Assembly: GCA_043743715.1 (NCBI GenBank)
Contig: JAYTWK010000017.1
Coordinates: 1 to 48,610, forward strand
DNA: 48,610 nt
DNA from: a bacterium
GTDB lineage: Bacteria > Patescibacteriota > Minisyncoccia > Phycocordibacterales > UBA6899
Direction of reading: 5' to 3'
Positions 1 through 48,610 of the stretch are shown here, piece after piece. A program made the translations under genes and the position numbers. Numbering within the stretch: position 1 is the first letter of the stretch; every line of letters begins with the position of its first letter. The notes under the pieces are model-generated. The model did no database searches. It had not been told where the DNA came from and worked only from the letters and a program-made list of their open reading frames with translations.

Positions 1-100
1 AATGAACCACCCCGCAGCAAGCTGACGGGGTATCAAGACGAGCTTCGCTCAAAATATTTTCGGAGCAAGCTCGCGGGGTATTTACCCTAATCGAGAATAA
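1..100. mobile_element. Short non-coding palindromic element (REP/MITE-like, IS200/IS605-end-like), possibly cut by the window edge
   Basis: Hairpin CCCCGCAGC-AA-GCTG(A)CGGGG at ~10-30 and a second partial copy AGCAAGCTCGCGGGGTAT at ~64-81. It abuts the broken 5' end of the following ORF. Confidence 0.5.
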
Positions 101-807
101 AATCGCTCCCACAATGCCTTCCTGACATAGTCCAAGCCCCAAGGAGCACCAGCACACTGCGTGGCTGTGTCGTGTACGGCTATATTTCTGCTAAAATACT
201 CAAGCTCCTGAACCCGTCACTCTGTCTGCTGGCGAGGCTAGTAGCCCTGTAATTACAGAGCCAATCACAGCCACAGAATCCCCAGCAACAGCTGTGAAAC
301 AGCGAGCGCCTCAGACGGAGGCGACAGTCGAAACAATCCCAACTCCTCCCGAATTTCATCAGAATGAAACGGGTAGGCCAACGGCTCAAATGGAGGGAAG
401 TGAGCCGTTCACTCCTGCGTCAGCAGGAGGCGAAGCCCCGCAACCAACACAAGACACAGGGGCGCGGAGGTGCCGCAGTCGCCAAGCACTTCGGGAGTGG
501 CTCCGGCGCAGCCGGCGCCTGTAACGCAATCTCTGCCCGCACAAGCGCCAGTCGTCGTCACACAGCAAAACCGTATCAAAGATTTCTTCGCGAAAGCGGC
601 ACAAGCGATACAGTTTAGAAAGCAAAAGAAGCTCACAAAGATCATGGCACTCTTCCTAAAAAAACCCACATCACCAACGATGAAGTCGAGAAGCTTCTGC
701 ATGTTTCCGACGCAACTGCTACCCGCTATCTTTCGCAACTTGAGAAGCGAGGCAAGATCAAGCAAACAGGAAAAACTGGTAAAGGTGTGACCTACACAAA
801 ACTCTAA
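100..807 (+). pseudogene. Frameshifted gene: Pro/Thr/Ala-rich linker plus C-terminal winged-HTH (DeoR/Fic-type C-terminal HTH)
   Basis: The C-terminal frame reads ITNDEVEKLLHVSDATATRYLSQLEKRGKIKQTGKTGKGVTYTKL* (stop 805-807). Joining it to the upstream parts needs one extra base at each of three homopolymers (A4 193-196, G4 459-462, A7 658-664). No start codon follows the element at 1-100. Confidence 0.65.
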
Positions 808-971
808 TCTCTCACATCAGTCTTCCGACCACGCAACGTCAGCTCTCGCGATGAATACTCGACGGCGCATGCACGTGGATTTTCCGGCCTCAGGCATTTC
901 CGCTAGGAGCGTCCATGATAACCGGATGAGCGACCTAAAATTTCATCGAGTCTTCGAGTACTAAAATTTGG

Positions 972-1308
972 AAGTGCCTGTGGCCGCCGCCCAGAACGGA
1001 GGCACTCATATCCGTAGCAGAAGCCTGCCTGCCGTGCTCCGGCGCAGGCGGGCGACACGAGTAACTCCATAATGAAAACTCGGGTGGGGGGTTGTGCGAG
1101 TGGCTGCTTCCGAAGGTCCGAACAACGAAGGCAAATACTCAAACTACAGCAAAACACTGTGGTGCACTGAATACGCAAACCACAGCTACGAGGAAGAGCC
1201 TCTACGCTGGGGGGAGGGTCCGCCCATCCCCCCAACTAGAGGCGGAGCGGGTCACGCCGGATTTAGTCTCCAAAGTCGAACGGCTCAATTGGTGGGAAAT
1301 GAGCCGTT
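972..1308 (+). ncRNA. Candidate structured non-coding region containing an A-rich DGR-template-like tract
   Basis: Several hairpins (AGTGCCT/AGGCACT; GCCTGCCTGC...GCAGGCGGGC). Stem 1102-1111/1192-1200 encloses an AAC/TAC-rich tract, and there is a further hairpin at 1279-1308. No convincing protein. Confidence 0.35.
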
Positions 1309-1429
1309 TGAAATACAGGAACGGTTCACGTAGGCGAGGCAATTGCCCGCACCGAGGCCGGATTCCCTTGATCACGGGAGTCTCATCGGAGAGATACATG
1401 TAAATCGGCGCACATACTCGTGTTGGAAT

Positions 1430-1790
1430 GGAGAACATGCCGAAGATTTTATAGACACAAATCTCAAGTTTCGACGAGGGGTCATCGAATTTGTGCTCGA
1501 AATTCTTGATTCAGTCCCTTTTGATTTGATTAAAGACCTATACAGGGCTGAGACACAATTTGCAAAAGAAGCGTGAGGAGTAGATACCTCAGTAGTATTT
1601 CTTGCTGAAACAATTCTAAAAAGAGGCACGATTCAAGATTTGGATGATTTTGTTTTGGGGTATATGCAGAGCGTTGGTACTTATATGCACATACAGAGGA
1701 TTAAGGTCTGAAAAGTAGCCTTGAATGTTTTTGTAAAAGAATGTAGCCGGCTTCTTTTTGACCCTAAATTAAGAATCTCAGAAAAAAGTT
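1430..1790 (+). pseudogene. Degraded hypothetical gene remnant
   Basis: A protein-like frame AEDFIDTNLKFRRGVIEFVLE...FAKEA*GVDTSVVFLAETILKRG...LDDFVLGYMQ continues through in-frame TGA stops. Confidence 0.4.
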
Positions 1791-1949
1791 TACGAAGGAC
1801 TTTTAAACTTATTTTTGCCAAAACCAACTGAGACTAGTTGGTTCCAAAAATTTAGGAATCGATTCACTCGACGGGATTGAATTCCTCTTTCCTTTCCTTT
1901 CCGCTTTCTTTGCATTCTTCCCCGCACACATTATACTGATGTGTACATT

Positions 1950-2354
1950 ATGGCAACTAAGAAAATACTCTCGATAGAAGACGACGCCTTCCTCTCAAGC
2001 TTGGTCTCAGGGAAACTCATAGAAAGTGGATTTTCGGTCATCACCGCAGGAACCGGACACGACGGTCTCGCAAAGGCAAAACTAGAAAAGCCGGAGCTCA
2101 TCCTTCTTGATATCATGCTTCCGGACATGGGCGGCTTCGAGATACTTGAGAAACTCAAGTCAGACCCTGAGACGAATGCAATCCCGGTAATCATTCTTTC
2201 GAACCTAGGCGGACGTGATGAAATAGAGCGCGGCGTGTCCCTCGGAGCAAGCTCCTACCTCATCAAATCCAATATTCTTCCTCATGAAGTGGCTGAGATG
2301 GTTCAGAATCAGATTGATGCGACTGCTTCACAATCAAGCATGACACAACAATAG
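1950..2354 (+). CDS. Single-domain response regulator (receiver)
   Basis: ILSIEDD, LLDIMLPDMGG (phospho-Asp), IILSN and YLIK motifs. Confidence 0.93.
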   Translation: MATKKILSIEDDAFLSSLVSGKLIESGFSVITAGTGHDGLAKAKLEKPELILLDIMLPDMGGFEILEKLKSDPETNAIPVIILSNLGGRDEIERGVSLGASSYLIKSNILPHEVAEMVQNQIDATASQSSMTQQ

Positions 2355-2367
2355 CTCTTTTTGTATT

Positions 2368-2400
2368 ACAAAACATCAGCCCGATTGGCTGATGTTTTGT
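2368..2400. terminator. Bidirectional intrinsic terminator
   Basis: ACAAAACATCAGCC-CGATT-GGCTGATGTTTTGT between convergent genes. Confidence 0.85.
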
Positions 2401-2441
2401 TAGTATTTAGTTTTAGTATCTTGTGTTAGGATTTTTTGTTC

Positions 2442-2732
2442 TTATTTTGCTTTTGGCTCCGCTTTCTTGGCCTCCTGCTTTCTCATGAATGCGACGATGC
2501 GCGACTTCTTTCGCGCTGCGGTATTCTTCTTGATGGCACCGCGCTTCGCTGCTTTATCGATCGCTTTGTATACATTTGCAAGTGCTTGCTCTGCACCCTT
2601 GGCGTCCTTGGCAAGCGCCATTTTTTTAAGCGACTTTACGCCGTCACGCATAGTGTTCATGCGGCGCGCATTGAACACAGCCTTGCGTGCAGAAACACGG
2701 ATTGCTCGTTTTGCTGATGAAGTAATTGCCAT
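2442..2732 (-). CDS. rpsT: 30S ribosomal protein S20
   Basis: SAKRAIRVS...IDKAAKRGAIKKNTAARKKSR signature. Confidence 0.97.
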   Translation of the reverse strand: MAITSSAKRAIRVSARKAVFNARRMNTMRDGVKSLKKMALAKDAKGAEQALANVYKAIDKAAKRGAIKKNTAARKKSRIVAFMRKQEAKKAEPKAK

Positions 2733-2839
2733 AATTGCGAATCCTACACGATGAGTTAGAAAAAGGCAAGCAGACGAAGCCAGAGAGCGGAAAGATACGA
2801 TGCACTCGCAACCTGGTATTCTCGTAGTATAATATTCAC

Positions 2840-3409
2840 ATGATCGGATACATTGAAGGAGAGGTCATCTTTAAGGGTAATCGTAACCTCATTTTGAAGG
2901 CGGGCGGCATCGGCTATGCGCTGTCAGCTACTCCGCAGCTTGTGACAGAACTTGCAGTCGGGGAGGAAGCACACCTGTGGACACATCTTGCAGTCAAAGA
3001 TGATGCGCTCGATCTCTATGGTTTCTCATCACGTGACGAACTCGAACTCTTTCGTCTCCTCATCAGTATCTCGGGTATCGGCCCCAAGAGTGCACTCGGG
3101 GTACTCTCACTTGCAGACGTGAAGACACTCGCACATGCCATCGGAAGTCGTGACAGCGCGTACCTGACCAAGGTATCAGGTATCGGAAAGAAACTCGCTG
3201 AAAAGATTGTACTCGAACTCAGAGATAAGGTCGGTGAACTCGCAAAGGGGGGCGATATATCGAATGCCGAAACTGAAGCAATCGATGCGCTTGAGTCACT
3301 CGGCTATGCTCCGAGGGATACCCGCGAAATCATACGTATCCTGGCAAAAGAACACGTCACCGCGCAAGACATTATTCGTAAAGCTCTCCAAACTCTTGGT
3401 GGGCGTTAA
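2840..3409 (+). CDS. ruvA: Holliday junction branch migration protein RuvA
   Basis: MIGYIEG, LYGF, ISGIGPKSAL, VSGIGKKLAEKIVLEL and ALESLGY motifs. Confidence 0.97.
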   Translation: MIGYIEGEVIFKGNRNLILKAGGIGYALSATPQLVTELAVGEEAHLWTHLAVKDDALDLYGFSSRDELELFRLLISISGIGPKSALGVLSLADVKTLAHAIGSRDSAYLTKVSGIGKKLAEKIVLELRDKVGELAKGGDISNAETEAIDALESLGYAPRDTREIIRILAKEHVTAQDIIRKALQTLGGR

Positions 3410-3429
3410 TATTATTTTTTTATTATTTT

Positions 3430-5316
3430 ATGAATCCCCTTTCCTTCATCTTTCCGACCGCTGAAGCGGCAACCCCGTGCTATAAACTTCTGGCCCCGAT
3501 TGGTACATTTACTTCGACCGGCTGCTATACACTCACGCAATACTTGAACGGAATATACATGACTATCATCGGCATCACCGGCATCCTCGCAGTGGTGATG
3601 ATTGTCATCTGCGGTATTAGGCTCATGACCTCGGCCTCGGCGAGTGGAAAGAGTGAAGCGAAAAGCTGTATTACCAATGCAATCTTTGGAGTGCTCATTG
3701 CTCTCGGCGGATGGCTACTCCTCAATACGGTGAACCCACAGCTCCTCAAGAATGATGCGCGGATTACGGTCATGGCGTCATCGACTCCCCCATCGACAAC
3801 ATTTGGACCTGCAACATCGGGTACTTTCAGCTGGGAAGCCGGGCCCACATGTCCCAAAGTAGACGGGCATATTGTCTCCATTGTTGACCCCGCACAATGC
3901 GGACCAGGAGGCCCCGGCATCTGTTGTCGTTATCTTCCGGTGGCTATCACTGCTCCGGTAGCCTCGCTGCCTCTGACGGCTCCTCCGGCATTCTTCCCGC
4001 CACTTCGTCCGCCTGCAACGACTGGCGACGCAGTATTCAGTACCTCTCGAGCGTCTGCGCGCGTGCGTGAAGGAGCAGGGTCTATTACCATCACGATTCG
4101 CCATATTGCCGGACTCGCTGGCACGGTCGATTATTCAAGCGTCGGCATGACTGCAAACCCTGGAAGTGACTTTACTTCGGTCAGCGGAACCCTATTCTTC
4201 CCTGCCGGACCGTCTGAATTAAGCATCACCATCCCTATCACCAACGACAGCATCGTCGAACCTCGAGAAAACTTCAAGATCGTTCTTTCAAATCCGACTG
4301 GCGGAGTCACACTGAGTGCCAGCAGTCCGCTCGTCATCACCATCATTGATGACGACGTTGCGCCGATTGATGTCACTCCCCCGGTCGTCACATTCACCTT
4401 ACCTATCTCGGGTACCATCGTAAGTAGTGCAACAATTCTGACGAGTTTTACTGTGACCGAAGATACAAATCTGACCGGGGTAGATGTGGGGGTATTCCGT
4501 GCATCGACCGGCGCACAAGTATTCGCCACGAAGGTGTGTTCGACCAACGCGGGAGTCTGCCCTATACTCGGCGGTATATTCACACCCACAGTTTCGAGTG
4601 GAGGATATGATAATGAATACTTCGACATCGTTGCGACCGCTTGTGACCTTGCAAAAAATTGCGGCAAAGCAACCACCACCATTGGGTTCACGGAATCATG
4701 TACCACATCGTCCAGCACTAACTGCTTAATTCTTCCACTAGGCACAGGTGGAACTAGTAGTCAGAGTATCATTACCACATTTGTGAAGTCCGACCCCCCG
4801 CTGGTAATTGGTACAAGATTTGCAGTAAATGCGCACCTCATCAAACTCACCACGCCGACCGGGGGAGGAACATTGTCGATTTCTACAGCGGCACTTCCTT
4901 GGGCTCCGCCGCCAACCTCGGTCCCCCCAGTCTTCTGCAGTACTTCCGCTCCTTCGTGCGGGTATGGCTGCGATTTTTTAAGCTTTCCAGCTGCATGTAA
5001 CCCCCCGCCCCCCGACCCATGTACCCTAAAGGGACTGGTGTGCGCGGCTGGATGTGACGTGGTCATTGCCGCATGCTATGTCCCAGTGCCGGTGGTGGTT
5101 GCAGGAATAGCTGCATTCCCGGGCGACATAAGTGTCACGGCACCGTGCGGCAATGGCGGATCATTCCCCGGCTCGACCAATATGGTCATTACGTTTGGTA
5201 CCACAGGAGACGCAACGACATGCGGATTAAAACCCGGATTTAATTACTACCTGAACGTATTCCCGACCGACGGAAAGCTCCACAACTTTACGATTCAGTA
5301 CAACTGGACTCCGTAA
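3430..5316 (+). CDS. VirB2/TrbC-like pilin N-terminus fused to Calx-beta, Ig-like and Cys/Pro-rich extracellular domains
   Basis: Two hydrophobic helices ending LLNTVNPQLL. Calx-beta motif (VREGAGSITITI...DFTSVSGTLFFPAG...ITNDSIVEPRENF...IIDDD) and DVTPPVV Ig start. Confidence 0.8.
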   Translation: MNPLSFIFPTAEAATPCYKLLAPIGTFTSTGCYTLTQYLNGIYMTIIGITGILAVVMIVICGIRLMTSASASGKSEAKSCITNAIFGVLIALGGWLLLNTVNPQLLKNDARITVMASSTPPSTTFGPATSGTFSWEAGPTCPKVDGHIVSIVDPAQCGPGGPGICCRYLPVAITAPVASLPLTAPPAFFPPLRPPATTGDAVFSTSRASARVREGAGSITITIRHIAGLAGTVDYSSVGMTANPGSDFTSVSGTLFFPAGPSELSITIPITNDSIVEPRENFKIVLSNPTGGVTLSASSPLVITIIDDDVAPIDVTPPVVTFTLPISGTIVSSATILTSFTVTEDTNLTGVDVGVFRASTGAQVFATKVCSTNAGVCPILGGIFTPTVSSGGYDNEYFDIVATACDLAKNCGKATTTIGFTESCTTSSSTNCLILPLGTGGTSSQSIITTFVKSDPPLVIGTRFAVNAHLIKLTTPTGGGTLSISTAALPWAPPPTSVPPVFCSTSAPSCGYGCDFLSFPAACNPPPPDPCTLKGLVCAAGCDVVIAACYVPVPVVVAGIAAFPGDISVTAPCGNGGSFPGSTNMVITFGTTGDATTCGLKPGFNYYLNVFPTDGKLHNFTIQYNWTP

Positions 5317-5357
5317 ACGCAGATAGAAAAAACGTCAGGAGGTGCTAAGATGAAAAA

Positions 5358-6614
5358 ATGAAAGCTCTGATTAGACGACTGCTTCCTGCGCCGCTTTTGC
5401 GTGCATCGCTCCCCGCATATCACTTCTTTCTTGCGCTCACTGGAGCCGTTATCTACTGTTTCCCTTCGTGGCGCCTCACCGTCATAGGAGTGACCGGAAC
5501 AAAAGGTAAGACCAGTACTACTGAGATACTGAATAATATTCTTGAAGCAAGTGGTGCGAAAACCGCGGTACTCGGAACACTGCGTTTTAAGATAGGAGAT
5601 AAGAGTAAGCGCAATCTGAAAAAGATGACCATGCCGGGAAGATTCTTCGTGCAAAAATTTCTGCATGATGCAGTGCGTGCAAGGTGCTCGCATGCGGTCA
5701 TCGAAATGACTTCAGAGGGTGCGAAGCAGTTTAGGCAGCGCTTCATCGATATGGACGCGCTCATTTTCACCAACCTCTCGCCTGAGCATATTGAATCCCA
5801 CGGCTCATATGAGGCATACCGCGACGCAAAACTTTCTATCGCCGCAACTCTCGCGCGCTCACTGAAACCTAAGCGATTGATGATTGCCAACAACGATGAC
5901 AAAGAAGGTGTACTTTTCCTTGCAACCCCGCACGTCACCCCAGTACCCTATTCGCAGGCCGATGTTGAAGTAGTCCGTGCCGATGACACTGGGATCGAAC
6001 TCCTGTGGAAGGGGAAAAAGGTATCGTCGCCACTACCGGGAATATTCAATGCATATAACATCATCGCCGCAGCTACCTGTGCAAAGGAGCTCGGCATCCC
6101 GCTTGACGCTATTGTGCTCGGTATAGAGAAAACCCGTCAGATAGAAGGGAGAATGGAGCGCGTCGACAACGAAGGTTCATTCCCGGTCATCGTTGATTAT
6201 GCACACACCCCCGATTCACTCGAAGCGGTGTATATCGCCTATAAGAATCATCAAAATATTTGCGTACTTGGAAACACAGGTGGTGGGCGCGATAAATGGA
6301 AGCGCCCGGTCATGGGGTCCATTGCTGAAGCGCATTGTACGAAGGTCATACTGACTAATGAAGATCCGTACGACGAGGACCCACGTAGCATCCTTGATGA
6401 AATTGCCGCTGGAATGAAAACCATGAAACCCGAGATTATTCTCGACAGACGCGAAGCCATTGCTCGCGCGTTAACGTTGGCAAAAGAAACTAAGCATGCG
6501 GCAGTACTCATCACCGGAAAAGGCACAGACCCCTATATCATGGGGCCAAACGGCACAAAACTCGTCTGGGATGACCGACAAGTTGCCCGCGAAGAACTGG
6601 AGAAACTCAAATAA
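5358..6614 (+). CDS. murE: UDP-N-acetylmuramoyl-tripeptide synthetase (MurE family)
   Basis: GVTGTKGKTST P-loop, EMTSEG, FTNLSPEHIESH, DYAHTPDS and ITGKG motifs. Confidence 0.93.
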   Translation: MKALIRRLLPAPLLRASLPAYHFFLALTGAVIYCFPSWRLTVIGVTGTKGKTSTTEILNNILEASGAKTAVLGTLRFKIGDKSKRNLKKMTMPGRFFVQKFLHDAVRARCSHAVIEMTSEGAKQFRQRFIDMDALIFTNLSPEHIESHGSYEAYRDAKLSIAATLARSLKPKRLMIANNDDKEGVLFLATPHVTPVPYSQADVEVVRADDTGIELLWKGKKVSSPLPGIFNAYNIIAAATCAKELGIPLDAIVLGIEKTRQIEGRMERVDNEGSFPVIVDYAHTPDSLEAVYIAYKNHQNICVLGNTGGGRDKWKRPVMGSIAEAHCTKVILTNEDPYDEDPRSILDEIAAGMKTMKPEIILDRREAIARALTLAKETKHAAVLITGKGTDPYIMGPNGTKLVWDDRQVAREELEKLK

Positions 6615-6670
6615 TAAAATTATTCAAGAGGCGAATATTCTTTTCGCGCAGATGTTATCATGTACACACA

Positions 6671-7210
6671 ATGACTGAATTCATCTCACTTGTTGACGAG
6701 CAAGACAACATCATCGGCCAAGGAGAAAAACTTGCGACGCATAAGGAAAATCGACTCCACCGCGCCTTCTCGATTTTTGTGTTTAACAGTGAAGGGAGTC
6801 TTATTATGCACCGCCGAGCGCTCGAAAAATATCATTGCGGCGGACTTTGGACAAATACGTGTTGCGGACATCCGCGATTCGGAGAAGACTTGAACGACGC
6901 TGCGCATCGCCGGCTATTCGAAGAGATGGGATTCGACTGCCATCTTCAAGAACTGTTCATCTTGCGCTATCAAACAACGTTCGCGAACGGTCTCCATGAG
7001 AACGAAATCGACCATGTGTTCGTCGGCAAATACTCCGGCGAAATGAAACCCGATCCGAATGAAGTCTCCGAGATATCGATCCTGTCTCTCGGTGAAATTC
7101 AGAAGGATGTCGCAGATAATGAACGTCACTATACTTACTGGTTCGCCAAAATCCTCAAAGATCCACAACAGTTCGAGAAACTAGAGAAGTACGCCCTGTC
7201 GCATCATTGA
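6671..7210 (+). CDS. idi: Isopentenyl-diphosphate delta-isomerase type 1
   Basis: LHRAFSIFVFN, WTNTCCGHP, RRLFEEMG and ENEIDHVF motifs. Confidence 0.95.
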   Translation: MTEFISLVDEQDNIIGQGEKLATHKENRLHRAFSIFVFNSEGSLIMHRRALEKYHCGGLWTNTCCGHPRFGEDLNDAAHRRLFEEMGFDCHLQELFILRYQTTFANGLHENEIDHVFVGKYSGEMKPDPNEVSEISILSLGEIQKDVADNERHYTYWFAKILKDPQQFEKLEKYALSHH

Positions 7211-7282
7211 TTTCATCAACAAATTACTCGGAGGCACAAAGGCGCTCATCTTGACCTATTTCACTCAATTTTGTAATCTAAA

Positions 7283-7396
7283 CTAGTCTGACACGGAAGG
7301 AGGTGACCGGTTTAAAACAGAGAAGATCCGATGTCAAGGATTTCGCCCACTGTATCACATTGGCCTCAACCCGCCACTCAGGTGGGCTTTTTTTTC
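7283..7396 (+). ncRNA. Candidate small structured RNA
   Basis: Promoter-like TTGACC-N17-TAATCT (7251-7279), stem TGACACGGA/TCCGATGTCA, and a terminator hairpin followed by a T-run. Overlaps the 3' end of the methyltransferase gene on the opposite strand. Confidence 0.35.
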
Positions 7397-7894
7397 GCAA
7401 TCAAACATACGAAAGAGCCCAATGCCGAATGCGACACTCACATTCAGTGATTCCTTCTTGCCGTACATCGGTATCTCGACCAAGATATCACATTTCTCTC
7501 TTAGACTCTTAGACATCCCGAGTACTTCATTTCCGACAATGACCAAGACTGGCGCATGAGTCGCATTCCCTTGGTACTGCTTATAATCTATTGCGCGAAC
7601 ATCTTGTTCTATTCCAATGATTTGTGTTCCAGACTTTTTCATTAGTTTGATGAAGCGGTCAGGCTTCTTTGCGTACTCCCAAGCAATGCTTTGTTCGGCA
7701 CCAAGTGCAGTTTTAGCTATCTCCTTGAGGGGCCTACCAAATTTATCCAGCGGGGTTGGAGTATAGCCGGAAATAAATATCCGAGAAACAGCAAGCGCAT
7801 CCGCGGTGCGAAATATCGATCCGACATTGTGCGCGCTGCGAATATTGTGAAGGAGGATATGCACTTGATTCGGGAGAGTTTGTTTTTTGGCCAT
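7355..7894 (-). CDS. SpoU/TrmH family RNA methyltransferase
   Basis: LHNIRSAHNVGSIFRTADA, VGNEVLG and IPMYGKKESLNVSVA (SPOUT motifs). Confidence 0.93.
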   Translation of the reverse strand: MAKKQTLPNQVHILLHNIRSAHNVGSIFRTADALAVSRIFISGYTPTPLDKFGRPLKEIAKTALGAEQSIAWEYAKKPDRFIKLMKKSGTQIIGIEQDVRAIDYKQYQGNATHAPVLVIVGNEVLGMSKSLREKCDILVEIPMYGKKESLNVSVAFGIGLFRMFDCEKKAHLSGGLRPM

Positions 7895-8156
7895 GGCGTG
7901 ATGGTACTACAGAGCTCACCCTTGTGCTATTTGCCGCATCTACTGATTTTGTCTCCACACCTCAAAACCCTTTAAAAATTAACCGCTTTGTGTTACTATC
8001 CCTTTGTTTCAAAGACTTTTTGAAACAAAGGGGAAATTTTAATTTTTTCGCTCCTTTATATAGTTGTTCTATTATATAAAAAATTTCCCTATAGCTGTTT
8101 TGGTAGGTATCAGGGTAAAGTACAGAAACAGTAAAGAACTCAAACAACATCGTAAT

Positions 8157-8214
8157 GCCCCTATAGCTCAGCTGGTAGAGCAGTAGCCTTTTAAGCTAAC
8201 GGTCGCAGGTTCGA
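8157..8214 (+). pseudogene. Truncated tRNA-Lys(TTT) 5' copy, interrupted in the T-loop
   Basis: 58 nt identical to 8401-8458, diverging after GGTTCGA into long hairpins. No acceptor 3' strand. Confidence 0.85.
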
Positions 8215-8400
8215 ATTTTGACTCAGCAAGTGAACTACTTCACTTGCAACAAAATTCGAAGCCGTTCTCCCTTATTTACGAATGATTCTTATCGTGAGTA
8301 AATGGGAAACGGGTACTGCCGCCGTAAGCGGAGAGACCCTGTTGAACTAATCCAAATGAACCTTCCAAAATAGTTTGTACTTTAAAATTCAGCCCATCGT

Positions 8401-8473
8401 GCCCCTATAGCTCAGCTGGTAGAGCAGTAGCCTTTTAAGCTAACGGTCGCAGGTTCGAGCCCTGCTGGGGGCA
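8401..8473 (+). tRNA. tRNA-Lys(TTT), CCA not encoded
   Basis: Acceptor GCCCCTA/TGGGGGC, D-stem GCTC/GAGC, anticodon loop CTTTTAA, T-arm GCAGG-TTCGAGC-CCTGC. Confidence 0.95.
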
Positions 8474-8547
8474 CAATGTGCTGAATTTTTTGATTTGAAA
8501 AGTACCATCAGCGGTAGCCGAGAATCCCTGCTGCTTTTAATTGGATA

Positions 8548-8657
8548 ATTTTTATTCCTTAAATCCCCCACAAATTAAGCCCTACCGTCGCATCCACCTT
8601 CCGCTCCAAAGGCTCCGCATACGTCGTCAGCACCACCTCACATGTCGCACCAACAAC
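8548..8657 (-). repeat. Orphan 3'-end copy 1 of the DUF296 gene
   Basis: Encodes VVGATCEVVLTTYAEPLERKVDATVGLNLWGI*, matching the end of 15766-16179. Confidence 0.92.
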
Positions 8658-8843
8658 TCACACATACACACTGCACTGAAGATGTCGCCTCGAGAATTTG
8701 CCCAAATCCATAAACTCGATACAATAAAAGCATTAGAGGAGAGTGTGCAATGAAAGGGGTACCTTACAAAGTGTCTCATTGGGGGGTACCCCCATATACA
8801 TCATTCATACTTTAGGGGGACCTATTTTATAGACTTGTGACAC

Positions 8844-9566
8844 ATGAACGCAGAATCACCAACTGGATACACTGAAGAAACGGCACGAAAATATACCGAA
8901 GGACAGAAGCAATTTTTTGATGCAGACAAGGTAATTGATAGCCCGACCGTTGCCATGGAGAATGAGGCTCGCTCTATCGCAGAGCAACACGAGATACATA
9001 CAGTTTGTGATATTGGATGCGGCTCGAACTGTTCGTATCTTGAAGGATGGAAGCAAGGTGCGAGGGCAAAGCGAATTATTGGCGTTGAGCCTTCGCCACA
9101 CATGCGCGAAATTCTTGAAAAAGACCTGAGTGACAGCGAAAATGGTTCTTGCGTGGAGGTTACTTCAGGAGACTGGGAACACATCCCACTACCCGATGGA
9201 TCTGTTGACCTGGCCGTCTCACGATTTTCGCTTCATTACCTAGAGAACATTAGCACTGGCTATGCTGAGCTGGCTCGTATCTTACGAACTGGCGGATTTG
9301 CAGTCATCTCGCTCCCGCACCCTGAGTACTGCGCTCGTGAACTAGCAAAAAATGGTATTGAGCCCAAAGAGGGGGTACCGATGTCGGTAGAGGTTTTTGA
9401 CACGACACTCAACTACTTCTACCACGAGGTTGGGGCGTACCTTGGCGACTCACTTGCACAAAACGGACTCGCCCTTGTGAAGCAATCTGAATTTAATTGG
9501 GGAACAAAAGACGAATCGGACAAGAATATCCCCAACACACTACTTTTTGTACTTGAGAAGATATAA
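8844..9566 (+). CDS. Class I SAM-dependent methyltransferase
   Basis: VCDIGCG, IGVEPS, IPLPDGSVDLAVSRFSLHY and RILRTGG motifs. Confidence 0.9.
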   Translation: MNAESPTGYTEETARKYTEGQKQFFDADKVIDSPTVAMENEARSIAEQHEIHTVCDIGCGSNCSYLEGWKQGARAKRIIGVEPSPHMREILEKDLSDSENGSCVEVTSGDWEHIPLPDGSVDLAVSRFSLHYLENISTGYAELARILRTGGFAVISLPHPEYCARELAKNGIEPKEGVPMSVEVFDTTLNYFYHEVGAYLGDSLAQNGLALVKQSEFNWGTKDESDKNIPNTLLFVLEKI

Positions 9567-9692
9567 CCTCTCGGCAAGTTCCAGTTTTCTTTCCTCAAAA
9601 CCATCAAGGTGTACCGCGGCGGTAGCCGAGAGTCCCTGCCAGTCTGAAGTTTAGCCTCAAGCAGAGCTCATGATCCGTGATACAATCATCAA

Positions 9693-10349
9693 ATGAGAAA
9701 GATTGGTTCAGGCGTACAGTTCAATGTTTACGATATCGGCAATGGGAGAGTGAGGAAAATACCAACCTCATTTATTCAGAAACTCATTACTTTTCACAAG
9801 ATAGCCCCTAAATACCATCTGCTTTTTCACCCGATACACAATATCAAAACAGCAATTGGATCAGGTAAGATGACAATATCTTCAATCGAGCAATTACAGA
9901 AGAATCTCGTTAATATTGACCCGAGTCTAATCGGTAACCCGCTAATCATGGCAAAACATGAATATGAGCAGGATAAAGTTCTATCATTTGCAGATAAGAT
10001 CCGGGCTGCTAATCCAGAGGGCCAGAAAAAACTGGTCGATGGCTATGTCGACCATATTCTCTCTTGCTGGGATTATGGATTCAGTGACACCGTCTTTAAC
10101 TTCATGGTAAACAGCGGACTCACAAACAGCGGCGACGTGTTGCTTATTGATCTTGGTGAGTTAACTTGGAGCAAAGACGAGGTGGCCGATCTTGTTCGAG
10201 AAAAGCACTGGGAAAAACGCAGTTCATATAACAAACTCTGGGACATTGGCCTGAAAAAATACTTGCAACAACAGTTCAATAAAAAAATCACCCTCACGAG
10301 TCTTAATCAGCATTGGAATAGCATGAATGTAAGTTCGCTACATACATAA
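9693..10349 (+). CDS. Hypothetical protein, probable protein-kinase-like fold
   Basis: KIGSGVQFNVYD Gly-loop, VRK lysine, D..FN...N and LLIDLGE (DFG-like) motifs. Confidence 0.6.
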   Translation: MRKIGSGVQFNVYDIGNGRVRKIPTSFIQKLITFHKIAPKYHLLFHPIHNIKTAIGSGKMTISSIEQLQKNLVNIDPSLIGNPLIMAKHEYEQDKVLSFADKIRAANPEGQKKLVDGYVDHILSCWDYGFSDTVFNFMVNSGLTNSGDVLLIDLGELTWSKDEVADLVREKHWEKRSSYNKLWDIGLKKYLQQQFNKKITLTSLNQHWNSMNVSSLHT

Positions 10350-10372
10350 TTTCTAGATAAAGCGGTTGTCTT

Positions 10373-10523
10373 ATTTTTATTCCTTAAATCCCCCACAAAT
10401 TAAGCCCTACCGCCGCATCCATCTTCCGCTCCAAAGGCTCCGCATACGTCGTCAGCACCACCTCACATGTAGCCCCCACCACTAAACTCCTTACATGCCC
10501 ACCGAACGCATTGAATTCCTCGT
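10373..10523 (-). repeat. Orphan 3'-end copy 2 of the DUF296 gene
   Basis: Encodes EEFNAFGGHVRSLVVGATCEVVLTTYAEPLERKMDAAVGLNLWGI*. Confidence 0.92.
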
Positions 10524-10649
10524 TTCAACATAGGAGCAATTGCATTTCCCAAGTGGGGAATACTTGCGTGTTGTTTTTTGAGCGCCTGATATACTGAAAT
10601 AAGGATTTACAAATCATTTATCACATTTATAAAAGTATTTATATAATTT

Positions 10650-11240
10650 ATGTCAATTCAACCACCTGTAGGTAAGTTTTTTGTATTTTCGTGCTTTATC
10701 GGTCTTGTCGCCGCACTTGATGTGTACTTTCAGAATACACTCTCCACAAACCCCAACATGGGCTGGCTGGGAGCAACATGGGTTGTCTTCATAGCATGGG
10801 CACTATATTTTATTTCGGGAGCAAAGCTTTCACGAATGCATAAGAATTTTTTTGCACTTTTGGGGGGAATTATTCTTGCTGTTGCTACTATCAAAATAGG
10901 AGGTGCTTTGAGCGAACTATGGAAGGGTGGGGTACTCGAAGCATGGGCGTTTCCTATTGTTATCTTTTTTGACGCGGTGATCATTATCATGCTTGAGCTT
11001 ACTGATTGGTTTGAACTTGCTCCAGCATACTTTTTTGGATTTGCGGGTTATTTTGGGTTCTTTTTTGGAAACTTCGACGGGCAAACATCAGACCCATATA
11101 TGGCAGCTGTACACCATCTTATTCTTTCGGTGATCGGACTCATTCTTGGATGGATCACTGCTAGTGGGCGAATAAAAATACTGCTCTCGATGGGAGTCCC
11201 GATTGGAAATCAACAAACTGTTTACGATAAAGAATCGTAG
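10650..11240 (+). CDS. Multi-pass membrane protein, DUF1097-like
   Basis: About 6 hydrophobic helices, WVVFIAWALYF motif, PAYFFGFAGYF and IGLILGW. Confidence 0.7.
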   Translation: MSIQPPVGKFFVFSCFIGLVAALDVYFQNTLSTNPNMGWLGATWVVFIAWALYFISGAKLSRMHKNFFALLGGIILAVATIKIGGALSELWKGGVLEAWAFPIVIFFDAVIIIMLELTDWFELAPAYFFGFAGYFGFFFGNFDGQTSDPYMAAVHHLILSVIGLILGWITASGRIKILLSMGVPIGNQQTVYDKES

Positions 11241-11286
11241 CATAAAGCACACATGGCACTCCCCCGAGTGCCATGTGTGCTTTATG
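11241..11286. terminator. Bidirectional terminator (21-bp perfect stem)
   Basis: CATAAAGCACACATGGCACTC-CCCC-GAGTGCCATGTGTGCTTTATG between convergent genes. Confidence 0.88.
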
Positions 11287-12496
11287 TCTCATGAACTATG
11301 TGACCCTCCCCCTTCCCCACAAAGCCGAGATTTTCGCACGTTCGCTCAATATCAAGATCCCAGGACACCGTACTGACAATCTCCCCAATGTCATAATGAT
11401 GAAGTGACTCTTCTGGACCCTTGAAACGTAACACATAGATATCTTGAAATGACTGGTGGTCGCAAGGTCTCCACCATTGACCTCCTTTGTAATTATCATA
11501 AGATCTCCCTTCAAGAAATTGTGTTGCCTTATCATTATTGAGAGGATATACGCCTAGTTGTTGGAAGGCATTGAGTATTTCTTTTGTTCCTGAATAAGCA
11601 TACCCTGCATAACCAGTAGGCAGTTCTCCGTTATATCGCTCGCGAAATTTTTGTACAAAATTTCGAGCAGAAGGGATATGTGCTTCAAGACCCCAGTAAA
11701 AATTTACACCCCAATACATTCCCACAAGTGATTCAAGTGGGACCATGTCGACAATCGTAACCTCAGAAATTGTGTGCAAAATACTCATTTCTTTTTTTAG
11801 CCCGCGACTATTCGCTGCTTGAATAAAACTTGCTTGATCCCAACCGAGATTAGTGACCGAAAGCACATCTGGTTTCAGCGCGAGAATTGCATCAATATAT
11901 TGAGCAAATACTTCAGGCCCAGAGCCGAGTGGAACCCTTATAATGCTGAGCACATTACCACCATGCTTATGAACAACACTTACAAGCGATGATTCGATTT
12001 CATATCCCCATTGATAGTCAGCAACAATAAGCACCCATCGCTTACCAAGGTGCTCGACCCCCCAGCGACCGAGTAGTTGGGCAGTCATATGCGGACTCAG
12101 TCCTTCATGAAAAGTATATGGCCCTAAATGCTCAGCTGTTGTGATGGTGTTTGATTGACTCACCGAAATAAACGGAATCCCATGCGCGCGAGCAAGTCGA
12201 TTTGTTTCGAGCTGTGATGAAGCAGAAATTGAACCTGCGATGATATCTGTTTTTTCTTCGAGGAATTCGCTCATCATCATTTTTGCCATCACCGTATCCA
12301 TTTGGTCATCTTTCGCCAGAAAACTTATTGAATGTCCTGCGATCCCACCCAGCGCATTGATCTCTTCGACAGCAAGAACGGCTCCTTTTATTTGGTTCTC
12401 AACGATTTGTGTATATGGCCCAGTAAAACCGCAAGTAAAGCCAAATTTAATCGGTAGTAAATCCTTATTGATATGTGTTGTGCTGAATCTATCCAT
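11282..12496 (-). CDS. Branched-chain-amino-acid-type substrate-binding fold protein without signal peptide
   Basis: IKFG...TGPY, GAVLAVEEINALGGIAG, ADYQWG and RPCDHQ motifs. The N-terminus is hydrophilic. Confidence 0.85.
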   Translation of the reverse strand: MDRFSTTHINKDLLPIKFGFTCGFTGPYTQIVENQIKGAVLAVEEINALGGIAGHSISFLAKDDQMDTVMAKMMMSEFLEEKTDIIAGSISASSQLETNRLARAHGIPFISVSQSNTITTAEHLGPYTFHEGLSPHMTAQLLGRWGVEHLGKRWVLIVADYQWGYEIESSLVSVVHKHGGNVLSIIRVPLGSGPEVFAQYIDAILALKPDVLSVTNLGWDQASFIQAANSRGLKKEMSILHTISEVTIVDMVPLESLVGMYWGVNFYWGLEAHIPSARNFVQKFRERYNGELPTGYAGYAYSGTKEILNAFQQLGVYPLNNDKATQFLEGRSYDNYKGGQWWRPCDHQSFQDIYVLRFKGPEESLHHYDIGEIVSTVSWDLDIERTCENLGFVGKGEGHIVHET

Positions 12497-12580
12497 TCAC
12501 AGGAAGCCTATTTAATGAGTGAGGAAGGATGGCTTATTCCCCCAGAAACATTTATAGAACATTATGCATGAAATCTCGTA

Positions 12581-13039
12581 CTAGTGAGAACGCTCGTAGC
12601 GTCCCATTAATACTGTTTTTTCAATAATATGCCCTTCCATACTCTTAAGTAACTCCTCTTTACTCGCATTATCCGGAAGTGTGAGTACTGTATCAAGTGC
12701 GTAGAGCAGAAAAAAATAACGGTGTTCACGATCAGGGGGGCATGGACCCATATACCCTTTTGTGCCTGCAGTATTAAGCCCAGTGTTTCCTGCCGGATTC
12801 TGTCCCTCAGGAATCGTTGTCGTGAGTGGAGGAATATTCCACACAATCCAGTGATCCCATTCTCCCTCCATTCGTACGCTCGTCGGTACATCTGGGTCAT
12901 TCACAATTAAAGTGAGGCTTTTTGCCTCTTGAGGGACGCCACTAATTGTAAGTGGGGGAATAACATCCCTGCCATCACAGGTATAAAGTGACGGAATCAA
13001 TTCATTTTCTTCAAACACCGTGCTTTCAAGCTTCATCAT
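12581..13039 (-). CDS. YbhB/YbcL family (PEBP/Raf kinase inhibitor-like) protein
   Basis: YTCDG, DPDVP, HWIVWNIP and YMGPCPPDREHRYFF motifs. Confidence 0.93.
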   Translation of the reverse strand: MMKLESTVFEENELIPSLYTCDGRDVIPPLTISGVPQEAKSLTLIVNDPDVPTSVRMEGEWDHWIVWNIPPLTTTIPEGQNPAGNTGLNTAGTKGYMGPCPPDREHRYFFLLYALDTVLTLPDNASKEELLKSMEGHIIEKTVLMGRYERSH

Positions 13040-13089
13040 GTATGTAAAATAAATTATATGGGACGCTTATAGTATACTGTGAAGTATAT

Positions 13090-15282
13090 ATGATAGCTCT
13101 GAATGAAGATACACAGACAACGGAAGGCGCTGATTTGCTTTTGCTGCTCAATGATCTTTCCCGCGGATTGAATATCGCAGATCAAAATAGTAACGCAGCA
13201 CTCATTGAGGCATCAAACCAACTTATCTCGAAATTACCCATTGATGCGGTGGCGATATGGACACTCGAGCACGACACAAATTTTATGAAGATAGAAACTG
13301 CAACCGGGCTGTCTGAACGGTTTGTTCGTTTTTTCAACAAGACCGACAGAATTGCCTTGGGAAAAGGTCTTGTTGGAGGGGTCATACAGAAAAGACAATC
13401 ATTGTTCATCAATAAACTTGCAGAATATAAAAACATCGGTACCGCAAGATGGAATGAGATGCTCAATGAAGAAGGAATCGTTTCAGTGCTTGCTGCCCCC
13501 ATTCTTGCACACGAAGTTTCGATTGGAGTGCTCACCATTTATTACAAAAAAGAACATTCTTTTAGTGATTCCGAGCGATTGTTTTTTGAAATACTTGCAA
13601 ATCAACTTGCGGTAATTATTTCAAGTAACCATCAGTATCAACAACTCGCACAAAATGCGCGCATGCTTGAAAATCAAGTCGAGAACATGACAAATATTCA
13701 GAAAACAACACAAGTTCTCAATCGATATCTTCATGACTCACTTGATGTGTCGCTGTCGTATGTGGCGGATTATTTTACGAAAAAGTTTAACGTAAAGAGT
13801 ATTTCTGTTTTCAAAAGCGACGATCATGCGATACGGCTTTCACTTGTCGCATCACATGGGTTGTCAGAATATATGCGTGGATATTTTGAATCACATGTTC
13901 CGAACACTAACACCGCGACATTTCTTGGGAGTGCCTACCATGCGAAAGAGCCGAAAATTTCTGCTCGCGTATTCACCGACGAACGGATTTCAAAAGATTG
14001 GGTAATTGCAATGGCAATGGAAAAGCAAGTTGCAATGGGAGCATTTCCGCTAATTGTTCAAGGAAATTCCATCGGAGTACTTGTAACAACATATGATCAC
14101 TTACATGTGTTTAGTAGTGAAGAACTAACTATCCTAAACACTTTTGCGCAGTTTTTTGCTGTTGCATTAGAAAATGCAAGTACTTTTGAAAGCCTTGCTT
14201 CAGAGCGCCGAAAAATTAAATCGATGGTTGATAGTATTGAGGATGGATTGCTCGTTTACGACATGAATGGAAACATTATTGATGTAAACCCGCGTGCGAT
14301 GAAACTTTTTCAGATCACGAACGAGAATTTCTTAGGGAAAAAACCCTCTGAAATCATGGACGATCCAAGCCTCCAACCCTTACAGCAGGTTTCGCAGCTC
14401 ACACTCATTGAGGGTGAGACAAGGGAGCTTAATTTTGACTATCCACTCAATATATATCTCCATGTGACACATGTTTCACTTCGTGATGAAGATGGCGTTT
14501 CAATAGGATCAATGCGGGTACTTCATGATTTTACCCAAGAAAGAGTTGTAGAACGTTTGAAGTCAAATTTTGTAGCTACAGCCTCTCATCAACTTCGAAC
14601 CCCTCTGACGGGAATTAAGTGGGGACTACTCGCGCTCACAGAAGGGCACAAAGATAATTTTAGCGTCGAGCAAAAAAGGCTCCTTGAGCGAATTATTTTT
14701 GCAAATAACAGTGTCATCGGCCTTATTAATGACATTTTAAATGTCGGGAGAATTGAGGAGGGGAAGTTTGAATATACATTTTCACTCGGTACTATTGCTG
14801 ATATTGTCGATGAACTCTTGGCGAATTTTCAAATGAATATTGAGGGGCAAGAATTGCATATCGAAAAGGAGTATGGGGGACATGACATGCCACTCGTTAT
14901 GAGAGATAGAGAAAAATTCTCACTCGCTATTCGCAATCTCCTGGATAATGCAATTAAATATACAAAAAAAGGCGGGACCATAACAATTAAAACCTGGGTG
15001 GATCAGAATTTTTTGAAACTAAGTGTCCATGATACCGGGATTGGAATACCTGAGAAAGATATCCCGTTCTTGTTTAATAAATTTTATCGTGCACCAAACG
15101 CTGTTCGACTTCAAACTGAGGGTTCCGGGCTAGGGCTTTTCTTTACAAAAAGCATCGTTGATAAGCACAATGGCGTCTTATCAGTAGAAAGTCATGAGGG
15201 AGCAGGATCAACGTTTATTATCACTCTCCCATTAGATCGTTCGCAGATGCCAGGAAGCACTCCCAGAGAGTGCCTGCAGTGA
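13090..15282 (+). CDS. Soluble GAF-GAF-PAS sensor histidine kinase
   Basis: Two GAF-like repeats, PAS (IEDGLLVYD...VNPRA), ASHQLRTPL H-box, NLLDNAIKYT, DTGIGI and GSGLGL. No transmembrane segment. Confidence 0.93.
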   Translation: MIALNEDTQTTEGADLLLLLNDLSRGLNIADQNSNAALIEASNQLISKLPIDAVAIWTLEHDTNFMKIETATGLSERFVRFFNKTDRIALGKGLVGGVIQKRQSLFINKLAEYKNIGTARWNEMLNEEGIVSVLAAPILAHEVSIGVLTIYYKKEHSFSDSERLFFEILANQLAVIISSNHQYQQLAQNARMLENQVENMTNIQKTTQVLNRYLHDSLDVSLSYVADYFTKKFNVKSISVFKSDDHAIRLSLVASHGLSEYMRGYFESHVPNTNTATFLGSAYHAKEPKISARVFTDERISKDWVIAMAMEKQVAMGAFPLIVQGNSIGVLVTTYDHLHVFSSEELTILNTFAQFFAVALENASTFESLASERRKIKSMVDSIEDGLLVYDMNGNIIDVNPRAMKLFQITNENFLGKKPSEIMDDPSLQPLQQVSQLTLIEGETRELNFDYPLNIYLHVTHVSLRDEDGVSIGSMRVLHDFTQERVVERLKSNFVATASHQLRTPLTGIKWGLLALTEGHKDNFSVEQKRLLERIIFANNSVIGLINDILNVGRIEEGKFEYTFSLGTIADIVDELLANFQMNIEGQELHIEKEYGGHDMPLVMRDREKFSLAIRNLLDNAIKYTKKGGTITIKTWVDQNFLKLSVHDTGIGIPEKDIPFLFNKFYRAPNAVRLQTEGSGLGLFFTKSIVDKHNGVLSVESHEGAGSTFIITLPLDRSQMPGSTPRECLQ

Positions 15283-15648
15283 TTAGAGACCGAGGATACT
15301 GTTCACTTTGGCTATGATTTCGCTGGGCAACACATCAGATTTTACAAAATAGTAAACTGCACCAAGCGACATTGCACGATCAATGCTCTCTTGACCACCA
15401 AGATTTGAAACAATGATAACGGGTATCTGTGCTAATCCCTTCTGAGATTTTAATTTTTCGAGCACTTCAAAACCGTTAATCCCAGGCAGAATCAGATCAA
15501 GCAATATAATATCAGGGAGTACCTCTGGAATTTTTTTGAGCGCTTCTTCTCCAGAAGTCACGTGTGTCAACTCAAAACCTGAATTGATAATACTCGTAGA
15601 GATAAGATCCCCGAGAAAAGCATCATCTTCAACAAGAACGATTTTCAT
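15283..15648 (-). CDS. Single-domain response regulator
   Basis: MKIVLVEDD, LLDLILPGING and IIVSN motifs. Start placed at the ATG at 15648. Confidence 0.92.
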   Translation of the reverse strand: MKIVLVEDDAFLGDLISTSIINSGFELTHVTSGEEALKKIPEVLPDIILLDLILPGINGFEVLEKLKSQKGLAQIPVIIVSNLGGQESIDRAMSLGAVYYFVKSDVLPSEIIAKVNSILGL

Positions 15649-15765
15649 ATTATTTGTCCATTCTACAGCGTCGAGCCGGATAATGACAATGCGTAACAAT
15701 TATCTGAAGATAATGCTCGAAATATATTATTTTTTACTCCTACAATTTCTTGTATAGAAATCCAA

Positions 15766-16179
15766 TTACCAGAGATTTAGTCCAACTTTTTCATCAAATT
15801 TCCTCTCCAAAGGCTCCGCATACGTCGTCAGCACTACCTCACACGTCGCACCAACAACCAAACTTTTCACATGCCCACCGAACGCATTGAATTCCTCGTC
15901 CGCAATAGTGGTATGCATATGAATGACCGGTTTCTCTTCAAACACTGCAATATTCCCAACTCCCCCAGTGATCTCAAACTCACCTAAAAACTCTTTCCAA
16001 TGATATTCTTTCTTATGTAGTGAGTAAAAGCCGAGCGATACCTTGGTCGTTGCGCCAATTGCCGTAAATGACCCTGCAACAATATGGTTATTAGTGCAAA
16101 ATTGGACCAAACAGGAGACAAGTTCCTCTCCTGTGCTAAATTTTATGAGATATCCGCTCTCAGTTTTGCGTGTTTGCAT
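15766..16179 (-). CDS. PPC/DUF296 domain protein
   Basis: GEEL...FTAIGA, GNIA, HMH and GGHV...ATCEV motifs. Confidence 0.92.
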   Translation of the reverse strand: MQTRKTESGYLIKFSTGEELVSCLVQFCTNNHIVAGSFTAIGATTKVSLGFYSLHKKEYHWKEFLGEFEITGGVGNIAVFEEKPVIHMHTTIADEEFNAFGGHVKSLVVGATCEVVLTTYAEPLERKFDEKVGLNLW

Positions 16180-16212
16180 GTGGATAAACTTTATATAAAA
16201 CCCTTATAAATA

Positions 16213-16803
16213 TCAATTTTGTACTGTTATCCCCCTGTTTTTCAGCTCTGTCAACACTTTTTCCACAGTTTCCTCAAATTTTCCGTCTTTATTCATGATC
16301 TTCACATCAAAGTCGTCTTGATGGAGCATTTCTTCCTCAGCCACACTGAGACGAGCAAGAATTTTTTCTTCATCCTCCTTTATTGGCCTAGCGCGAAGCC
16401 TAACCCCAAGGTCAGCCATATTGTCAGGATAAAGGAAAACGAGCAGTGAATCACTGTCGCGCTGCTTTACCACCTTAGCGCCCTCAACATCAAGATCACC
16501 GAGCACGAGCGGATGTTTTTCGAGCTGGTCGTGCACCTGCTTCTGAGAGCTCGCATAGTATCCCGTTGGTCGCTTTACCGACTCATAAAATTCTCCCCGT
16601 TCTTCCATAGCAAGAAATTCTTCCTCGCTAACAAAAAAATATCCGGTCCCGTCCTTTTCTCCCATTTCAGTACGGGGAGGACGGGTGGTGAACGAAATGA
16701 CCAATCCCGAATCTGGGAAGAAACGCTCCCGAAGCGCAGAAATGACCGTTGTCTTTCCTACGCATGTTGGACCTATAAAGAGTATGAGTTGCCCTTTTTT
16801 CAT
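16213..16803 (-). CDS. gmk: Guanylate kinase
   Basis: GPTCVGKT P-loop, SFTTRPPR, YFFVSEEEF and LDVEGA motifs. Confidence 0.93.
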   Translation of the reverse strand: MKKGQLILFIGPTCVGKTTVISALRERFFPDSGLVISFTTRPPRTEMGEKDGTGYFFVSEEEFLAMEERGEFYESVKRPTGYYASSQKQVHDQLEKHPLVLGDLDVEGAKVVKQRDSDSLLVFLYPDNMADLGVRLRARPIKEDEEKILARLSVAEEEMLHQDDFDVKIMNKDGKFEETVEKVLTELKNRGITVQN

Positions 16804-16833
16804 TTTTGTGTTGTATTAATATATTTACATTAG

Positions 16834-16878
16834 TTATCCACAGTATGTCCTTGAACTATCTAAAGGACATAGTATACT
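16834..16878 (+). promoter_or_regulatory. DnaA box plus sigma70-like promoter overlapped by an inverted repeat
   Basis: TTATCCACA at 16834-16842; TTGAAC-N16-TATACT; TATGTCCTT-N10-AAGGACATA. Confidence 0.5.
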
Positions 16879-16882
16879 CATA

Positions 16883-17006
16883 TCAGTCGATTCTCAGTTT
16901 AGTCTACTTTTTTATCAAAGACTACTGAGCAATCAGTAGTTCTTTGCACAATATAATAAAAGTTTTCCTCCAAGCAAAAACCGGGACCTCCAGCCCGGTT
17001 TTTGCG
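16883..17006 (+). ncRNA. Candidate small RNA ending in an intrinsic terminator
   Basis: Hairpin CTCAGT..TAGTCT/AGACTACTGAG and terminator GCAAAAACCGGG-N8-CCCGGTTTTTGC. The terminator could also serve the holA-like gene on the minus strand. Confidence 0.35.
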
Positions 17007-17059
17007 TATTTCGGGCGAACATTGTTAGTATATAAAAGACACATATATATTATTGTCTT

Positions 17060-17767
17060 TTAAAGATTTAGAAGAAATAGCTCCATACTATGTTCCATAT
17101 CGACCTCCCCACGATGTCCCTTGTGATACATTTCTTTCAATTCGTTAAGCCTTGAGGCTAATTCCTGTTTCAGATATTTTTTTGCGAACTGGTGGTAATT
17201 CCGATAGGTAAAGTCTTTCATTCCTGCATGCTGTGCATCACTCGGGGAAAGTCCTCCTGCTATCCACATACTCTTGAACGCCCAAAATACTGTGCCATGG
17301 ATTTCTTCAATGGAAACCCCGCGTTTTCTGGTCTTTTCGTACTCTACCCAGGCGATTTTCTTGTTTCTTGCTCCAATCGCATCCGCGATGGCAAAGCTAT
17401 TTTCTCTTTTTTCTATTTTCTTGGCAATTCTATACTCCTTTATCTCTCCAAGTCGGGTAAAAAAGGCAGTGAGATCCTTGCTTGGGTCCTTTTCTCTTAC
17501 AAATACCTTGTGGTCGGTCTCTTTAAGTATCGTCCGATAGAACTGCTCTCCGTCCGGATGTTCCAAAATACCATCAAAATAAAGGATATTTTCTCCTCCA
17601 AACAGACTTTCTGCAGAAAAACCCTCTATTGCCTGTGCTAAATCAAACAAAAGATCATCAAAATAGAGGGTATTTCCTCCGGTCGACTCATTTCTGGCAA
17701 GCTCAAACGCAGCCCTCGCTTCCCTGCGCGACTTTTCAGTATCATCTCCCACGTAGCTACGAATCAT
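17060..17767 (-). CDS. holA: DNA polymerase III delta subunit-like protein (short)
   Basis: N-terminal Y.GDD, SLFGG, FAIADAIGARNKK and C-terminal helical LELFLL pattern. Divergent. Confidence 0.6.
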   Translation of the reverse strand: MIRSYVGDDTEKSRREARAAFELARNESTGGNTLYFDDLLFDLAQAIEGFSAESLFGGENILYFDGILEHPDGEQFYRTILKETDHKVFVREKDPSKDLTAFFTRLGEIKEYRIAKKIEKRENSFAIADAIGARNKKIAWVEYEKTRKRGVSIEEIHGTVFWAFKSMWIAGGLSPSDAQHAGMKDFTYRNYHQFAKKYLKQELASRLNELKEMYHKGHRGEVDMEHSMELFLLNL

Positions 17768-17876
17768 GGGTAAATCTTAACATTCTCTGGCAAAATTGCA
17801 TGGATGCCCTAAATTAGGAACAAAAAAACAGGCTTCATGCGCCTGTTTCTGATCCTTTCCTTTTTGGATGAGTCGG

Positions 17877-18143
17877 TTACTTCCTCGCAGCAGTCGGGGA
17901 ACGGACAGTCCACCGGCATATCCACTCTCGACCTTCTTGGAGTCAGTGTGGATGGTATAGAAGCCGTTCTGGTCTCGCCCTCGCGAATCTGCCGAGTTGG
18001 AACACTCGGTCAGTGCATAGCCCACTGGACCCCACCGTAAAGCGTGGGAAGTCGAGGTAGCGCGGGTCGAACTCCCGGATGATCGTCGCCGCCCAGCCAG
18101 AGAAAACAAGAACGAAAGCGAGTGAGGTAAGGTGGGTGTGCAT
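17877..18143 (-). pseudogene. Small exported/lipoprotein-like gene with an internal TGA
   Basis: MHTHLTSLAFVLVFSGWAA signal-like start, in-frame TGA at 17943-17945, then 21 more codons to TAA, followed by a terminator hairpin at ~17822-17848. Confidence 0.4.
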
Positions 18144-18249
18144 GCATCTCCACTTAAGACATGTGCGGGAAGGCTGCACCCAATGTGCTGTGTGTATCTA
18201 CAGAACATTTTGTTGACAAATATCAATATTCTCAGTCTAGTTATATATA

Positions 18250-20637
18250 TTACTTGAGGGTTCCCCAACGCTTACCTTGTGCCATGTCAACGACAAGCGG
18301 AATATGCTCACCCACTGTGTTTTTTGCCACGCTTGTCATTTCTGCTTCAATCACCATTTTCATCTTTGCAAGAATATCCTCCGCGTCAGTCACCTCAAAG
18401 ATAAGCTCATCATGCACCTGGAGTACGAGTTCAACATCGGAGTCGAGTTTTGCTTTCTTTAAAGCCCTATCAACACGTATCATCGCTATCTTGACCAAAT
18501 CAGCTGCGGTCCCTTGGAGCGGCGCATTCATCGCCATGCGCTCGGCCATTGCCTTCACGAATGGGATCTTTGAACGCATGTTCGGAAATAACCTGCGTCT
18601 ACCAAACATCGTCTCGGTATACCCCAGTTTTGCTGCATCGCTTTTTACACGCTCAAAATATGCGCCAATACTCGGAAAGGTAATAAAGTACTGATCGTAA
18701 AATTCCTGCGCCTCTTCTCGTGTCGAACCAAGATTAGTCTTCAGTGCTGAGACGCCCATGCCGTATATGATCCCAAAGTTAATCACCTTCGCTTGTCGGC
18801 GCATTTCTTTGGTGACATCAGTGGGTGCAACCTTAAATACGCGCGAAGCGACTGATGAATGGATGTCCTCTCCTTTTTGAAATATTTCCACCAGACCTTT
18901 GTCACTTGAAAGCATTGCGAGCACTCGCATCTCAATCTGCGAGTAATCAAACGACACAAGTAATTTTCCCTTCGGCGCAATAAATGCATCACGGATCACT
19001 TCTCCGAGTCCATCGCGCACCGGGATATTCTGCAGTCCCGGGTTGGTTGAAGAGAATCTACCGGTGACGGAACCGTCCTGATGGAATGTCGTGTGCACGC
19101 GTTTATGTTCGTCGACCATCAAAGGAATGTTGTCGATGTAAGTCGAGAGTAATTTCTGATACTCGCGATACACCAAAATAGCGTCAATGATCGGGTGTGC
19201 ATCGCGCAGTTTCTCAAGCTCGGATTCTCTTGTTGAGCGCGCTCCTCCCTCGGTCTTTTTGAGCCCCTTTGCAGAGAGCCCCATCTTGTCGAACAAGATG
19301 ACACCCATTTGTTTTGGTGAATTAATATTGAATGCTTCTCCGGCGTATTCATAAATCTGCACTTCCGCTTTGGTGAGCTTTTTGTGATAATCAAGCGAAA
19401 GTTTTTTCAGGTACTCAACATCAATGAGCACACCTTTCGTTTGTGCACGTAGGATAATATCGATCAGTGGAAGCTCAATATCACCGTACACCTTTGTTAA
19501 ACCTTGTTTTTGAAGCTCAGATTCGAGTTTCTCCAGTGCTTTTTTTATATTGCGTTCATCAGTATACTCAATCACATCTTCAATACCTGGAGTGGTCTTG
19601 TCGGAGTTGAGTACCCATAAGCCTATCTCCGCCTTACGGAGCTCACGCGGATCATGATCTGTCGGAAGGATTTCTTCTTGTTTTTTCTTCTCTGCCATCT
19701 CCTCCTTCTCCTCTTTTGTACCGAAGAGTGTCCTCATTCTTGTTGCGAGTGACTTGAATTCGAGCAGAGTAAAAAGCTCAATTACCGCGTCTGGGGTGAA
19801 GCTTTCCTTCCATGTCGTTCCCGGCAATTTGTAGGTAATAGGTGCATCGGGACGAATAGTCGCAAGCATCTTTGAGAACAGCGCTTCTTCCTCTCCGCTA
19901 ATCAGGAGTTCAACAATGCGCGGCTTGATACCCGCGTCGATAACTGCCTGCTTATTCTTCTTGAGTGCTTTATATATCTCTTCGATAGTACCAAATTTCT
20001 GTATCAGCTCGCTTCCGGTCTTCTCTCCTATCCCTGCGATGCCAATGATGTTGTCCGAGGGGTCACCACGCAGTCCTTTATAGTCAGGTAGCAATTTCGG
20101 ACCAAAACCAAACCGCTCGTTGACCTTCTCTTCATCATAAATGACAGTATCATTTATCCCTTTCTTGAGAGTGTATACGCGCACATGTTTCTTCTCGACG
20201 AGCTGTAGGGTGTCCATGTCGCCGGATACAATCATAATCTCTACCTCACTATTCTCTTTCATTTGTGCAACAATGGTGCCGAGCATGTCGTCCGCTTCGA
20301 ATCCCGGCTTGTCGTAGATGGGAATATGAAACGCTGTGAAAATGTCGCGACTTCTTTGTAGTTGGTGCTTGAGTGCATCATCGGTTTTCGCACGTCCGGC
20401 TTTGTAGGCTTTGTATTCTTTGTGACGAAAGGTTGGTCCGGGAAGGTCGTAGCATGCGGCCATGTAATCGGGAGAAAAATCCGCGATTGCGCGCAAGAGC
20501 ATGGTCGACAGGCCATAGAGTCCGCCGGTCGGCTCACCTTGTTTGGTGGCAAAGTCGGGGAGCGCATGATACGCGCGATGAATGATTGCGTGCGCATCAA
20601 ACAGCACGAGCCTCGAGGCATGTTCTTTCTTTATCAT
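18250..20637 (-). CDS. polA: DNA polymerase I (5'-3' exonuclease and polymerase; 3'-5' exonuclease region largely absent)
   Basis: LFDAHAIIHRAYHA, EADD, GDPSDNI, DYSQIEMR, AKVINFGIIYG and QVHDEL motifs. Confidence 0.97.
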   Translation of the reverse strand: MIKKEHASRLVLFDAHAIIHRAYHALPDFATKQGEPTGGLYGLSTMLLRAIADFSPDYMAACYDLPGPTFRHKEYKAYKAGRAKTDDALKHQLQRSRDIFTAFHIPIYDKPGFEADDMLGTIVAQMKENSEVEIMIVSGDMDTLQLVEKKHVRVYTLKKGINDTVIYDEEKVNERFGFGPKLLPDYKGLRGDPSDNIIGIAGIGEKTGSELIQKFGTIEEIYKALKKNKQAVIDAGIKPRIVELLISGEEEALFSKMLATIRPDAPITYKLPGTTWKESFTPDAVIELFTLLEFKSLATRMRTLFGTKEEKEEMAEKKKQEEILPTDHDPRELRKAEIGLWVLNSDKTTPGIEDVIEYTDERNIKKALEKLESELQKQGLTKVYGDIELPLIDIILRAQTKGVLIDVEYLKKLSLDYHKKLTKAEVQIYEYAGEAFNINSPKQMGVILFDKMGLSAKGLKKTEGGARSTRESELEKLRDAHPIIDAILVYREYQKLLSTYIDNIPLMVDEHKRVHTTFHQDGSVTGRFSSTNPGLQNIPVRDGLGEVIRDAFIAPKGKLLVSFDYSQIEMRVLAMLSSDKGLVEIFQKGEDIHSSVASRVFKVAPTDVTKEMRRQAKVINFGIIYGMGVSALKTNLGSTREEAQEFYDQYFITFPSIGAYFERVKSDAAKLGYTETMFGRRRLFPNMRSKIPFVKAMAERMAMNAPLQGTAADLVKIAMIRVDRALKKAKLDSDVELVLQVHDELIFEVTDAEDILAKMKMVIEAEMTSVAKNTVGEHIPLVVDMAQGKRWGTLK

Positions 20638-20715
20638 ATCCCCCAATGATACCCTAAAAGCCTGTTGTGCCAATTTTCGTTAAAATTAAACATGCCTACT
20701 TTGTATGAGGATGCT

Positions 20716-21029
20716 CGCCTCCCTTATTCGAGATCGTCTTCGGAGGCTTTGCGACGACGGGTCCCATCTGGAGCAGACGGGTTCCCTAGCCCGCTCGTCT
20801 TTTCCTTACAGGAACTGTCCACTCATTGGCATTTTTACTTCGCTTCGCTTGTAAAACTGCTCAATGAGTCTTGCGACAGCGGGTCCCATCTGCAGCAGAT
20901 GGGTTCCCTACAAGTCACTCGTCTTCCCTTACAGGGACTGTACACCTTTTGGAGATTTAAGAAAATCTCTCAAAAGGTCTTGCGACGACGGGTCCCATCT
21001 GCAGCAGATGGGTTCCCTAGCCCGTCGTC
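20716..21029. repeat. Three tandem multi-hairpin units (REP/BIME-like or cis-regulatory RNA)
   Basis: TTGCGAC..CGGGTCCCATCTG-x-AGCAGA(T/C)GGGTTCCCTA... at 20749, 20871 and 20980, each preceded by a second hairpin of different sequence. Confidence 0.85.
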
Positions 21030-21250
21030 TCACCCCATTTGCCTCCAAACTCGAAGAGTACGAGTTGTCTGGCCTCTTCCACATCTTCATCACGTAAGAC
21101 AAACACATCCGCGCCGTAAGGCTCTTCACCGGCAGCGACGGTTGAAGGTGAGCGTTCACGCAGATAACTTTTTATACCTCTTGTGTTGAGAAATTTATGG
21201 GTCTCCATGGCTTGGGAGACGTCACGAAAAAATTTGATGCGACTACTCAT
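21017..21250 (-). CDS. Small protein, DUF2007/putative signal-transducing-like
   Basis: A...FLNTRGIKSY...VFVLRDEDVEEARQLV pattern; overlaps the tsaE stop (ATGA coupling). Confidence 0.6.
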   Translation of the reverse strand: MSSRIKFFRDVSQAMETHKFLNTRGIKSYLRERSPSTVAAGEEPYGADVFVLRDEDVEEARQLVLFEFGGKWGETTG

Positions 21251-21690
21251 GCCAGTGAAATATGACGGGTATCTTCATTCATAAAAGTAAGGCGCAGTAG
21301 TGTTGCGTCGGCGGGAAACCTCGCGCCGATACGCTCAGGCCATTCGAACAATATCAGATTACGGCTATCAGCTATCATGTCCTCCCATTTTAACACTTCT
21401 ATCTCATTTGGGTCATCTAATCGGTAAGCATCGATATGGATCATGCGTTTCCATTTTGCTCCTGATAGCTCATAGTATTTGGCGAGGATGAATGTTGGAG
21501 AAATAACCTCATCGGTTATCCCCATTTCCTTCGCAAGATATTTTACTAACGTGGTCTTACCTGATCCGAGGTCACCAGAAAGGCCGACGATGGTCGCTTT
21601 ATGTTTCGAGGGGAGAAGTGTGGGGAGGAATCGCTTCGCAAATTCCTTCGTTTGTGTTGTGCCAACAAGTGTCTCATTCATAAAAGACAT
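21247..21690 (-). CDS. tsaE: tRNA threonylcarbamoyladenosine biosynthesis ATPase TsaE
   Basis: LSGDLGSGKTT, SPTF, HIDAYRL and EWPE motifs. Confidence 0.96.
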   Translation of the reverse strand: MSFMNETLVGTTQTKEFAKRFLPTLLPSKHKATIVGLSGDLGSGKTTLVKYLAKEMGITDEVISPTFILAKYYELSGAKWKRMIHIDAYRLDDPNEIEVLKWEDMIADSRNLILFEWPERIGARFPADATLLRLTFMNEDTRHISLA

Positions 21691-21716
21691 ACTAGCACAG
21701 CGTTACACTAGTGGAG

Positions 21717-23375
21717 TTAGGCGGGAATAGGGTCTCTGGGGAAATCTGTTTTGGTTTCACGTTGCTGTGCTTCTTCTTCGAGAGCTATTTGCTCTTTTCT
21801 TTTTTGATAGAATGCCTTACTTTTGCGGATTACGAAGATCGCCCCAGTTATGATGAAAACATAGAGGACCCATCCGAGAAATGTTCCTGGGATGAAGCTC
21901 CAGCCTGAGCTCTGCGATTGAGAGGCAGGAGAGGCAGCACTCCCGGCCGCTCCTGTGACCGAAGAGACAACATTAGAAGCGCCCACATTGTCGGTATATT
22001 CAAGCCGTGCACGCGCATCAGGAAATGCTCCGGCTGCATCGCCAGTGGTTATCCCGAGGATACTAATGGTGCGCGTCGATCCACTCTCGAGACGTCCGAC
22101 GGGAAGGTCATAGGTGCGCTCGGTGCCTGCGGCGCTTTCCTCGAGCAGCAGCTCGTTATTGGTATTATCTCCGATATATACAACGCTCGCAGGAAGGATA
22201 ATCTTAAGTGTTGCGTTGGTTGAGGGTTTATTCACGCGATATGAATAACTGATGCGATATTCGATTGGTGTATGTTGTGGGACTTTTGCTGGGCCAACCT
22301 TCTCAACATGCACTTCAACCACCTTCTTGCCGGTAAGGTTGTTCCAAAAGGAACCGACCGGGTTTGTTGCACCGAGCGCGGCAACATTCGTGTTTGTCAC
22401 TGCTCCGGATGAATTTCCTGAAATTGTGGAGTTCTGGGTATTTGCCGTGGTTCCGGCCGGTGTATTTGCAGTTTGATGGGCGACAGTTTGTGTATTGGTG
22501 TTCGCCACAGTTTTTGGTCTGATAAATGCAAATAGATTGTAGCCGAAAGGTCCGCTTCCTGTGGTGCCACTACTTGCACCAGTGCCGGAGCTGGTCACCG
22601 TGCGAGCAACTCCGTCGGTAGTTTGTGCATCGCTCACATTCTGTGGTTTTACAGTCTCGGGAGGTGGAGGTGGAGTGCCTGTGGTGGTGAACACACTGAT
22701 GTCACCGTAGACAATGCCGAGTCCATTCTGCGCGACAATGCGGTAAAAATAGACCGTACCTGACGTAAGTCCTGAAAGTCCCACTTGAACCGTCCCAGAA
22801 TCTTTGCCCCAACCATTATGAGGTGTTTCATTTTCGAGTTTGTTTGTCGTTCCCCACTGGAACCAATACTGAACTCCCTGACTTTCATGCGGTGCGATAT
22901 ATCCATGAAGCAATGCCGACTTATCGGTGATGGCAGTCGGATCATTGGTATTCACGATAACCAGCGGGTCGACGACGGCAATGACTGGCTTGGTTGTGAA
23001 ATAGATATTCGTTCCTACGGCTTTTCCGAGTCCATTTTCGGAGACTATGCGGTAGTAATACTGCACATTTGGTGCAAGTCCGTAAATATCTGCATACGTG
23101 TCATATGGCTGACTTCCTCCGCCGTAATTCTGATGAGGAGTCTGGTAGAATTGATTCTTACCCTCAATTCCCCATTCGAACCAAACATAGTTGTCGGGCA
23201 TTTCGTTTGGATTGTACGCGCCATTGAGTCGAGCGCCCTTCTCTGTGATATATGTTGGAGCTTTGGTGTTCGCAAGGGGTGCCGATTGGTAGGCGGATGC
23301 AAGGAAAGGAGTAAAAAGCATAGCAGCAAAGAGCGTTGCCGCGAAAGTGCTTGTCTTTGCGTTGGTGTAACTCAT
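21717..23375 (-). CDS. Secreted, C-terminally anchored surface protein with two FN3-like repeats and a DUF11-like domain
   Basis: Signal peptide, two repeats WFEWG/WFQWG...L.P.T.Y.YRIV..N..G...FTT, Thr/Ser linker, and a C-terminal TM with basic tail. Confidence 0.75.
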   Translation of the reverse strand: MSYTNAKTSTFAATLFAAMLFTPFLASAYQSAPLANTKAPTYITEKGARLNGAYNPNEMPDNYVWFEWGIEGKNQFYQTPHQNYGGGSQPYDTYADIYGLAPNVQYYYRIVSENGLGKAVGTNIYFTTKPVIAVVDPLVIVNTNDPTAITDKSALLHGYIAPHESQGVQYWFQWGTTNKLENETPHNGWGKDSGTVQVGLSGLTSGTVYFYRIVAQNGLGIVYGDISVFTTTGTPPPPPETVKPQNVSDAQTTDGVARTVTSSGTGASSGTTGSGPFGYNLFAFIRPKTVANTNTQTVAHQTANTPAGTTANTQNSTISGNSSGAVTNTNVAALGATNPVGSFWNNLTGKKVVEVHVEKVGPAKVPQHTPIEYRISYSYRVNKPSTNATLKIILPASVVYIGDNTNNELLLEESAAGTERTYDLPVGRLESGSTRTISILGITTGDAAGAFPDARARLEYTDNVGASNVVSSVTGAAGSAASPASQSQSSGWSFIPGTFLGWVLYVFIITGAIFVIRKSKAFYQKRKEQIALEEEAQQRETKTDFPRDPIPA

Positions 23376-23465
23376 GATTGCATTCTACACTATTTAATAA
23401 GTTTTGTCAAACATTACCTCCATTCCCTTGTAGAAGGTCTCATCGGAAGGTAGAATGGGTAGGAA

Positions 23466-25145
23466 ATGACTCATTTTGGCGACGATGCAACAAAAAAGCG
23501 GTTCGATGACATGCGTGCGAAGGAGGCCGAGTCGCTCGCGCAGATTCTCTCAAGTAGGTACGACATGCCGTATGTCGACCTTGCGCGTGTCATTATAAAC
23601 AACACCGCACTGCGTCTCATCACCGAGGAAGTAGCGCGTGATGCCGGTGTCGTTGTATTTGCCATAGACCAGAAGACGGTGAGCATAGCAGCCCAGACAC
23701 CACATAATCCAAAATTGCCGAATGTGCTGCAGGAGCTCGATCGTCAAGGTTATACTCCCGTCATCTACCTTGCTTCTGAGTTCAGTATTGCGAAAGCATG
23801 GGAAGTCTATAAGGAGGTCTCAAACGCCGTCGCCGAGGTGGGTGGTGTGATGAGTGTTTCTGAGGAGACAATGCAAAAATATGTTACGACCATCAAAACT
23901 ATCGGCGATGTAAAAGCCGTGGTTGAAAGTGCGATTAGTTCCGGAGATCCTCACGCACTCTCGACCGTCGTCGAGATCATCATGGGTGGTGCAGTGGCAA
24001 CCAATGTTTCGGACGTACATATCGAACCGGAAAAAGATATTGTTCGGGTGCGATATCGTCTCGACGGTATTCTTCAAGATGTTGTTGATATCCAGCTCTC
24101 AAACTATAAGCGCGTGCTCTCGCGCATTAAGCTGCTCGCCGGAGTGAAGCTTAATCTTGTACACGAAGCGCAAGACGGCCGCTTCACTATCAAGATCAGT
24201 GGTGTTGATGTCGAAGTACGTACTTCGATTCTGCCCGCAGCGTATGCTGAATCGGTTGTGATGCGTATCCTTAATCCGAAATCTATTTCGGTTCCACTCG
24301 AGGAACTCGGTATGGATGAATACTTCTATCAGATAATGGTAGATCAAATCAGCAAACCAAACGGTCTTATTCTTACCACTGGTCCTACAGGTTCAGGAAA
24401 GACCACAACCCTCTATGCCTGCCTTAAAAAACTACGCAGTCCGCAAATAAAAATTATCACCATTGAGGATCCTATCGAATATCACCTCGAGGGTATCTCG
24501 CAGACACAGATTGACCATGAAAAGGGTTACGACTTCAGCCACGGACTCCGCGCCGCTGTGCGCCAAGATCCTGACGTCATCATGGTCGGTGAAATCCGCG
24601 ACGAAGAGACTGCAACTGTTGCCATCGACTCTGCACTTACCGGACACCTTGTGTTCTCTACACTGCATACCAACAATGCTGCTGGTGCCATTCCGCGTTT
24701 AATTGATATTGGTGTGAACCCTAAGATTATCAGTTCGGCACTGAATATCGCCATTGGTCAGCGACTTGTGCGCAGATTATGTAAGTTCTGTAAGGAAGAA
24801 TATCTTCCTGAAGGAAAGGAACTTGAAGCCTATGAACGGGCACTCCCCGATATTAGGAAATTTAGACCACGTGTTGTAATCCCTGAGAAGTTGTGGCGTC
24901 CTGTTGGTTGCGACAAGTGTTCGTTCACTGGATTCAAAGGACGTGTCTCTATCTACGAAGGTATTCTTATGGACCGCGCAGTGGAAGCAATACTTCGCGA
25001 GAACCCCTCGGAACGCGAGATCAAAGAAGCAGCAAAGCCTCAGGGTATCCTTGATATGCGCCAAGATGGATTCGTAAAATGTATGACCGGCATGACCGCG
25101 ATATCTGAAATAGACCGTGCCGTCGGCCTCGATGAAGGACGGTAA
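23466..25145 (+). CDS. Type IV pilus/T2SS assembly ATPase (PilB/GspE family)
   Basis: SDVHIEP, RYRLDG, GPTGSGKTTT, EDPIEY, RQDPDVIMVGEIRD and HTNNA motifs; Cys-pair zinc site. Confidence 0.95.
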   Translation: MTHFGDDATKKRFDDMRAKEAESLAQILSSRYDMPYVDLARVIINNTALRLITEEVARDAGVVVFAIDQKTVSIAAQTPHNPKLPNVLQELDRQGYTPVIYLASEFSIAKAWEVYKEVSNAVAEVGGVMSVSEETMQKYVTTIKTIGDVKAVVESAISSGDPHALSTVVEIIMGGAVATNVSDVHIEPEKDIVRVRYRLDGILQDVVDIQLSNYKRVLSRIKLLAGVKLNLVHEAQDGRFTIKISGVDVEVRTSILPAAYAESVVMRILNPKSISVPLEELGMDEYFYQIMVDQISKPNGLILTTGPTGSGKTTTLYACLKKLRSPQIKIITIEDPIEYHLEGISQTQIDHEKGYDFSHGLRAAVRQDPDVIMVGEIRDEETATVAIDSALTGHLVFSTLHTNNAAGAIPRLIDIGVNPKIISSALNIAIGQRLVRRLCKFCKEEYLPEGKELEAYERALPDIRKFRPRVVIPEKLWRPVGCDKCSFTGFKGRVSIYEGILMDRAVEAILRENPSEREIKEAAKPQGILDMRQDGFVKCMTGMTAISEIDRAVGLDEGR

Positions 25146-25185
25146 GATGCAGGAAGTAGTAAGTAGAGAGTAGTAAGTAGAAAAT

Positions 25186-25230
25186 GCCGCAAACAAAAAA
25201 CTCCCTCGCGGAAGTTTTTTGTTTGCGGGC
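25186..25230. terminator. Intrinsic terminator (bidirectional)
   Basis: CCGCAAACAAAAAACT-N-AGTTTTTTGTTTGCGG long stem. Confidence 0.8.
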
Positions 25231-25310
25231 TTGATAGAGAGGGTGCCTTTTGAAGACTTGGTTTTAGAAACCTAGCCTTGATCAAACCGACAACATTACC
25301 GACAGTCATT

Positions 25311-25478
25311 CCAGTATATTACCCTTCAAACAACTACTTCTCACGTAAAACATGAAAAGTTAAATACATTCCTAAGGAGAACTTCAGCACGCACGCACAG
25401 GGCGGCAACCAATGAATCCTCGGAGTAGCATCATGGAAGCCTGTGGGGCCTTAGTAGTTTGAAGGGTGATACACTCGA
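25311..25478 (-). ncRNA. Candidate long-hairpin ncRNA (6S-RNA-like shape)
   Basis: Closing stem AGTGTATCACCCTTCAAACTACT/AGTAGTTGTTTGAAGGGTAATATACT, internal stems and a central unpaired region. Upstream promoter TTGACA-N17-TAAATT on the minus strand. Confidence 0.45.
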
Positions 25479-25501
25479 AACTTTCGATGAGCAATTCTCT
25501 G

Positions 25502-25538
25502 ATGTGCTAAATTTAGCACATTAATTTAAGTTTGTCAA
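25502..25538 (-). promoter_or_regulatory. Sigma70-like promoter with a 20-bp palindromic operator over the -10
   Basis: Minus strand TTGACA aacttaaattaatgtgc TAAATT; perfect palindrome ATGTGCTAAATTTAGCACAT at 25502-25521. Confidence 0.6.
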
Positions 25539-25678
25539 TACCCTCTCACGGGACGATAGTGAATACGCCATCTTCTTTGAAGATGCTCATTCACATGGCA
25601 TACTTGAGAAAGAAATCGCTTGCTTCGTTAGAAGTACTTATTTCTTTTGCTGATACGAGCATAGCATATTCACCCCTT

Positions 25679-26707
25679 ATGTCAAGTAACCCTGAAAACA
25701 AGCCAGATTCTGCTTCAAGTGACGGTCTTTTTCTTGACCAAAAACTGCGCCCGGTGGCATGGGATGAATACGTAGGTCAGAAGCATATAAAACAAAATCT
25801 CCGAATTCTGCTCGGCGCAGCACAAGAGCGCAAACATCCCCCTGAACACCTGCTTTTTTATGGCCCACCCGGACTTGGGAAGACCACACTCGCCCACCTT
25901 ATTGCAAAGGAGATTAGCGCACAGCTGAAAAGCACTTCCGGGCCTGCGATAGAGAAGGTTGGTGATCTTGCATCAATACTCACCAATCTCTCATCCGGAG
26001 ATATCTTGTTTATCGACGAGATCCATCGCCTAAATAAAATGGTTGAAGAGGTCCTCTACCCTGCAATGGAGTCGGGTGTGCTTGATATCATCATTGGCAA
26101 AGGCCCCTCAGCACGCACTATTCAGCTTGAGCTTCCCCCGTTCACGCTTATTGCCGCCACCACCCGTATTGCGCTCCTCTCTGCACCGCTGCGTTCGCGC
26201 TTTTCCGGCGGAGTATTTCGTCTCGAATTTTATACTGAGAAAGAGATTGAAGAGATAGTGAGTCGTTCATCAAAAATACTCGGTGTGGAACTTACCTCCG
26301 ACGGGGCACAAGAGATTGCAAAACGGAGCCGCTTCACACCGCGCACGGCAAATTACTTTCTGAAGCGTTCGCGCGACTTTGCACAGATGCAAAAATCGGA
26401 GCTGAATGAAGATGCGGTCAAGGAAGCACTGCGGCTGCTTGAGGTAGATGAAATAGGCCTCACCCAGCCGGACAGACACCTGCTCACTGCGATGATAGAG
26501 AAGTTCGGCGGTGGACCAGTCGGACTCGCGACTATGGCGGCCGCGACGAGTGAGGAGCAAGCAACTATTGAAGAAGTGTACGAGCCGTACCTCCTCAAGC
26601 TTGGCCTCCTCGAGCGCACGCCGCGCGGAAGACTGGCAACAAAGAAAGCGTATGAGCATCTGGGGTTTGATTACCCAAAGGACAGTCAGGAGAAACTTCT
26701 TTCATGA
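25679..26707 (+). CDS. ruvB: Holliday junction helicase RuvB
   Basis: LRP..WDEYVGQ, GPPGLGKTT, FIDEIHRL, YPAME and RTPRGR motifs. Confidence 0.98.
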   Translation: MSSNPENKPDSASSDGLFLDQKLRPVAWDEYVGQKHIKQNLRILLGAAQERKHPPEHLLFYGPPGLGKTTLAHLIAKEISAQLKSTSGPAIEKVGDLASILTNLSSGDILFIDEIHRLNKMVEEVLYPAMESGVLDIIIGKGPSARTIQLELPPFTLIAATTRIALLSAPLRSRFSGGVFRLEFYTEKEIEEIVSRSSKILGVELTSDGAQEIAKRSRFTPRTANYFLKRSRDFAQMQKSELNEDAVKEALRLLEVDEIGLTQPDRHLLTAMIEKFGGGPVGLATMAAATSEEQATIEEVYEPYLLKLGLLERTPRGRLATKKAYEHLGFDYPKDSQEKLLS

Positions 26708-27264
26708 ACATGAAAAGAGTTTTTATCATACACGGCTGGGAAGGAAATCCATTCATCAACTGGTTTCCTTGGCTTAAATCTGAATTAGAGAAGAGAGCAA
26801 TTGAGGTGATTGTCCCAGCAATGCCCGACACCATGAATCCCACACAAACAGCTTGGGTCGGACACCTTTTATCACTCGTTGGCACTGCAACAGAGGAAAC
26901 TTACTTCGTTGGGCACAGTCTTGGAGGAATCGCTATTCTTCGTTACATTGAGTCACTCGGAGAAGATACCAAGGTCGGAGGTGTCATACTCACAGCATCA
27001 TTTCCAGAGTCGATAGGATACAGTGAACTTTCCTCATTTTTTCAAATTCCTCTCAACTATGAAAAAATTCGCAATAGGGCGGCCAGCATAGTCGCCATAC
27101 AATCAGATAATGACCCATTTGTCCCTGTACGCATGGGTGAGCTATTGAAAAAAAATTTGGGTGCGAGATTGATGACAATGAAGAGTGGTGGCCACTTGAA
27201 CACAAGTGATGGATTCACAGAATTTCCCGAGGTGTTGAAGGAACTTAACTCTATGATTCAGTAA
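26704..27264 (+). CDS. RBBP9/YdeN family alpha/beta serine hydrolase
   Basis: IIHGW, NWFPWL, GHSLG, SDNDPFV and GGH motifs. Confidence 0.93.
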   Translation: MNMKRVFIIHGWEGNPFINWFPWLKSELEKRAIEVIVPAMPDTMNPTQTAWVGHLLSLVGTATEETYFVGHSLGGIAILRYIESLGEDTKVGGVILTASFPESIGYSELSSFFQIPLNYEKIRNRAASIVAIQSDNDPFVPVRMGELLKKNLGARLMTMKSGGHLNTSDGFTEFPEVLKELNSMIQ

Positions 27265-27343
27265 TTGTTTACTTTCGCGAAATTCGTTAGTATCAAGACA
27301 TCAATGAATTTATCTACTTACTACTCTCTACTAACTACTTATT

Positions 27344-27874
27344 ATGAGCGGACACAGTAAATGGGCACAAATCAAACGACAAAAAGGCTCTGAGGATGCA
27401 AAGAAATCTAAACTTTTCGGCAAACTCGGAAGTCTTATTGCGACTGAATCACGATTATCGAAAGGAGATGTGACTTCTCCTGGGCTGCGCACCATCATCG
27501 AGAAGGCAAAGAAAGTAAACATGCCGAAGGACACCATCGAACGCGCAATAAAAAAGGGAGCTGGTGGGGAAGCTGATGCGATGGAAGAACTTACGTACGA
27601 AGGATACGGACCGGGGGGGTGCGCACTCATCATTGAGGCATTCACCAGCAACCGCAATAAAGCAGCGCAAGAGATAAAATTTATACTCTCAAAACACGGC
27701 GGCTCACTCGCCGCACAGGGTGCAGCCGCATGGGCGTTCACGAAGACCGAAGAAGGGTGGGGGCCAAACAGCCCGCTTCCCTTAAGTGAGGCTGATGGAC
27801 AAGAACTCTCCCTCCTTATCGAAGAACTCGAGGGAAATGGTGAGGTGCAGGATGTATACACTAACGCAGACTGA
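27344..27874 (+). CDS. yebC: YebC/PmpR family protein (short form)
   Basis: MSGHSKWAQIKRQK, NMPKDTIERAI, YEGYGPGG and VQDVYTN motifs; 176 aa. Confidence 0.93.
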   Translation: MSGHSKWAQIKRQKGSEDAKKSKLFGKLGSLIATESRLSKGDVTSPGLRTIIEKAKKVNMPKDTIERAIKKGAGGEADAMEELTYEGYGPGGCALIIEAFTSNRNKAAQEIKFILSKHGGSLAAQGAAAWAFTKTEEGWGPNSPLPLSEADGQELSLLIEELEGNGEVQDVYTNAD

Positions 27875-27876
27875 TC

Positions 27877-28371
27877 ATGAGGGTACTTGCGATCGATCCG
27901 GGTTTTGGACGATGTGGCGTTGCTGTGCTCGAAGGCGAGGGAAGCACCGCAACACTGTTATATTCAAACTGTATTGAGACACAACCCAATAGCAACTTTT
28001 CACTTCGCCTGCTGGAGGTCGCAAAAACAGTATTATCCCTCATCGACACATATCTCCCTGATACTATTGCAATAGAAGAACTCTACTTCAGCTCGAATCA
28101 AAAGACCGTGTTCCATGTCGCAGAAGTTCGCGGTATGCTCATGTATCTCGCCGTCTCTCATGGAGTCACTCTTGTCGAATATAATCCATTGACCGTGAAA
28201 ACAGCACTCACTGGTTACGGGCGGGCAACGAAACAGCAGATAACCAAAATGGTGGCAACCATACTCAAACTTGAGACAAAAGCCAGAAAAGATGACGAAT
28301 ATGATGCTATTGCTCTTGGAATTACCGCTATCGCCCACGCGCGTCGAGCCGCTTCGGAGAACGCCATATAG
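27877..28371 (+). CDS. ruvC: Crossover junction endodeoxyribonuclease RuvC
   Basis: LAIDPG, AIEELYF, EYNP..VK and DDEYDA motifs. Confidence 0.96.
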   Translation: MRVLAIDPGFGRCGVAVLEGEGSTATLLYSNCIETQPNSNFSLRLLEVAKTVLSLIDTYLPDTIAIEELYFSSNQKTVFHVAEVRGMLMYLAVSHGVTLVEYNPLTVKTALTGYGRATKQQITKMVATILKLETKARKDDEYDAIALGITAIAHARRAASENAI

Positions 28372-28501
28372 AGTTATCCACAAGATTTTTTTTATTAGTT
28401 GCACAGCTGTGTCAAAACATGATACATAGTGATGAATATCCTGCTCACAAAAATCAAGGATATGGTCGCATTAGAACTTATGTTCATTAATACGTTTCAT
28501 T

Positions 28502-28693
28502 ATGACTGACGATGTAGTAACGGGAGGAATATTGCCGATAGACGACAGTGTACAAACTGAAGCTGAGTTTGATCCTGATGCGGTTGAGAGCGATGTATTC
28601 CTTGATGATCCAAAAGATGAGATTTTGCTCGGCGACGACCTCACGGATCTTGCCTCAAGTGATGACGACGAATTACTCGAGGTGGATGTTTAG
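28502..28693 (+). CDS. Small highly acidic hypothetical protein
   Basis: 63 aa with 23 Asp/Glu and a single Lys; followed by its own terminator. Confidence 0.6.
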   Translation: MTDDVVTGGILPIDDSVQTEAEFDPDAVESDVFLDDPKDEILLGDDLTDLASSDDDELLEVDV

Positions 28694-28706
28694 AGATTTT
28701 CTGAGT

Positions 28707-28744
28707 AAAAAATAATCCGCTGTGTGCATAGCGGATTATTTTTT
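28707..28744. terminator. Bidirectional terminator
   Basis: AAAAATAATCCGCT-N-AGCGGATTATTTTT between convergent genes. Confidence 0.82.
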
Positions 28745-28767
28745 ACTGTTCCTGCGGCACCAGGATG

Positions 28768-30213
28768 CTACTTAAGTACAATCTCAATAAAACGATGTTT
28801 TCCAATCTTCAGTACAATGTCTTCAGAAAGTGAGTAGAAGGGGTCTTCGATTTTTGTTTCGCCGTTTTTTCTCACTGCTCCTTCCTCCACGAGTCTGCGG
28901 AATTCGCTTTTTGAAGCAATAATTCCTCCTTCGACCAAAACCTCCGAAAGTAGCACTCCTTTTACTCCGGACAGTTTTGTCATGTCACTCGGGATTTCTT
29001 TGTTTTGGAATGTATCAATAAATGCTTGGCGGGCGGTTTGAGCAGCCTCGCGTCCATGATAGATTTCGACAATCTGTTCTGCGATATTCATTTTTATCTC
29101 TTTGGGATGTAGCTTGCCTGACTCGAGAGACTTGATGATATGTTTCACTTCACTCATTGGTGTAAATGTGCAAAGCTCAAGGTAGGAACCGAGCGCATCA
29201 TCCGAAATGCTCATCACTTTGCCGAACATGTCCGCCGGCTTGTCGGTGATGCCGATATAATTATCAAGTGACTTGGACATCTTCTCTTTGCCGTCGAGTC
29301 CGGTAAGGAGATTAAATGAGAGAACTGATTGTGGAGGCTTTTTGCTCATTTCCATGACCTTGCGTCCAATCAGGAGATTGAATGTTTGGTCGGTACCCCC
29401 AACCTCAAGGTCACACGAACCGTAGATATCATGAATCACATTCGAGTCGATACCCTGCAAAACCGGATACATCATTTCGTGCATGAAGAGCGGCTCGCCG
29501 CTCTTGAGTCTGTCTTGAAACATATCGCGCTCGATCAATTGCGCAAGGGTTATATTTCTGAGCACTGAAAGAATGGTCGCGAAGGTTACACCGCGTGCGG
29601 GTTTATGGAGCACTTGCGTCTGCATACGGGTCTTGTCAAAAATTAGCGCTTTGCCGACAAATGAGTTTCCGTCAAATTCAACAGTGCGCTCGACACCGGT
29701 CGTGTCATGTATGTTCCATGTCACTTTAGTTTTTTCATCAACAAAAATATCAGTCACTCCGTAGAACCAGTCAGAGTTCCGCATCCAACTAAATGTCGGT
29801 GTGTGGAGTATGTTTCCCGCAGTGTCTGTTTCGATGCTGAGTATCTTTCCGACCTGAGCAAGGTAGGTCTTCATGTTTTCCTCTATTGTTTTTTGTTCAA
29901 TTTCAGGACGCACTTTGCTTTTGCCGGTTGGATCACCGATAAGTGTTGTGAAGTCGCCGATTAAAAAAATAATCTTGCAGCCAAGATCTTGCAACTGCCG
30001 AAGCTTGCGCAGTACCACCGCATGTCCAAGATGAATATCCGGCCTGGTGGGGTCCATGCCAAACTTTACGACAATATCGCCAGGGTACTCTCCGAGCGCC
30101 TTCTTGATGAGTTTTGTGCGAAATGTATCATTCGAGTCGACAAATGTGCCGACGGCACGACTTAAAATGCCTTCAACAACATGCTCCGCATCTTCTTTGC
30201 TCATTTTCTTCAT
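28768..30213 (-). CDS. tyrS: Tyrosine--tRNA ligase with internal insertion
   Basis: DPTRPDIHLGH, IGDPTGK, YPVLQGID, GGTDQ and KMSKS motifs; C-terminal S4 domain. Start approximate (30216, 30213 or 30204). Confidence 0.96.
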   Translation of the reverse strand: MKKMSKEDAEHVVEGILSRAVGTFVDSNDTFRTKLIKKALGEYPGDIVVKFGMDPTRPDIHLGHAVVLRKLRQLQDLGCKIIFLIGDFTTLIGDPTGKSKVRPEIEQKTIEENMKTYLAQVGKILSIETDTAGNILHTPTFSWMRNSDWFYGVTDIFVDEKTKVTWNIHDTTGVERTVEFDGNSFVGKALIFDKTRMQTQVLHKPARGVTFATILSVLRNITLAQLIERDMFQDRLKSGEPLFMHEMMYPVLQGIDSNVIHDIYGSCDLEVGGTDQTFNLLIGRKVMEMSKKPPQSVLSFNLLTGLDGKEKMSKSLDNYIGITDKPADMFGKVMSISDDALGSYLELCTFTPMSEVKHIIKSLESGKLHPKEIKMNIAEQIVEIYHGREAAQTARQAFIDTFQNKEIPSDMTKLSGVKGVLLSEVLVEGGIIASKSEFRRLVEEGAVRKNGETKIEDPFYSLSEDIVLKIGKHRFIEIVLK

Positions 30214-30290
30214 CATAAAATCTATGCTAACACATCGTGTTTGCTTTGTCTTTTCTTGGATTTTTTGTGATAAAATACCCCTATTCACAT

Positions 30291-32840
30291 ATGCCCACAA
30301 TCCTCAAAAAGCGCCGTAAGCACCGTATTCTTTATGCTCTGCAGATATTAATGATATTGTTTCTTATCATCAGCATCTTCGCTGTTAGTGCATTCCTTGT
30401 CTGGGCATCAACCATTGAGATCCCCGACTTCAGTCTATTTGAGTCGCGTAAGGTTTCCCAATCAACCAAGATTTACGACCGGACGGGTACCGTCCTCTTA
30501 TATGATGTCCACAAAGATGTGCGCCGCACTATCGTCCCATTCGAATCGATTAGCCCTTATGTGAAAAACGCGTCGGTCGCTATTGAGGATGACCAGTTCT
30601 ATCAACACCACGGGATAGAGCCAAAAGCTATTTTGCGAGCGATACTCGTCAACCTTCATCTGCGTGCGGGTTACGCCAGACAAGGTGGCTCCACCATCAC
30701 TCAGCAGGTAATAAAGAATGCACTCCTCTCACAAGAGCGCACGATCACGCGAAAAGTAAAAGAATGGATACTGGCGATAAAGATTGAGCGTATCATGACA
30801 AAAGAACAGATTCTTACGCTCTATTTGAATGAAGCGCCGTACGGAGGAAATATGTATGGAGTTGAGGAAGCCAGTGTTTCATATTTCGGTAAACATGCGA
30901 GCGATGTATCGCTTGCCGAGGCTGCGTATCTTGCCGCGCTTCCACAGGCCCCTACTCTCTATTCCCCGTACGGAAACAATGTGGAAAGACTCTCGGCGCG
31001 TAAAAACCTTGTACTAAAAAAAATGCTTTCACTTGCAATGATCACTCCGGAGGAATTTGCTTCTTCGACTGCGCAGAAGGTGAAGTTCATTCCTCAGCAA
31101 GTGGGGGGTATTCGCGCTCCACACTTTGTTATGTACCTCAAGGAAAGATTGGCGGAAGCATACGGAGAGGACACGCTCGATGAAGGAGGTTTGAAAGTAC
31201 TGTCAACGCTCGATATGGACCTACAGCAAAAAGCAGAGGCGGTGGTAAACCAGTATGCGGCATCGAATGAAAAATCCTACAACGCAAAGAATGCGTCGTT
31301 GGTTGCCATAGACCCGAAGACTGGGCAAATCCTCGCAATGGTTGGTTCTCGTGATTATTTCGATACTGCACACGACGGAAATTATAATATTGCACTCGCA
31401 AAAAGACAGCCGGGCTCGTCTTTTAAGCCATTTGTCTATGCAGCAGCATTTGAAAAGGGGTACACACCCGATACAAAATTATTTGATGTCCCGACACAAT
31501 TCTCAACCCGCTGTGATGTTGAGGGGAATCCTCTCCCAGGATCAAAGGAGTCGATGTGCTATATGCCTGAAAATTATGATCATGTGTACCGGGGGCCAAT
31601 GACTTTGCGTAATGCGCTTGCACAGTCGGTCAACATACCGGCAGTGAAACTTCTTTATCTTGTTGGGCTCGATAGCGCTATTGATATGGCACAACGCCTC
31701 GGAATAACTACATTGGTGGACAAATCTCGTTATGGTCTCACTCTTGTTTTGGGAGGTGGTGAGGTTTCACTTCTTGAGATGACCAGTGCATATGGGGTAT
31801 TCGCCCACGATGGTGTGCGTGAACCATATACCGGCATTCTAAAGATTGAAGACACTCAGGGGCAGACGGTGGCTGAGTTTACTCCACATGAGACACAAGT
31901 TATTGATCCTGAAATCGCGCGAAAGATAAGCGACGTGCTTTCTGATAATGTTGCACGTGCTCCCGCATTTGGTGAAAATTCCTTTCTAAGGGTCGATAAT
32001 CGTGAAGTCGCAGTAAAAACAGGAACCACGAATGATTACCGCGATGCATGGATTGTGGGGTATACACCCTCGTTAGTGGTTGGCATGTGGGCAGGAAATA
32101 ATAACAACACTCCGATGAAAAAAAAGGTTGCGGGCTTCATTGTCGCACCGATGTGGAATGCATTCTTTCAAGCAGCATCATCTTCACTTCCAAACGAAGG
32201 ATTCCTTCCTCCACAACCAATATCACCTACAATTAAACCCGCACTTCGTGGTGTGTGGTATGGAGGTGATATCTATAAGATTGATAGGATATCTGGCAAA
32301 CTCGCGACCGAGTTCACTCCCTCAGAAACTACTGAGGATCGAGTTATACCGAACCCCCATGAAATACTCTACTGGGTAAACAAGAATGATCCGAGTGGCC
32401 TCGCACCGACCAACCCTTACTCCGATCCTCAATTTTTATTATGGGAGACCCCCGCACAACGCTGGATTGCCGTAAACGGACTTCCCCCGAACGCCCTTAC
32501 ATCAATACCCGTACTCAGTGATGATATTCATAGACCCGAGCTTCAGCCGCATGTCACTATTCTGAGTCCAAACGCGACAACGACCTATGCTCGCTCAGAG
32601 AAAATAAATATTCAAACAGAGGTGACATCAAGTTACATCATCGACCGTGTTGATTTTTCTTTAAACGGTACATTTATAGGCTCAAACCGTTTTCAACCAT
32701 ATGATTTCTCTTTTGACCCTTCTCAAGTAAGCGTCACGAGCGACCAGAATGTACTCGAGGCGACCATATATGATCTTGTGGGAAATAAAACTGCTTCATC
32801 AGTCATCTTTTCCTTCGTTTCAAATACTCCTTCATTTTAG
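30291..32840 (+). CDS. Class A penicillin-binding protein (PBP1A-like) with C-terminal Ig-like domain
   Basis: N-terminal TM, EDDQFYQHHG, GGSTITQQ, SSFK, SVN and KTGT motifs. Confidence 0.95.
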   Translation: MPTILKKRRKHRILYALQILMILFLIISIFAVSAFLVWASTIEIPDFSLFESRKVSQSTKIYDRTGTVLLYDVHKDVRRTIVPFESISPYVKNASVAIEDDQFYQHHGIEPKAILRAILVNLHLRAGYARQGGSTITQQVIKNALLSQERTITRKVKEWILAIKIERIMTKEQILTLYLNEAPYGGNMYGVEEASVSYFGKHASDVSLAEAAYLAALPQAPTLYSPYGNNVERLSARKNLVLKKMLSLAMITPEEFASSTAQKVKFIPQQVGGIRAPHFVMYLKERLAEAYGEDTLDEGGLKVLSTLDMDLQQKAEAVVNQYAASNEKSYNAKNASLVAIDPKTGQILAMVGSRDYFDTAHDGNYNIALAKRQPGSSFKPFVYAAAFEKGYTPDTKLFDVPTQFSTRCDVEGNPLPGSKESMCYMPENYDHVYRGPMTLRNALAQSVNIPAVKLLYLVGLDSAIDMAQRLGITTLVDKSRYGLTLVLGGGEVSLLEMTSAYGVFAHDGVREPYTGILKIEDTQGQTVAEFTPHETQVIDPEIARKISDVLSDNVARAPAFGENSFLRVDNREVAVKTGTTNDYRDAWIVGYTPSLVVGMWAGNNNNTPMKKKVAGFIVAPMWNAFFQAASSSLPNEGFLPPQPISPTIKPALRGVWYGGDIYKIDRISGKLATEFTPSETTEDRVIPNPHEILYWVNKNDPSGLAPTNPYSDPQFLLWETPAQRWIAVNGLPPNALTSIPVLSDDIHRPELQPHVTILSPNATTTYARSEKINIQTEVTSSYIIDRVDFSLNGTFIGSNRFQPYDFSFDPSQVSVTSDQNVLEATIYDLVGNKTASSVIFSFVSNTPSF

Positions 32841-32843
32841 TTT

Positions 32844-33104
32844 TTAATGAACGTCATAAATATCCTTCACTCCATTATCGAGAAATTTTTTAAGAATTTT
32901 TTCTTTATAGAGAAATATTTGGTTCTTTGACACACTATCAATACTTAGTACTATCTCATTCTTTTTTATTTCTATCTCTTTTTCTTCAATAGTGACGCCT
33001 GAGATATCCCGAATAATCTCAAGGATACGCTGACGTGTGTCATCCGCTTGGAATAATCGTTTACGGTACTCTTCGAGGAAACTTTGTATCCCGGATAATT
33101 GCAT
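32844..33104 (-). CDS. Small hypothetical protein downstream of dnaN (possibly DciA/DUF721-like)
   Basis: Clean 86-aa ORF co-oriented with dnaN; alpha/beta pattern. Family assignment is a guess. Confidence 0.55.
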   Translation of the reverse strand: MQLSGIQSFLEEYRKRLFQADDTRQRILEIIRDISGVTIEEKEIEIKKNEIVLSIDSVSKNQIFLYKEKILKKFLDNGVKDIYDVH

Positions 33105-33142
33105 TTTTTATGTTTTTGTTTTGTGTTTCCTTTCTATCGTAA

Positions 33143-34243
33143 CTACCCTTTCATGGGCATCACAAGGTAGGTGAAGCTGTGGTCTCCAACGCCACGAATG
33201 ACCAATGATTTATTTGAACCGTTTGCATAGAGGGTCACACTATCAACAGAGAGGTAATTGAGCACATCCATAAGAAACCTCTGATTCAGAAGGAACTCTA
33301 CTGCTTCACCCTCTAGTACCGCCTCTAATTGTTGTGAGGTTTCTCCAATGTCGTCATTTCGTGATTCAATCTCGAATATTTTTTCTTGAGGGATAATCTT
33401 CAAGCGAACTTGTTGGAGCTTTCCGGAAAAGACTGTGGTGAGTTTTAATCGGTCAATGAAATCCTGACGAAGAAGTGTCGCTTCGGTTTGAAATTGTTTT
33501 GCAATAATCTGTTTATAATCAGGAAAAACACCATCAATAAGTCGCGAGGTAATATGCAGGTGTTCGGTGTGAAATGATATTTGATTTTTTGTTGCTGTTA
33601 CACTGACACGCTCTGTGACCCCTTCTAATGCACGCATTATTTCAATGACGTTCTTGCCTGGGATAAGTAGTGAAAGTTCTCCTGGGGCATTTTTGAGAGG
33701 AATACGCTTCTCTGAGAGTCTTGATGAGTCGGAGGCAACCATGACGAGCTGCTGCTCATCGGTGTAGCAATAAATACTCGCAAATTCGGGTTTAATGTTG
33801 GATATCGCGACCGCATATGAGGTAGCACGAAATCCAGAGAGTAATGCTTTTGCTTCAATCTCAAATGTTGTGCCTTTTGTCGCAAAAGGAATAGTTGGAA
33901 AATCCTCATATCCAAAACCTTTCACAAGAGTGAGGTATGATGCTCCGGTTATTGTAAGGTGTTCTCCAACTTGCTCAATTGTGACATTTTTCTCATGAGG
34001 GAGATTCGAAAGAAAATTGCCCAATGTGTCTGCAGGAATAGCAATGACTCCCTCCTTCTCTATCTTTGCGGGTATCTCAATCTCAATACCAAGGTCAAGA
34101 TTTGTCGCTCGAAGTTTGAGTGAGCGCTCTGCAGCAATAAAAAGTACATATCGAAGAACTGGCAACGAAAGTTGTTTCCCAGTGAACCGCTCAGCAGTAA
34201 GGAGCGCGTCTTTTAAATTTAGTTTTACACATTCAAGCTTCAT
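33143..34243 (-). CDS. dnaN: DNA polymerase III beta clamp
   Basis: ATNLDLGI, DFP, SDSSRL, RLIDGVFPDY and LVMPMK motifs. Confidence 0.97.
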   Translation of the reverse strand: MKLECVKLNLKDALLTAERFTGKQLSLPVLRYVLFIAAERSLKLRATNLDLGIEIEIPAKIEKEGVIAIPADTLGNFLSNLPHEKNVTIEQVGEHLTITGASYLTLVKGFGYEDFPTIPFATKGTTFEIEAKALLSGFRATSYAVAISNIKPEFASIYCYTDEQQLVMVASDSSRLSEKRIPLKNAPGELSLLIPGKNVIEIMRALEGVTERVSVTATKNQISFHTEHLHITSRLIDGVFPDYKQIIAKQFQTEATLLRQDFIDRLKLTTVFSGKLQQVRLKIIPQEKIFEIESRNDDIGETSQQLEAVLEGEAVEFLLNQRFLMDVLNYLSVDSVTLYANGSNKSLVIRGVGDHSFTYLVMPMKG

Positions 34244-34480
34244 TTCTTTTATATAAGATTAATTATATGAATTACGGGTGTGGATATGTGGAGGGAGTTC
34301 ATTCTATTGTGTTGCGTATGAGTATTCATAGTATTTTTTCTTGCGTGGTTTGTGGAGAATGTTCACGATGTCTTCATAATCCAAAGTTCTATATTTCTTG
34401 TCCCCACCTGATACACAATTGACCCGGCATTCTCTACCCACTATATCCTCTGTTATCCACATGCTTTTCAATAGAATAAA
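34244..34480. other. oriC: Replication origin oriC (dnaA-dnaN intergenic)
   Basis: TTATCCACA 34453-34461, TGTGGAGAA 34351-34359, overlapping pair TGTGGATAT/TGTGGAGGG 34279-34295 next to CGGG and an AT-rich tract beside the dnaN start. Confidence 0.8.
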
Positions 34481-35824
34481 TTAGAACAATGCGCGTATCT
34501 GATCAATCTCCTGCATCAATATTGAGTCAGATTTAATATCAACTTTTATTTTTTCACATGAGTGAATAACAGTCGTATGATCACGCCCACCAAGTTTTTG
34601 TCCGATTAAGGGGTATGAGATATTAAAATCCTCACGCAAGATATACATAAGCACTTGTCGCGGCTTCACCACCTCTTTCCTGCGCGTCTTCTCATAAATA
34701 AAACGCTCATCGATGTTGTAAAAAGTTGTGACCGTCTTCACAATATCCTTAATTGATACAGGTTTTGTGGGTTTTGCGTTGTTTTTAATGAGCGTCTTTA
34801 CTTCATTTAATGAAAGTACCTTATTTTTGAGCTGTGCTTGGCACACAACAAGATTAAGTGTTCCCTCAAGCTCACGAATACTCGCTTGGATGGTGTCAGC
34901 AATATACTCCACAATCTCATCTGGAATAATTACTTGCTGTTGTTTAAGTTTTTCACGAAGAATAGCGAGGCGTGATTCGTAATCAGGCATTGTTATTTCC
35001 ACAATCATTCCCGAACCAAAGCGCGATTTCAATCTATCCTCAAGACCATTAATGTAGTTTGGGTGTTTATCAGATGAGAAAATGATTTGTTTATTGTTCT
35101 CATAAAGTGCGTTATAGAGATGGAATAGTTCTTCCTGAGTCTTCTCTTTTCCAACAAGAAATTGAATATCATCCATAATAAGCACATCGTACTTGCGATA
35201 TTTATCTTTAAACTCACCAACACGATTATTCTGCAGTGAGTTCACATAATCAGTTGAGAATTTTTCCGAACTCACATACTGAATTTTTTTACCCGGGCCC
35301 TGTTTTTTTACCCCGTTCCCTATTGCTTGAATGAGGTGGGTCTTTCCAAATCCGGTCGATCCGTAGATAAAGAGTGGATTATACATAATACCAGGCTTCT
35401 TCAGCACTGCTTGGGCGGCTGCGTATGCAAGTTCATTGAAAGGACCAATGACAAATGATTCGAAGATGTATCTCGGGTTTAGACCATCCTCCTTGCTCAC
35501 ATAGGTGTCCTGGAGAGGGAGCTCAGCTCCGAAAATAGGGTCTTTTTTTGGAATTTGCTCATTTTTATCCTGTGCGTCATCTTTTGCGATGAGGTATTCA
35601 ACACCGCGTACTTGTTCAGAGAGATTGCGGAGGGTGCGGAGTATTGTGGAGTTATATTTTTTCATCAACCAGTCTCGGACGAACTCATTTTGAACACCAA
35701 TAAAGACCGTCCCTGAGTCCTGCTTCATTATTCTTGTGTTCTTGAACCAAGTGCTGAAATTCGCCTTAGAGACCTCGAGTTCAATGTCGACCATGGCCTT
35801 GTTCCACAATTCTTTATTCTCCAT
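34481..35824 (-). CDS. dnaA: Chromosomal replication initiator DnaA
   Basis: YNPLFIYGSTGFGKTHL, DDIQF, RELEG and GGRDHTTVIH motifs. Confidence 0.99.
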   Translation of the reverse strand: MENKELWNKAMVDIELEVSKANFSTWFKNTRIMKQDSGTVFIGVQNEFVRDWLMKKYNSTILRTLRNLSEQVRGVEYLIAKDDAQDKNEQIPKKDPIFGAELPLQDTYVSKEDGLNPRYIFESFVIGPFNELAYAAAQAVLKKPGIMYNPLFIYGSTGFGKTHLIQAIGNGVKKQGPGKKIQYVSSEKFSTDYVNSLQNNRVGEFKDKYRKYDVLIMDDIQFLVGKEKTQEELFHLYNALYENNKQIIFSSDKHPNYINGLEDRLKSRFGSGMIVEITMPDYESRLAILREKLKQQQVIIPDEIVEYIADTIQASIRELEGTLNLVVCQAQLKNKVLSLNEVKTLIKNNAKPTKPVSIKDIVKTVTTFYNIDERFIYEKTRRKEVVKPRQVLMYILREDFNISYPLIGQKLGGRDHTTVIHSCEKIKVDIKSDSILMQEIDQIRALF

Positions 35825-35901
35825 ATGTATCCTCCTAAATTACTTCAATAACGTAAGCACCATTATAGCGAAGATATTGATGAGTGAGAAAAATATCGAA
35901 C

Positions 35902-35932
35902 TGTTCATAATTAGTGTATAAACTGTGGACAA
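35902..35932. promoter_or_regulatory. Degenerate DnaA boxes upstream of dnaA
   Basis: TGTTCATAA, AGTGTATAA and TGTGGACAA spaced 11 bp apart. Confidence 0.55.
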
Positions 35933-36118
35933 CAGAATTACACATCATATATCATAAAAATAGAAATATTTTAGTAGCTACAGAAATAAACGAGCGACCT
36001 GCTCACCACCTCCACACACGAATAGTAATCATATAGGGATAAATATTCAGTTAATTATTTTTTTGATAACATACCTACAACACTTGCCATTACTGACCAT
36101 TCCGACTATACTCTCTCC

Positions 36119-36253
36119 ATGTCAGTTACATACCAGCCAAAGAAACGAAAACGCGCAAAAACCCACGGCTTTATGGCTCGAAAGAAAACCGCCGCAGGAA
36201 AAAGTGTTCTCAAGAGACGCATGCAAAAAGGCAGGGCTCGGCTCGCTGTATAG
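36119..36253 (+). CDS. rpmH: 50S ribosomal protein L34 (not in the ORF track)
   Basis: [44 protein letters not shown]. Confidence 0.96.
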
Positions 36254-36357
36254 CCCTTTCCCCGGGATATGTACTATATAGAGACACACAATAAGCCGTT
36301 GTGTGTCTAAAATCCGGTTTATTTGGGCTATCTGAATAAATGGGATAATTTTCAAAC

Positions 36358-36711
36358 ATGCTCCCAAAAAAATCAAAGATCGATAGGAGTTCATTTCCTA
36401 CCCATTTAGAGAAAAAACACATATGGAATGGGGTATCACTGCGCATATATTGTTATCCTTCGGGCGATAAAAAAAAGCGCTTTGCTGTTGTGGTTTCAAA
36501 GAAACAGTTTTCTACCCATGTTGAAAAAAACCTTTTTAAGCGTCGTGTCTCTGAAGCCATTGTTTCACACAAGAATGTCTTTGAACGCATATCATTCTCG
36601 AAATTTGTTTTTTATCCCTCAAAACCTATTGCATCGCTTTCAAACAAAGATATTAAAGAATCATTAATCGACTTTCTCAAGGAATATGCTCCTCAGGTAC
36701 ATGCTTATTAA
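36358..36711 (+). CDS. rnpA: Ribonuclease P protein component
   Basis: MLPKK, RFAVVVSKK and EKNLFKRR (RNR-like) motifs; synteny after rpmH. Confidence 0.85.
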   Translation: MLPKKSKIDRSSFPTHLEKKHIWNGVSLRIYCYPSGDKKKRFAVVVSKKQFSTHVEKNLFKRRVSEAIVSHKNVFERISFSKFVFYPSKPIASLSNKDIKESLIDFLKEYAPQVHAY

Positions 36712-36928
36712 AATTATTAGGGCCTACCAGAAGATTTTCTCCCCCGACAACGGACTTCTCAAAGTACTTTATCCCAACAATAAAGGACATTGTCGTATGT
36801 ATCCTTCGTGTTCGGAGTATATGGCTATTTCTATTCAAACATACGGTGTGATGAGTGGCACACACAAAGGAATAAAGAGGATTTTTCGCTGCAATCCGTT
36901 CCAAAAACAGTTCATTGATATTCCATGA
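36686..36928 (+). CDS. yidD: Membrane protein insertion efficiency factor YidD
   Basis: YQKIFSPD, CRMYPSCSEY and RIFRCNPF motifs. Confidence 0.93.
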   Translation: MLLRYMLIKIIRAYQKIFSPDNGLLKVLYPNNKGHCRMYPSCSEYMAISIQTYGVMSGTHKGIKRIFRCNPFQKQFIDIP

Positions 36929-36966
36929 GGGGTTTTGCAATAAAGCGATATTTCAATTAGGATGGG

Positions 36967-37698
36967 ATGATGATTTCTTCTGTTTGGCACGAGATAGTAT
37001 ATCAACCACTCTATAATATTCTCACCTTCCTCATCGGTGTTTTACCCGGACACAGTGTTGGGCTTGCAATCATTACCCTGACGGTAGTTGTTCGGCTCGC
37101 ACTCTTTCCCCTTACTGGGAAATCCATGAAAGCACAAAAAGTCATGAAAGAGCTTGAGCCGGAGCTCAAGCGGATACGTGATGCACACAAAAGCGACAAA
37201 CAGCTGCAGGCAAAGAAAACCATGGAATTGTATCAGGAAAAAGGGGTTACTCCCTTTTCCGGGTGCCTCCCACTTTTTATCCAAATCCCTATCATTATAG
37301 GCCTCTATATAGTCTTTAAGGGGCTTAAGGAAATCGACCCGCATTATTTGTATAGTTTTATCCAAAACCCCGGAACTCTTGATATGCATTTTCTGGTGTT
37401 TGACCTCGCAGCAAAAAGTGCTTTGCTTGCAGGCACAGCTGGTATTGCGCAGTACATCCAGACAGATCTGTCACTCGGTAGACAACCAGCGATAGCTCCC
37501 TCTGGAGAGAAAAAAACCTTTCAGGAAGACCTTCAAAAAAGCATGCAAGTACAGATGCGGTATGTACTTCCTGTAATGATCAGCTTCATTGCATTTAATG
37601 CGTCAGCCGCAGTTGCGCTTTATTGGACAACGAGTAATATACTGAGTATTGCGCAGGAGCTTCTAATACGACGGAGTATGAAAAAGAAAAAAGAATAG
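36967..37698 (+). CDS. yidC: Membrane protein insertase YidC (short form)
   Basis: GLAIITLTVVVRLALFPL, GCLPLFIQIP and LYWTTSN motifs. Confidence 0.95.
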   Translation: MMISSVWHEIVYQPLYNILTFLIGVLPGHSVGLAIITLTVVVRLALFPLTGKSMKAQKVMKELEPELKRIRDAHKSDKQLQAKKTMELYQEKGVTPFSGCLPLFIQIPIIIGLYIVFKGLKEIDPHYLYSFIQNPGTLDMHFLVFDLAAKSALLAGTAGIAQYIQTDLSLGRQPAIAPSGEKKTFQEDLQKSMQVQMRYVLPVMISFIAFNASAAVALYWTTSNILSIAQELLIRRSMKKKKE

Positions 37699-37721
37699 GA
37701 GTAGCGCAAAAAGTCAATTTT

Positions 37722-38213
37722 ATGGAACAGGAAACGTACATCATCGATACACTCAAAACTCTCCTCACTCATCTGAATGTGGCGTATTCGGATATTGCGA
37801 CCGAAAAAGATGAACGCACAAGTTCCATGAGGTTCATGATAAGCACTCCCGACTCCGCTATCCTTATTGGTGAGCGAGGAGATAGGCTCATGGCCATCAA
37901 CCATTTGGTCAAGCGCATGGTAGAGAAGCACTCCGACAATGCTGAACTCTCGTTCCTTATTGATGTCAATAACTATCAAAAGAAGCACATCGATGAGATA
38001 CGCGCAAAGGCAAATATGCTGGCTGAGCGCGCGCGCTATTTCAAGAGCTCAGTTGAAATGGATCCAATGAGTTCCTATGAACGTATGATTGTGCATGCTG
38101 AGTTTACTGACACAAAAGATATCGCAACCGAATCTACCGGGTACGGGAGAGACCGTAGGGTTACCATAAAGTACACCGAATCAAAAGATCCCTCCACACT
38201 CCCGCTCTCTTAA
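37722..38213 (+). CDS. jag: Jag/KhpB RNA-binding protein (KH plus R3H)
   Basis: LIGERGD, DVNNY, PMSSYERMIVH and TESTG motifs. Confidence 0.92.
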   Translation: MEQETYIIDTLKTLLTHLNVAYSDIATEKDERTSSMRFMISTPDSAILIGERGDRLMAINHLVKRMVEKHSDNAELSFLIDVNNYQKKHIDEIRAKANMLAERARYFKSSVEMDPMSSYERMIVHAEFTDTKDIATESTGYGRDRRVTIKYTESKDPSTLPLS

Positions 38214-38227
38214 TACACACCCGATAA

Positions 38228-38258
38228 CAAAAAACTCCATAATTATGGAGTTTTTTGT
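38228..38258. terminator. Bidirectional terminator
   Basis: ACAAAAAACTCCATAATTATGGAGTTTTTTGT. Confidence 0.82.
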
Positions 38259-38261
38259 GGA

Positions 38262-38990
38262 CTAATCCATATTCTTTCTCACTTTCCAGACAACAAAGAG
38301 TATCAAGAGGACAATCATACTGACAACAAGGACAGCAATGGTGACAGGGCTAAGTGTAAGTGACGGAAGGTTTCCTCCGGTCTTCACAACTGTTTCTGTG
38401 ACTGGCTCTGGTGTCGGAGTTTGACCCACAGAAGGAGTTATGGTGGTTTCTCCCCCTGTGTTTGCGGTGGGTACCACCGTGGATGGTTCGGGGGTTGTTG
38501 GGGTAGGAGGTGGAGGAGGGCAATCATTGGGGCAATTGAGATAGTTCTCACCTATTAATGAATCGCATGTGTTGTTGTCATTACAGAACGAACTCCCTCT
38601 TACTGATATATCAAAAAGGTGGTTTCCATTATGGCTATAAAAGCTCACATGGTCGGCGTTAGCGAAGTATGGAGCTCGAACGGCGAGAAGGCTCTTTCCT
38701 GATGAAACATTCTGAGCCGTCGGCTTATTGAAACCAAAACGAGCATCTTCTTTGCCTGTAACAGTGAAGACGGTGCCGTAGTAATCTCCTGACAACGCAG
38801 AAACCTTTTCTTCGAATGCAGTGGGTATAAGATCATATGGTACTTTCAATCCGGCTTCGGTGCCGAGTGTTCCTTGGGAATATTCAAGCCGGAAGACGTA
38901 GATCCAGACATCATCATCAACGTTTGCCGACGCCATCATCGGAACGAAGAAGGTAAGGCACAGTAGTATGGTGAGTATTTTTTTGAGCAT
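38262..38990 (-). CDS. Secreted, C-terminally membrane-anchored protein with Cys-rich motif and Pro/Thr linker
   Basis: Signal peptide, CNDNNTCD...ENYLNCPNDC, PT-rich stalk, TM and basic tail. Confidence 0.75.
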   Translation of the reverse strand: MLKKILTILLCLTFFVPMMASANVDDDVWIYVFRLEYSQGTLGTEAGLKVPYDLIPTAFEEKVSALSGDYYGTVFTVTGKEDARFGFNKPTAQNVSSGKSLLAVRAPYFANADHVSFYSHNGNHLFDISVRGSSFCNDNNTCDSLIGENYLNCPNDCPPPPPTPTTPEPSTVVPTANTGGETTITPSVGQTPTPEPVTETVVKTGGNLPSLTLSPVTIAVLVVSMIVLLILFVVWKVRKNMD

Positions 38991-38996
38991 AAAAGT

Positions 38997-40262
38997 TTAG
39001 AACCCCGGGTTCTTAGTACAATAAAGCACCTTCGTGGCATAATTGCGAGTCCCATTGTCTCCTGCATTACACTGCAGGTGAGCAGGATCATCATAGAGAC
39101 ATTCCCATTTTTTAACCGCACCACCACTACAGCTTGTGTCACCGGCGCAACTTCCACTCGTACTGCATGCACCTGCACCACCATTATATCCAGCTGCAAG
39201 ATTGCGGATGCTTGCACCGCAGGCGCTTCCGGTAAGTGTTTTGATATACTCAGCGCTCATGCAAATATCTTTTTCCCAATTCGCCTTATCTGCAAGCCAC
39301 CCCACTGTAATGGCGGTTTTGTCCGGAACAGAACATTGGGTTCTAAATTTACTTGCAGTTGCCGGGATAAGGTGGGTGGGACCGCCAGAAAGTCCGTCGT
39401 AACCAACGGCATCAGTTATACGTGCGATACAGCTCGACTCCTGCACAATAATTGCTTCCATAAAACCTACCGCATCCGCACCCAGCCCAGTCCTACTGGC
39501 GTAAGTATTTATCCAATTTTTAAATTGAGGACATTGTGTGTTGGTACATTGACGGTATTGAGGTTCACAGAGATTGAGTCCCGATGTCGGACAGCGAATA
39601 CTTCCTCCCACTGATGACACTGGAGGAGCACTCGTGGGCTTGACCGCCTCAGCTGCGCCATTTTTTACACAGAAACAAGAGCTCTGAATGGTTTTGTTTG
39701 GATCGGAGCGGGCGTCCATGCGAAGGACTTCACACATCTCACCTTTTGTTGTTTTTGTATAGAGAACATTACCTGAACTTATTTCCAGATACTTGAAATA
39801 GCACCCGTCTCCTGTCGGTAGTGTTTGTGTGGTCGAGGGTGGTTTTGCTGAAGCTGCAGTCGATGAGGCCATGACCGTAATCTCTGCATCGTTCTTTAAG
39901 AGTTGTGGGTTGATGGTGTTCAGAAGTAGCCATGAACCGATGGCTATCAAGACTCCGAAGATCGCATTAAAGATGCACTCCTTGGCCTCGCTTCTACCGG
40001 AGACCGATGGGGTGCTCATGAGCCGTATTGCGCATATCACGATCATCACAACCGCAAGAATACCCGCGATACCAATGATGGTCGTGAAAATACCATTCAG
40101 GTAAGCTCTGAGTGTGTAACATCCGACTGCGGTGAAGGTTCCTATTGGGGCAAGCAGTGTATAGCAAGGGGTGAGAGCGTGCGCAATCGGAGTAGTAATC
40201 GCTCCTACGGTGACGACCGATATTGCCATCTTTACTCGAGAAAATATCATTGTTTTGTACAC
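38997..40262 (-). CDS. VirB2-like pilin fused to a lytic transglycosylase (SLT) domain
   Basis: Pilin N-terminus (LLNTINPQLL); AIIVQESS (catalytic Glu), GPTHLIPATA, AGYNGG and TRNYATKV motifs. Confidence 0.8.
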   Translation of the reverse strand: MYKTMIFSRVKMAISVVTVGAITTPIAHALTPCYTLLAPIGTFTAVGCYTLRAYLNGIFTTIIGIAGILAVVMIVICAIRLMSTPSVSGRSEAKECIFNAIFGVLIAIGSWLLLNTINPQLLKNDAEITVMASSTAASAKPPSTTQTLPTGDGCYFKYLEISSGNVLYTKTTKGEMCEVLRMDARSDPNKTIQSSCFCVKNGAAEAVKPTSAPPVSSVGGSIRCPTSGLNLCEPQYRQCTNTQCPQFKNWINTYASRTGLGADAVGFMEAIIVQESSCIARITDAVGYDGLSGGPTHLIPATASKFRTQCSVPDKTAITVGWLADKANWEKDICMSAEYIKTLTGSACGASIRNLAAGYNGGAGACSTSGSCAGDTSCSGGAVKKWECLYDDPAHLQCNAGDNGTRNYATKVLYCTKNPGF

Positions 40263-41434
40263 GCTTTTATATATAGCCCAACCGGCTTACCAGGAGGCGC
40301 AACGGTTCCATCTTTACACACGTGCCAATGTGGATCACCTGAACCTCCTGTCTCATCGGTGAACCAATATCCCTTGTACAGCCATTTTTGGAAACAAGGT
40401 CCTACCTTACCCTCTTTATAGTTACAAAACGAAGGATTATTATTCACTGTTGAGTTGCTCTTGATGTATCCAAATAGTTTTTCCGTTCTTGAAAGATCAA
40501 ACACCGGAATACTTGATCCGTGACTCTTGTGGCCATTTTCTGTCCCACCAGTAATGACCACCTTGCAATTACACTGACCTGCGCTCGCAAGATCTTTAAT
40601 AAATTGCACTGTAAAAGGATCAAGACCTCCGACATTTGTTCCTGTCCCAGCTGCACACAGATGAAAATCTGCAGTATAAGGTACACATGGAGGTTTATTA
40701 ACATAGACATTAGTAGTGCTGTTGTTTGGAGTCTTTGCATTTGGAACGCACGAGTTGTTGCCGCACAGTAAATTTCTTGTCGCATCTTCTCCTGAAGCAA
40801 CAGGGGCCGCACTTTTGGGAACATTGAAACAGCCAATAGTACTGCCGTCTGGGCCAGCAGTGATAACCTTCCCTGCATCCTGCGCACCCTTCATTGCTGC
40901 GGTGCAGGCGTCGTTGCTGTTGTGTACCGGGCTGTTTTTGTTTTTCCCATCCGCTCCCTGGTAACGGTAATAGAAGCCTGCAGGGTAGCTTGGTTGTTTC
41001 GGCATTGGGTCATCAACCGCAATGTTTTGAGACACACCGGTTGATGAGGCCATGACCGTAATCTCTGCATCGTTCTTTAAGAGTTGTGGGTTGATGGTAT
41101 TCAGAAGGAGCCATGAACCGATGGCTATCAAGACACCAAATATTGCATTATAAATACACTCCTTCGCCTCACTCCTTGCTCCGGCAGAGCCGGAGGCAGT
41201 AAGCTTGACCCCACAGGCCACAATCATAATCACCGCAAGTAGTCCTGCGATGCCAATTGCGGTGGTAAAGATACCCTCGAGATAATCCTTAAGTGTATAG
41301 CAGCCAGTAGGGGTGAATGTTCCTATTGGTGCAAGCATTGTGTAACAAGCCGTTGCGGCATAAGCCGTCGGCGCAAAAAACCCAATCCCACTACCTGTTA
41401 CGAAGACTGTTGCTGTGTTTTTACGAAAAGACAT
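40247..41434 (-). CDS. VirB2-like pilin fused to a putative M15/LAS-type zinc peptidase domain
   Basis: Pilin N-terminus; ITGGTE.GH.SHG.....D and HWHV motifs. Confidence 0.7.
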   Translation of the reverse strand: MSFRKNTATVFVTGSGIGFFAPTAYAATACYTMLAPIGTFTPTGCYTLKDYLEGIFTTAIGIAGLLAVIMIVACGVKLTASGSAGARSEAKECIYNAIFGVLIAIGSWLLLNTINPQLLKNDAEITVMASSTGVSQNIAVDDPMPKQPSYPAGFYYRYQGADGKNKNSPVHNSNDACTAAMKGAQDAGKVITAGPDGSTIGCFNVPKSAAPVASGEDATRNLLCGNNSCVPNAKTPNNSTTNVYVNKPPCVPYTADFHLCAAGTGTNVGGLDPFTVQFIKDLASAGQCNCKVVITGGTENGHKSHGSSIPVFDLSRTEKLFGYIKSNSTVNNNPSFCNYKEGKVGPCFQKWLYKGYWFTDETGGSGDPHWHVCKDGTVAPPGKPVGLYIKACTKQ

Positions 41435-41443
41435 GGGTGGTAT

Positions 41444-42889
41444 TTATTTGGACTTTTTTGGTTGTGCCTTTGTCGACACTGGTGTATTCGTCGACACACT
41501 ACCTGCAGCGTCTTTCATTTCCCCGGGAGTAAGCTCTGGTGTCGTCGCACTTCCTGAGTCACCTACTCCATCAGCCGTAGATTCATATTTCTCTTTCTGT
41601 AGTCTCATTGACCAGACGGTGAAATCGTTTTTGTTGATGAAGAACAGGTGCTTCTCATTGCCGCCAATAAATGGAGACATCACATCAAAATTGTGCCCAA
41701 CCTCTTTTTGTGGATCTGCGAGATAGACCAAATCGCTCGTATTGGTATCAATGGTCCAAAACGTATCGCGAAGCGACACAATCCCCTGGTACCAATCGTC
41801 GGGAATGTGATTTTGTGCGGTGTCCGCAAATGCGGCACAGAATATTCGCATGTCGTTACCGGACCACGCACATTTCTCCGGAAGCGTCGCGAGCTGGAGT
41901 GGTGCGGTGTGAGTGACCTGGCTGTCTTCATCGGTGAAGCCTTTCTCGTCATACATGCTGAGCACTGTGTTTCCGCTCACATTTTCGTTGTAGAGCATGC
42001 GCTTTCCAGCTGAGTTCCCGAGTGTTGTGAGTCCGTTCTTTTCACGCACTATTCTCGATAATGTTCTGTTGTTCGTATTGTATAAGTATGAAAAACCTGG
42101 AACATTCCATGACGGCTTCGTGGTAAGGATGATATGTCCACTATCGAGCATTTGCGGCAGCCATTCACTGAACGAGTTGCGCAGTACTTCTCTCGCATTG
42201 CGGCTATTAAGGGTAACTATTGTACCGGATACACCGTCATCGACCGGCAAGAGATAGAGCAGAAATTTTCCGTTTGGCGATACACTTACTTCGCTGATGT
42301 TGTCTGGCAAGCGGTCAGTGAGACCTTCGAGTGAGCCGAGCTCGGTCGTACTTGATGCAATAGGGAGCACAAGGTCTCCTATCTCGGTTTGGATGATATC
42401 TTGTTTTGTAAGCGGATTCTTAAAAAGATAACGAATGACCACAGAATTCCCGCCGTTTCCCCAGTACGCCTCATAGATGCGCGGCACCGTAGTGTTGGTG
42501 AGTTGTCTCGACGAACCGGTCACCGGATCAACTTCATACACAAAACCGTTCTCGCGTGCGATATAGCGGACAAAGGTCTGTCCACCACGGGTGACCGAGG
42601 TTGCCCCAGCTACTTGTATTGTACTCAGTTGTCTGAATAATGGTTCATCAGAAGCTCCAGTATCTCCGGAGTTGCCGTCCGAGGTTGAACTTCCTGCATG
42701 AATATCACCGCCGATTGGCCGCGGCACTTCCGCGCCATTAAACCCGAATAGTGATCCGACCCCCTTGGTACCCCCAGTTGTTGCTTTGCCTTTCGACATC
42801 ATGAAGAACACGCCCACCGCAACGAGCATAAGGAGTATGGCTACTCCCAGGATGATCCAAACCTTCTTTGATGATCCTTCTTCGTTCAT
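41444..42889 (-). CDS. N-terminally anchored extracytoplasmic protein, probable beta-propeller
   Basis: N-terminal TM; SVSPNGK repeat-like blades; TLPEKCAW and PDDWYQG motifs. Confidence 0.7.
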   Translation of the reverse strand: MNEEGSSKKVWIILGVAILLMLVAVGVFFMMSKGKATTGGTKGVGSLFGFNGAEVPRPIGGDIHAGSSTSDGNSGDTGASDEPLFRQLSTIQVAGATSVTRGGQTFVRYIARENGFVYEVDPVTGSSRQLTNTTVPRIYEAYWGNGGNSVVIRYLFKNPLTKQDIIQTEIGDLVLPIASSTTELGSLEGLTDRLPDNISEVSVSPNGKFLLYLLPVDDGVSGTIVTLNSRNAREVLRNSFSEWLPQMLDSGHIILTTKPSWNVPGFSYLYNTNNRTLSRIVREKNGLTTLGNSAGKRMLYNENVSGNTVLSMYDEKGFTDEDSQVTHTAPLQLATLPEKCAWSGNDMRIFCAAFADTAQNHIPDDWYQGIVSLRDTFWTIDTNTSDLVYLADPQKEVGHNFDVMSPFIGGNEKHLFFINKNDFTVWSMRLQKEKYESTADGVGDSGSATTPELTPGEMKDAAGSVSTNTPVSTKAQPKKSK

Positions 42890-42891
42890 GT

Positions 42892-43884
42892 CTATTGTGT
42901 TTGTTCTAATGGAAGACTAATTGTTGACAGCGTGTTCGCTCGCTGTAGTACGCGTTTCGTGTTCTGAAGTTGCAGTATAACAGGAAACACCTCTTCGCCG
43001 CTCTCTGATTTTACCAGGGTGAGAGAGGACTGATCTGCGCCAGGAACTTGTTGCTGCCCCCTTACTGTCCAGACATATTGAGTGTTCCCGTTTTCGAGGT
43101 CATCACTCGAGAAGAAGTACGGTACGGCACGGAGTGTGAATTGATTACCGGTTCCCGCAGTTGTTCCTCGGAGTGCATTATTAAATTGTGTTCCAAGAAG
43201 CGGAGCTTGTTCATAGAATGCTAATTTTGGAACGGTCGGAGTAATAGAGAGTGACTGTTCACCCGACCAGTCGGTGCTTGGAAATGAGACATCGACAGAT
43301 ACAGGGACGGGAGTGTTTGCAAACCCCATCGGTACGAGGGCGGTGTTCTTGCCGAGTCCTTTGCCGACAGTGAGTGTTCGCTGATATGTCCATGTATAGT
43401 AGTATTTGATTGGATCACTGGTGAGCGAATTGAAGCGCGGAATTGCGGTAACCTTGACCAGGCTTCGGTATGTTGGCAAGGCTTTGCCTTTGTAGAAAGG
43501 GGGTGTATACGTTTGTGCTTCCCAGAGTACATCAACCTCAGCCGGAGCGATAACGATGGTTTTGCTTACCTTCCTTCCGTCTGGTGTCAAGATGACAATG
43601 TCGACGATGCTCCTCTGTCCAAATTCTCCCGTGTGGATAGTCACCGTCTTCAGTCCCACTCCCTGTTTGAACGCGTCTTTGTTGAGATACCAAATGACCT
43701 CTGAGCCGTCGAGGTCCATTGAGTACGAATTGATGCTTATTGCGACATCTTGGTTCGCTCCCGGCACCTTCGGGGAAAGTTTTGTGGAGATGAGTGTATC
43801 AAGTATCGTGCCCGCGAAGACGCTCGTGGGAGTGATAATCCCAATAACAACGAGAATGATGAGAGCGGATAGTTTTTTGATCAT
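42892..43884 (-). CDS. Secreted protein with tandem Ig/PKD-like beta domains
   Basis: Signal peptide from the ATG at 43884; repeated W.../YTWT/YVWTV; WEAQTYTPPFYKGKALP. Confidence 0.7.
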   Translation of the reverse strand: MIKKLSALIILVVIGIITPTSVFAGTILDTLISTKLSPKVPGANQDVAISINSYSMDLDGSEVIWYLNKDAFKQGVGLKTVTIHTGEFGQRSIVDIVILTPDGRKVSKTIVIAPAEVDVLWEAQTYTPPFYKGKALPTYRSLVKVTAIPRFNSLTSDPIKYYYTWTYQRTLTVGKGLGKNTALVPMGFANTPVPVSVDVSFPSTDWSGEQSLSITPTVPKLAFYEQAPLLGTQFNNALRGTTAGTGNQFTLRAVPYFFSSDDLENGNTQYVWTVRGQQQVPGADQSSLTLVKSESGEEVFPVILQLQNTKRVLQRANTLSTISLPLEQTQ

Positions 43885-43888
43885 AGTT

Positions 43889-45151
43889 TTATCTCGAAAT
43901 TGCTTTGACGAACCTTCCTCCCATGCGAGCCGCTCCCCCAACAGCAGCTCCAGCTTTTCCAATCGCCCTGCCAAGGGAACTATCAATAATCTGGGTCGCC
44001 TTCTTTGCTGCTCTGCCAACGAGATATGCCGCAAAGAAAGAGATAGTGGTAAGCGGGAGTACGTCGACCAACGGTAGCGCATCTATTATAGCGCCCACAC
44101 TCATGATTACCAAGCGGAGCGCAAATCCTCCACCGATATATCCAAAATATGCAAGCAAGGTGACATCGATGAATAGTCCGGCGAGCTTGTCAATTATTTC
44201 AGAAAACACTTGCAATCCCAACCCCACCGGTGCGCCGATAACGGTCCCTTCAAGTAGCAACCCAAACCCATCAAGGAGTGCACTGAACATATCAATAATA
44301 TCTTTAATCACAGCGATACCTGCGACTAACCAAAACAACACCGGCCCACCTCTTACTGCCATCTTTCGAGCGCCATCTTTAACCTCATTCCAATTCGCAG
44401 GTGCTTTCTGCCCACCTGCCATCGAAAATCCCCCCCTACGTGATTTGGCTCCAGTCGCATGTTGTGCAGCTGACTGTTTTGCAAGGGCACCTTTTTTTAT
44501 ATTTGAGGGTGCATTCAACACCAAATTCTTTGCGTTTGTGACGCCTGCTCTGACCTGCTCTTGCTTTCGTGCGACCGCATCCCGCGCATTCTGCGGGGCA
44601 GAAACAATTGCATTTCTCGCACTCGCGACCCTATTGCCAAGTGCATACCCTGCGCTATACGCCCTTCCCTCTGAGGGGCTGGTTGCTAACCCGCGAATAT
44701 TAGGTGCTCCGAGCGTGCGCGGCTTTAGGCTCTCTGTGCTAGCCTGCGGAGATGATGGCCCCGCCGCAGCTTGCTGCTGATTCAGTTTTCTATCTACATC
44801 AGCCCATTTCGGAGACATGAATGCATCAGGATTACCGCCTTGAGGTCGCGGTGCCGCATTCGCTTGCTGCACAAGGCCTATACTTCTGCGCATTGCGGGT
44901 CTCCCCTGTATATTTGGTGCTCCAAAAGTGCGATGTTCCGGAGCCGTATCAGTAGTGGCAGGTGCAGTAGCTGCTTTTTCGGCCTGGGGCTGTTGCGTGA
45001 GGTTTCTATCAACGTCGGCCCATTTTGGCGACATGAATGCATCAGGGTTACTACCCTGAGGTCGCGGCTTGATAGGCACCCCGTCCTTATTAAGGAGATA
45101 TGTGCCGGTAGTATGCGGTTGTGATGCAGATCGGGCAGATGAGTCAACCAT
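43889..45151 (-). CDS. Membrane protein with disordered repeat-containing N-terminus and Gly-rich hydrophobic C-terminus
   Basis: Two copies of PRPQG.NPDAFMSPKWADVDR.L.QQ...RT.GAPNI.G; C-terminal hydrophobic helices. Confidence 0.7.
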   Translation of the reverse strand: MVDSSARSASQPHTTGTYLLNKDGVPIKPRPQGSNPDAFMSPKWADVDRNLTQQPQAEKAATAPATTDTAPEHRTFGAPNIQGRPAMRRSIGLVQQANAAPRPQGGNPDAFMSPKWADVDRKLNQQQAAAGPSSPQASTESLKPRTLGAPNIRGLATSPSEGRAYSAGYALGNRVASARNAIVSAPQNARDAVARKQEQVRAGVTNAKNLVLNAPSNIKKGALAKQSAAQHATGAKSRRGGFSMAGGQKAPANWNEVKDGARKMAVRGGPVLFWLVAGIAVIKDIIDMFSALLDGFGLLLEGTVIGAPVGLGLQVFSEIIDKLAGLFIDVTLLAYFGYIGGGFALRLVIMSVGAIIDALPLVDVLPLTTISFFAAYLVGRAAKKATQIIDSSLGRAIGKAGAAVGGAARMGGRFVKAISR

Positions 45152-45214
45152 TACTTCAGTATATCCCAAGAAATCCCGTCTGTGCGGCACTTCTCACTCA
45201 ACTGTTGATAGCTT

Positions 45215-47014
45215 TTAGCCCTGCGCTGCCTTGAGTTCTTGTTTTGCCTTCGCAATAGCGAGCATTTGAGCGGGGTCGGAGGAAACAATTTGGTCTTCGG
45301 TGTAGGACGCATGCACTTTGATGGCCACATGCTTGAGTCCTGCGAAGAATAGTCCTTCCCCGACGCCGGATTCGAGGAGAAGATATTTTTCTTCATCGGT
45401 GAGATGGAATGTCTGCTGCACGAGGTCGATTGTGGTCGGCGACTGTTTGAGGAGTATCTGAATGGATGAATTGGTGAGAATGGGGAGTCCGTATGGTGAT
45501 CGCAAGAAGTCGTTCACATCCTGGGTGATGGTGGCAATACCAAGGTAATACTTGCGTCCACGTTTTGCGAGTCCAAAGAGGAATGAGGCTGTATCTTCGG
45601 ATTTCATCATCCACCAGGCTTCGTCGACGATAAGGAGACGTTTGCGCAGATTTTCACGTACTGCAGTCCAGATGTGGTGGGTGACGATATAGACGGCGAC
45701 CGGCTTGAGTTCGTCTTCCATGTTGCGGACCGAGAACACAGTGAATCGTTTGGTAATGTCAACGTTGGTTGGATTATTAAGAAATCCCGACCAGGTACCC
45801 TTGGTGTATTTCTCGAGGCGTTGGAGCAGTGATTCGGTCCCGTCCATACCTGAAAGTACGAGTTCAAAGTCCGACAATAGTGGGGGCTCAAGATCCTTGA
45901 AATTGGTCTCGGGGCTGATATCTTTCAAGGCATATGTCTCAGCGATAGCGCGGTCGATGACTGCGTCTTCTTCGGGAGAGAGACCGCCAAGCATGATACG
46001 GAAGAGTCCGACGAGGAAGATGATATTCGAGCGCAAGACGTCGGCACTTGATTCGTCGTCGCGCGCGGCAGGAAGGTCAAACGGATTGATGTGATGCTCT
46101 GAGGTGAGCGAAATATTGAAATATCTTCCACCCGTCGCTTCCGCGAGGAATGCGTACTCCTGCTCGGGGTCAATGACGATGACGTCCGCGTCAAACATCA
46201 GTGTGCGCAAGATTTCGAGTTTGGTGGTATAGGATTTTCCTGAACCGGACACCGCGAAAGTCACCGAGTTGTAGTTGGGCATACCGAAGCGGTCGAAGAG
46301 AATGAGTGAAGCATTGTGGCGGTTAATGCCCCAGAGAATTCCCTTATCAGAAGTAAGGTCGAATGAAACAAACGGGAAGATTGATGACAGCGGCTCAGAA
46401 TTGAGCTTATAGTGCACTCCAAGCTCGTCGGTCATAAGCGGAAGGACGCTGCGATACCCCTGTTCCTGTTGGAAGATTGCCGGTTTTACATACACCAGTT
46501 TTCCGTCGAGAATCGATTTGACCTCACCTTCTACTTTGTCGATATCCGCCTTCTCATTGCCGTAGATAGTAATATAGATACCCACATCAAACAAACGCTC
46601 TTGGGCCTGCATGAGCTTGTCGCGCAATCCTTCGAGGTCTTGATAAGCGATGTCGAGCATTGGGTCGCGCACGAATCCTTTGCGCTCACGCTCATTAATT
46701 TGACTCTGTACTTCGGCTACTTTCTTCTGGAATGTGCGTAATGCAACTTCGGTCTCGACCGGGTGGATCATAATAGAAACATCGTAGACTTTGTCGAGAT
46801 TGATGATTGGAGTGAACCAGTCTTGGGACAAAAATCTCGGGTACGAGATCACAAATAGTGTTCGGAGCATCTTGTCGCCGACAGAAATGGAGTTGCGTTC
46901 GATGCTAATTGCTGCAGGAGCGAGGATGTCCTTCATGTCGAGGTTGGTCGCCTCGTAGATGTCTGCCGGGAGTACTCCGCCGCTTCCGACATCATATGTT
47001 TTTTCGTTTGCCAT
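45215..47014 (-). CDS. VirB4-like ATPase
   Basis: AVSGSGKS Walker A, IDPEQEY, INPFD, LIVDEAW Walker B, RKY and TQD motifs. Confidence 0.92.
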   Translation of the reverse strand: MANEKTYDVGSGGVLPADIYEATNLDMKDILAPAAISIERNSISVGDKMLRTLFVISYPRFLSQDWFTPIINLDKVYDVSIMIHPVETEVALRTFQKKVAEVQSQINERERKGFVRDPMLDIAYQDLEGLRDKLMQAQERLFDVGIYITIYGNEKADIDKVEGEVKSILDGKLVYVKPAIFQQEQGYRSVLPLMTDELGVHYKLNSEPLSSIFPFVSFDLTSDKGILWGINRHNASLILFDRFGMPNYNSVTFAVSGSGKSYTTKLEILRTLMFDADVIVIDPEQEYAFLAEATGGRYFNISLTSEHHINPFDLPAARDDESSADVLRSNIIFLVGLFRIMLGGLSPEEDAVIDRAIAETYALKDISPETNFKDLEPPLLSDFELVLSGMDGTESLLQRLEKYTKGTWSGFLNNPTNVDITKRFTVFSVRNMEDELKPVAVYIVTHHIWTAVRENLRKRLLIVDEAWWMMKSEDTASFLFGLAKRGRKYYLGIATITQDVNDFLRSPYGLPILTNSSIQILLKQSPTTIDLVQQTFHLTDEEKYLLLESGVGEGLFFAGLKHVAIKVHASYTEDQIVSSDPAQMLAIAKAKQELKAAQG

Positions 47015-47046
47015 AAATAATGAAATGAATGATCAGAAATGAACAA

Positions 47047-47688
47047 TCAGGTCGACGACTCTAATTCACCGGGGTTGAATTTCTTGTAAAAGATTTCGAC
47101 GATCTCTTCGGTGCCGAGACGAGTGGTGCGGATATCACAGCGACCAAGACCTTGCTCGACGATTGCCACTCGCTGCTCGAGCTGGACGCGCGCCTCCTCG
47201 AAACTCTGTGTCTCCGCTGCGGTGGGTTTGGCAGATTTCTTCTTGCCGCCGAAGAGTCCGCCAAAGAGTCCTCCTCCGCCCTTCTGCGCGAGTACCCCCC
47301 CGCCGGAATATGGGACAACCAGGAAAAATGTCTTGGTCATGATATTGGTCTTACTGGTGAAGTCCTTGATGAACGCGACATATTCATGTACTTGGATCTT
47401 CATGGCATCTATCAGCTGTACCTTCTCACGGTCTTCGAGTAGTTTAATGTACGGTTTAATATCGAGGCGTTTTGACTGGATGAATATTTGTACCGGAAAC
47501 TCGAGCGAGTTAAGGAAATTTTGGAATTGCATGATGATTGCCGCCTGCTCATCACTTGATTTCAGTCCAAAATTGAGCGAGCTTGTCATGAGTATCATGC
47601 GCAAGTCGCCGTTATTCAAAATCATCACGCCGTTACGGACGTCTTTGATAGGAACAAAATCTTGTGTAGGTTTTCCACGAGCTGCCAT
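47047..47688 (-). CDS. VirB4/TraC N-terminal-domain-like protein
   Basis: TQDFVPIKDV, NFGLKS.DEQ, FLNSL.FPVQI and FFLVVPY motifs; lies between PrgI and VirB4. Confidence 0.75.
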   Translation of the reverse strand: MAARGKPTQDFVPIKDVRNGVMILNNGDLRMILMTSSLNFGLKSSDEQAAIIMQFQNFLNSLEFPVQIFIQSKRLDIKPYIKLLEDREKVQLIDAMKIQVHEYVAFIKDFTSKTNIMTKTFFLVVPYSGGGVLAQKGGGGLFGGLFGGKKKSAKPTAAETQSFEEARVQLEQRVAIVEQGLGRCDIRTTRLGTEEIVEIFYKKFNPGELESST

Positions 47689-47746
47689 AGATACAATTAT
47701 AACTTAAAAATAAGAATTCAAAAGGAATTCGCTCGCAGCATCACAA

Positions 47747-48193
47747 CTATGCAGAGGTACCGGTATGTACTTTTTGTGCTTCGACCTCATTTTCTTGTTG
47801 CACATCTATACCCCAGGTGAGGTCATTCAATTTGCTTTGATTTTGATTCGCCAATATTCCCGTCGCATGCTTTGTAGTTTTGAAATTCGTGAGATCAAGC
47901 TCCGCATCCTTCGGCTTCTCGCGCTTTCTCCAGACATAAAAGCGGGCGTTTTTGTAGTAGTACATCGCCGATTCTATAGCGTTAAGGAGGGGCTTCGAGT
48001 TGAATTTATAGAATCCAAGCGCGGCGCCGAATCCTAAGAAGGCTAAAAACAGCAGCCAGCCGATGAATGGTACGAAGCGGTACCCGAGATAGCCCATGCC
48101 CGCACCGCCTGCCAGGTAAATGAACTGCTTGATGGTGAAGGGTCCGATAATCTTATCTTCAACATCGATAAATTGAGGGACTTGGAATTGCAT
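47747..48193 (-). CDS. PrgI family membrane protein
   Basis: MQFQVPQFIDVEDKIIGPFTIKQF followed by two TM helices. Confidence 0.85.
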   Translation of the reverse strand: MQFQVPQFIDVEDKIIGPFTIKQFIYLAGGAGMGYLGYRFVPFIGWLLFLAFLGFGAALGFYKFNSKPLLNAIESAMYYYKNARFYVWRKREKPKDAELDLTNFKTTKHATGILANQNQSKLNDLTWGIDVQQENEVEAQKVHTGTSA

Positions 48194-48277
48194 AGTGTTA
48201 GTATAGAGTATTTAGTATGCAGTATCTAGTATAGGGAGACTTCTTTTTTATGCTGATGTTTCGCGCCCTCATATTTC

Positions 48278-48530
48278 CTATAGTGGGACTTGACGAATTT
48301 TGTCTGCAAAAAATGCCTGCAGATCTTCTTTTGTGACCGCCTTGCCGATAAACTCGATTGGAGCGTCTTCAAGGTCGTCGAAATATAGCAACTGTTCAAA
48401 AAAAAGTCTCGGATCAAACGCCTCAGCATACTTCTGCGCTGCAAGTTCTATAATCTCGGTCAATATCGCATGTCCATTTTTCAGAATATGATAGATGTCC
48501 ACATAGTCCTTTAATAGACTCGCTCCCCAA
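48278..48530 (-). pseudogene. C-terminal fragment of an AbiEii-family nucleotidyltransferase
   Basis: KDYVDIY and FDPRLFFEQLLYFDD motifs. The N-terminal catalytic half is absent, and a terminator-like hairpin (~48546-48570) lies directly upstream. Confidence 0.65.
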
Positions 48531-48610
48531 TAAGACCCACCCGTCAAAAAACACACACAGGTGTGCTTTTAACTCTGGTAACTCAAGTGATAGTTCCACA
48601 ATCCCGCTGC

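Follow-up and report, generated by a model that had tools for sequence, protein, structure and literature searches.

Two accessory blocks between copies of a gene end

How did a small gene of a Candidatus Lloydbacteria genome come to have its own 3' end present twice more downstream, with blocks of other genes lodged between the copies? The window, i.e. the whole stretch of DNA that was analysed, comprises 48,610 nucleotides (contig JAYTWK010000017.1 of assembly GCA_043743715.1). The resident gene encodes a complete open reading frame matching Pfam PF03479 with 103.9 bits (cut-off 25) along positions 3-115 of the 117-position profile. Its last 110-150 nt were found again by BLAST of the 57-contig genome at two positions, referred to as orphans A and B:

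15766-16179, minus strand: resident PCC/DUF296 gene, 137 aa (PF03479, E 8e-30)
10366-10523, minus strand: orphan B, DUF296 residues ~92-137 plus two further codons and the 11-nt common trailer; stop codon at 10384-10386
8541-8657, minus strand: orphan A, covering DUF296 residues ~107-137 and two further codons; stop codon at 8559-8561

On other contigs the same search over all 57 contigs found no DUF296 end, only chance matches of 14-19 nt. A repeat search recovered the three copies as a single direct-repeat family (D1; 8541-8658, 10366-10483 with 92% and 15742-15859 with 69%) with start-to-start spacings of 1825 and 5376 nt. By BLAST, orphans A and B were 98% identical over 98 nt (8548-8645 and 10373-10470), the resident gene and orphan B 89% over 100 nt (15800-15899 and 10424-10523), and the resident gene and orphan A 95% over 59 nt. 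In tblastn, orphan B corresponded to DUF296 residues 92-137 (E 3e-21) and orphan A to residues 107-137 (E 2e-11). Orphan B has no start codon and is preceded by a stop codon just upstream, and no homology was seen beyond the left ends of either orphan. The copies enclose two blocks of cargo genes:

8658-10365: cargo 1 (1.7 kb), between orphans A and B, GC 44.6%
8844-9566, plus strand: class I SAM methyltransferase (Methyltransf_11, Pfam), cargo 1
9596-9645: ~45-nt remnant resembling the 3' half of a tRNA-linked element, between the cargo 1 genes (repeat D9; covariance model E 0.25)
9693-10349, plus strand: 218-aa ORF, cargo 1, with no Pfam, PHROGs or NCBIfam family
10524-15765: cargo 2 (5.2 kb), between orphan B and the resident gene, with no mobility gene
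10650-11240, plus strand: DUF1097 (Pfam), cargo 2
11282-12496, minus strand: Peripla_BP_6 binding protein (Pfam), cargo 2
12581-13039, minus strand: PEBP, YbhB family (Pfam), cargo 2
13090-15282, plus strand: GAF-PAS histidine kinase (Pfam), cargo 2
15283-15699, minus strand: response regulator (Pfam), cargo 2

The identities given by an earlier reading made from the sequence only (hereafter the sequence-only reading) were recovered by Pfam for the response regulator, histidine kinase, YbhB, binding protein, DUF1097 and methyltransferase, but not for its "kinase-like" ORF, the 218-aa gene, for which a protein atlas gave a lead to YrbL-like proteins only. The GC content of cargo 2 is 41.3%, within the lowest 1.6% of the 5.2-kb windows of the genome, a foreign composition.

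It is highly unlikely that the assembly strung together versions of a single locus from different strains by way of the repeats. Logan unitigs do break at every repeat, the 15869-15899 stretch of the resident gene included, and the 31-letter-word graph, in our own reading of it, would also permit an empty site together with a circle of 1.8 or 5.4 kb; the unitig between the two tRNA copies moreover had a depth of 11 compared to 16. Against such an artefact, the unique segments were evenly deep (15-17) in both runs, each of the two illegitimate junctions is contained in a long unitig (8616-10402 and 10494-15898), and no variant letters were reported in the copies. Exact repeats measure only 98, 31 and 30 nt, less than is usual for ordinary reads and final assembly word sizes.

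Identity blocks and the ending of the resident gene

An alignment of the three copies revealed two stretches of perfect identity:

15805-15834, 10429-10458 and 8604-8633, minus strand: exact 30-nt core, in all three copies
15869-15899 and 10493-10523, minus strand: second exact block, an identity run of 31 nt, in the resident gene and at the left edge of orphan B

The 30-nt core sits exactly where the resident and orphan tails part, with 53% identity downstream of it in the gene sense; the sequence of the closest relative (G005) differs from the core at 5 of 30 positions. The resident protein ends in ...FDEKVGLNLW, while both orphans end in ...VGLNLWGI and have 11 nt in common past the stop codon. 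This agrees with the sequence-only reading, which had described two orphan copies that share a tail unlike the resident one and that start at different points of the gene. It had also argued from variable breakpoints that there was no fixed att core, and this is weakened, as an exact core lies at the switch point in all three copies, although the second exact block and the mixed make-up of orphan A (see below) stand beside it.

The body of the resident gene is clade-typical (84% aa id to G005) and as near to G005 as the neighbouring genes are. Its last ~13 codons, in contrast, are atypical, and its stop codon comes two residues early. The DUF296 protein of G005 ends in ...VGLNLWGL, and among the 11 database proteins closest to DUF296 ten reach the C-terminus, all ten of which run at least 2 residues beyond the W, with WGL in seven of them. 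Left of the core orphan B, the resident gene and G005 are mutually 80-84% alike; right of it the identity is 75% between orphan B and G005, 60% between the resident gene and G005 and 53% between the resident gene and orphan B. The resident tail is about equidistant from all compared tails (53-64% nt identity). These comparisons point to the orphan tails as the clade-typical, ancestral type and to the resident tail as the outlier.

The two perfect blocks are flanked by differences between the resident gene and orphan B on both outer sides. The 33 nt between the blocks hold 10 differences, nearly all synonymous, and left of the core 9 of 12 codons are changed, 8 of them silently. Since the changes are nearly all silent, orphan B was once part of a working, diverged allele. 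The same near-absence of non-synonymous differences argues against its origin as a decayed copy of the resident gene or as an untranslated attP mimic. Resident gene and orphan B show 24 mismatches in 131 nt and yet perfect runs of 31 and 30 nt; with random placement of mismatches, two runs of at least 30 nt arose in a fraction of 3e-5 of 200000 trials. In orphan A the first 14 nt are of the resident type and the other 76 nt of the B type, so that it is itself a recombinant of both tail types. Taken together, the clustered mismatches and the mosaic orphan A have the pattern of exchange at identity blocks.

A proposed history of two insertions

A serial insertion of two accessory blocks with replacement of the DUF296 3' end is supported by these comparisons. 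The sequence-only reading had likewise proposed two successive insertions, each bringing a new 3' end that displaced the old one, and the clade-typical orphan tails and the GC content of cargo 2 speak for it. We propose, with a probability of roughly 45%, that DNA circles carrying a diverged DUF296 3' fragment were integrated twice by single-crossover (Campbell-type) homologous recombination. Three points of this are inferred: that the DNA was circular, which event came first, and that the joining was done by homologous recombination rather than by a site-specific recombinase. An incoming circle would have consisted of cargo genes and a fragment of a DUF296 allele that started midway along the gene and ended shortly after the stop codon. 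By a RecA-type exchange within a perfectly identical stretch, the gene body would have acquired the incoming tail, and the previous tail would have been stranded as an orphan beyond the cargo. In a first event the methyltransferase and the 218-aa gene would have arrived on a fragment nearly identical to the native tail, leaving orphan A beside the tRNA-Lys. In a second event the five-gene sensor/binding-protein block would have come in on a far more diverged fragment, by which orphan B was left and the present odd ending gained.

Insertion of circles is favoured by the gene-end direct repeats that bracket each cargo while the open reading frame stays whole, by the clade-typical orphan tails next to an outlying resident tail, and by the origin of orphan B from a working diverged allele, the non-random mismatches and the recombinant orphan A. 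By our own estimate, the longest identical run expected between alleles that are ~84% alike over 411 nt is ~24 nt, and homologous recombination would therefore be expected to cross over at the 30-nt block. Short, clustered mosaic patches are also what natural transformation leaves when the Bacillus genomes involved are diverged (PMC13344027), which also fits. Other observations stand against insertion of circles. One reciprocal crossover explains one identity block and two are present, so that further exchange or conversion would be needed, and the exact 30-nt core, lying at the switch point in all three copies, also looks like an att core. Circles would moreover have to form and enter the cell, and transformation imports linear single strands. 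Neither a circle nor an empty site or alternative joint showed up in the two Logan runs that contain the sequence, both of them contigs only and probably derived from the source sample.

The sequence-only reading had favoured uptake of foreign DNA anchored by homology, for example by transformation. Spelled out as a mechanism, linear DNA would be anchored by homology where it meets the DUF296 end, and its opposite end would be joined illegitimately. The machinery it calls for is encoded (ComEC, DprA, RecA and a PilB-type ATPase), and the left ends of the orphans do differ (residues ~92 and ~107) with no homology beyond. One homologous plus one illegitimate joint is how homology-facilitated illegitimate recombination is defined (PMC3240628). 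Replacement by a linear strand would, however, substitute or delete and could not use a recipient stretch twice, so that one-ended uptake by itself should not duplicate a gene end; duplication of recipient sequence would need a circular intermediate or a second chromosome copy. Also, orphan B at its left edge matches the resident gene perfectly over 31 nt, which looks like a homologous rather than an illegitimate joint. We regard the linear mechanism as very unlikely.

The locus in related genomes

On its other side the interval is bounded by tRNA features:

8156-8214, plus strand: truncated tRNA-Lys, the first 59 nt of the tRNA-Lys at 8401-8474 with 100% identity
8243-8347, plus strand: tRNA-linked structured element with a three-way junction (nhmmer E 3e-30)
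8401-8474, plus strand: tRNA-Lys(UUU), convergent with DUF296 (ARAGORN; Rfam 68.9 bits)

The truncated tRNA-Lys is broken in the T-loop, and the sequence upstream of it is homologous to that which flanks intact tRNA-Lys genes of relatives; like the 30-nt core and the 31-nt block, it was absent from the sequence-only reading. The structured element belongs to a genome-wide family located behind tRNA genes, shows compensatory changes in 11 of 14 pairs and was matched by a covariance model with E 1e-17, a value obtained with this copy itself in the training set.

Across the genus the stretch from tRNA-Lys to gmk appears to be a variable zone. Three genomes (G001, G015 and G011) have empty sites with ~107-160 nt between tRNA-Lys and the DUF296 stop codon; these are distant species (56-59% aa id), and a near-identical strain with an empty site was not found in the searches made. 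The sequence-only reading had predicted variable cargo together with DUF296 duplications of variable length in relatives. Cargo in the interval does vary, but a DUF296 orphan was seen in 0 of 10 loci and no intermediate state was found either, which also counts against the insertion of circles. Extra DUF296 matches occurred only in the present genome (G000), both among 41 and among 29 genomes; each of the 12 other genomes with the gene gave one match.

The five genes of cargo 2 are also encoded in G002 (61-79% aa id), on the 5' side of its DUF296 gene and with no flanking repeats, and the binding protein turned up in 2 of 41 genomes. In G002 the intact DUF296 gene takes the position of orphan B, lying to the tRNA side of the five genes. 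This arrangement would suit an origin from two or three full-length DUF296 paralogs, of which two lost their 5' parts and in which gene conversion made the identical blocks; the paralogs could have come from segmental duplication or from recombination between G002-like and G005-like arrangements. The synonymous-only divergence of orphan B, which shows that it was once in a working gene, and the identity patches are in line with this. Two independent 5' deletions would nevertheless be required, each ending just inside the gene, and no relative with two copies was seen among the 12 other gene-bearing genomes. It also leaves unexplained why the atypical tail is on the resident gene and not on the orphans, with a body as near to G005 as the surrounding genes. 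Decay of whole-gene duplicates appears distinctly unlikely to us. As the five-gene block is ordinary chromosomal content in G002 in another arrangement, capture of a chromosomal segment, as in the insertion of circles, fits better than a dedicated island.

Recombinases and uptake genes

Genes for RecA (E 8e-137), DprA (E 5e-65) and ComEC (E 1e-46) are present, which makes a route by homologous recombination feasible and, together with the lack of any recombinase match (Pfam, PHROGs, NCBIfam) among the seven cargo ORFs, favours the insertion of circles. The whole assembly, which is 97.5% complete, has no match to PF00589 or PF00239. The claim of the sequence-only reading that an integrase is lacking thus stands as an observation. 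It is weak as evidence, because 39 of 40 relatives encode an Xer-like PF00589 gene that this assembly does not have, so that at least one recombinase gene is missing from it. An integrase therefore remains conceivable, which weighs against the insertion of circles.

It is unlikely, in our view, that the locus is a tandem array of two integrase islands whose attP mimicked the DUF296 3' end at one att core, with integrases deleted or acting in trans (as in cis-mobilisable-like elements). The exact 30-nt core at the point of tail divergence in all three copies would be expected from it, as would restoration of the open reading frame by each element and the layout of displaced target fragments, and the missing Xer-like gene weakens the argument from absence. 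Of 1.75 million mapped islands, 43.4% lie in protein-coding genes, and tandem arrays are routine (PMC12424338). On the other hand, neither the assembly nor the cargo yielded PF00589 or PF00239 matches, and integrase islands look rare in the genus, as 35 of the 39 matching genomes have exactly one tyrosine recombinase, of Xer size. The second 31-nt block and the recombinant orphan A are unexpected from one fixed crossover site, an attP arm would not be expected to evolve under protein-level constraint as the left arm of orphan B did, and the same five genes lie in G002 with no flanking repeats.

A broader reading, which we consider unlikely, is cassette stacking free of any dedicated recombinase. 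The end of a small gene would serve as a portable homology anchor at which RecA makes single crossovers, at ~30-nt blocks, with circles derived from related chromosomes, and cargo could leave the same way. If true, cargo would move from species to species, and with every cycle a short stretch of the gene end would be exchanged, accounting for the two-allele mosaic. The lineage in which this reading is set has members that carry only an Xer-type tyrosine recombinase.

Comparison with known systems

Serial insertion at a gene end is a known route of genome growth, and the locus is a real and tidy case of it. Candidate Phyla Radiation bacteria have tiny genomes with few recognisable mobile elements, and how they gain accessory genes is poorly known; here a dated, ordered record of two gains is kept at one gene end, and the displaced ends show the origins of the alleles. 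If homologous recombination alone was at work, genomes could grow in an island-like manner through gene-end homology, unseen by integrase-based island finders, since these require an integrase (PMC12424338). If an integrase were found, the locus would simply be a decayed tandem island.

Closest in layout are tandem islands of the Islander/TIGER type at the 3' ends of tRNA, tmRNA and protein genes, in which direct repeats of the target end flank the cargo, the element supplies a replacement end that keeps the gene intact, older fragments are pushed outward and an exact common core is present (PMC12424338). The present locus differs in having no integrase in cargo or assembly, small cargos (1.7 and 5.2 kb) of ordinary chromosomal-type genes, a second identity block, a two-allele mosaic and an orphan B arm that evolved as coding sequence. 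For crossover sites, sublocations were reportedly described by Williams in 2002.

Campbell-type integration, known from suicide plasmids and some RecA-dependent insertions, duplicates exactly the homology of the circle, yields reciprocal chimeras and needs only RecA and an identity block. The locus resembles it in that RecA is encoded and in that the resident gene and orphan B differ on both sides of the perfect blocks, as it predicts. It differs in its two identity blocks, for which more than one exchange is needed, and in that the circle itself is inferred. The usual outcome of homology-facilitated illegitimate recombination is replacement or insertion in which the anchor is not duplicated, whereas here it is. 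Shared with this process and with mosaic transformation are an anchor beside foreign DNA, competence machinery and clustered patches (PMC3240628, PMC13344027). Integron cassette arrays are similar as stacks of small units, mostly of a single or few genes, at one site, but the present locus has no IntI-type recombinase (no PF00589) and no attC-like unit ends, its units being bounded by copies of a gene end instead.

Displaced copies of the DUF296 gene end

The locus between tRNA-Lys and the intact DUF296 gene (the resident gene) holds two orphan copies of the 3' end of that gene, each separated from the next copy by unrelated cargo genes. Since tRNA-Lys lies on the plus strand and DUF296 on the minus strand, the two genes are convergent.

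8401-8474, plus: tRNA-Lys(UUU)
8541-8657: orphan A, displaced DUF296 3' end
8844-9566: class I methyltransferase, cargo 1
9693-10349: 218-aa ORF, cargo 1, without Pfam, PHROGs or NCBIfam family
10366-10523: orphan B, displaced DUF296 3' end
10524-15765: cargo 2, from orphan B to the resident gene, with DUF1097, a Peripla_BP_6 binding protein, a PEBP protein, a GAF-PAS histidine kinase and a response regulator (Pfam)
15766-16179, minus: resident PCC/DUF296 gene, 137 aa (PF03479, 103.9 bits)

A repeat search returned a single three-copy family of direct repeats at 8541-8658, 10366-10483 (92%) and 15742-15859 (69%), spaced 1825 and 5376 nt apart. In a BLAST search of all 57 contigs of the genome, orphans A and B were 98% identical over 98 nt, the resident gene and orphan B 89% over 100 nt, and the resident gene and orphan A 95% over 59 nt; no DUF296-end copies were found elsewhere in these contigs, where only chance matches of 14-19 nt occurred. 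With tblastn the orphans corresponded to DUF296 residues 92-137 and 107-137. The orphan fragments, their differing start points and the cargo between the copies, as described in the sequence-only reading, were thus borne out in every part by repeat search, BLAST, tblastn and Pfam.

Cargo 2 has a GC content of 41.3% against a genome mean of 47.8% and falls among the lowest 1.6% of 5.2-kb windows, and cargo 1 (44.6%) lies at the 14th percentile. A protein-atlas look-up of the 218-aa ORF gave a lead to YrbL-like, kinase-fold proteins and nothing more. No sign that the cargo came from phages or plasmids emerged: 50,697 phage records contained nothing matching the 218-aa protein, PHROGs matches were limited to a generic methyltransferase and PEBP, and no NCBIfam match exceeded the cut-offs.

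Fine structure of the copies

Over the 131 nt up to the common TGG, the resident gene and orphan B differ by 24 mismatches, which leave a perfect run of 31 nt at the extreme left edge of B (15869-15899 and 10493-10523) and a perfect run of 30 nt, the core, common to all three copies (15805-15834, 10429-10458 and 8604-8633). When 24 mismatches were placed at random, two runs of at least 30 nt arose in a fraction of 3e-5 of 200000 trials. In the closest relative (G005) 5 of 30 positions differ in each identity block, and the blocks are therefore attributed to recombination, not conservation. The 33 nt between the runs contain 10 mismatches that affect 9 of 12 codons, eight silently and one as a K/R difference. 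It follows that B was once part of a working, well-diverged allele and does not represent a decayed copy of the resident gene. Orphan A starts with 14 nt of the resident type; its other 76 nt are of the B type apart from 2 mismatches, and it is therefore itself recombinant.

The sequence-only reading had argued against a fixed core. This part did not hold, since the exact 30-nt core is present in all three copies, yet a single core is insufficient to account for the pattern. Inspection of the core by eye revealed no dyad symmetry of dif-like or palindromic kind. The same reading had proposed uptake of linear DNA anchored by one-sided homology. We regard this as very improbable, because such uptake would by itself not duplicate recipient sequence, and because the perfect 31-nt match at the edge of B resembles a homologous rather than an illegitimate joint. 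Full-length paralogs that later underwent deletions and conversion likewise appear an improbable origin of the copies.

Ancestry of the gene end

The resident gene ends in ...FDEKVGLNLW and the orphans in ...GLNLWGI. In all nine relatives' genes at least two more residues follow the position of the resident's terminal W. Among the 11 closest proteins in a large protein collection, 10 reach the C-terminus; all 10 run past that W and seven end in ...GLNLWGL. The closest of these proteins (P0002, P0004 and P0005) show 79-85% identity. In its ending, the resident protein is akin to remoter proteins (63-64% identity). To the right of the core, nucleotide identity is 75% between B and G005, 60% between the resident gene and G005, and 53% between the resident gene and B, while in the 64 nt to the left of the core all three are pairwise 80-84% identical. 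In windows of 100 columns, the identity of the resident body to G005 is 0.71-0.82 and that of polA, holA and gmk mostly 0.71-0.89, so that the resident body is as near to G005 as these three genes are. Together, the tail and body identities therefore indicate that the resident gene has a native body but had its tail replaced, and that the orphans carry the ancestral tail type. Serial insertion with a swap of the gene end is supported by the tail comparison, the body identity and the GC content of cargo 2. A second relative (G002) was rejected as source of the resident tail, with 60% identity to the resident gene right of the core and 69% to the left arm of B.

Assembly support

Read support was checked, using contigs only, in two runs of one study that had been flagged as a possible source, in which 99% of sampled words were present; a third run of that study contained next to nothing of the sequence. 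Unitigs of the two runs span the whole stretch at an even depth of 15-17, and the two non-homologous junctions are each contained in a long unitig (8616-10402 and 10494-15898). This argues against an assembly artefact, which we consider extremely unlikely even though the unitigs break at every repeat and, by our own reading, a graph of 31-letter words would also permit an alternative path with an empty site and a circle. Neither cargo-skipping joints nor variant letters in the copies were found in the two runs, which as contigs neither support nor refute the arrangement. The exact repeats measure merely 98, 31 and 30 nt, and longer-word or read-paired assembly should therefore resolve them.

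The interval in related genomes

DUF296 was detected in 13 of 41 genomes searched, counting the genome under study. Extra partial DUF296 matches occurred only in the latter, and a search of the family's 29 genomes had the same outcome. Species differ in how the interval is arranged:

G001, G015 and G011: tRNA-Lys to DUF296 gap of about 107-160 nt
G005: gmk and DUF296, followed by hypothetical ORFs of 208 and 388 aa and by tRNA-Lys
G019: DUF296 with a 130-aa ORF towards the tRNA and alanine dehydrogenase towards gmk
G002: the five-gene block of cargo 2 (61-79% aa identity), but between DUF296 and gmk, 5' of DUF296

Between G005 and the genome under study, polA, holA and gmk are about 90% and DUF296 84% identical at the amino acid level. 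The binding protein of cargo 2 was present in 2 of 41 genomes, and the 218-aa protein had only weak relatives, in two other genomes. The tRNA-Lys to DUF296 interval is a variable zone on either side of DUF296. A variable interval had been predicted, and the cargo does vary; the expected variable-length 3' duplications did not appear, as in 10 loci of relatives no second copy of any part of the own DUF296 gene was found. So far, stacked gene ends are known from this genome alone. For nearer relatives with context, metagenome contigs were scanned twice and yielded first none and then two distant loci, and a scan of genome contigs gave only species already among the compared relatives.

tRNA-Lys and a tRNA-linked structured element

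Position 8157, where the sequence-only reading had placed the start of the hotspot, belongs to a truncated tRNA-Lys (8156-8214) comprising the first 59 nt of the gene at 100% identity and broken in the T-loop. It precedes the intact gene by 244 nt. Between the two tRNA-Lys copies the unitig depth is 11 versus 16, so the duplication may be absent from some of the population. A 22-nt inverted repeat (8384-8405 and 8468-8489) lengthens the acceptor stem of the intact tRNA-Lys.

Between the two copies lies a structured element of about 100 nt that forms a predicted three-way junction, and which follows many of the genome's tRNA genes (8 nhmmer matches with E < 1e-6):

8243-8347, plus: tRNA-linked structured element
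20911-20996, minus: further copy (covariance model, E 7e-4)
Other contigs: C13:26516, C40:7449, C40:11420 (minus), C9:4266, C4:24583, C39:60045 and C24:9

In the majority of inspected copies, the closing stem repeats the T-stem of the adjacent tRNA, and a copy of the 3' strand of that tRNA's acceptor comes next. The element is often in tandem with variant middle hairpins. Compensatory changes were seen in 11 of 14 predicted pairs among 16 copies picked by hand, a choice biased towards structure. It matched no Rfam family, and the papers listed by a literature search contained nothing relevant. Copies were sought with a covariance model; a regular expression written loosely for the 3' module gave mostly noise and skipped known copies. 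At 9555-9642, between the methyltransferase and the 218-aa ORF of cargo 1, the model matched weakly (E 0.25), and 21 nt there are 95% identical to 8511-8531, immediately behind tRNA-Lys. This is a hint that a portion of cargo 1 once lay beside a tRNA-Lys trailer, although the match is not significant alone.

Two stretches of about 40 nt each, 9596-9645 between the methyltransferase and the 218-aa gene and 8497-8535 behind tRNA-Lys, look like the 3' half of the element, and both terminate in a motif similar to the tRNA-Lys T-stem; the covariance model gave no match at 8497-8535. In G011 (L020, 5930-6262) an older tRNA-Lys copy with a D-loop insertion of about 95 nt and a decayed T-arm lies upstream of the working one and is followed by a structured element, the same nested layout as here. 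The end of contig C30 (7228-7253, a tRNA-Ser GCT trailer) and the start of C24 (1-30) share the same sequence, and the two contigs are probably adjacent.

Recombinases and DNA exchange

No matches to PF00589 (tyrosine recombinase), PF00239 (serine recombinase), rve, IS110 or the TnpB zinc ribbon were found in the assembly. The 7 matches to Y1_Tnp fell at 6 places, all outside the window, and no link between these genes and the DUF296 copies was found. The six IS200-type Y1 transposase sites in the 1.19-Mb genome are C5:4663, C49:13901, C26:130, C22:10852, C13:2974-3338 and C42:15939; the C13 copy is frameshifted and lies directly behind tRNA-Ser between its own identical hairpin pair, and is followed by a tRNA-linked element.

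The assembly is 97.5% complete. A tyrosine recombinase was present in 39 of 40 relatives, in 35 of those 39 exactly one of Xer size, and the assembly therefore misses at least one recombinase gene. The statement that an integrase is lacking thus agrees with the searches but is weak evidence, given an assembly without even the Xer-like gene. This gap speaks for islands whose integrase has decayed or acts in trans, as do the exact core at the switch point in all three copies and a design that restores the target gene. Extra integrases are rare in this group, and we consider such islands rather unlikely.

RecA, DprA and ComEC were found in the assembly, and the PilB-type ATPase noticed earlier was confirmed (PilB/T2SSE, 23466-25145, plus). 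The window further encodes a protein with T4SS-pilin and Calx-beta domains (3430-5316, plus) and a TraG-type P-loop ATPase (45215-47014, minus). These three are pilus- or conjugation-like parts that could bear on DNA exchange.

Proposed mechanism and comparison with known systems

An arrangement with a duplicated gene end flanking each cargo requires one reciprocal exchange between the chromosome and a circle bearing that gene end, and either a site-specific recombinase or homologous recombination would be capable of it. We favour insertion by a homologous single crossover, to which we assign a probability of roughly 0.45. The coding-type divergence of the left arm of B, the recombinant nature of orphan A, the absence of a recombinase within the cargo and the presence of RecA all speak for it. 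Further support comes from the length of both identity blocks (about 30 nt), near the longest run expected for alleles about 84% alike, and from the five-gene block, which in G002 is made up of plain chromosomal genes adjacent to DUF296.

The locus represents a clear, well-preserved case in a lineage in which gene gain is poorly understood, with no second example among its relatives. Tandem islands at the 3' end of a gene have the same structure. In the TIGER/Islander resource (PMC12424338), protein-coding genes are the site of 43.4% of 1.75 million mapped islands. Tandem arrays are dealt with there as a matter of course, but every island must by definition have an integrase, and this locus differs in having yielded none. 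Natural transformation between diverged genomes has outcomes, as described in PMC13344027, that resemble the short clustered mosaic of this locus, and Campbell-type homologous integration is a functional fit to it.
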